From a virus (lineage: Duplodnaviria; Caudoviricetes): DNA of 36,558 bases. The position numbers and the translations under genes were made by a program. The notes under the pieces were generated by a model. That model made no database searches, was not told where the DNA came from, and was given only the letters and a program-made list of their open reading frames with translations. Positions 1-36,558 of the stretch are shown one piece after another. How positions within the stretch are numbered: position 1 is the first letter of the stretch; every line of letters starts with the position of its first letter. The DNA lies in IMG/VR virus record IMGVR_UViG_3300032257_000058, positions 1 to 36,558 of that record; one strand, written 5' to 3'.

Positions 1-23
1 TCTTCTAGACCGTCGGCCAGTCA
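1..23 (+). repeat. Terminal direct repeat, left copy (circular closure; probable cos region)
   Basis: TCTTCTAGACCGTCGGCCAGTCA at 1-23 is identical to 36536-36558. It lies between the HNH gene and terS, where cos sits in HK97-like phages. Confidence 0.95.
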
Positions 24-88
24 TTTTTTTACACGTGCAAATTAAAAAACTGATTTTTCTAAGGAATTACGATTAACAAGTGATCTAA

Positions 89-493
89 ATGGCTAAACCA
101 GGTAAAAAATTAAAATCTGCAGATATTCATCAGTTGCAAGGAACCTCACAAAAATGCAGAGAAACCCAAAGAACTGTTGACGTAATCGATGATCCGATAC
201 TGCGCCCAAAATGGTTGATCGGACGAGCCCGTAAAATATGGGATGAAAAAATTTCCCGCTATGAAAAAAGAAATCAAAATATTTCAGGTTGCGAAGATGC
301 ACTCGCGCAATATTGCAGTCTAGAGGCATCTTTGATTGATGATTTCTGGCGAAAGAAAATAACACCGCCAACATCAATGCTCAATAGCCATCGTATTTAT
401 TCTGCTGAATTCTACGACACACCAGCAAGCCAGCAAGTGAGGAAACCAACTGGCGGCAAGTCGGGAAATTCTTTTGGAAAAAACAAACGATGA
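89..493 (+). CDS. terS: Terminase small subunit (P27-like)
   Basis: Basic N-terminus, P-x-W-L...A..IW motif and C-terminal TPAS motif; overlaps the terL start. Confidence 0.8.
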   Translation: MAKPGKKLKSADIHQLQGTSQKCRETQRTVDVIDDPILRPKWLIGRARKIWDEKISRYEKRNQNISGCEDALAQYCSLEASLIDDFWRKKITPPTSMLNSHRIYSAEFYDTPASQQVRKPTGGKSGNSFGKNKR

Positions 494-2177
494 CCAGCAG
501 TTCAAGCGAAACTATTTTCGAATAGCGCTTGAATATGCTTGGTCAGCAAAGAGAGACAAAAAAAGAAAAAAATATTGCAAGTGGGTTAGATTAGCCGCAA
601 TTCGATTTATTCGTGATTTGGAGCGAATCGAAAATGATCCAGATTGCCCGTTTTATTTCGATGAATGGGAAGCTAACAACCCATGTGACTTTATTGAAGA
701 ATTGCCGCATGTCGAGGGTGTTTGGGACGATCCGACAATCGTTCTGGAGCCTTGGCAGATTTTTAACACTGTCAATATGTTTGGCTTTCGGCGTGTTTCT
801 GATTCTTATCGTCGTTTTAATACGGCATACATCGAAGTCGGTCGAAAGAATGCGAAATCGACGTGGGCGGCGGGTGTTGCTCTGTACACAGAATGTTGTG
901 AAGGCGAAAACGGGCCGCAATGTTACACCGCAGCAACAACAGGAAAACAGGCGCGAATAGTTTTCAATGTTGCAAAAAAAATGGTCGAGAGAACGCCTGA
1001 TATAGTTGAAGCGTTCAACCTTAATCCGATGGCAAGCTCAGTTGTTTGTCATGACAATGGCGGATTTCTTCAGCCAATAAATTCTAAAGCAAGTACTCAA
1101 GATGGGCTAAACCCACACTTTGCTTTACTTGACGAGCTCCACGCGCACCCAAATCGAGAATTATTCGACGTACTGAAATCGGCGAGAGGTGCGAGAAAAA
1201 ACCCGCTGTCGATGTATATCACAACGGCAGGCTACAACAATTTAGGCGTGTGCTATGAACAGCGCACAATTGTAACGAAAATACTCCAAGGAGTAATTAA
1301 AGGTGATCACTATTATGGAATCATTTACACGATTGACGAAGACGACGACGAGTTTGATGAAAATTGCTGGATTAAGCCTAACCCTAATCTTGATGTTAGT
1401 GTTCAGCGCAACGAGCTTCGCGGATACGCTGACGAAGCCAGAATTAGCCCAGATTCACTTGGCGAATATAAAACAAAACGACTCAATGTTTGGACAACTG
1501 CAAAAGGCGCCTGGATCAACATCCATACGTGGGCAAAATGTCAATCACAAATCAACATCGAAGACTTGCTCGAGTTGCCATGCTATGCCGGACTTGATCT
1601 TGCAGCAACACAAGATTTCAACGCATTCGTTTTACTCTGGGAAATCGAAAAGCAAGTCATTGTTTACCCGCGTTTCTACTTACCCGAAGAAATCGTCAAA
1701 CCACGAACCGAGCGTGGAAATGTCCCGTTTCAAACCTGGGCAAGCCAAGGTCATATCTTACTTACGCCCGGCAATGTTACCGACTATGCATACATCGAAA
1801 AAGATGTCAAAGAACATCTTGGGAAATTCGACATTAAATCAATCGGGTATGACGAATGGAACGCTACCGACCTTGTCAATCGGCTTGTTGAAGAAGAGGC
1901 ACCGCTTGTTGGTTTTCGGCAAGGCCCAAAATCATTCCACCCGCCTATGCAAGACTTCGAGCGGCGCTATGCATCCAGTAAATTCACACACGGAAATAAT
2001 CCTGTCTTAAATTGGATGGCGTCGAACTTAGTTGCTCGACGCGACGTGAATGAAAACATGGCGCCAGACCGAAAAAATTCCCAAGAAAAAATCGACGGTA
2101 TGGTTGCTATGTTAATGGCCTGGGGTTTGATGCTCGGGCCAGAAGAAGATAAAACACCAGAAGTGGTAGTATTATAA
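474..2177 (+). CDS. terL: Terminase large subunit (HK97/phi105-like cos terminase)
   Basis: Adenine-binding LEPWQ, Walker A GRKNAKST, Walker B LLDELH, nuclease motifs GLDLA and KIDG. Confidence 0.97.
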   Translation: MEKTNDDQQFKRNYFRIALEYAWSAKRDKKRKKYCKWVRLAAIRFIRDLERIENDPDCPFYFDEWEANNPCDFIEELPHVEGVWDDPTIVLEPWQIFNTVNMFGFRRVSDSYRRFNTAYIEVGRKNAKSTWAAGVALYTECCEGENGPQCYTAATTGKQARIVFNVAKKMVERTPDIVEAFNLNPMASSVVCHDNGGFLQPINSKASTQDGLNPHFALLDELHAHPNRELFDVLKSARGARKNPLSMYITTAGYNNLGVCYEQRTIVTKILQGVIKGDHYYGIIYTIDEDDDEFDENCWIKPNPNLDVSVQRNELRGYADEARISPDSLGEYKTKRLNVWTTAKGAWINIHTWAKCQSQINIEDLLELPCYAGLDLAATQDFNAFVLLWEIEKQVIVYPRFYLPEEIVKPRTERGNVPFQTWASQGHILLTPGNVTDYAYIEKDVKEHLGKFDIKSIGYDEWNATDLVNRLVEEEAPLVGFRQGPKSFHPPMQDFERRYASSKFTHGNNPVLNWMASNLVARRDVNENMAPDRKNSQEKIDGMVAMLMAWGLMLGPEEDKTPEVVVL

Positions 2178-3425
2178 ATGTTGGGATTTGGCAGAAAAAA
2201 ACAGCTAGAAAGCAAGGTCGCCGAGCTAGAGAACCAATTAGAATCCATAAAAAATGAATCAGTTGATTCATCTCAGATATTAAAGGGTTCCAATTTGTGG
2301 GAAGCTCTAACTGGCGGTGCTTCGAGTGCTTCTGGCGCAGTGGTCAATGAAAAAACTGCAATGGCCGTTGCTGCAGTTTATGCGTGTGTCGGATTAATTG
2401 GGGGGGCAATTGCTAGCTTACCTCTGCCAGTTTACGAGAGAAACAAAGATGGCCGCACTCGACTAGATCATGATTTATGGTGGCTTTTAAATGAAGAGCC
2501 TCACGATATTTGGTCAGCCCCTGTATTTTGGGAATTTTTGTTGCAATCTCTTTTGCTTCGCGGTGATTCATACGCACAAATTCATCGGCGAAAGGGTTCG
2601 AGGTTTGCCGGTGATATTGTAGGTTTTGAACCACACCACCCGTCAATTGTGACAGTCAAGCGATTGAGTAATCGCTTGGTATATATTATTGACCCAGTTG
2701 AAGGTGACAAATATGCACTTGATCAAGACGATGTTTTGCATATACCAGGCTTAGGGTTTAACGGTCTAAATGGTATGTCTCAAATTGCAGGCGTTTTGAG
2801 GAATGCCGCTGGAAATGCTATTGCGACCGAAGAGTACACAGGAAAGTTTTTTAAAAACGGCGCTCGCCCAGATTACGCGCTGGAAACTGAACAAAAGCTT
2901 GACAAAACTCAGGTTGATATAATACGAAACGCAGTTGAAGAAATGCATGGCGGTTACTCAAAATCTTTTAAGCCAGGTGTATTTACGAACGGCATTAAAG
3001 TCAAACCAATAACCATGAAAGCTGAAGACGCTCAATTGATTCAGACTCGGGGTTTTCAGGTGCTTCAGGTTTGCATGGCCTTTGGTGTGCCTCCTCATAT
3101 GATTGGTTACACCGAAAAATCATCCTCTTGGGGGACTGGAGTCGAGCAACTATCATTGGGCTTGTCAAAATATACGCTACGTCGTCATTTAACAAAAATT
3201 GAAACCGAAATAAATCGGAAATGCTTCCTTACTAAAAAACATTTTTGCGAATTCAACCTTGCAGGCCTTGAGGCCGGAGACTATAAAACCCGAATGGAGG
3301 GGTATCGAATAGCACTCGGTAGAGCAGGTGAAGAACCTTGGATTGATGTTGAAGAGATTAGAAGGCTTGAGAACCTCCCCCCACGAAAAAATTTGAAAAC
3401 TATCCCGAAACCGGAGACTGAATAA
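2178..3425 (+). CDS. Portal protein, HK97 family
   Basis: AVYACV..I...IASLPL, LRGDSY, VLHI and FGVPP motifs; follows terL. Confidence 0.95.
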   Translation: MLGFGRKKQLESKVAELENQLESIKNESVDSSQILKGSNLWEALTGGASSASGAVVNEKTAMAVAAVYACVGLIGGAIASLPLPVYERNKDGRTRLDHDLWWLLNEEPHDIWSAPVFWEFLLQSLLLRGDSYAQIHRRKGSRFAGDIVGFEPHHPSIVTVKRLSNRLVYIIDPVEGDKYALDQDDVLHIPGLGFNGLNGMSQIAGVLRNAAGNAIATEEYTGKFFKNGARPDYALETEQKLDKTQVDIIRNAVEEMHGGYSKSFKPGVFTNGIKVKPITMKAEDAQLIQTRGFQVLQVCMAFGVPPHMIGYTEKSSSWGTGVEQLSLGLSKYTLRRHLTKIETEINRKCFLTKKHFCEFNLAGLEAGDYKTRMEGYRIALGRAGEEPWIDVEEIRRLENLPPRKNLKTIPKPETE

Positions 3426-4162
3426 TGCATCCTTTAAGACAATTAATGTTTAACAATCGAAAACAGGGATATTTTAAGGCAGAGAAAAAAAACGATTCTG
3501 AAACTACTGTATATGTGTATGATTTAATAGTGGCAAATGATGAGGAGGCAGAATGGTTTGGCGGCGTTTCCCCTGAAGCTTTTAGCAAAACATTATCTGC
3601 GGTCGACACTGAAATACTAAATATTAGATACAACACCCCAGGCGGGGACGTGTTCGCGGCAAGAGCAATGGAGCAAGCCGTAATAAATCACCCTTCTAAG
3701 ACCAGATCGCATGTTGACGGATACGCAGCAAGCGCAGGAAGTTATATGGCGCTTGCTGCTGATGAGGTGATAATCGCCGAATCAGCATTTTTTATGATCC
3801 ACAAAGCCTGGACATTTGCTTATGGTAACTCTGATGATTTGATGCAAACTGCAGAATTATTAGAACAAATTGACGAAACTTTAGTAAATACTTATGCAAA
3901 ATCAACTGGCCAGAAGCCTGAAGATATTCTGACATGGATGGCCGCTGAAACCTGGATAGGAGCGGAGAAAGCTGTTGAACTAGGTTTTGCTGATTCAATT
4001 GCAGGCGAAAACAAAGCAAAAAATAGAACAAATAAGTCATGGAATCTGAGCGCGTACAGCAATCCACCAGAAATTGATAGGATCGAACCAGCAGTACCGG
4101 AAAAATTAACGAATCTGGATGAGCTCAAACGAAAACTAGAGTTCGCCGAAAAAGTCGCATAG
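3425..4162 (+). CDS. ClpP-type head maturation protease
   Basis: NTPGGDV, DGYAASAGS, FMIH and ETW...AVELGFAD ClpP motifs. Confidence 0.93.
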   Translation: MHPLRQLMFNNRKQGYFKAEKKNDSETTVYVYDLIVANDEEAEWFGGVSPEAFSKTLSAVDTEILNIRYNTPGGDVFAARAMEQAVINHPSKTRSHVDGYAASAGSYMALAADEVIIAESAFFMIHKAWTFAYGNSDDLMQTAELLEQIDETLVNTYAKSTGQKPEDILTWMAAETWIGAEKAVELGFADSIAGENKAKNRTNKSWNLSAYSNPPEIDRIEPAVPEKLTNLDELKRKLEFAEKVA

Positions 4163-4186
4163 TCGCTCCCAGCGATACGCGGAAAC

Positions 4187-4212
4187 AAACCACCCTTTGA
4201 GGTGGTTTTTTT
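4187..4212 (+). terminator. Intrinsic terminator-like hairpin between protease and capsid genes
   Basis: AAACCACC-CTTTGA-GGTGGTTT followed by more Ts. Confidence 0.65.
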
Positions 4213-4243
4213 ATGTCTTAAAACTATTAAGGAGATACACCAA

Positions 4244-5470
4244 ATGAGCATTTCAATTCAAAGTTTGCGGGAGCGAAAAAGCGTTCGTGCTAAAGAACTT
4301 CATGACTTATTGGATAATAATAAGGGTGATGCGTGGAAATCCGAGCATCAAGAAATTTATAATAAAACCATGTCAGAGATTGAGGATATAAACGCTGAGA
4401 TAAGCCGGGTTGAAGCTTATCTAGAAAGTGTTGCCGACGAAGAAATCGACAACTCACTTCAGCATGTTGAAAACCAAAATACGGGTAAAGACGGAAAAAT
4501 CAACGCTCGAGGATTGTATTGCAAATGGTTACGAGGCGGAGATAAGTCGTTAACAGCTGAGGATTGGACGTCAATACGGGCGACCATGAGTACGACTACA
4601 GATTCGGAAGGTGGCTACACTGTTCAGACCGAAGTTGCAGCAATGATTGCGGATGCCCTGAAAAAATTTGGAGGAATGCGTCGAGTCGCAAATGTCCTTC
4701 AATCATCAAACGGAAATCCGATTAATTATCCAAATTCAGATGGAACAAGCGAAACAGGTGAACAAATAGCGGAGAACACTACGGCAACGGGCGCTGATTT
4801 AGTGTTTGGAACTACTTTACTTACAACTTACAAATTCTCATCCAAAGTGGTTGCTGTGCCCTTTGAGTTAATCCAAGACTCTCAGATCGATATCGAAACG
4901 TTAGTTAACAAACGTTTAATCCAGCGCTTGGGTAGAATTACAAATACAAAATTTACAGTGGGAACTGGCACAGGCGAATCAAAAGGTATTGTTCCAAATG
5001 CAGGCAGCGGTAAAGTTGGTACGACCGGCCAAACGGTTACGGTTATATTCGACGATCTAGTAGACTTAGTTCACTCAGTTGATGAGGCGTATCGAGAAGA
5101 GGGAAATTGTCGATTTATGATGAATGATGCGTCGCTAAAAATCATCAGGAAGTTGAAAGACTCAAATGGGCGGCCAATATTCTTGCCTGGTTATGATGGC
5201 TTATCAGGCCCAATGCCGGATACATTGCTTGGTTATGAAATCGTAACAAATAGCGACGTTGTCGTAATGGCGGCGAATGCAAAATCCATTTTGTTCGGTG
5301 ATTACTATCACTATATTATCCGAGATGTGATGGACATGACGCTATTTCGATTCACTGATTCAGCATACGCTAAACTCGGTCAAGTTGGCTTCTTAATGTG
5401 GATGCGATCTGGCGGCGCGTTCACAGATGTTGGTGGAGCGGTCAAGTATTACCAAAACTCCGCAACCTAA
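4244..5470 (+). CDS. Major capsid protein, HK97 fold with N-terminal coiled-coil (delta/scaffold) domain
   Basis: GGYTVQTE, ELIQDS, LKDSNGRPI and ILFGD motifs. Start moved from 4202 to ATG 4244, which has an AAGGAG RBS and lies downstream of the terminator. Confidence 0.95.
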   Translation: MSISIQSLRERKSVRAKELHDLLDNNKGDAWKSEHQEIYNKTMSEIEDINAEISRVEAYLESVADEEIDNSLQHVENQNTGKDGKINARGLYCKWLRGGDKSLTAEDWTSIRATMSTTTDSEGGYTVQTEVAAMIADALKKFGGMRRVANVLQSSNGNPINYPNSDGTSETGEQIAENTTATGADLVFGTTLLTTYKFSSKVVAVPFELIQDSQIDIETLVNKRLIQRLGRITNTKFTVGTGTGESKGIVPNAGSGKVGTTGQTVTVIFDDLVDLVHSVDEAYREEGNCRFMMNDASLKIIRKLKDSNGRPIFLPGYDGLSGPMPDTLLGYEIVTNSDVVVMAANAKSILFGDYYHYIIRDVMDMTLFRFTDSAYAKLGQVGFLMWMRSGGAFTDVGGAVKYYQNSAT

Positions 5471-5493
5471 TAAAATTGATTTAATTTACCAAG

Positions 5494-5520
5494 AAAAAGG
5501 GAATTTCGATTCCCTTTTTT
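5494..5520 (+). terminator. Intrinsic terminator after the capsid gene (possibly bidirectional)
   Basis: AAAAAGGGAAT-TTCG-ATTCCCTTTTTT, a perfect stem. Confidence 0.8.
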
Positions 5521-5537
5521 ATTGAAAAGGAAAAAGC

Positions 5538-5750
5538 ATGGCTAACGCAAAAGCTCGAGTTCTAAGCGACTGGGAACTAGAGGGTATAAACTACAATTGC
5601 AATGACGTTATTGAGGCGAGCAAGGAAACAATCAAGGCACACAAAAGCATTCTTGATGATTCTAAATCAGCTGTAGAATACTGCATCAATGAGCTCGGGG
5701 TGAAAATTAAGAAACACGGAATAATTGACAGCGAAATTTCTAAGGCCTAA
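5538..5750 (+). CDS. Small hypothetical head-module protein
   Basis: AAGG RBS; occupies the usual post-capsid position. Confidence 0.6.
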   Translation: MANAKARVLSDWELEGINYNCNDVIEASKETIKAHKSILDDSKSAVEYCINELGVKIKKHGIIDSEISKA

Positions 5751-5756
5751 TTATTT

Positions 5757-6326
5757 ATGTCAATTGTAATAGATGCAGCTCCAGAGAAAGAGCCCATAAC
5801 TCTGGAGTTTACAAAATCACAATTAAACGTTTATCACGATAGTGATGATACGTTACTGCAATCATACATTGGAGTAGCGCGAAATTTAGTAGAGAAAAGA
5901 TTAAGCCGCGCATTGATAACGCAAACCTGGGACTGGTCGTTCAGGTCATTTTCCGATGAAATGTTTATCCCGCTTGCGCCGCTTCAGTCCATTACAAGTG
6001 TAAGTTATATAGACGAAAATGGAGCAACTCAAGTTCTAAGTTCGGCTGTTTATGATGTTGATGTTGGTGTCGAGCCTGGAATCGTCCGGCTGGCGTATAG
6101 CCAGTCATGGCCGTCGGTTCGAGATGTAGCGAACGCAGTCACAATTGAATTCGTCAGTGGATACGGTCTTAATCCTAACAATGTGCCGTTTGTTATAAGA
6201 CAAGCGCTTGTTTTATATGTTGGCCATCTATATCAAAATCGTGAAGCAACATCGATGCTTACTATCAAAGAAGTACCAATGGCATTTGAGTCGCTAATGG
6301 ATAGCGTTCAATGGACATACTTATAA
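5757..6326 (+). CDS. Head-tail connector (HK97 gp6/phiE125 gp8-like)
   Basis: EPITL...K..L, DD.LL..YI, RALITQTW and LYQNRE motifs. Confidence 0.9.
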   Translation: MSIVIDAAPEKEPITLEFTKSQLNVYHDSDDTLLQSYIGVARNLVEKRLSRALITQTWDWSFRSFSDEMFIPLAPLQSITSVSYIDENGATQVLSSAVYDVDVGVEPGIVRLAYSQSWPSVRDVANAVTIEFVSGYGLNPNNVPFVIRQALVLYVGHLYQNREATSMLTIKEVPMAFESLMDSVQWTYL

Positions 6327-6644
6327 ATGGATGCAGGTCAATTACGCGAGCCCGTCACCTTCCAATCAAAAACCACAGTAAGTGATGGCGGAGGCGGAAC
6401 TACTCCAACTTGGTCGAATACATTTACCGACAGGGTAAGAATTAAACCAATCGTTGTTGAAGAGTCAGTCAAGCAAGAACAAAATCAACAGCAAAACAAA
6501 TATGAAATTCATATGCGTTATCGATCAACAGTAAATCGTAACATGCGGATTATTTGGGGCTCGATCACACTAACAATAATTTCACATCCTATTAATTACG
6601 ATGAGAAAAAGCAATGGCTAAAATTGATAGCCAAACAAGAATAA
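6327..6644 (+). CDS. Head closure / head-tail adaptor (SPP1 gp16-like)
   Basis: AGQLREPVTFQ...DGGGG....W and IHMRYR motifs; synteny. Confidence 0.85.
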   Translation: MDAGQLREPVTFQSKTTVSDGGGGTTPTWSNTFTDRVRIKPIVVEESVKQEQNQQQNKYEIHMRYRSTVNRNMRIIWGSITLTIISHPINYDEKKQWLKLIAKQE

Positions 6645-6997
6645 GGAACGCAAAACGTCTTTCGAAAATACTAAAAACAATTCCTCAAGATGTCCAAGAT
6701 CAAATCACAAAAACAATGGAACGTGGAGCGATCAGAACCGCAAAAAAATCATCTGATGACGTTGTTAAGCGAACAGGTGAATTAAGCAAGTCAATTGAAG
6801 CAAGAAATATAGATAACGACCAGCATCGATGGGGGATTTATGCAAATTTTTATTGGCTCTGGGTTGAATTTGGTACGAAATTCTCTTCTTCAAAACCATT
6901 TTTTATGTCTCATTGGCGAAAACTAAAAAAGACGCTAAAAAACTCCATAAAACGCAATGTAAAAAAGAAGTTGAAGCAAAAATATGGCAAGCGCTGA
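6614..6997 (+). CDS. HK97 gp10-like tail completion protein
   Basis: RTGELSKSI, VEFGT and KPF motifs; basic protein. Confidence 0.85.
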   Translation: MAKIDSQTRIRNAKRLSKILKTIPQDVQDQITKTMERGAIRTAKKSSDDVVKRTGELSKSIEARNIDNDQHRWGIYANFYWLWVEFGTKFSSSKPFFMSHWRKLKKTLKNSIKRNVKKKLKQKYGKR

Positions 6998-7379
6998 GTG
7001 GGAATTACAAAAAGCCATCTACACGGCATTAACTGCCGATGGAACGTTAATGGCGTTAATCAATGGTGTCTATGATGACGTTCCCGAAGATACCGCAATT
7101 GATTATGTGACAATGGGCGACGATGATTTTGATCCAAACGACACAAAAACAGGAAACGGTTTTGAAGTTACGATAACAATTAGTATATGGTCAGAAGGCG
7201 GCGGACGAAAATCGGTTAAAGAAATTATGGGTGAGACTTATCGCGTGTTACATGGAAAATCTTTAGCGGTTGCAGGGTTTTCGCACATACATACTTATTT
7301 TGAGCTATCTAAAACATTTCGAGATCAAGATGAAAAAACCTATCGAGGCATTCAAACATTTCGTATCTACATGGAGTAA
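6984..7379 (+). CDS. Tail terminator (DUF3168-like)
   Basis: ELQKAIYTAL.AD..L, VYDDVP and C-terminal RGIQTFRI. Confidence 0.85.
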   Translation: MASAEWELQKAIYTALTADGTLMALINGVYDDVPEDTAIDYVTMGDDDFDPNDTKTGNGFEVTITISIWSEGGGRKSVKEIMGETYRVLHGKSLAVAGFSHIHTYFELSKTFRDQDEKTYRGIQTFRIYME

Positions 7380-7389
7380 CAATCGGCAT

Positions 7390-7752
7390 ATGAAAAAACT
7401 TAGACAGAATATCGAAAAGCGATTTATTGATGCGGGGTTTTCAAGACAGCCTGATGTCATCCCAGGGCCGGATGAATCGAAACTCGACACAAAAACGAAG
7501 GGGGCGAAAGCTCCTTTTTTTATGGTTGGTGAGTTCGATGGAAATCAAACAATAATCGAGGTGGTCGGCGCTCCTGTTGATTACTTGCTTGACCAGGTCA
7601 TTAAAATTATCCAGGCCGATAGTGAAACTCACTTTTTGCATGCTATACGCGAAAAGAAAAAATCACGAGTGACAGGTAAGAAGCTTTTAAAACACGTACT
7701 CATATGCGAGTACAAACCAATCAAACAAACCGAAGATGAGGAGATTATCTAA
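7390..7752 (+). CDS. Hypothetical protein inserted between tail terminator and major tail gene
   Basis: Open frame filling the gap; ATG 7390 follows GGAG and the stop overlaps the next start. Contains an internal terminator-like hairpin. Confidence 0.5.
   Translation: MKKLRQNIEKRFIDAGFSRQPDVIPGPDESKLDTKTKGAKAPFFMVGEFDGNQTIIEVVGAPVDYLLDQVIKIIQADSETHFLHAIREKKKSRVTGKKLLKHVLICEYKPIKQTEDEEII
7498..7521 (+). terminator. Terminator-like hairpin inside ORF 7390-7752
   Basis: AAGGGGGC-GAAA-GCTCCTTT followed by a T run. Confidence 0.5.
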
Positions 7753-8159
7753 TGCCAGGTGTAACGGGTATATCGTTTATTGTAGCAGTTAACACGGGGA
7801 CATCGGGCTCGCCAGTTTACACCGATGTTGGTGGACAGCGTAATGCAACATTGAATCTAAACCTTGGCGAAGCTATTACAACGTCAAAAGATTCATCAAA
7901 CTGGGAAGAGTCAATCCCGACTGTTAGAGATTGGGGCATTGATTTCGATTCCATACTACTTGAAGCCGACGCGGGTTACGCCGAACTTGAGGATAAATAT
8001 TTTAATCGCACATCTTTACAAGTGCGCTTGACGACTGCGGCGGCAAACACGTATATCGGCTTGTGTAATTTATCGAATTTATCCATGGACACGCCTCACG
8101 ATAGCGAAGCATCTATTAGTGGGTCATTAAAAGGCACAGGCCCATTAGTTAAAGCGTAA
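7752..8159 (+). CDS. Major tail (tube) protein, TP901-1-like
   Basis: VGGQRNATL, TSKDS..W.E, W.IDFD and S.SLKGTGPL motifs. Confidence 0.88.
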   Translation: MPGVTGISFIVAVNTGTSGSPVYTDVGGQRNATLNLNLGEAITTSKDSSNWEESIPTVRDWGIDFDSILLEADAGYAELEDKYFNRTSLQVRLTTAAANTYIGLCNLSNLSMDTPHDSEASISGSLKGTGPLVKA

Positions 8160-8182
8160 AATAATTTTATTGAGGTGTAACA

Positions 8183-8512
8183 ATGGCAACATTGACAGTA
8201 CAGCAAGCAGTTATAGCAGGATTAACCCCGAGTTATGGTGCAGCTGCCGGGGGCGGCGATCAATTCGCAAATTCCGGGAAAGCAATGATACATGTTAAAA
8301 ATGGGGGCGGTGGCTCTATTAATGTGACCGTAGATTCACAAGTGGCGTGTAGCCAAGGTTCAGATCATGACGCAGTTGTTGCAGTAGGCGCCGGAGTTGA
8401 ATCAATGATAGGCCCGTTCCCAAAAGCCCGATGGAATGATTCGAGCGATAATGTGCAAATCACCTATTCCGGCGTATCTAGCGTAACAATTGCTATTGTG
8501 GAGCTCCCTTAA
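8183..8512 (+). CDS. Putative virion decoration/accessory protein
   Basis: Gly/Ala/Val-rich beta-type sequence in the tail operon; GAGGT RBS. Confidence 0.55.
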   Translation: MATLTVQQAVIAGLTPSYGAAAGGGDQFANSGKAMIHVKNGGGGSINVTVDSQVACSQGSDHDAVVAVGAGVESMIGPFPKARWNDSSDNVQITYSGVSSVTIAIVELP

Positions 8513-8898
8513 TGCAAGAAACAAAAATCACATTAGACAAAACTTACGACTTGCGTTTTGATTTTAATACGTTGGCACTGTATGAAGAAATCACCGGCAA
8601 ATCAATATTAATAACAATTCAAACTGGCGATCTTGGATTTTTTACCGTTCGCAATTTAATTTGGGCGGCATTGGTTGAGCAATTTAATGATAATGATAGG
8701 GAGCTCTCACCAAAGACGACGGGCGATCTAATCCAGGATCATTGGGTGCAGGGCGGAAAAACATTTAAAGATCTAACTATTTTAGTTTTATCAGCCATCC
8801 GCGCATCCGGTTTGATAGCAAAAAAGACCGAGGAAAAAAACCCAGCGGGAAAGTCGAAACGAAAATCGAAGAATACATCGAAGGATACAAGCGACTAG
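8512..8898 (+). CDS. Tail assembly chaperone (gpG-like)
   Basis: Lies before the tape measure gene; LRFDFNTL...EE..G motif; ends in slippery heptamers. Confidence 0.85.
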   Translation: MQETKITLDKTYDLRFDFNTLALYEEITGKSILITIQTGDLGFFTVRNLIWAALVEQFNDNDRELSPKTTGDLIQDHWVQGGKTFKDLTILVLSAIRASGLIAKKTEEKNPAGKSKRKSKNTSKDTSD

Positions 8899-9182
8899 CA
8901 CTTGGGCCGCTTGAGTTAACACATAAGCAGTTTTGGTCGTCTACCCCTGCCGAGTTAAACGAACTTTACGACGGTTATCAATGGCGAAATGAGCAGGATT
9001 GGATTAAAACTGCCTGGCAAACATGTAACATTATGAACGCAACCGGACGCCTAAAAAAGGCAGTCGAACCTATTTCGATGCTAAAAGGAATTATCCGCGA
9101 TCAAAATGCAGATAAACCTAAACTTAGTCGCGAAGAACAAGCCAGTGAATTAGCCTTATTGCGAGATGAAATAGATGGGTAA
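8850..9182 (+). CDS. -1 frameshift extension of the tail chaperone (gpT-like), absent from the ORF track
   Basis: Stop-free -1 frame KVETKIEEYIEGYKRLALGPLELTHKQFWSSTPAELNELYDGY...IDG* ending at TAA 9180-9182, overlapping the TMP start. The FW..TP.E motif is typical of gpGT C-termini. Confidence 0.85.
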   Translation, partial: KVETKIEEYIEGYKRLALGPLELTHKQFWSSTPAELNELYDGYQWRNEQDWIKTAWQTCNIMNATGRLKKAVEPISMLKGIIRDQNADKPKLSREEQASELALLRDEIDG

Positions 9183-12171
9183 AACTACAATTGAAGAATT
9201 GATCGTCGAGCTCGGCGGCGATGTCACCAATCTTGATAAATCGTTTAAGCAAGCAGAAAAAGAACTAGACAAGGCAGAGAAAAAACTATCGAAGGCAGGT
9301 GGAAGGCTTACTAAAAATGTAACGGCGCCAATTCTAGGTATAGGTGCAGCGTTTGGAAAAATTGGCGATGACTTTGATAAGGCCGCTAACATTATCCAAG
9401 TTGGCACAGGAAAAACCGGAAAAGAGCTTGATAATCTTGTCAATAGTTTTGATTCAGTTATTCAGACCGTACCTGATAGTGTGGACGTGGTAGCGAAATC
9501 ATTTACCAGCTTAAACGCGCTGACAGGTGCAACTGGCGAGATATTAGAAGAGCTGACTACCAGTGTGGTAGACGTGTCTCGAATCTTGGGTGAAGATGCT
9601 GTCGATAACGCAAGTGCATTTGGAAAAACGCTTAAGCAGTGGAAGAAACCAGCATCAGACGGTGTTGAGTTGATGGATGATTTATTCAAAATTACGCAAG
9701 ACTACGACGTTGGGTTGGGAGATTTAATTCGACGATTAAACACATACGGTTCTGTGTTGCAAAATGCTGGGTTTTCTGCGCGTGAAACGGCAGTGCTTAT
9801 GGGACGCATGAACGCTGCTGGCCTCGATTGGTCTCGGATTTCTCCGGGATTAAATAAAGCATTTCGAGATATGGCCAGTCGTGGCGAAGACATGCGAGCT
9901 GGATTCTCAGATGCGATTGATTCAATTAAGGGGGCGGCAAACCAAACAGAGGCGCTAGATGTTGCAACAAAAATATTTGGTGCCGAAGGCGCTCAGCGCT
10001 TAACAACAGCAATTCGCAGCAATATTTTATCTCTTGACGGCCTAACACAATCACTCGGTGATAACAAAAACCTTGTAAGCAAAACAACCGCAGAAACGCG
10101 AGATTTTGGCGACGAGCTAGGAATACTCAAAAACCAAGTTTATGCAGCGGTAAGCCCACTTGCACTGGATCTAATCGATACACTCAAATCGTTAAAGCCC
10201 CAATTCATGGGTATGGTTGATAGCTTAAAAGAAGGCGTAACCTGGTTTAAGAATTTATCACCCGAAGCGAGAGAGCTCGCAGTTCAAGCTGCTGTGGCAG
10301 CTGCTGCGATTGGCCCTCTAGTTGTTGGCCTGGGTTTTCTCGTCGGCTCGATTTCAACGACCGTTTCTGCTGTTGGCTCATTCACAAGCCTGTTATTAAA
10401 AACTGGGCCTTGGGGAATTGGGTTAACTACTGCCGGACTTCTCATAGGCTTTATAGTTGATCATCTTGGCGGCTGGGATGCCGCAATGGAAAAATCAAAA
10501 CAGGTAATATTTGATTTAAAAAACAAAGTTACTGAAACATGGAATAGCATTAAAAATTCAACCGGCCTGCTCGCAACATCTGCGGTTATTGCCATGGAGG
10601 GTATTGCCGCCGTTGCTAATGCGTTCACATCCGCTGCGAGTGCTGCCAGTTTTGCGTCACAAGGCGAGTTTAAAAAAGCATGGAAAGCGCTTGAAGACGG
10701 CGGGGAGAAAATAAAGGGTAATTTCGCGTCTGTCGCCGATGCGGTTGCCAATTCTTTTAGTAGCGCAAACGCGAGCGTCATCACAACCAGCAATACCGCC
10801 AAAACAACTGCAAAGCGATCATCGCTATCAACTGAAGCGGCATGGAACTTATACTACAGAAACTTACAAATAAACAACGAAGCAACCACTAGAAAACTAG
10901 AGACTGACTGGACAGCGCACAATAATAAAATCATACAATCGGCTGAAGGTGCAAACAAGGATTTATCGAAAGGATGGGAAGAGTATAACAAAAACAAGAC
11001 CATCAATAGCAATGCCGAAATTAAAGAAATTGAAAAAGGTTGGGAATTATTTCGAGAAAACTTTGAAATAAATAATCAAGCTATAAACGATATCGAGATT
11101 GCAGTTAAGATTAATAATTTTGACGTTAAGCACGTTCAGAAAGAGCTCATGGAGCTATGGACGGTTAACTATAATGATTTAGCTATTAGGACATTCAGTA
11201 ATGTCGAGCTCGCATTTGAAAAATCAATCGCTAATATGCTCAAAGATGGAACTTCACTAAAAAGCGCCCTTAAAGGAGTATGGACTAGCATAAAAAATTC
11301 GGCTATCGATGCACTGGCAGAAGTTGTTGCGAGTAGCGCGTTTCAATCGGTGTTCGGTGGTGCCGGAGGAGCGTCAACCATTGCCGCATTTGCTGGAACA
11401 CTGTCACCATTAGCCGCAGGCGGAATACTCGCAGGTGGTGCTCTCCTTAGTGGTATTCTCGGTGATAATAAAGAGTTTGAGGAGCGAATCGAAAAAATCA
11501 AAGCCTCAGTAAAAAATGTTACCGACGAAGCAGCCCGATTCAATGACGTAGTATCAAAAAAAGAAAATTTACTTGGTCAAACATTCTTAAACGATGATTT
11601 AGTCAGACGATACAATGCAAATGTTCTCGAATCCTTGCTGGGCACCAATGACGCATTAGTCGAAAATGCAAAATTGGCGGCGCCAACGGTCGATTTCACT
11701 GGGGCGACATCAGACATTCTAAAGACCAGTGACGCCAATCTATTTATCACTAAATCAGATTTAACGGGCACGAGAGCAAGCCAAGGTTCAGCTGAATCAA
11801 TATTTAGCACCATGCTAAACACGCTTTCATCAGCATACAATGATTTTCTTGTTGGTGATATTACAGCTGATCAATTGAAACGATTTAAACCTTTGCAAGC
11901 TATCACAACAGCATACGCAAGTAAGCTTGGTGGAGGTGGCGCACCTATTCCGCAGTTTGCCAACGGCGCAATTGTCACGGCCCCTACCATTGGTATGATT
12001 GGAGAGGGGGGTGAAAGTGAAGCAATCATTCCCTTGTCAAAATTACCACAAATGATGAACGGTCAAGGTGGAGAGCAGACGATTATTGTGAATCTGGATG
12101 GCCAACGACTATCAAAATCAATCGTGCGTAACTTTCCAAGTATTTTGCGCATGCAGGGCGTTGCGGCTTAA
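9175..12171 (+). CDS. Tail tape measure protein
   Basis: 998 aa, Ala/Gly-rich helical sequence with a central hydrophobic segment and spaced Trp; C-terminal FANGAIVTAPT..MIGEGG.SEAIIPL motif. Confidence 0.93.
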   Translation: MGKTTIEELIVELGGDVTNLDKSFKQAEKELDKAEKKLSKAGGRLTKNVTAPILGIGAAFGKIGDDFDKAANIIQVGTGKTGKELDNLVNSFDSVIQTVPDSVDVVAKSFTSLNALTGATGEILEELTTSVVDVSRILGEDAVDNASAFGKTLKQWKKPASDGVELMDDLFKITQDYDVGLGDLIRRLNTYGSVLQNAGFSARETAVLMGRMNAAGLDWSRISPGLNKAFRDMASRGEDMRAGFSDAIDSIKGAANQTEALDVATKIFGAEGAQRLTTAIRSNILSLDGLTQSLGDNKNLVSKTTAETRDFGDELGILKNQVYAAVSPLALDLIDTLKSLKPQFMGMVDSLKEGVTWFKNLSPEARELAVQAAVAAAAIGPLVVGLGFLVGSISTTVSAVGSFTSLLLKTGPWGIGLTTAGLLIGFIVDHLGGWDAAMEKSKQVIFDLKNKVTETWNSIKNSTGLLATSAVIAMEGIAAVANAFTSAASAASFASQGEFKKAWKALEDGGEKIKGNFASVADAVANSFSSANASVITTSNTAKTTAKRSSLSTEAAWNLYYRNLQINNEATTRKLETDWTAHNNKIIQSAEGANKDLSKGWEEYNKNKTINSNAEIKEIEKGWELFRENFEINNQAINDIEIAVKINNFDVKHVQKELMELWTVNYNDLAIRTFSNVELAFEKSIANMLKDGTSLKSALKGVWTSIKNSAIDALAEVVASSAFQSVFGGAGGASTIAAFAGTLSPLAAGGILAGGALLSGILGDNKEFEERIEKIKASVKNVTDEAARFNDVVSKKENLLGQTFLNDDLVRRYNANVLESLLGTNDALVENAKLAAPTVDFTGATSDILKTSDANLFITKSDLTGTRASQGSAESIFSTMLNTLSSAYNDFLVGDITADQLKRFKPLQAITTAYASKLGGGGAPIPQFANGAIVTAPTIGMIGEGGESEAIIPLSKLPQMMNGQGGEQTIIVNLDGQRLSKSIVRNFPSILRMQGVAA

Positions 12172-13589
12172 TGACGCTCGTCGTTAAAGTCAATGCGGTA
12201 GTTAAAACTGGTAATTTACTGGAAAACAGCTTATCAATCGAGGATCAGTTAAACGCAATTCGCACAGCTTCATTTATGATGGTTGAAAAAGTTTCAGTTA
12301 GTACCGGGCTTATATCCTCGGGCGATGAAATTGTAATTGAAAATAACGGCTCTCGGATATTTGGCGGGTCAGTAAAAATTGTATCAGAGGAACAGCCGTT
12401 TAATGCAGATGTTTTCTATTATCAAGTCGAAGCTTATTGTTTCGGCAGTTACCTTAATAATCATATTGTCTCAGAAGTTTATGAAGAGCAACTGGCCGGA
12501 GATATCCTAAAAGATATCATTGATAATTATTTTTCTGGTGAGGGATTCACATATACTGCCGTCGAAGATGGGCCAACAATTAACAAAGCTGTTTTTAATT
12601 ATGTAACTGCAAAACAAGCGTTTAATGAAGTGTCAGAGCTCACCGGATATGATTATTATATCGATTGCAATAAAGATGTTCATTTCTTCGCAAGAGAAAC
12701 TAACACAGCCCCATTTAACATTACCGATGCGCAGAGAAACTGCAAAGAACTTCGCGTTACTGATACCCATGAAAATTATAGAAACGTGCAATACTTGCGA
12801 GCTGGTTACGATATTACAGACAACCAAACTGAATTGTTTGCTGGGGACGGCAAAAGAATCACGTTTGCTTTAGTTTACCCCGTAGCAGAAGCGCCCACTA
12901 TTACCGTTGATGCATCGAGTAAAACGGTTGGTATTCTGGGCATCGATACAGGTAAAAACTTTTACTGGAATAAGAATGATAAATCAATTACGCAAGACTC
13001 AGGTGATACGGTACTTACATCGAGTAATGAGCTAAGCGTTACATACAAAGGATTATTTCCCATTGTCATCGCGGCAGAAGATACCGAAGAAATTGCCGCT
13101 CGTGATGCAGCAGAAAGTGGGCACGGTCGTTATGAATCTATTGTCGACGACCCTAATATAGATCAACTCGATTTTGCTATCGAAAAGGCGAACGGGTTAT
13201 TAAGACGCTTCGGGAGTATAGCGCGGCACATAGACTTCGCGACTGATGTCGACGGCTTATCATCAGGGCAGTTAATAACAATTAATTTGACGGCTCACGG
13301 CATTAATGATTCATTCCTTATTGATTCTGTTAGCACGCTCGATGAAGCTGGCGTTGGCTTACGACATCAAGTTAGGGCGTTAAGCGGGGAATCATTCGGC
13401 GGCTGGGCTGACTTTTTTCACAAACTGGCCGGAGCTGGCAGAAAATTTGTTATACGAGAAAATGAAGTACTGGTAAAAATGAGATCCATAACAGACACGT
13501 TGTCGTTTACTGATTCGCTAGAATACTCAAGCGCTTCTCCTGATTGCGATGTCAGCACGGCGGAAGTGGGATATGCAGAAGTATGCTAG
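12171..13589 (+). CDS. Tail tip / baseplate hub-like minor tail protein
   Basis: Directly follows TMP; hub-like motifs (RIFGG.V, AGDILKDII, YYID.NKDVHFF). Confidence 0.7.
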   Translation: MTLVVKVNAVVKTGNLLENSLSIEDQLNAIRTASFMMVEKVSVSTGLISSGDEIVIENNGSRIFGGSVKIVSEEQPFNADVFYYQVEAYCFGSYLNNHIVSEVYEEQLAGDILKDIIDNYFSGEGFTYTAVEDGPTINKAVFNYVTAKQAFNEVSELTGYDYYIDCNKDVHFFARETNTAPFNITDAQRNCKELRVTDTHENYRNVQYLRAGYDITDNQTELFAGDGKRITFALVYPVAEAPTITVDASSKTVGILGIDTGKNFYWNKNDKSITQDSGDTVLTSSNELSVTYKGLFPIVIAAEDTEEIAARDAAESGHGRYESIVDDPNIDQLDFAIEKANGLLRRFGSIARHIDFATDVDGLSSGQLITINLTAHGINDSFLIDSVSTLDEAGVGLRHQVRALSGESFGGWADFFHKLAGAGRKFVIRENEVLVKMRSITDTLSFTDSLEYSSASPDCDVSTAEVGYAEVC

Positions 13590-14056
13590 ATAACACAAAA
13601 ATACGGCTAAAATCTCAGATCGAGCTTGATGCAAATGTAGAAATACAAATAATTGATGTTGTATCCAAAGATATAATTAAAACAATTTATCGTCATAATT
13701 TAGTAGTCATTGCTGGCAGAAATCTAGCGCGTGATTTACTCAATGAGGTGCCGGCAACGGGCGTTACTCACTTTGCAGTTGGAACGGGAGTAACGGCAGT
13801 TGATCCAGGTGACACCACATTAGGTACAGAAATATTTCGAGGCTCAATAACTAAAAGAACCTCACCTAGTGCGGCGGTGATTTGGTCTTATTATTTATCA
13901 AGCACACAAGGTAATGGGAGTAGCTTAACTGAGGCGGGGTTGTTTAACGCTTCCTCAGGCGGGACGCTGTTCGCTCGCGTGGTGCACGCGGCCATTACCA
14001 AAACCAGCTCTTTAGCAGTATCTTACAACTGGACTTTAAATATAGGGGCTTCGTAG
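13583..14056 (+). CDS. Minor tail / fibre-attachment protein
   Basis: NLVV.AGRN, HFAVGTG...DTTLGTE and LTEAGLFN....LFAR motifs. ATG 13583 overlapping the upstream stop is preferred to 13544. Confidence 0.7.
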   Translation: MLDNTKIRLKSQIELDANVEIQIIDVVSKDIIKTIYRHNLVVIAGRNLARDLLNEVPATGVTHFAVGTGVTAVDPGDTTLGTEIFRGSITKRTSPSAAVIWSYYLSSTQGNGSSLTEAGLFNASSGGTLFARVVHAAITKTSSLAVSYNWTLNIGAS

Positions 14057-14890
14057 GTGGCAAATAAAGTATTTCCAAGCGTTAATGACGTCTACGGTAG
14101 CGGTAGTGCGGGTGATGGCAAAAATCTTTCAGAATCTAATATTACTGATGTCATCAAAACATTAACAAGCGACAAAAATTTTGTACACTCAGGTTTTCAA
14201 GTCCCAGCAACCGACCCAGACCTTACTATCGAAGTTTTGGGTGGTCAAGCTGTAATCAATGGTTATTGGGTAACTGTTGGCTTACCCGAAAATATTACGT
14301 TAACAGCTAGCTCCACAAATTATGTTTATTTAAAATTAACGAAAGATGGTTCGGGCAATGTCACTGCTGCTTCCTATGAAGATAACACCACAGGAACACC
14401 GCCTGCTGATTCTGTCTTAGTATTTACCGCTGAGACGAGCGCAAGCGCGATCACAAGCACGTCAAGCGATTTATCTCCGGGTCTCAATTACGGTGGCGTG
14501 TGGACGCCTGAGCTTAGCGATGCAAGCGTGAGCGTCACATCAGCAGGGCAAACGTACTCAAGCCAATCTGGGATCTGGTATGCTACCGGTGACTTGATTT
14601 ATGCATCCTGTTATCTTGCAATGTCCTCTATCGGCACGCTCTCCGGAAACGCCTATATCCACAATCTCCCCTTTAAGCACATGAGCAACGTTGCTACGCC
14701 TGTTGGAATTATACTTCCAACGAACATATCAGTGACGGCTGGAACTGCATTAGCAGCCGGGATGGCGTCCAATAGTGATGTCATAATTTTATATGCATTA
14801 GATTCGGCGTCGGGGAAAAGCAATCTAACTTGCGCAGAAATAACCGGTTCTGGAATTTTAAATTTTCATTTTCAGTACCGAAAAGCCTAA
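14057..14890 (+). CDS. Putative tail fibre / receptor-binding protein
   Basis: N-terminal G.AVING and NYVYL anchor motifs; C-terminal GVWTP...LPF head-domain-like region. Confidence 0.65.
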   Translation: MANKVFPSVNDVYGSGSAGDGKNLSESNITDVIKTLTSDKNFVHSGFQVPATDPDLTIEVLGGQAVINGYWVTVGLPENITLTASSTNYVYLKLTKDGSGNVTAASYEDNTTGTPPADSVLVFTAETSASAITSTSSDLSPGLNYGGVWTPELSDASVSVTSAGQTYSSQSGIWYATGDLIYASCYLAMSSIGTLSGNAYIHNLPFKHMSNVATPVGIILPTNISVTAGTALAAGMASNSDVIILYALDSASGKSNLTCAEITGSGILNFHFQYRKA

Positions 14891-15011
14891 CTTAAAACAC
14901 ACATAAACAACTACAGAAAACAGCAATGAACATATTTAATAAGGTCCCATACAACAAAGGACCATACCAGGGGCGGGAATCGGATCAACAAAACCAGCGA
15001 GTGAATTATGA

Positions 15012-15386
15012 ATGCAGGAAGCAAACAATTATGTAGGGGTTATTGTTGGCCTAATAACAATAATTGGATTATTGATCAGAGCAGGGTGGCTAATGTTTAA
15101 AAACTTGCTAAATAAGATGGTTATTGGAGAGGTCCAGGCAGAATTAAAACCAATTCATGGATTTGTAGAGAAAATAGGGACCGAGGTTGGAAAGCTATCT
15201 CAGCAGGTCCGGGACCATGAAAAGCGGGTCATTACGGACCACCCCACAATTCCCCAGATGAACTCGAAATTTGATGAGGTTAAATCATTACTAACCGACA
15301 TTCAGCATGAAATTTCCGAAGAAAAGAACCAAACAATTCAAGATTTAAAGTTAGAAAATAGACGATTAAAGGATAAATTAACATGA
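15012..15386 (+). CDS. Membrane-anchored coiled-coil protein (lysis position; holin/spanin-like candidate)
   Basis: One N-terminal TM helix followed by a coiled coil. Confidence 0.5.
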   Translation: MQEANNYVGVIVGLITIIGLLIRAGWLMFKNLLNKMVIGEVQAELKPIHGFVEKIGTEVGKLSQQVRDHEKRVITDHPTIPQMNSKFDEVKSLLTDIQHEISEEKNQTIQDLKLENRRLKDKLT

Positions 15387-15778
15387 AATACATCATATCA
15401 GCTGTGCTACTACTAGCAGTAAGTTTTAATTCGTATGCGTTAAATTGTGAGTTAACGTGGGATATGAATCCGCCAGAAGAATTGACACACTCATATAATA
15501 TATACGAAGTGGTCTATGAAAATTTGCCGTTACTAGTCGATGTCAAAGAAAGAAAATTAGTTGCGACTGTTGAAGCGCCGCAGCTCCGTTACGATTTCTT
15601 ATGTGATTTCAAGCATTATGCGATTTCGTCCGTGAACGCATTGAACGAATCTCCGACAACAGCTTCGCTTAGACTAGACCCGGCATCGATAACACCCGAC
15701 GATGTTGTCGAGCCTACTGCGCCATCTGGGTATAATATTAGTATCATCAACAACGGCATATTGAATATTAACTTATGA
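15383..15778 (+). CDS. Secreted protein with FN3-like domain
   Basis: Signal peptide MKYIISAVLLLAVSFNSYA; LTWD.N....SYNIY and YAISSVN...ES pattern. Confidence 0.55.
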   Translation: MKYIISAVLLLAVSFNSYALNCELTWDMNPPEELTHSYNIYEVVYENLPLLVDVKERKLVATVEAPQLRYDFLCDFKHYAISSVNALNESPTTASLRLDPASITPDDVVEPTAPSGYNISIINNGILNINL

Positions 15779-16029
15779 AAATAAACAACAACGAAAAATT
15801 AGTAAATTGGGTCGATAGGTTTCGGTATAGTGTCCATTCCGGAATCATCGGTGCGTGTACCTCGTTCTTAGCAGTCCTGGGTAATCAGCTGGCCGAAGGC
15901 GGGAAAGTTGAAGTAAGCGAAGCTGTGATCGTCTCAACAATAGTTGTATTTTTAGTACACTACTCAAAAGAATCAAAGAGCTTCATCCAAGAAAAAATAG
16001 ATTTGGCTAAAAAAAGGGTTGATTCTTGA
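15775..16029 (+). CDS. Holin-like small membrane protein
   Basis: 84 aa, two hydrophobic segments and a charged C-terminus. Confidence 0.5.
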   Translation: MKINNNEKLVNWVDRFRYSVHSGIIGACTSFLAVLGNQLAEGGKVEVSEAVIVSTIVVFLVHYSKESKSFIQEKIDLAKKRVDS

Positions 16030-16171
16030 TAGTTTCTATTGCTGCTTGTTTTTTCAGTTTTTTAAACTGCTGGATACAATAATCGTCAATCTCCCAAGTG
16101 TAGCTATGGCCTGACTCCGCTTGGTCAGACCAAGTTGTTACAGTTGCATGAATATAAAAATCCGCGGCCAC
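16007..16171 (-). CDS. Hypothetical 54-aa protein (below ORF-track cut-off)
   Basis: GTG start after AAGGAG; MAADFYIHATVTTWSDQ...QPFF*; overlaps the end of the convergent late gene. Confidence 0.55.
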   Translation of the reverse strand: MAADFYIHATVTTWSDQAESGHSYTWEIDDYCIQQFKKLKKQAAIETIKNQPFF

Positions 16172-16180
16172 AATTACTCC

Positions 16181-16474
16181 TTATAGTGTGTTAAAATATT
16201 TTACCAATTCCTTAGCCTCTATTTCAGCAGATTCGATTTCGTCTTTTGTCCACTTTCCCAGATCTATAATACTGATTTCTGAAACTTGCGACGCGGAATC
16301 GTCATTGATCAGCCACTTAAAATAATTGCCCAAAATAATTTTGTTTGGAAATGCGTCTCGACAAAAAGTGACAATTTCATTTGGGTTATCTGTATTAGTC
16401 ATGTCCGTTATTTCTGCAATCACTTCAGATTTAGATATACCAGTGATAACACCTTCAAATTCCTGGAGTAACAT
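16181..16474 (-). CDS. Hypothetical protein
   Basis: GGAG RBS; tightly packed leftward cluster. Confidence 0.65.
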   Translation of the reverse strand: MLLQEFEGVITGISKSEVIAEITDMTNTDNPNEIVTFCRDAFPNKIILGNYFKWLINDDSASQVSEISIIDLGKWTKDEIESAEIEAKELVKYFNTL

Positions 16475-16714
16475 CTATTCTCCTTCGATTATTGCGTCCA
16501 AATACGCATACCACGCCGTTATAAAATCCGTAGTATCTTCTCCATATAGATACAGAGCATTGTTGTAACAATCAAGTTCGCCGTTCCATGTCGAGCTTTT
16601 CATGACTACTGTAATATCATCCTCGTAACCGTCCCGAGGGTCTTTCGCAATGTGTTGCACATCTTTCAATGGTATTATATATTGAGATCCTTCGAATACA
16701 TGTGGCGATGCCAT
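16475..16714 (-). CDS. Hypothetical acidic protein
   Basis: AAGGA RBS; abuts the next gene. Confidence 0.65.
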   Translation of the reverse strand: MASPHVFEGSQYIIPLKDVQHIAKDPRDGYEDDITVVMKSSTWNGELDCYNNALYLYGEDTTDFITAWYAYLDAIIEGE

Positions 16715-16733
16715 TGTTTAAATTCCTTTGGTG

Positions 16734-16922
16734 TTAGAGTATTATTTCGTAGCCGCAGTTAGGGCAATTTATTAAAGTATAAATATCAGAGCAACCTGAG
16801 TAATCTATCCCAATCTCAGATCTAGTGTCAGCTGGCGTATACTCTAAAGTCACGCCACAATTTCTACACACCGCTCTTTTAACAACTTCCGGTTCTGGCG
16901 TTTCATCGATTATTTTAATCAT
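16734..16922 (-). CDS. Zinc-ribbon protein
   Basis: CRNC and CPNC pairs. Confidence 0.7.
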   Translation of the reverse strand: MIKIIDETPEPEVVKRAVCRNCGVTLEYTPADTRSEIGIDYSGCSDIYTLINCPNCGYEIIL

Positions 16923-17076
16923 ACCTTCTTACCTCGTTACCGAGAGCTATTAGGAAAAAACCCAACGCAGTGGCCCAGCCAGTCTCTATAAATACAAAGT
17001 ACAAAAGAATTGCGGTCAGTGTTTGCTTCGTCGCAGTGTGATATATTGCAGGTATTCTATTGATTATTTTAATCAT
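16908..17076. repeat. 15-bp direct repeat GATTATTTTAATCAT at 16908-16922 and 17062-17076
   Basis: Exact copies; on the minus strand ATGATTAAAATAATC contains a start codon and the upstream gene's stop. Confidence 0.85.
16915..17076 (-). CDS. Hypothetical 53-aa membrane protein (below ORF-track cut-off)
   Basis: MIKIINRIPAIYHTATKQTLTAILLYFVFIETGWATALGFFLIALGNEVRRYD*; start and stop both overlap the neighbouring genes. Confidence 0.6.
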   Translation of the reverse strand: MIKIINRIPAIYHTATKQTLTAILLYFVFIETGWATALGFFLIALGNEVRRYD

Positions 17077-17503
17077 CTAGTTTCTCAACATGGCAGACAG
17101 ATGATGGATGCATCCAGTATTTACCATCACTTTCTTTTGTAAACTTAAAATTACTATCAACCCAGAAACCATTCTGTATATCACTCACTGTGATGTTGAA
17201 TATTTCAATATATTCGTCATTAAAATAGATGACACATTTGTATTTTGATGTACCGTCCAACTTATTTTCAGCCAACATCTCTGCGAACAGTTCTGCATTT
17301 TCAGCTGCCCAGAAAACACCTAGTCTTTCTATAACTTTACTTGTGGGGATGATAGAAACAACAAAGCCGCCATCTCTGATGTTGAAATTTTTTCCCCTGT
17401 AAATCATGATGCATTCTTCACCTGCCAAGCCGGGATTATCTTGTTCGGGTATTTCATCCCATGTCTTATCTAAAAATTTAACTATTTTCATTGTCTCATC
17501 CAT
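17069..17503 (-). CDS. Hypothetical protein
   Basis: ORF in the packed leftward cluster. Confidence 0.6.
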   Translation of the reverse strand: MDETMKIVKFLDKTWDEIPEQDNPGLAGEECIMIYRGKNFNIRDGGFVVSIIPTSKVIERLGVFWAAENAELFAEMLAENKLDGTSKYKCVIYFNDEYIEIFNITVSDIQNGFWVDSNFKFTKESDGKYWMHPSSVCHVEKLDD

Positions 17504-17508
17504 AAGTT

Positions 17509-17691
17509 TTATACTTTAAATCGGGACATATCACATCCGTGAAGAGTAAATTCCAGAATTATTTCTTCAGTTGTGTATCGTTTGAAAACTGCAATCTCAT
17601 CTTCAGTAATAGGCTCATCGTGCGATAATTCTATAGTCCCGTTTTCTGTTTCTACTTTGGTTTTGTATTTTGAGCAGATGTTGTCACTCAT
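17509..17691 (-). CDS. Hypothetical protein
   Basis: GAGGA RBS. Confidence 0.6.
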   Translation of the reverse strand: MSDNICSKYKTKVETENGTIELSHDEPITEDEIAVFKRYTTEEIILEFTLHGCDMSRFKV

Positions 17692-17695
17692 TGTC

Positions 17696-18052
17696 TTATC
17701 CTCGACTTGTTTTTACGACAGGATCGTCTTCTAGTATCGGCCTCCAGTGTGTAATATTTTCGGGGTAAAAGTATTCATAGTCATACCCATTATGGAATTC
17801 GCATCGCCAGCGTTTTTCATCAATTAAATATTCTGCTGAATCACATGTTTCATGAAATTGTAACGTAGGAAATATACGAACATGGTTGCAATTTTCGGGC
17901 AATCTATCTTCAACGCTAATCCATTCATGCTTTTCCAGTTCTGCCAAAGCCTCTTTTAATAAGACTGGACTTTCACATGCTTTAACGTGCGGTGCCATTT
18001 GTTGTAAGTGTGATTTGATACGGTTGATTAAATCCATTGTCTTATCCTGCAT
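17696..18052 (-). CDS. DUF551-like (Eaa/Ead-type) phage protein
   Basis: WISVEDRLPE ... ITHWRPI signature. Confidence 0.75.
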   Translation of the reverse strand: MQDKTMDLINRIKSHLQQMAPHVKACESPVLLKEALAELEKHEWISVEDRLPENCNHVRIFPTLQFHETCDSAEYLIDEKRWRCEFHNGYDYEYFYPENITHWRPILEDDPVVKTSRG

Positions 18053-18335
18053 AGCTGTCGTACTTTTCAGTCGTTACATCCGCCCCGCGTACTCTCTCAG
18101 CCAACGTTTGTTTGGGCACGTCAGTTCCTGAAAATAAGTCCTCGGCTTTTTTTGGAATATAATTTCTAAACTCATCTTTAAACGCCCATATTGCGTCTAG
18201 AGGATATTTATTAAAAACATAAAGTCCATCTTGTATATTTTCACCAATACCAACGCACCACATATTGCCGTCCATTTTCAACTCTGCATTTATCTTGAAG
18301 CCGTCATTGCCAAAATCTATTACAATATTGCTCAT
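18042..18335 (-). CDS. Hypothetical phage protein
   Basis: DGNMWC...GENIQDG motif seen in small phage proteins; AGGAG RBS. Confidence 0.6.
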   Translation of the reverse strand: MSNIVIDFGNDGFKINAELKMDGNMWCVGIGENIQDGLYVFNKYPLDAIWAFKDEFRNYIPKKAEDLFSGTDVPKQTLAERVRGADVTTEKYDSYAG

Positions 18336-18393
18336 GCCAAAGCGCTCCTATATAGTTTTACGGGTTTACATGACAATAAACTTGCGTTGTTAA

Positions 18394-18576
18394 TTAGAAT
18401 GGGCATTTCCAAAAATCCCAAACCCACGCGCCGATTTCCTCTTCCCACCAAATATTTTCACCACGCTTGTCAAGTAATCGCCTACGCTTAGAATTTCGAA
18501 CAACTCTATACTTCCCATTTTCAATTGCTCTCAACCTATTGTGTAGCGGGGTAACCACTATGTCCTTATCGTTCAT
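18394..18576 (-). CDS. Hypothetical protein
   Basis: AAGGA RBS, downstream of the structured RNA. Confidence 0.5.
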   Translation of the reverse strand: MNDKDIVVTPLHNRLRAIENGKYRVVRNSKRRRLLDKRGENIWWEEEIGAWVWDFWKCPF

Positions 18577-18615
18577 GTTTGATTTATTCCTTACTTGGTT
18601 GAGTTATTTAATAGT

Positions 18616-18720
18616 TTGCCGGTTACGCTTCCAGCGTGATTTCGTATCACCGCAGCACATGTGTACATCAACGCGTGTATATTTCATTCCCACTCTGTGG
18701 CCCGTACACGTCGGCTAGAA
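18616..18720 (-). ncRNA. C4-antisense-like structured RNA
   Basis: Intergenic multi-hairpin: CGTGTA..CCAC-AGA-GTGG..TACACG, GTGAT-ACGAA-ATCAC, and terminal GCTGG-AAGCGTAA-CCGGC, which resembles the 3' hairpin of C4-family phage RNAs. Boundaries approximate. Confidence 0.5.
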
Positions 18721-18726
18721 TGCTTA

Positions 18727-19272
18727 TTAAAATTCAATCCTCACCCTAATGGCGTAATTGTTACCTGTACTGACAAGACCGTTCAAAAACCACGCAACAC
18801 GCAGCCACTTGTTAAAAGGATTTGGCAATAAATAATGAGCAGCGATTAACCCAACACCCGTTGCGATAAAGTACCTATTAACTGCGGCAGCAGATGGCTC
18901 CCTCCCGAGGGATAGGTTGGTTTCTGAGTAGTGATCGCTTTGCCTGATTTCGTGCGTCTGGAGCCAATCAACAGCGTGTAGTGCGATTGCTGATTCTAGG
19001 TAGTAGTCAGCGTGGGCAGGGGAAAAGAGCGTAAATAATAAGATTATTTGTCTAAGTGAGTGCCTAATTAGATCGTAAGGTATTGATTTGTTGACACTGT
19101 ATGAAGCACTGTATATTAGACAGAAAAATTGACTTGAATTGGAATATTCTTTAGTATTATCAATAAGTTTTGAATGGCCTAAATTCCTGATTGTGATTCC
19201 AGTCGTCGCGGGTTCAAGTCCCGTTAGCCACCCCATATTCAACAACTTAGGGTTCTTTTTAGTAACCATCAT
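18727..19272 (-). CDS. Putative exported/membrane protein; true start uncertain (protein-like part begins near 19055)
   Basis: Signal-peptide-like RQIILLFTLFSPAHA followed by DWLQT...ETN..LG..PS. The annotated N-terminus reads through attP antisense to the tRNA fragment. Confidence 0.5.
   Translation of the reverse strand: MMVTKKNPKLLNMGWLTGLEPATTGITIRNLGHSKLIDNTKEYSNSSQFFCLIYSASYSVNKSIPYDLIRHSLRQIILLFTLFSPAHADYYLESAIALHAVDWLQTHEIRQSDHYSETNLSLGREPSAAAVNRYFIATGVGLIAAHYLLPNPFNKWLRVAWFLNGLVSTGNNYAIRVRIEF
19076..19088 (-). promoter_or_regulatory. IHF binding site in attP
   Basis: AATCAATACCTTA is a perfect match to WATCAANNNNTTR; one-mismatch copies flank the core near 19158 and 19237. Confidence 0.6.
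19189..19235 (+). other. attP core: 3' half of tRNA-His(GTG), 47 bp
   Basis: GATTGTGATTCCAGTCGTCGCGGGTTCAAGTCCCGTTAGCCACCCCA covers anticodon loop GTG, T-arm, acceptor 3' strand and CCA. It closely resembles gammaproteobacterial tRNA-His, lacks the 5' half, and is about 440 bp from int. Confidence 0.9.
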
Positions 19273-19291
19273 CTAATTAGAACCCTTTTGT

Positions 19292-19675
19292 CTAATGCTC
19301 ATTAGATAGCTCTTTAATTAATTTATAAATTTCTCTGGCTTCATCAACACTTCTGATATTTGCGGTATGGTATTTCCAGCCAATTTTTGAGCTAATTTTA
19401 GCGTAAAGCTTTTTGCGCTCAACCCTTCCGGACTGCCAAATAGGGTCGAGTAATTTGTGAATATGTTGTCTAGCGCTTTTGATTTCGGGCGTTGGAATGC
19501 AACCGAGTGGCTGAGTTCTATTCTTTGTTTTATGGTGGCACCCAACAAAATTTCCGCACTTATTGCACTTCCAAAAAGGCAAATCGTGTAAGTCATCTCT
19601 ATGTGGATATATTTCGTGCCCAGTTGTTAGTCTGGCCTCAATTTTATCAAGGCATCCACAACAATAGATAATCAT
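19292..19675 (-). CDS. Zinc-finger protein (DUF3268-like)
   Basis: CxxC, EIYPHR.DL...FWKC..C..VGCH......PLG and H...DPIW motifs. Confidence 0.75.
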   Translation of the reverse strand: MIIYCCGCLDKIEARLTTGHEIYPHRDDLHDLPFWKCNKCGNFVGCHHKTKNRTQPLGCIPTPEIKSARQHIHKLLDPIWQSGRVERKKLYAKISSKIGWKYHTANIRSVDEAREIYKLIKELSNEH

Positions 19676-20634
19676 TTCTTTATACTCACAGGCAAAACCT
19701 TAACCGGGGCACGCCGATAGAATCGATGAAAAGTTGATTTATTTTTATGGCCCAACAAATCATCGTTATCTGTGTTACTGCCAGCCATAGCTCGTAAATC
19801 GTGAAAAGTGAATGATTCTTTTAAGCCATTTTTTAATGCGTAATCCCGCGTACGTTTCCACATTGATTTAAAACCGGAACTTGAATAAGGCTTACCCTTT
19901 TTTGTGTGCAAGACATATAAGCTCGATATAGTGTGAATATTTTTCGCCTCGATCAATGCCTCGTTTAGTTCTTCAGTACGCTCAATTGAAAGCTTTAATC
20001 CTCGCTTGCCCGAATCAATTTCGATGCAATCTATTTTGATGTGGGAAGCATGGAGCGATAGTATTTTATTTTGTCTTAACCCAGTTATAGCGGCCAATTT
20101 CATTGCAGCTTTTACAGTGGGATTTTTACATAAATCATAAACAAGCCAGAACTCTTCCTGAGTCACCAACCTATCTCGCGGTTTCTCGGGATTGCTCTCG
20201 ACATCTCGGCAAGGATTATTTTCAATCACACCCCATCGAATTGCCTTTTTAAATACATGGCTTAATAATGCTTTGTCTCTATTCGCTCTGACAGGGGCCT
20301 CTCTAGCATCCATATAAGCGTAAATATCTTGCGGAGAAATTTCAGCAGGCATCATGTCTGAAAAAGCTAAGCGTAAAAATTTGAATGAATTAATATTATC
20401 TTCTTGAGTTCTTGGTGCTTTAGTGGGAATTATTTCAGCCAAGTATCGATCAAATAATTGCCCCATGGTAATTATTGGTTTATTTGTGCTGTTTCGTTCA
20501 GCGTAGGCTAAAATAGACTCGATGTAGTTAGAGCCTAATCGATGCCATTTATTATTTTTATCTACGTAATAATACGCATTGTTTTTATAGTACATTCGCG
20601 TAGGTAGAGAGCTTTTATTTTTTCTTTTTCGCAC
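19672..20634 (-). CDS. int: Tyrosine integrase
   Basis: Catalytic R (TGLRQ), HDLR, LLGH and Y (RFYRR); N-terminal LP.RMY arm-binding-like region. Confidence 0.93.
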   Translation of the reverse strand: MRKRKNKSSLPTRMYYKNNAYYYVDKNNKWHRLGSNYIESILAYAERNSTNKPIITMGQLFDRYLAEIIPTKAPRTQEDNINSFKFLRLAFSDMMPAEISPQDIYAYMDAREAPVRANRDKALLSHVFKKAIRWGVIENNPCRDVESNPEKPRDRLVTQEEFWLVYDLCKNPTVKAAMKLAAITGLRQNKILSLHASHIKIDCIEIDSGKRGLKLSIERTEELNEALIEAKNIHTISSLYVLHTKKGKPYSSSGFKSMWKRTRDYALKNGLKESFTFHDLRAMAGSNTDNDDLLGHKNKSTFHRFYRRAPVKVLPVSIKK

Positions 20635-20833
20635 GACTCAATCCTTGTAAATTAGGTTTTTTCTTTTCTATGGGTGGGTGACCCGTAATATGTACGCGAG
20701 GAACTCTCGGGTGACCTGTTCGTGAAATAAAAAAAGGCAGGCCCAAGCCTTCTAGGTACTCAATGTGCTTGGACTTAATTGAGTATCCAGACATCTCTTT
20801 CAATTCTTCATCAGTCAAAAACAAGTCGTTCAT
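20615..20833 (-). CDS. xis: Excisionase-like protein (DUF4224-like)
   Basis: FLTDEELKEMSGY....L...GLPF....G.PRV; overlaps the int start. Confidence 0.75.
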   Translation of the reverse strand: MNDLFLTDEELKEMSGYSIKSKHIEYLEGLGLPFFISRTGHPRVPRVHITGHPPIEKKKPNLQGLSRAKKKK

Positions 20834-20860
20834 AATGTAATTCTCAAAATGTACCTACAG

Positions 20861-21339
20861 CAGCTGCCGGATAATAGTAGTTAGGCTTCAAAAAATTCTG
20901 AAATATCAGGTGATGTCGGCCAGTTTTTTATAATGCCATCACCACCGATTTCCAATTCTATATAATCACCATATTCGCCAGGCACGACACCATTAGGAAC
21001 ATAACCATCCATTTGTACGATCTGTTTAGATTCCGCGTCAAAAAGAGTGTAAATACCAGCATCGCAAACCTTAATGAAAAGTTCTCGCTCATCGCCAACA
21101 GGCCACCCTTCAATTTGCCCGGTGTCAATATCGATAACAGCCTTCCAATTTGTTTTTTGCTCATTAAGTCCTGGAAAATCTGTCGGCATATCATCATCTT
21201 CGTCACCACCAACCCCTCTAAGGCTAACTTCTATAACGATTTTCTTAACATCGATCTCTACTTCCATATTTACTTTAGTTTTCATTTTATAATCCTAGTT
21301 GGTTGGTAAGTGACAGCTGTCGGATACTACTAGTTAGAC
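20861..21339. repeat. 26-bp imperfect direct repeat at 20861-20886 and 21314-21339
   Basis: CAGCTGCCGGATAATAGTAGTTAGGC versus CAGCTGTCGGATACTACTAGTTAGAC (22/26 identical); each copy contains the TAA stop of a minus-strand gene. Confidence 0.8.
20881..21285 (-). CDS. Conserved hypothetical acidic phage protein
   Basis: IDIDTGQI.GWP, KVCDAG.Y and YGDYI motifs; AGGA RBS. Confidence 0.75.
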   Translation of the reverse strand: MKTKVNMEVEIDVKKIVIEVSLRGVGGDEDDDMPTDFPGLNEQKTNWKAVIDIDTGQIEGWPVGDERELFIKVCDAGIYTLFDAESKQIVQMDGYVPNGVVPGEYGDYIELEIGGDGIIKNWPTSPDISEFFEA

Positions 21340-21606
21340 GTCTTTGGGCTTTAAAAATAACTCATCAAGCTGGCACATTATTTCATGTGTCGCTAAGTAT
21401 CCGCTTATCTCCTCACAATCATCCAGCACATAATCTGAGTTAGTTAGTTTTATATAAACTTTTTCAATAGTTAATAATTTTTCCTTAAGCTCTTTGATTT
21501 CCTGATGTTGCTTACACAATAGATCATTTATTTCCTCCGGCTTCATTTTGTTAATAGCTTCGATTTCTGCATGCTCCTCATTTGATGCAGATGCTTTATA
21601 AGACAT
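21334..21606 (-). CDS. Hypothetical protein
   Basis: AAGGA RBS; short coiled coil. Confidence 0.65.
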   Translation of the reverse strand: MSYKASASNEEHAEIEAINKMKPEEINDLLCKQHQEIKELKEKLLTIEKVYIKLTNSDYVLDDCEEISGYLATHEIMCQLDELFLKPKDV

Positions 21607-21741
21607 AATTAATCCTTGTCGCTGATGTCAGTGTTGACTATTATCTAATTGATCCAAAATGTTACTATCAAGCAATAAACATCGATCTCTGTGTTATTAA
21701 CAATGTTATACGTCTACAAGTAATCATTTCAATTAAATAAT

Positions 21742-21996
21742 TTATGTAGTTATTGCTTTTTCCCCAGCATTGGTGAGCTTCCACTTATGCCACGGGTAAT
21801 CTTCATCCGCAGGTATAATCAAATTCTTTTTTTTCAGTGATTTTATAATAACTCTTAGCCAAGAATTTTTACTCATGTCCCAAGTGCTAACGCGGGAATG
21901 ATATTTGAGCGCAAATAGAACCCCGCTTTCATTGCGACCTGATTTTTTCAAATCAACCACTGTTGCATTACTAAAACTATCAATGTGCACTGTCAA
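21742..21996 (-). CDS. Hypothetical protein, possible winged helix
   Basis: GGAG RBS with TTG start; L.KK.LI...W.LT.AG pattern. Confidence 0.55.
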   Translation of the reverse strand: MTVHIDSFSNATVVDLKKSGRNESGVLFALKYHSRVSTWDMSKNSWLRVIIKSLKKKNLIIPADEDYPWHKWKLTNAGEKAITT

Positions 21997-22029
21997 TGTC
22001 TCCGTAGTTTAAATTAAAATTAGGCAACG

Positions 22030-22479
22030 CTAACAGCAGCTTCTCTTGTAACTTAACGCATCAACACACATTTTTACTATGTCTTCGAACGGTAAATTGA
22101 CTACACCGTTGTCATCCATATCAAGAGCTCGAGTATCTATTGTCGGTAACCAAAAACAATTTTGGAAGGCTCTGCCGTATATGACCTTAAGCATCGCGTT
22201 ACGACAAAGATGTTGTAGTCTTTCGATTTCAATATAGAGGATTCCATCTCCCATTACTAATCCGAACGATTCAGACCACGCAATTTGTATCAGTTCTTCG
22301 CGTACTTTCTCTTCCAGTTGAAAACAGGGGTATGAGTATTTAACTGCATTTTCCATTGCTTCACTATCACGCTGCGCAACAAACATATCAGTCGCACTTT
22401 GCGAAACTTCAACTTCAAAAAAGCCGTCATCATCTCCAACGCCTTCACAATTAACTCGTTTCATATTTTCTCCAGCCAC
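22030..22479 (-). CDS. Hypothetical protein
   Basis: Open frame; ATG at 22464 after GGAG is a likely alternative start. Confidence 0.6.
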   Translation of the reverse strand: MAGENMKRVNCEGVGDDDGFFEVEVSQSATDMFVAQRDSEAMENAVKYSYPCFQLEEKVREELIQIAWSESFGLVMGDGILYIEIERLQHLCRNAMLKVIYGRAFQNCFWLPTIDTRALDMDDNGVVNLPFEDIVKMCVDALSYKRSCC

Positions 22480-22529
22480 TCTTTCATTTTTAGCGCTTCA
22501 TCTCTCTCACAATAAGTTAGCCTTTGAAG

Positions 22530-23609
22530 CTAATAATTAATTGATAAGTTGGGAATTTGCTTTTTAGCTATTGCTGTTACAATGATTTTACTTGTTTCCT
22601 CGCTAAGTCCATTTTTTTGAAAAGCAACTTTAATGGCGTTGTTTATTGTTTTTTGATGTTCGATGTTTTCAGCTTTCCGCCTTGCCAGTATTTTCGCTTG
22701 CGCTTCTTCGCGTAATCGCTTGTCTTCAGCTTCTTTTGCTTTTTGTTCGGCGTCTTCTCGGGCTTTTTTGATGGCATTCTCTTTATCTATAATTGCTTGT
22801 GCCGCAGCTTTCTTTCCTCGCTCGATAGCTTCCTTAGCCTCACGTTCTGCGCGCTCCTTAGCTATGATGGCGTCAGCTTCACGTTTGGCGGATTCTCTTC
22901 TTTCGAGTTCAAGCTTTTCTTTAGCTTCACGTTCAGCAGCCAGCTTTGCCTCTTTCTTAATGCGTTCCTCGTTAGCAATTCGATCACGCTCTTTTTGCTC
23001 AGCAGCTTCTTTTAATCGCTTTTCTTCAGCTTCTTGAGCGAGCTTTGCTTCTTGTGCCTCAATGGATTTTTGTCGGTCAAATAAATCATTTTCAATTATT
23101 GCTAAATCAAAAGCGTCAGAAATTTCCCTATCAAGCGCCTCTTTGGCTAATCGGCGCTCTTCGGCCTCTTCCCAGTCGTCTAGCGGCTTGCGCACTTGAT
23201 CCCTAATACTGTCACAGGCATCACGAAAGCGCTTACCTTCGGAATCTATCAGCTTAAGTCTTTGCTTTTCCTTGGAAACTAGCTCTTTTCTAAAGCCGTC
23301 AATTCTTAATTTCGAACGTGACACCCGCATCGCGTTCCTTGCAATTTCTTTTCGCCCTTTTGCGGTTGATGTGTCACATTCAAATTTAGATACATACTCA
23401 TTAATTTGACTTAATAAATTATCAATGCCGTTCGTTGAGAAAAGGGAAGGCATGTTATCTTCTTTAATCCCTGAAAGAGGAATTAACTTACTGTCAATCT
23501 CGCCGCCAATTGCCTCAAGAGTATCGTTAATCGCCTCCTCTGGTATATCTAGAGTGTCCAAATCTTCTTTTGCATCTTTGTATTTTTTACTGGTCTGATG
23601 TAATTTCAT
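22530..23609 (-). CDS. Coiled-coil phage protein with Gp157-like N-terminus
   Basis: N-terminal DTLEAIGGEI.SK; D.ST.KGRKEIA..A.RVSRSK motif; long E/K/A/R coiled coil; C-terminal IP..SINY. Confidence 0.7.
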   Translation of the reverse strand: MKLHQTSKKYKDAKEDLDTLDIPEEAINDTLEAIGGEIDSKLIPLSGIKEDNMPSLFSTNGIDNLLSQINEYVSKFECDTSTAKGRKEIARNAMRVSRSKLRIDGFRKELVSKEKQRLKLIDSEGKRFRDACDSIRDQVRKPLDDWEEAEERRLAKEALDREISDAFDLAIIENDLFDRQKSIEAQEAKLAQEAEEKRLKEAAEQKERDRIANEERIKKEAKLAAEREAKEKLELERRESAKREADAIIAKERAEREAKEAIERGKKAAAQAIIDKENAIKKAREDAEQKAKEAEDKRLREEAQAKILARRKAENIEHQKTINNAIKVAFQKNGLSEETSKIIVTAIAKKQIPNLSINY

Positions 23610-23642
23610 AATATTTTCCTGTTAATTGATTATGTTTTTATA

Positions 23643-24083
23643 TCATTCAAAAGGAATATCATCACCGAAGTCGGAAAAATCATCAGCTCCAGCGGGCTTA
23701 GCATTTGAAGGCGTTGAGGTACTGTTGTTAGAATTTGAAACCGCTCCACCTCGGCTATCTAGCATTTGCAACTCATTACCAATTATTTCTGTTGTATAAC
23801 GATCGTTGCCGCTTTTATCTTGCCATTTGCGTGTTTGTAGCTTTCCTTCAATATAAACCTTTGAGCCCTTTTTCAGATACTCACCTGCAATTTCACCAAG
23901 GCGATTAAAAAAAACAACCCTATGCCACTCTGTTTTTTCTTTCTTTTCTTTGGTGTCTTTATCTTTCCAGGTTTCACTTGTGGCGATTGTTAAATTGGCA
24001 ACTGCACTACCTGACGGTGTGTATCGAATATCGGGATCTCCGCCTAAATTACCAATTAACATTACTTTATTGATTCCGGCCAT
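23643..24083 (-). CDS. ssb: Single-stranded DNA-binding protein
   Basis: [36 protein letters not shown] and acidic DDIPF tail. Confidence 0.97.
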
Positions 24084-24122
24084 TACATTTCCTTTAGTAG
24101 TGTTGCTTAAATTAAAAATATA

Positions 24123-24665
24123 TTACGCAGTCTCTTTATTCTCTAACTTATAGTTAAATCTGACATTGCCGGAATTATCCCTCACAGCTAATTGGCAAAC
24201 TTCGCCGCCTTCTCCAGATCTTAAAAACCAAGTCCATTCTTTTAATTTTAACTCCCAAGTTGCCTTAGCTTTATCACCATCAACTTTAAATTCTTTAGGA
24301 GTGAGCTTGACTTGAATAACCGGGAAGTCATAAAGCTCAATTCCTATGCCCCAATTAAAGCAGGCTCGCTTAAATGAGTCGCTGGCTAATCCTTTTTGAG
24401 CCTCGGCGATGCTCTCCTTTCCGGTATCCTCTTTACTTACCCAGTGGCTTTTTTCGTCGTCCCAAATAGAAACGGTACAGTTGCGATTATCTCTACTGTG
24501 CGAACGCTCCCATCCTAATCGGCCACATATAGAATTAAGCCTATTAATATCAACTCTCGCGTTTTTATAGGCCAATATAGTCGCGTAACCACCTTTATTG
24601 ATGGACTGAATCCTAAAATCCAGCTCATGAACTTTTAAGGGCTCTTGTAATTTACTTATGTCCAC
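24123..24665 (-). CDS. Sak/Rad52-like single-strand annealing protein
   Basis: LAYKNAR....RL, WVSKEDTG.ES...KG.ASDSFKRA...WGIG.ELY; adjacent to ssb. Confidence 0.85.
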   Translation of the reverse strand: MDISKLQEPLKVHELDFRIQSINKGGYATILAYKNARVDINRLNSICGRLGWERSHSRDNRNCTVSIWDDEKSHWVSKEDTGKESIAEAQKGLASDSFKRACFNWGIGIELYDFPVIQVKLTPKEFKVDGDKAKATWELKLKEWTWFLRSGEGGEVCQLAVRDNSGNVRFNYKLENKETA

Positions 24666-24819
24666 GGGTTAAATACTCCATATTTTGCTCATGTTGGTAT
24701 TGATTACCATACCCCCGCAAGTAATCCTCAGTGGCATTAACTCTAGGGGGAGCGCCCTCTTTGCAATCCTGCTGGCCTCGTAGGAAATCGCTTGCATTAA
24801 ATTCTTGTTGCGAGCCCAT
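24652..24819 (-). CDS. Hypothetical 55-aa protein
   Basis: Start moved to ATG 24819 after GGAGGT; repeated D(F/Y)LRG motif. Confidence 0.6.
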   Translation of the reverse strand: MGSQQEFNASDFLRGQQDCKEGAPPRVNATEDYLRGYGNQYQHEQNMEYLTRGHK

Positions 24820-24836
24820 AACTACCTCCCGTTTTA

Positions 24837-25193
24837 TTATCCAACCTGCCTGGCTGAAGCAAACATTGGTGTACATATCTCACTAACCACTTCAAATAAT
24901 TCACCCTGATTTTTTGGCTTGAAAATCTTTTTCGAATCTTCAATGCTTGGTTGCAGTAAATCAAAATGCATCCTTAGTGGTTGCTCATTATTAAAAGCGT
25001 CCATGGTTTCTTCAGCATTTTCAATCAACACTTTGTGAGCATGTTGCTCTTCTTCGCGTTCGTAAATTATCGCAGTGCATAACTTACCGACTTCCGAATT
25101 ACTAAAGGCTTTATCCTTGCGTAATAAGGATTTCATAGCTGCAATACATTCGCTGTCATGTTCGTCAGGGATTAAGTAGATGTCGTTATTCAT
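24837..25193 (-). CDS. Hypothetical protein
   Basis: AAGGA RBS. Confidence 0.65.
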   Translation of the reverse strand: MNNDIYLIPDEHDSECIAAMKSLLRKDKAFSNSEVGKLCTAIIYEREEEQHAHKVLIENAEETMDAFNNEQPLRMHFDLLQPSIEDSKKIFKPKNQGELFEVVSEICTPMFASARQVG

Positions 25194-25417
25194 TTTTTAT
25201 CCTTTAAAATTGGTATCCCCATCAGCCATGCCGGTTGAACTGTTATCACGTTAGCGCTAAAGGCTTATGATAGGGATAATTTATAGCGTCTACACAAGGA
25301 AAGATATTTGTGTGTTATTCGAGTTCAACATAACCTCTCTTTCCAATCTGGTACTTGCAATACGTTTCAAGACTCGACTCTTTAATAAGCATCACGTTTT
25401 CCCTTCGAGCAACCGAC

Positions 25418-25807
25418 TTACAGATTCAATAAAAATTGATTTCTTCTTGCCTGTCTATTTTTTTTAGCCTTTGACCATCTATTTTTTACTTTAAAATTAG
25501 TGTTGTCAGTCCATGCTGGGAGTCGAGCTCCAGAATGAAATTTTGGCTGCCTACAATCTTGGTAATAGTTAAGCCACCAATATGCACGATTCTCTTCCCA
25601 CTCATTTAAAATTGACTCCATAGATCTGCCGGTATGATGTGCGTAATGTTTAGCTCTACCAATAACCCATCGAAACTGAGTAAGAAATTCCACCTTATCT
25701 CTCATTGGACGCTTAAATTTAGCCGACTTCTGAACATCACGAACATAAGCTGCTTTAAGCGATTTATACCCATCTGTTGTTGCTAAATATTTCCAATCTA
25801 TTCGCAT
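25418..25807 (-). CDS. Hypothetical basic protein
   Basis: Start moved to ATG 25807 after AAGGA; WE..R.YWWLNYYQ motif. Confidence 0.65.
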   Translation of the reverse strand: MRIDWKYLATTDGYKSLKAAYVRDVQKSAKFKRPMRDKVEFLTQFRWVIGRAKHYAHHTGRSMESILNEWEENRAYWWLNYYQDCRQPKFHSGARLPAWTDNTNFKVKNRWSKAKKNRQARRNQFLLNL

Positions 25808-25879
25808 GTCAATCCTTTTAAAAATGACGCGCCCATGCAGGAGAGGAGGGCGCGCCCGAAATGCCATTACAAAGGGAGG

Positions 25880-26170
25880 TTAAGCAATGGCTTTTTGCTC
25901 AAGTAATAAAAATGTTGGTTCTTTCGTTTCTCTATCACCAAGATGACTGTTGATTTTCTGACAAGCTTTGCGCATTGAGTTTTCACTGTTAGCGGTCTTT
26001 GTTAGTCCGTGCTCTAACGCTGCCCTTGCCATTAACAAGTCAGCTTGGCATGCATCTCTTTCTGCCAAGATAATTCCAAGCACCCTATTGTAATCACAAG
26101 GATGTACATCAGTAGTGCCATTAACAATATCGCGTGCTGTAGTTGTGTATTTTGAGTCGTATTTTTTCAT
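25880..26170 (-). CDS. Hypothetical protein
   Basis: ATGA overlap with the upstream HTH gene. Confidence 0.6.
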   Translation of the reverse strand: MKKYDSKYTTTARDIVNGTTDVHPCDYNRVLGIILAERDACQADLLMARAALEHGLTKTANSENSMRKACQKINSHLGDRETKEPTFLLLEQKAIA

Positions 26171-26361
26171 GCTGCTCTGTCCCGTTGTCCGTAAAAAAGA
26201 TATACCGCATGTGCTGTATTTTCAGCGTCTAATTTGCTTCGTATATTTCCCAAATGATGCCGAATAGTACCCTCAGCAACGTTGATATTTCTGGCCATCT
26301 GTTTTGCTGTACACCCATTTGCAGCCATTTTTAAAATTATTGATTCTTTCTTTGTTAGCAT
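26167..26361 (-). CDS. Stand-alone LuxR/GerE-type HTH protein, first gene of the leftward early operon
   Basis: LTKKE..IL...A.G...K.MA..I.V...TI..H..NI..KL; GAGGTG RBS. Confidence 0.85.
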   Translation of the reverse strand: MLTKKESIILKMAANGCTAKQMARNINVAEGTIRHHLGNIRSKLDAENTAHAVYLFYGQRDRAA

Positions 26362-26435
26362 TTTTCACCTCGTCCAGTTTATGTTGTCCCCAATGACCAC
26401 GTTCCGTGTGGCTTGTTGTTATTTGTTACAGATAG

Positions 26436-26486
26436 AGTATAGAAAACTGAACCTCATAGTCAAGAAAAAAGTACAGAAAAACGAAC
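26436..26486 (-). promoter_or_regulatory. PL-like promoter with two operators
   Basis: TTGACT(26463-26458)-16 bp-TATACT(26441-26436); operators GTATAGAAAACTGAAC (26437-26452) and GTACAGAAAAACGAAC (26471-26486). Confidence 0.75.
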
Positions 26487-26590
26487 TTTTGTTTTAAGTG
26501 ATGCGTTGCCACTTAATAAATAGAGGTAAAATTATCTTGTTTGCACGCATGAATTTGATATTGTGCTAGTGAATATATGAGGAAAGTAGA

Positions 26591-27658
26591 ATGCAGAAAT
26601 CAGCTAGAGTATTATTTTTGTTCAGTGTAATTTTTTTACTTATCAGCTGCGGAGGAGGTGAAAATTCATTCGTTGATCCCTCGGGTGACAAGTTAACGTT
26701 ATTACGCAGTTTAAATATTGAAGCTGGTGATCAGTGTTTAGCTGGAGGTGTTGAAATAGAGTCGGGCTTTGACAGTAACGAAAACGGCAGCTTGGACAAT
26801 TCTGAAGTTACCTCTTCGAAAATCGTATGCCACGGGAGCAATGGATATAACAGCCTAATAAGAATTGCTGATGAGTTAGCGGGAGTCAACTGCCAAGCGG
26901 GAGGAAAAGCGATTACAACCGGAATGGATCAAAATCGAGATAGTGTGCTTGATGATAATGAGATTAGCCTAACTCAATACATATGCAACGGCATCACGGG
27001 AAGTGACGGTGAGCAAGGTGATAGGGGCGTTGCTGATGGCTGTGACGTCGCTGATAACGGGAATGGGACAAAAACATTAAGCTGCGATAACGGGAACAGC
27101 GTGTTGATCGCAGATGGTGCAGGTTGCACGGTAACATCAAATAATGATGGCACTAAAACAGTTAATTGCGATGATGGTACGTCCGCAATAATAAATAATG
27201 ATTTAATTAATGTGACACCCAGTGTCATCGGGTCTCGACGAGACAACCCCGTCCCGTTAGGTCAAACACTCATAACGGAATTTTGGGAAATAAAAGTCAT
27301 AGAGGTGATTAGAGGAAAAGAGGCATTAGAAATAGTTCTTTCTGGCGGAGACTCAAATGATCCGTTAGAAGAAGGAATTGAATACATGCTAGCAAACATA
27401 AATGTACGATATATGGGTGATAAGCAAGAAGGTGAGTCAATTTGGCACTATGATTTTAGAAGTACAGGCGAACATAATATTCTATATCAACACCCGTTAA
27501 TATTTGGTTTCAGTGAATTGGATGCAGATCTTTTTACTGGGGGGCAAGTGACTGAATGGGTTGGATTGTTAATTGGCGAGAGCGAGCAAGCTCCACTTTT
27601 AGTTACCGACTCAGGCTTATCGGCTGGTGAAAATAAAAAATATATGATGCTTGAGTAA
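26591..27658 (+). CDS. Repeat-containing lipoprotein (moron)
   Basis: Lipobox LISC (Cys20); two C..GG...G.D.N.(N/D)..LD..E...C.G repeats; short G-x-x run; two C.V..N..GTKT..CD.G repeats; C-terminal Ig-like (DUF4352-like) domain. Confidence 0.8.
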   Translation: MQKSARVLFLFSVIFLLISCGGGENSFVDPSGDKLTLLRSLNIEAGDQCLAGGVEIESGFDSNENGSLDNSEVTSSKIVCHGSNGYNSLIRIADELAGVNCQAGGKAITTGMDQNRDSVLDDNEISLTQYICNGITGSDGEQGDRGVADGCDVADNGNGTKTLSCDNGNSVLIADGAGCTVTSNNDGTKTVNCDDGTSAIINNDLINVTPSVIGSRRDNPVPLGQTLITEFWEIKVIEVIRGKEALEIVLSGGDSNDPLEEGIEYMLANINVRYMGDKQEGESIWHYDFRSTGEHNILYQHPLIFGFSELDADLFTGGQVTEWVGLLIGESEQAPLLVTDSGLSAGENKKYMMLE

Positions 27659-27671
27659 TTTACAATCTGAT

Positions 27672-28361
27672 CTACAAATCCATTTCGACTTTTTTCACGA
27701 CTCCTACAATTGTGTAATCGTCGCTCATTTCAGTTGTTGGATATTTTGGATTCAGAGGAACTAGAAATTTTCTAGGGCCATCAATGACAAGTTTTTTTAG
27801 CGTTGCCTCAGTTGCAGAATCCAATCGAGCGACAACAATGCTGCCGTTATTCGCTTCTATATCAGGATCAACAATAACAATTGCATCTTCGGGAATCGAG
27901 GGAGATCCGTTTGGGTTTACCATTGAGTCACTAACCACACGAAGTGCAAAAGCTCTAGAGCCTACTCGAGCCGTCGTCTCTCTCCATTCCTCGGCGTCAT
28001 TTGGTTGAAAAATATCTATCACCTCTGACCATTGGCCTGCTTGCACAGTTGATATTAAGGGTACATATCTTAATACGTCGGGACCGCTAGTAACGTTCTT
28101 GTAGCCAGCGTTTGACTCGTGAATAGAAATATAGTTTAGCCCAAATTTGGAGGTTTGCTTGCCTTCGAGCAGCCATTCTGGGTCACATTGAAGTAACCCA
28201 CACAATTTTAAGAGATATTTTTTTCCAGGAACTGTTTTTCCATTCGTCCACTGGTTAACTAATGACTTGCCAGCTCCCGTGAAGTTAACAATATCAATCT
28301 GCTTAATTTTTAGATCAGCCATTCGCTGATTTATTCTATCCATTACGTCCATGTTCATCAT
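27672..28361 (-). CDS. cI: CI-like repressor (HTH plus S24 autopeptidase)
   Basis: N-terminal HTH, Ala-Gly cleavage site (VQAG), catalytic Ser (SDSM) and Lys (ATLKKL). True start may be ATG 28352. Confidence 0.95.
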   Translation of the reverse strand: MMNMDVMDRINQRMADLKIKQIDIVNFTGAGKSLVNQWTNGKTVPGKKYLLKLCGLLQCDPEWLLEGKQTSKFGLNYISIHESNAGYKNVTSGPDVLRYVPLISTVQAGQWSEVIDIFQPNDAEEWRETTARVGSRAFALRVVSDSMVNPNGSPSIPEDAIVIVDPDIEANNGSIVVARLDSATEATLKKLVIDGPRKFLVPLNPKYPTTEMSDDYTIVGVVKKVEMDL

Positions 28362-28415
28362 TCTAAACTTTTATTTGTTCAAAATACTGTACATATAAGT
28401 TCAAAATGCTATACT
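28353..28415. promoter_or_regulatory. OR region: three 16-bp operators, PR and PRM
   Basis: GTTCATCATTCTAAAC (28353-28368), GTTCAAAATACTGTAC (28377-28392), GTTCAAAATGCTATAC (28399-28414). PR has an extended -10 TGCTATACT; PRM -10 is TAGAAT on the minus strand (28365-28360). Confidence 0.8.
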
Positions 28416-28447
28416 TTTTTTGATTAAAACTTACATGCAGGGCATTT

Positions 28448-28633
28448 ATGAAGGTATCTGACGCTGTTAATTTTTTCGGCAGCAAGACAAAAGTGGCTGC
28501 CGCACTAAACATATACAAGTCTGCAGTTTCTCAATGGGAAGTTAATGTGCCGAAACTTCGGGCATATGAAATTCAAGAAATCATGAGTGATCCAGACCAT
28601 CCAAAACATCCCAGTAATGTTAATTCAATGTAA
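28448..28633 (+). CDS. cro: Cro-like protein
   Basis: DAVNFFGSKTKVAAAL.I..SAVSQW...VP.LRAYEI; divergent from cI. Confidence 0.9.
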   Translation: MKVSDAVNFFGSKTKVAAALNIYKSAVSQWEVNVPKLRAYEIQEIMSDPDHPKHPSNVNSM

Positions 28634-28760
28634 TTTTGATATCTCCAAATCAGAGGAGATCATCTGTTTGTTTGATATTAATGACTTTGGTTTTGCAATG
28701 TAACTACACAAAACACCAAATTTTTAGAACCTAGCAAGTGTTTGGGTAATAAATGACAGC

Positions 28761-28967
28761 ATGATGGAAAAAAGAGTAGACAACCTAGAGAAAGAGGTTA
28801 GCGCCATGAGAAACGATGTTTCTGATATACGGTCTCGCCTGTCGAATATTGGAGACCAGGTTCCTCATTTAGCAACTAAATTAGACGTTTCTAGTTCGAC
28901 GAACAAGTTAATTATAGTCATGCTGGTAATTGCAGTCTTATATATAACTGTACTTAAAATTTGGTAA
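28761..28967 (+). CDS. Small coiled-coil protein with C-terminal TM helix
   Basis: RVDNLEKEV...LATK.D followed by a hydrophobic tail. Confidence 0.6.
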   Translation: MMEKRVDNLEKEVSAMRNDVSDIRSRLSNIGDQVPHLATKLDVSSSTNKLIIVMLVIAVLYITVLKIW

Positions 28968-29024
28968 TTTCAACACTTTCATTTGCCTGTTATTTAGTGC
29001 AGTGAAATACGAGGATATCAGCTA

Positions 29025-29186
29025 ATGAAGTCAATACGAGAGTTACAGAAATCTTATCAAGCTCTAACTAATCCAGCGTTCGATAAGATTTTTACAATTA
29101 TTGTTCTCTTTTTTATTGGACTTGTATTTATGTTGGGTGCCGGTTTTATCGGCTTTGTTTGGATTTATTCGGCAGTGTTTGGGTGA
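29025..29186 (+). CDS. Hypothetical 53-aa membrane protein (below ORF-track cut-off)
   Basis: GAGGA RBS; MKSIRELQKSYQALTNPAFDKIFTIIVLFFIGLVFMLGAGFIGFVWIYSAVFG*. Confidence 0.55.
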   Translation: MKSIRELQKSYQALTNPAFDKIFTIIVLFFIGLVFMLGAGFIGFVWIYSAVFG

Positions 29187-29192
29187 GTACGG

Positions 29193-30041
29193 ATGGCTAG
29201 GCCCACAAAACAGGGAATAGATTATTTTCCTATGGACGTTCAATTTGATGAAAAAGTAGAGCTATTTATTGCTGAAACTGGCGGTGAAGGGCTGGGTGTT
29301 TTGGTGACAATTTGGCAGCTAATTTATCAAAATAATGGCTACTACATTGACGGTGGAAACGATCTTTATTTGCTCATAAGAAGGCGATTAATGACCGACT
29401 TAAACCGCATTGGTGAGATAGTTGAAGTGGCTTTGAGGCGAGAAATTTTCAATTCACAGATGCATTCAAAGTACGGAATACTCACCTCAAAGGCAACTCA
29501 AAAAAGATACTTCATAGGCTCAAAAAAGAAAAAAGCAGTTGTCGTCAACGAAAACTACCTACTTGAGGGGGTTTTCGTCGGAGATAACTCAGTAAATGTT
29601 GACGGAAATGCCACAAATGTAAATGTAAAGGAAGAAGTAAATACTAAATACTCTGTCGACGATAAAAAAGCGGCGGAATTTATCTTTGAAAAAATAAAAA
29701 TCTTAAACCCAAAAACCAAACCACCAAGTATCGAATTGTGGTCTGAAAAAATTCGTCAGCTGCGTGAAATTGATCGTCGATCTCATCGAGAAATTTGTGA
29801 ACTTTTCCAGTGGGCAAATCAAGACAGTTTTTGGCAATCAAATATTTTAAGCCCAGGCAAGCTCAGAGAAAAATGGGATCAGCTTGCGATCAAACGAAAT
29901 CAGGAGAAAAATTGTGAAGTCAGTGGGGGATTTGATTCCAGGAGTAAATCAAAACGTGTCTCGGACAAGCTCGACGAAATCGCAAGGAAAGACATCCAAG
30001 AAAACGGCTTTGCCGAAACACTGGATAGCCAGCCTCTTTAA
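29193..30041 (+). CDS. Replication initiator (DUF4373/Lin1244-like N-terminus, lambda O-like C-terminus)
   Basis: MARP.K.G.DYFP.DV and ILTS...Q.RY; C-terminal WANQDSFW.SNILSPGKLREKWDQL. Confidence 0.85.
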   Translation: MARPTKQGIDYFPMDVQFDEKVELFIAETGGEGLGVLVTIWQLIYQNNGYYIDGGNDLYLLIRRRLMTDLNRIGEIVEVALRREIFNSQMHSKYGILTSKATQKRYFIGSKKKKAVVVNENYLLEGVFVGDNSVNVDGNATNVNVKEEVNTKYSVDDKKAAEFIFEKIKILNPKTKPPSIELWSEKIRQLREIDRRSHREICELFQWANQDSFWQSNILSPGKLREKWDQLAIKRNQEKNCEVSGGFDSRSKSKRVSDKLDEIARKDIQENGFAETLDSQPL

Positions 30042-30336
30042 AAAATTACAGGCAAGGTATGGCTCAAAGTGGGCTGCGTCAATCGAGGGAATCGAAGAAG
30101 AAGCAGTCGAGGAGTGGGCTCAAGGTCTTGCTGGATTGAATGGAGATCAAATAAAACATGGGCTTGATACTTGGAAAGAGGATTGGCCTCCGTCGATGAA
30201 TGAATTTATCAGATCTTGTGAAGTGCGGTCTCATACAATGCATAGAGAATTTCCAAAACTTGAGATATTGAAATCAGATTCTGACACAGGAAAAAAAGGG
30301 ATCAAGAATTTACGAGCTGCACTAAATCGCAATTAA
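30010..30336 (+). CDS. Replication protein P-like (helicase loader)
   Basis: LF..LQA.YG.KW, W..GL......IK.GL and WPPS..EF motifs; follows the initiator. TTG 30010 is a guessed start. Confidence 0.7.
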   Translation: MPKHWIASLFKKLQARYGSKWAASIEGIEEEAVEEWAQGLAGLNGDQIKHGLDTWKEDWPPSMNEFIRSCEVRSHTMHREFPKLEILKSDSDTGKKGIKNLRAALNRN

Positions 30337-30501
30337 CCACCGAGGAGACGCAGCATGAACAGACGACGCAGTGACATACATGAAGAAAGCAAATCAAGTT
30401 CGAGCTGAAAAGATTGAAAAAGAAAAAGAGCGAGTGACGAATTATGTTGATCGTAATGTACCTGAGCAGGAAAGCGAAGTGATTTAACAAAGGAGATCAT
30501 A

Positions 30502-30645
30502 ATGAAACACAGACGACGTTGTGATGATGCACCCGAAGATTACCCGATTGAAGATGAGACAACAGTACCGTCAAGTAAATTTTGGTTATTTTATATTGCT
30601 GCAATTGTAGTGATCACCGTTCTTGTCAAAATATTTTATGGCTAA
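30502..30645 (+). CDS. Hypothetical 47-aa membrane protein
   Basis: AAGGAG RBS; C-terminal TM segment. Confidence 0.55.
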   Translation: MKHRRRCDDAPEDYPIEDETTVPSSKFWLFYIAAIVVITVLVKIFYG

Positions 30646-30835
30646 GTATTTAAAATTTGAGGAAGTGGTCGAGTGTTGGCCTTGTGTGAATTGCCGTGTC
30701 CACAGGGTAGACCACACATGGCAATGCGCAAAACAAAATGAAAAGTTTGGCAACCCGATGGTGGGTGCTATCGGTCAATGCCACGAATACAGCTCTGAAG
30801 CTGGGACTGACAAGGAGATTTATGATAACCCCTAA
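30638..30835 (+). CDS. Hypothetical Cys-rich protein
   Basis: CVNC..C..C; ATG 30638 is coupled to the upstream stop. Confidence 0.55.
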   Translation: MAKYLKFEEVVECWPCVNCRVHRVDHTWQCAKQNEKFGNPMVGAIGQCHEYSSEAGTDKEIYDNP

Positions 30836-31046
30836 TTGGAAAAAGCATAATTCAGATTGCCAAGCCTACGGTGAGTATTTAGTTTGCCGGCGGCCAATTG
30901 ATAAAACTGAATTTACGTATATTGCTTACAAGAAACTAAAAACAGGTGGGTTCAAGATGTTTGCTGAATATGAAACGCCGAACGACGCTAAGCTCAGATG
31001 CGAACAATTACATAGAGATAGTTCGCAGAAGTTGAGAAAGAGATAA
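30822..31046 (+). CDS. Hypothetical protein
   Basis: ATG 30822 after AAGGAG. Confidence 0.6.
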   Translation: MITPNWKKHNSDCQAYGEYLVCRRPIDKTEFTYIAYKKLKTGGFKMFAEYETPNDAKLRCEQLHRDSSQKLRKR

Positions 31047-31060
31047 TCGGAGATCTAAAC

Positions 31061-31474
31061 TTGATAGTCATTGTTAAATCAGATAAACAAAAAAATTACG
31101 CAACTAAGTTAGTTAGTGATTTGAGTTACGATCATTGGCATACGGTTGAGATTAAACCTTACTCCCCTGATAGGAGCCTAGCTCAGAATAGTCTTTTGCA
31201 TATGTGGTGTAGTAATGCAAGCAAGAGCTACGCAGAAAGCCACGGTGAATACTATACACCTGACGCTTGGAAGATTTATTTTAAATCTTTATTTCTCGGC
31301 TACGAATCTAAAAAAACCCCAATGGGCGTTGTTGAGCAGCTTAGAAATACTAGTAAGTTATCACAAAAGAAGTTTGCTAAGTTTTTAAATGAGATTGAAG
31401 ATTATTGCGGATCGGAGCAAATCACGCTGAGACATCCATTTGATTATAGATTGGCGATGCATGGCGAAGCTTAA
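31061..31474 (+). CDS. ninB: NinB-like recombination protein
   Basis: RSLAQNSLLH.W, WK..FK and TSKLS...F..FL..IE motifs. Confidence 0.8.
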   Translation: MIVIVKSDKQKNYATKLVSDLSYDHWHTVEIKPYSPDRSLAQNSLLHMWCSNASKSYAESHGEYYTPDAWKIYFKSLFLGYESKKTPMGVVEQLRNTSKLSQKKFAKFLNEIEDYCGSEQITLRHPFDYRLAMHGEA

Positions 31475-31868
31475 ATCCATAGCTAAGTTAGTTGATGAAG
31501 CTGCCGTGTTGATGCAAAAACTGGTAAGAATGAAGGCTGCAAATGATGATGGATATGTCACCTGTGTTACCTGCGGGGTAGTAAAGCACTGGAAGGAGAT
31601 GCAAGGCGCACATTTTATTAGTCGGCGCTGGACGGCAACAAAAATATTAGAAGAAAATATTCACCCTTGTTGCCCATGTTGCAACGGGCCATTGAGGGGG
31701 AACCTACAAAACTACACACTTTACATGATTGACACCTATGGACGCGAGTTTGTGGACGAATTACTTTTACTAAAGCATGACTCAAGAAAATACTACCGAA
31801 ACGAAGTGGAAGAAATAAAAAAAGAATTAAGGGGGCAAATTGCTGAATTAGAGAAGGAAATAGCATGA
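31461..31868 (+). CDS. ninG: NinG/Rap-like endonuclease
   Basis: CVTCG, GAHF.SR and NIHPCC..CN...GN...Y motifs; start moved to ATG 31461. Confidence 0.85.
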   Translation: MAKLKSIAKLVDEAAVLMQKLVRMKAANDDGYVTCVTCGVVKHWKEMQGAHFISRRWTATKILEENIHPCCPCCNGPLRGNLQNYTLYMIDTYGREFVDELLLLKHDSRKYYRNEVEEIKKELRGQIAELEKEIA

Positions 31869-32161
31869 GCATTCATTGGCGTTTAGTGTCGTGGGGCCAA
31901 AAATCACGATTAAGCTTTAAAGGTCTTAAGTCGTGTCTTGATGACTCTGTGAGATCGGGCGAAGCAAAAGACTTATCCCCAGGCAATCAGGAAGTAGATG
32001 ATGCAGTAAGGACGCTAGAATACAGACATAAGCAAGTTATTACTTATCATTACGTGAGAGGGTATTCAAAAGAACGAGCAGCAAGAATGCTGGGCATGTA
32101 CAAAAGAACCTACATTTCAATATTTGACGCAGCAATAGAAAAGTTGGAAATATTATTGTAA
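31865..32161 (+). CDS. Q-like late antiterminator/activator (sigma-r4-like HTH)
   Basis: RL.SWG N-terminus and VD.AV..L......I..HY.......AA..LG HTH; last gene of the early-right operon. Confidence 0.7.
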   Translation: MSIHWRLVSWGQKSRLSFKGLKSCLDDSVRSGEAKDLSPGNQEVDDAVRTLEYRHKQVITYHYVRGYSKERAARMLGMYKRTYISIFDAAIEKLEILL

Positions 32162-32172
32162 ATATCCAAAAT

Positions 32173-32220
32173 AATATAGCAAAACGCTTTACTTTATATA
32201 ATATAGTGTTATACTATATT
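32173..32220 (+). promoter_or_regulatory. Promoter overlapped by inverted-repeat operators (acr-aca type)
   Basis: TTTACT(32188-32193)-16 bp-TATACT(32210-32215) with TGn. Perfect IR AATATAGT-GTTAT-ACTATATT (32200-32220) and degenerate copy AATATAGC-AAAAC-GCTTTACT (32173-32193). Confidence 0.8.
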
Positions 32221-32266
32221 TAAGAGTTGAGGAGAGGCCGAAGCTCAAAGTAAAGAGGGCAAAAAA

Positions 32267-32617
32267 ATGGAAATTTTAGTAAACGGCAAAGTAAAAGAAC
32301 TAGAAATTGTAGACCTTAAAACTGGCTGTAATTGGGAATACGATCTACTGGGTAATGCGGATGCTTTTGACGGATATAACGACGAGCGCGAAATGCCCGA
32401 AATGACTATCGAAACTTACTCCTGGTGGTCTGATTACATCAAAAAAGAGGAAGACCTGCAAGATCGGGCAAAAGCGATTCATGACGATTTAGGTGATAGC
32501 GACCAAGAAGCTTTTAACAAGGAAATGACAGACGCTGTTTGCAATGATTACGAAATGATGCAAATGAGCCAAATTGGTGTTGTAGAGTGTTGGGAAGAAA
32601 ATTTAAAAAAGAATTGA
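32267..32617 (+). CDS. Acidic hypothetical protein; candidate anti-CRISPR/anti-defence protein
   Basis: 116 aa, strongly Asp/Glu-rich, with its own promoter, directly upstream of an Aca5-like HTH gene. Function is inferred from context only. Confidence 0.6.
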   Translation: MEILVNGKVKELEIVDLKTGCNWEYDLLGNADAFDGYNDEREMPEMTIETYSWWSDYIKKEEDLQDRAKAIHDDLGDSDQEAFNKEMTDAVCNDYEMMQMSQIGVVECWEENLKKN

Positions 32618-32790
32618 GACCTGTCGCCAGAACCCTCGCTGAATACATCAGCGAAGAGTTTGGAGGATCGCAACGAGCCTTCGCAGAGGCACAAGGTGTG
32701 AAACCGGCGCAGGTCACACAATGGCTAAATAAGGATTTTATTGTGGTGGATAACGTTATGTACAGTCAAAGAAGATTTTTAAATAAATAG
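32614..32790 (+). CDS. Aca5-like small HTH repressor
   Basis: L.EYI...FGG....FA...GV....V..W....F.V......S.RR pattern matches my recollection of Aca5; TTG 32614 overlaps the upstream TGA. Confidence 0.7.
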   Translation: MRPVARTLAEYISEEFGGSQRAFAEAQGVKPAQVTQWLNKDFIVVDNVMYSQRRFLNK

Positions 32791-32807
32791 ACACTCTTTA
32801 TAATCAG

Positions 32808-32823
32808 CTGTATACATATCCAG
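32808..32823. promoter_or_regulatory. LexA (SOS) box, gamma/betaproteobacterial type
   Basis: CTGTATACATATCCAG versus consensus CTGTATATATATACAG (14/16). Confidence 0.7.
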
Positions 32824-32833
32824 CGTCATCTCC

Positions 32834-32873
32834 TTGACAAGACCCCTTGACAAAACTATAATCTCCATAGAAT
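32834..32873 (+). promoter_or_regulatory. Late promoter (pR'-like)
   Basis: Perfect TTGACA(32834-32839)-17 bp-TATAAT(32857-32862); CCTTGACAA direct repeat; -10-like TAGAAT at 32868-32873. Confidence 0.85.
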
Positions 32874-32877
32874 CAAC

Positions 32878-32950
32878 AAATGCCTGTCGCGAGAGCTTCG
32901 GGCATTTTTGCGTTTAGATAACTATGAAAGCCCTTAATTGGGCTTTTTTT
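32878..32950 (+). terminator. Tandem intrinsic terminators (tR'-like)
   Basis: AAATGCCTG...CGGGCATTTTT (32878-32909) and AAAGCCC-TTAATT-GGGCTTTTTTT (32927-32950). Confidence 0.8.
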
Positions 32951-32961
32951 GTGGGTGATAT

Positions 32962-33210
32962 ATGGCAGCTATCAGTACAAAAGAGAAATCAAAAATACGT
33001 CAAAAAATGTCATCGATTGGAACCGTTGATTATAATCGCCCAACAATAAACGCGGCTATGCAGGCTGTGGAAGATTGGTTTGATGGCGAGCGTGCGACGA
33101 TCAGCGCTCAAATCGATATTGCAACAAGCCCTAAAGTATTATCTAATCAACAAAAAAAGAAATTAGTTGGCTTCTGGATGCTTAAAAAATACGTCAGGGA
33201 GCTGTCATAA
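32962..33210 (+). CDS. Hypothetical protein, first late gene
   Basis: GGTG RBS; stop overlaps the next start. Confidence 0.65.
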   Translation: MAAISTKEKSKIRQKMSSIGTVDYNRPTINAAMQAVEDWFDGERATISAQIDIATSPKVLSNQQKKKLVGFWMLKKYVRELS

Positions 33211-33710
33211 TGACGACACGCACTACACCACTTCTCGGGTCAAATCCAGTCCCTGATAATTCAGGCGATGTGACGATAAAACTTTATTCTGAGCTTGATT
33301 CGGGCGCTGTTATCAATCCATTCGTCATCGTGTTTAATGACAGCGGTAACAAAGACGGTATCGCCGGATTGTTAAAAGTACCGGGCGATTATGTTGGGAC
33401 TGCAAAAGTAAACATATATTGGATCGCTGACGCAACGACGGGAGATGCCGTCTTCGACCTTTCGTATCTGACTAGGGCCGTCGGCGAAGACATGGGTGCG
33501 GCAGCGACAAGTACGTCCGATACCGTAACGACAACAACAGACGGGACAGCGTTTAATTTAAACAAATCAACAATGACGCTAACGTCCGGAGATTTCGCCG
33601 CTGGGGATATCGCCCCTGTCAAATTGTTTAGAAATAGTGGTGACGCTAGCGACGATCTTGCGGCTCCTGCGGGAGTATTTTACGTCGAATTCGAATATTC
33701 CGATGTCTAA
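33210..33710 (+). CDS. Putative virion fibre head/accessory beta-sandwich protein
   Basis: Thr/Gly/Asp-rich; VP.DY.....V.IYW and L.R......D pattern resembling fibre tip domains. Confidence 0.5.
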   Translation: MTTRTTPLLGSNPVPDNSGDVTIKLYSELDSGAVINPFVIVFNDSGNKDGIAGLLKVPGDYVGTAKVNIYWIADATTGDAVFDLSYLTRAVGEDMGAAATSTSDTVTTTTDGTAFNLNKSTMTLTSGDFAAGDIAPVKLFRNSGDASDDLAAPAGVFYVEFEYSDV

Positions 33711-35275
33711 TGGCTCGAGACTATACATCTACAGCTCATACAGTAAATACAGGTAGTCGAACTGGCACCACACTTAGGACGATTTCGGCTTGGTTTTACA
33801 TTGACGCTTACGATTCAACAGCGCGTCGTTTGTTCGATCAGGGTACGCAAGAGTATCTTTACTACAGGACAACCAATGGTGATTTTGCGTTTACTGTCGA
33901 CGCATGGAGCGGATCAAACGCTCGCTGGGGAATAACACAACCCAGCGCAGGTGGTTGGCATCACTTAGCTATAACTTACGACGCCGGCAGTACAGCTAAC
34001 GACCCTGTGTTTTGGCTCGATGGTACGTCAGTTTCGGTTGTTGAAATTACAGCGCCTTCCGGCACGTATTCAAACAAAACATCGAATTGTTACATTGGAA
34101 ACAGATCTGACGCAACCCGCGGACACAACGGTGCTATTGGTGAATTTGCGCAATGGGATGTGATTCTATCAGATAGCGAAATCGCAGCACTTGCGTCGAG
34201 AGTATCGGCAGCGAGAGTAAGACCACAAAGTTTGACGTTGTTCGATGCTGGACACAACGCGGCGGATATGGTTAACGGCGGAACATTTACTGTTTCTGTC
34301 GCAGGGTATGTCGATCACTGTCCAACTGGGTTTCCATTCGCGTTAGATGATTTTGTTCCGCATTCTGTTGCGGCGGGTGGTGGGACGAATTTGATAATTC
34401 AAGATTCGATACATGGTCACAGCGCTGATAATGTTGACTTAACTCAGTTACACCAACTTACAGTTCAAGATTCTACGCACGCGCAATCGTCGGACAATAT
34501 TAATCTAACGCAATTACACATCTTAAATGTTGACGAGTCAGCTCACTCATTAGCTTCAGATAATATAGACCTGACTCAGGATCAGCAGCTGGTAGTCGAA
34601 GATTCTTCACACTTACTGTCGAGTGATAATATCGACTTGACGCAAGATCACCAATTGACTGTACAAGACTCGGCGCACGGACACGCGGCAGATAATTTGG
34701 CGTTAACACAGGATCATCAATTGACGATTCAGGATTCAACGCACGGCCATACGGCTGATAACGTTGTTTTGTCGGTGGCTGGGATTTTGATTTTGCAGGA
34801 TGGGCAGCACTCACACAGTGCAGATAATATTGACCTAACACAAGATCATCAATTGGCTATCCAAGATTCGTTACATTCTCAAGTTTCGGATAATGTTGAT
34901 TTAACGCAAGACCATCAGCTGTCAATAAACGATAGCGCTCACGGGCACGTAGTTGATAACGTTATTTTGTCAGTCGCAACAATTTTAGGTATTAATGATG
35001 CGTCGCATGCTCAAACGGTGGAAGCCTTAACGCTAACGCAAGATCATCAGTTGGCAATTCAGGAAGCGTTGCACGCGCATTCCGGCGAGAGCATCGCACT
35101 AACGCAAAATCACGCGTTAATAATTAGTGATGCGTTGCACGGTTTAATCTCTGACAACGTTACGCTTACAATACCCTCTGGAGCGGTGACACCTTCAGAA
35201 AGAATTTACCAAATAAAAACAGATGATCGAGTTTACTTGGTAGCAGCAGAGTCAAGAATTTACACAATTCATTAG
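33710..35275 (+). CDS. LamG/concanavalin-like domain protein with 12 x 22-aa His-containing repeats (putative fibre)
   Basis: TISAWFY, WHHLAITYD, WLDG, IGN and G.IGEFA.W..ILS.SEI LamG motifs, followed by tandem repeats. Confidence 0.8.
   Translation: MARDYTSTAHTVNTGSRTGTTLRTISAWFYIDAYDSTARRLFDQGTQEYLYYRTTNGDFAFTVDAWSGSNARWGITQPSAGGWHHLAITYDAGSTANDPVFWLDGTSVSVVEITAPSGTYSNKTSNCYIGNRSDATRGHNGAIGEFAQWDVILSDSEIAALASRVSAARVRPQSLTLFDAGHNAADMVNGGTFTVSVAGYVDHCPTGFPFALDDFVPHSVAAGGGTNLIIQDSIHGHSADNVDLTQLHQLTVQDSTHAQSSDNINLTQLHILNVDESAHSLASDNIDLTQDQQLVVEDSSHLLSSDNIDLTQDHQLTVQDSAHGHAADNLALTQDHQLTIQDSTHGHTADNVVLSVAGILILQDGQHSHSADNIDLTQDHQLAIQDSLHSQVSDNVDLTQDHQLSINDSAHGHVVDNVILSVATILGINDASHAQTVEALTLTQDHQLAIQEALHAHSGESIALTQNHALIISDALHGLISDNVTLTIPSGAVTPSERIYQIKTDDRVYLVAAESRIYTIH
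34391..35182 (+). repeat. Twelve tandem 66-bp (22-aa) coding repeats
   Basis: Consensus L.(I/V)QDS.H.(H).(S/A)DN(I/V).LTQDHQ; His at position 8 in all 12 units. Confidence 0.9.
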
Positions 35276-35282
35276 GTGAAAT

Positions 35283-35507
35283 ATGAAAATAGAAGCGAAA
35301 CTACGAATCAAAGATAAACCCTTTGAAAAGTTTTATGACCTGGAAGTCGGCGACGTGATTACGGTTCCCGATGACGTTGGCGAGTATTGGGTTAAAAATG
35401 GATGGGTTAAGAATTTGGATTCAGGCGAGGACAACAAGCCCAGCGATAAGCCAGTTACGCTTGACGTTCATAAGTCTTCGCTCGGCGTAAAGGATACGGT
35501 GGAATAA
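35283..35507 (+). CDS. Hypothetical protein
   Basis: AGGTG RBS; GDVITVPD..G..WV..GW motif. Confidence 0.65.
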   Translation: MKIEAKLRIKDKPFEKFYDLEVGDVITVPDDVGEYWVKNGWVKNLDSGEDNKPSDKPVTLDVHKSSLGVKDTVE

Positions 35508-35508
35508 G

Positions 35509-35880
35509 ATGGGAAAGAGTGTTCATGATGATGTATTAGACGGCGCGATCGATGTACTTGATCAAGGTGACTTGATGATTGCATGTAGCGCGGAACCAAC
35601 CACGCGAGCCGAAGCAGTTTCAACATACGCACTAGCCGACGCGACGATGGTTGCTGATACTGATTACACGAAAGCAAACGGAGACACGTCCGGGCGAAAG
35701 GTAACGGTTGCGGCCAAGTCTACGATCACCGTTGACGCTACAGGTTCGGCGAACCATGTTGCAGTTGTTGACGCTACTCGTTTACTGTATGTGACCACAT
35801 GCACCAGCCAGGCACTAACGTCTGGTAATACTGTCAACTTTCCTGCTTGGGATGTTGAGTTCGCGGATCCAACGCCATAA
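35509..35880 (+). CDS. Putative small fibre/virion subunit
   Basis: Ala/Thr/Asp-rich; NGD.SGRK.TV, G.A.HVA and G.TV.FPAW..E..DP motifs typical of virion proteins. Confidence 0.6.
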   Translation: MGKSVHDDVLDGAIDVLDQGDLMIACSAEPTTRAEAVSTYALADATMVADTDYTKANGDTSGRKVTVAAKSTITVDATGSANHVAVVDATRLLYVTTCTSQALTSGNTVNFPAWDVEFADPTP

Positions 35881-36218
35881 TGCCAAGCTCTTTCCTTGTC
35901 GATGCCGATGCCGTGCTCGATTACAAATTCGATTGGGCTTCATTGACCAATGGATCAGGCGTTGAAGATTGGCTAGAGGCAGGCGAAACAATTACAGAAA
36001 TCGATGTAAGTGCTAGCGGCGTTTCACTCGGCGATGGTGTTGTGGTTGTGAGCTCGTCAGCTGGAAACGTAACGCCCGACGCGCCGGCTCTTGCAGATAC
36101 AAACACAAGCGTAATAGTTTGGATTTATAGCCCCACGGCAGGTTCGGTAGTTACATGCAGGATTAGAACAAGTAGCGGTCGAGTTGACGACAGGTCAGTT
36201 ACGTTCCTTTTGAGATAA
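35880..36218 (+). CDS. Putative fibre adaptor protein
   Basis: D.DAVLDY.FDW...WL..GETI and V.CRI.TS.GRVDDRS motifs. Confidence 0.6.
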   Translation: MPSSFLVDADAVLDYKFDWASLTNGSGVEDWLEAGETITEIDVSASGVSLGDGVVVVSSSAGNVTPDAPALADTNTSVIVWIYSPTAGSVVTCRIRTSSGRVDDRSVTFLLR

Positions 36219-36517
36219 TGCCACGCAAGCCACCGACGCATGGAACAGGAAACAAAAATAAATCTCGTAAAGGTTATTCGGAAAGAAAATCATCAACCAA
36301 GCGCGGCTACACATACAAGTGGCAGAAAGCAAGCAAGCGTTATCTTGCAGAACATCCGCTATGCGTTGATTGTGCAGAACGAAATCAAATTACAGCGGCA
36401 ACCGTAGTTGATCACATTATCCCTCATCGAGGCGATCCAGTATTGTTTTGGGATGAGGATAATTGGCAATCGATGTGCAAACCAGACCATGATAAGAAGA
36501 CAGGGCAGGGGGGGTGA
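36218..36517 (+). CDS. HNH endonuclease (HK97 gp74-like terminase cofactor)
   Basis: RGY...W, HPLC..C and VVDHIIPHRGD..LFWD..NWQ.MC...H..KT; immediately precedes terS on the circle. Confidence 0.93.
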   Translation: MPRKPPTHGTGNKNKSRKGYSERKSSTKRGYTYKWQKASKRYLAEHPLCVDCAERNQITAATVVDHIIPHRGDPVLFWDEDNWQSMCKPDHDKKTGQGG

Positions 36518-36535
36518 AATCTCTACAACCTGGCG

Positions 36536-36558
36536 TCTTCTAGACCGTCGGCCAGTCA
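36536..36558 (+). repeat. Terminal direct repeat, right copy
   Basis: Identical to 1-23. Confidence 0.95.

Follow-up and report, generated by a model that had tools for sequence, protein, structure and literature searches.

A lambda-like phage operon with an Aca5 homologue, an acidic cargo protein of an undescribed family and a predicted -1 frameshift signal between them

INTRODUCTION

The closest described systems are the acr-aca5 operons of Enterobacterales prophages (PMC7648647; PMC9410906), for example acrIF11-aca5 in phiEt88 and PSTNGR2lys. In the parts of these sources drawn on here, a small acidic cargo gene lies upstream of aca5, the Aca5 promoters bear 8-5-8 inverted repeats and the unit is located after the Q/nin genes. 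Repression via the inverted repeat has been demonstrated for the tested Aca pairs (PMC9410906). Aca proteins control acr operons at both the DNA and the RNA level, and the Results of PMC13551039 describe no frameshifting. In the Acr-Aca fusions AcrIF24, AcrIIA1 and AcrIIA15, the inhibitor and the autorepressor are present in one chain. The -1 frameshift of E. coli dnaX, on the other hand, occurs at A_AAA_AAG in the zero frame and leads to a truncated product (PMC4344849, PMC1851650, PMC5600365).

Here, we analysed an operon in a virus record taken over its whole length (36,558 bases; hereafter, the window), which has direct terminal repeats. The operon shares with the acr-aca5 operons a homologous HTH gene, an 8-5-8 operator over the promoter, a small acidic cargo gene upstream and its site after Q/nin genes. 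It differs from them in that its cargo family is undescribed, its HTH falls in an environmental group and its junction, unlike the ATG of those operons, has a -1 frameshift signal. In addition, the unit points in the direction of the late genes, while in four cultured acr-aca5 phages it is opposed to them. The predicted fusion would resemble the Acr-Aca fusions, except that recoding would yield it conditionally and in a minority of cases; a fixed form, with other cargo, occurs in a related locus (L009). The heptamer is identical to that of dnaX, and the 3' stem-loop and a purine-rich stretch upstream are also in common with it. A putative SD-like element upstream of the heptamer is weak. Unlike in dnaX, the frameshift would add a repressor domain instead of truncating the protein.

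RESULTS

Organization of the operon in the phage genome

The window is a lambda-like temperate phage that encodes integrase, CI/Cro, NinB and NinG, and its host is probably a gammaproteobacterium, judging from the Aca5 relatives described below. The original prediction placed a two-gene unit between a Q-like gene and the late promoter. This layout was confirmed, with every described part present, and the features are as follows.

32173..32193, + strand: putative upstream degenerate Aca5 operator (8-5-8), its right arm overlapping the -35 candidate; repeat scan
32188..32215, + strand: predicted sigma-70 promoter TTTACT-16-TATACT with a TG-extended -10; promoter scan, the same architecture being seen in related loci
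32200..32220, + strand: putative Aca5 operator, a perfect 8-5-8 inverted repeat, AATATAGT-GTTAT-ACTATATT, over the -10, with TAG half-sites; repeat scan
32267..32617, + strand: acidic cargo of 116 aa, an undescribed family on mobile elements and a candidate anti-defence protein; ORF and profile searches
32605..32611, + strand: slippery heptamer A_AAA_AAG in the cargo reading frame, one codon ahead of the stop; junction scan
32605..32790, + strand: Aca5-family HTH, 58 aa from the TTG at 32614, or the C-terminal part of a predicted -1 frameshift fusion of ~174 aa
32618..32670, + strand: predicted RNA stem-loop 3' of the slippery site, a candidate stimulator; -19.2 kcal/mol, z -2.4
32834..32862, + strand: consensus promoter TTGACA-17-TATAAT, likely the late promoter; promoter scan
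~32874-32950, + strand: two terminator-like hairpins past the late promoter; hairpin scan

The upstream neighbour of the operon is a sigma70-r4 gene that is only weakly Q-like. Between the HTH gene and the late promoter, 44 bp downstream, no terminator or hairpin was found. The original prediction called the unit inserted; we looked for a close relative phage that would show such an insertion and found none, and 22 NinG-related loci were not syntenic.

The HTH is a homologue of Aca5

The HTH frame (32614-32790) matches phrog_10103 (E 4e-17), and tblastn gave matches in nine phage records. Four of its relatives (QGF22041.1, AIA41311.1, WP_009113099.1 and ABU78294.1) proved, in a by-eye comparison, to be identical to entries in the Aca5 list of PMC7648647, and the window HTH has 23/47, 28/49, 28/52 and 23/47 identities with them (49-57%). 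In nine loci (L001, L002, L003, L017, L018, L029, L047, L049 and L187), the gene immediately upstream of the HTH encodes AcrIF11 (NF052490, above the NCBIfam cut-off), so homologues of the HTH do lie directly downstream of known acr genes. In the last of these, the helix is the same as that of the window and the promoter is nearly so. Together with the homology to published Aca5 and with the inverted repeat in the core promoter, here in two copies, this bears out the Aca5-like assignment made in the original prediction. By sequence, the HTH is an Aca5 homologue, and the operon is very probably Aca5-autoregulated.

Upstream of 27 hand-picked aca5 loci, the cargo belonged to 11 unrelated families, and that of the window is a twelfth; the N-termini of three of these aca5 cargo families occur in a published table of Acr homologues. 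A tree built from 55 short rows placed the window HTH among environmental sequences, apart from the enterobacterial rows, though without starred support. A class-wide scan, in which 400 genomes were scored, gave one weak Aca5-like match, which has its own ATG. Two further observations concern the aca5 loci in general. An unassigned acidic cargo family, a further Acr candidate, is located upstream of aca5 in three lineages (L006:2732-3004, L033:2723-2992 and L035:2741-2989). Some aca5 genes stand alone, each with an operator of its own but no cargo (L022, L024, L028 and L040), and may be anti-anti-CRISPR or relic copies.

Two putative operators overlap the promoter

The original prediction described a perfect 21-bp inverted repeat on an extended -10 promoter and a degenerate copy over the -35. 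Both were located, the right arm of the latter containing the -35 candidate. A second promoter candidate, TTTATA-16-TATATT, overlaps the first and has an alternative -10 at 32215-32220. Perfect 8-bp inverted repeats with a spacer of 3-7 arose in 34/3000 mononucleotide shuffles of the 105-bp intergenic region, and the whole window has seven listings of them at five places. These shuffle odds alone are modest, and we regard the repeat as real because the comparative operator evidence supports it. Exact matches to the degenerate operator consensus within the window are these two sites only, and an element matching the upstream one is also found upstream of L006, L012, L023, L184 and L187.

We compared the half-sites with the helix of the HTH in 37 other loci, hand-chosen for a clear operon start, two of which were without a site under the filter; the counts include kin and are inflated by it. 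Loci with a PAQ..QW helix had TAG|TAG in 8/8 cases, and the window, with the helix PAQVTQW, also has TAG|TAG. The PQQ..QW helix went with AAG|AAG (8/9 loci), the PQQ..KW helix with AAC or ATC (9/9), and the PPQ helix with mixed half-sites in five loci and TAG|TAG in three, while the single LPQ-helix locus was mixed. The upstream-operator pattern was found in 24 viral loci, 13 with an Aca5 match and 11 without. Most of those without are one unrelated RHH-antirepressor cassette. The perfect-operator pattern alone is unspecific (Aca5 in 6/118 loci).

The cassette of an RHH gene plus an antirepressor-like gene has the same operator-like promoter motif (L172, L174, L180, L181, L186 and L194). We also observed a common purine-rich motif and a small hairpin in the 5' UTR of this aca5 group (window 32222-32250; L006, L012, L014, L177 and L178), the motif being reminiscent of Aca1/Aca2 RNA sites; the folding support for the hairpin is weak (z -1.7).

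A slippery junction is conserved between cargo and Aca5

A TTGA overlap is a standard arrangement for translational coupling, and the original prediction read the junction in this way. The overlap is present at 32614, and the reading as plain coupling missed a conserved -1 frameshift signal. Two further X_XXY_YYZ heptamers, at 32599-32608, overlap the heptamer A_AAA_AAG, and the -1 frame at A_AAA_AAG is the Aca5 frame, open for 61 codons. The junction thus has an X_XXY_YYZ heptamer in the zero frame together with an open -1 frame. The predicted stem-loop has z -2.0 to -3.0 against mononucleotide shuffles in the window, the L006 copies and L009.

The same heptamer is present in the same register in three copies (L006-L008) whose HTH is 74% identical to that of the window and whose cargo is unrelated. 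Their hairpin has the same loop, and its stem shows paired changes. L009 has an in-frame cargo-HTH fusion with the same linker, the same loop position and one more A, which may be a homopolymer sequencing error. The codon that matches the TTG of the window is GTA in L006 and CTA in L009; therefore, the start codon of the HTH is not conserved, while the heptamer is. The proteins that come closest are P0165 (63%) and P0004 (83%), each on a contig of 945 bases. The same overlap fits them, which by deduction from the proteins forces the same heptamer; a search for their DNA found none, and that the two share one contig was not confirmed. An overlap like that of the window was found in 0/184 other family members. 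Altogether, the case for the frameshift spans about four lineages, and for one of these it is deduced from protein sequences.

The main alternative is an ordinary acr-aca5 operon, in which the cargo is anti-defence, Aca5 is made only by re-initiation at TTGA and the A-run is a scar of gene fusion or fission. The overlap itself would suit it, as would the usable overlap starts (TTG in the window and a deduced GTG in P0004) and those clade members that were called with a start near the overlap (P0005, P0009 and P0013). Moreover, only 1/27 other aca5 junctions has the slippery layout, the remaining 26 being without a slippery signal, and a conditioned scan for frameshift junctions gave no new locus, with 4/8 matches by chance. 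Against this alternative, it is the heptamer and the position of the hairpin that are conserved in L006 and L009, and not the start codon. The background of the slippery layout is also low, 1/61 in the ORFs of the window and 3/785 in other ORFs (~0.4%).

A parallel layout, in which both the heptamer and the HTH-like frame differ, is also at odds with the ordinary operon. Among 66 loci of the cargo family, eight (three of them named Paenibacillus) have G_GGA_AA[C/G] directly before the stop, followed by a -1 frame of 59-71 codons. Of these -1 frames, three of seven tested gave weak HTH-type Pfam matches, all below the cut-off, and the 3' stem-loop is absent in 9/10 G_GGA_AAN-type loci. On balance, we consider the ordinary operon unlikely, and the use of a -1 frameshift at the cargo-Aca5 junction reasonably likely as a prediction. 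Our literature search found no frameshift-made Aca or recoded acr-aca junction in the portions of the printed record that it covered.

The cargo belongs to a widespread family of acidic proteins

The 116-aa product is very acidic, as predicted (30 D/E vs 11 K/R, pI ~4.1). It was also described as an orphan, which proved wrong: HMMER found 156 distant representatives at E<=1e-3, spread over several phyla on plasmids, phages and prophages. Every one of the 113 aligned members is acidic (pI at most 5.9, median ~4.06), and D16, G20, W23, D26, G29, N30, W53, W54 and D94 are conserved among them. These members gave no consistent match in Pfam, PHROG and NCBIfam, libraries that hold part of the known Acrs, and in comparisons with the PDB by profile or fold the cargo had no match. 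Five family accession numbers were not found in print, and the motifs of the family are absent from the acr/aca supplements searched (including PMC12248084); other candidate lists may hold it. Within the sources covered, we found the cargo in no described family.

The libraries gave no match to a described Acr family. AlphaFold2 gave a confident model (pLDDT 96.5), which predicts a small beta-rich N-terminal part and three helices. A Foldseek search with the model found nothing at E<=0.001 in either the PDB or the viral libraries, and two family members had no usable match in the ESM Atlas. With VIA-align, the modelled residues 55-116 had generic three-helix matches only (best Z 8.0, rmsd 2.3, 60 aligned), and the modelled N-terminal part reached a best Z of 3.8. 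Absence of a fold match does not prove that the fold is new.

The neighbourhoods of the family were obtained from loci of a more distant subfamily (69 distinct ORFs), carried on phages, prophages, an inovirus and plasmids of Pseudomonadota, Bacillota and others. Cargo relatives adjoin Aca10-like HTHs (match to 7xi5, E 9e-16 and 1e-20; 7XI5 is the structure code given in the Aca10 paper), and one is two genes from a downstream gene with an Aca2_YdiL match above the cut-off. RHH and HTH genes are also among the neighbours, and in P0087 an HTH_17 domain is fused to the cargo relative. One relative is encoded on a conjugative plasmid, immediately beyond its relaxase region. No Aca5 was found near the relatives in the subfamily loci examined, and no locus was found with a relative directly beside a tool-confirmed acr.

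In two loci, we take a neighbour (L104:3386-3694 and L109:1639-1956), followed by an RHH-like gene, to resemble the C-terminal part of AcrIC6; several searches gave no confirmation of this label, and it was not retained. Directly downstream of a Paenibacillus relative, there is a weak match, above the cut-off, to Cas_VVA1548 (L120:3488-4276), possibly a co-opted ring nuclease. Near-identical cargo relatives and promoters on a conjugative plasmid (L083:3001-3390) and an inovirus (L085:2422-2811) suggest, from their sequences, a recent transfer between element types.

The cargo is probably an anti-defence protein

The original prediction proposed that the 116-aa gene may be an undescribed inhibitor, possibly a DNA mimic. 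That the family is undescribed was upheld by the database searches, and the role of an inhibitor is indicated by association. The recurrence of the family beside Aca-type regulators suggests that the cargo is an anti-defence protein, which we consider quite probable. A CRISPR target is possible, if somewhat doubtful. DNA mimicry has charge as its whole basis, with no known mimic fold among the matches. We also considered type I-C targeting from the CRISPR content of hosts in one genus and rejected it as unsupported, since type I-C was not enriched (5/17 carrier genomes vs 5/26 non-carriers, p=0.48); cas1 is absent in 10/17 carrier genomes.

Alternatively, the cargo could be regulated by Aca5 and yet be no immune inhibitor, acting instead as an early host-takeover or establishment factor, e.g. 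an acidic binder of a host DNA-handling protein, that is switched off in the lysogen. The broad spread of the family over phyla whose genomes are often without CRISPR is compatible with such a role, no known anti-defence fold was found and Aca-regulated genes are often unassigned, as far as PMC13551039 was drawn on. However, the Aca5 cargo of known function in the examined loci is Acr, and the family recurs beside other Aca-like regulators, and so we regard a takeover factor as rather improbable. A type II toxin-antitoxin pair with an HTH antitoxin, which the original prediction gave as an example of a refuting outcome, is highly improbable, since, despite a cargo-then-HTH order and an autoregulatory repeat that resemble HigBA (PMC9410906, drawn on in part) and a weak, below-cut-off YdaS match, there is no fixed cognate partner (the HTH pairs with 11 other cargo families, and the cargo pairs with unrelated HTH/RHH proteins or stands alone) and no toxin family or fold match was found.

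DISCUSSION

We slightly favour the reading, drawn from sequence comparison, that the window carries an Aca5-type operon whose acidic cargo inhibits a host defence and whose repressor binds the two repeats and is partly made by -1 frameshifting. Upon phage entry, the promoter would still be free of repressor, and the 116-aa cargo would be made in a burst. Some ribosomes would slip at A_AAA_AAG, aided by the 3' stem-loop and by the stop that follows one codon on, and the resulting cargo-Aca5 fusion of ~174 aa would be a fixed minority product; free Aca5 may be made in addition, by re-initiation at the TTG of the overlap. Dimers of the repressor would then occupy the two 8-5-8 repeats and switch the promoter off. 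Because there is no terminator before the late promoter, repression may also protect the timing of the late genes and limit read-through. The acidic face of the cargo would most likely bind a nucleic-acid-engaging surface of a defence complex, type I Cascade being the single best guess for the target.

A wider proposal, which we offer tentatively and with some doubt, is that the cargo founds a cross-phylum anti-defence family, possibly with a new fold, and that its operons use -1 frameshifting, which would have arisen on two or more occasions, each with its own slippery site and HTH family, and would fix the ratio of inhibitor to inhibitor-repressor fusion. The family offers a testable new group of candidate inhibitors from Gammaproteobacteria to Bacillota, and the aca5 marker is extended beyond enterobacteria. 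If the frameshift is real, recoding would be a further layer of acr operon control besides those known at the DNA and RNA levels, and it could be a stepping stone from separate acr-aca genes to fused Acr-Aca proteins. In that case, gene callers would also overlook aca frames that lack a start, and guilt-by-association searches would miss them.

Elsewhere in the window, a predicted lipoprotein of 355 aa with repeats (26591-27658), with no NCBIfam match, adjoins the CI gene on the opposite strand and is a possible moron. Structural-looking genes are located right past the late promoter, ahead of HNH/terminase (32962-36218), which is an unusual gene order; one of the products is a 521-aa LamG protein with C-terminal repeats.
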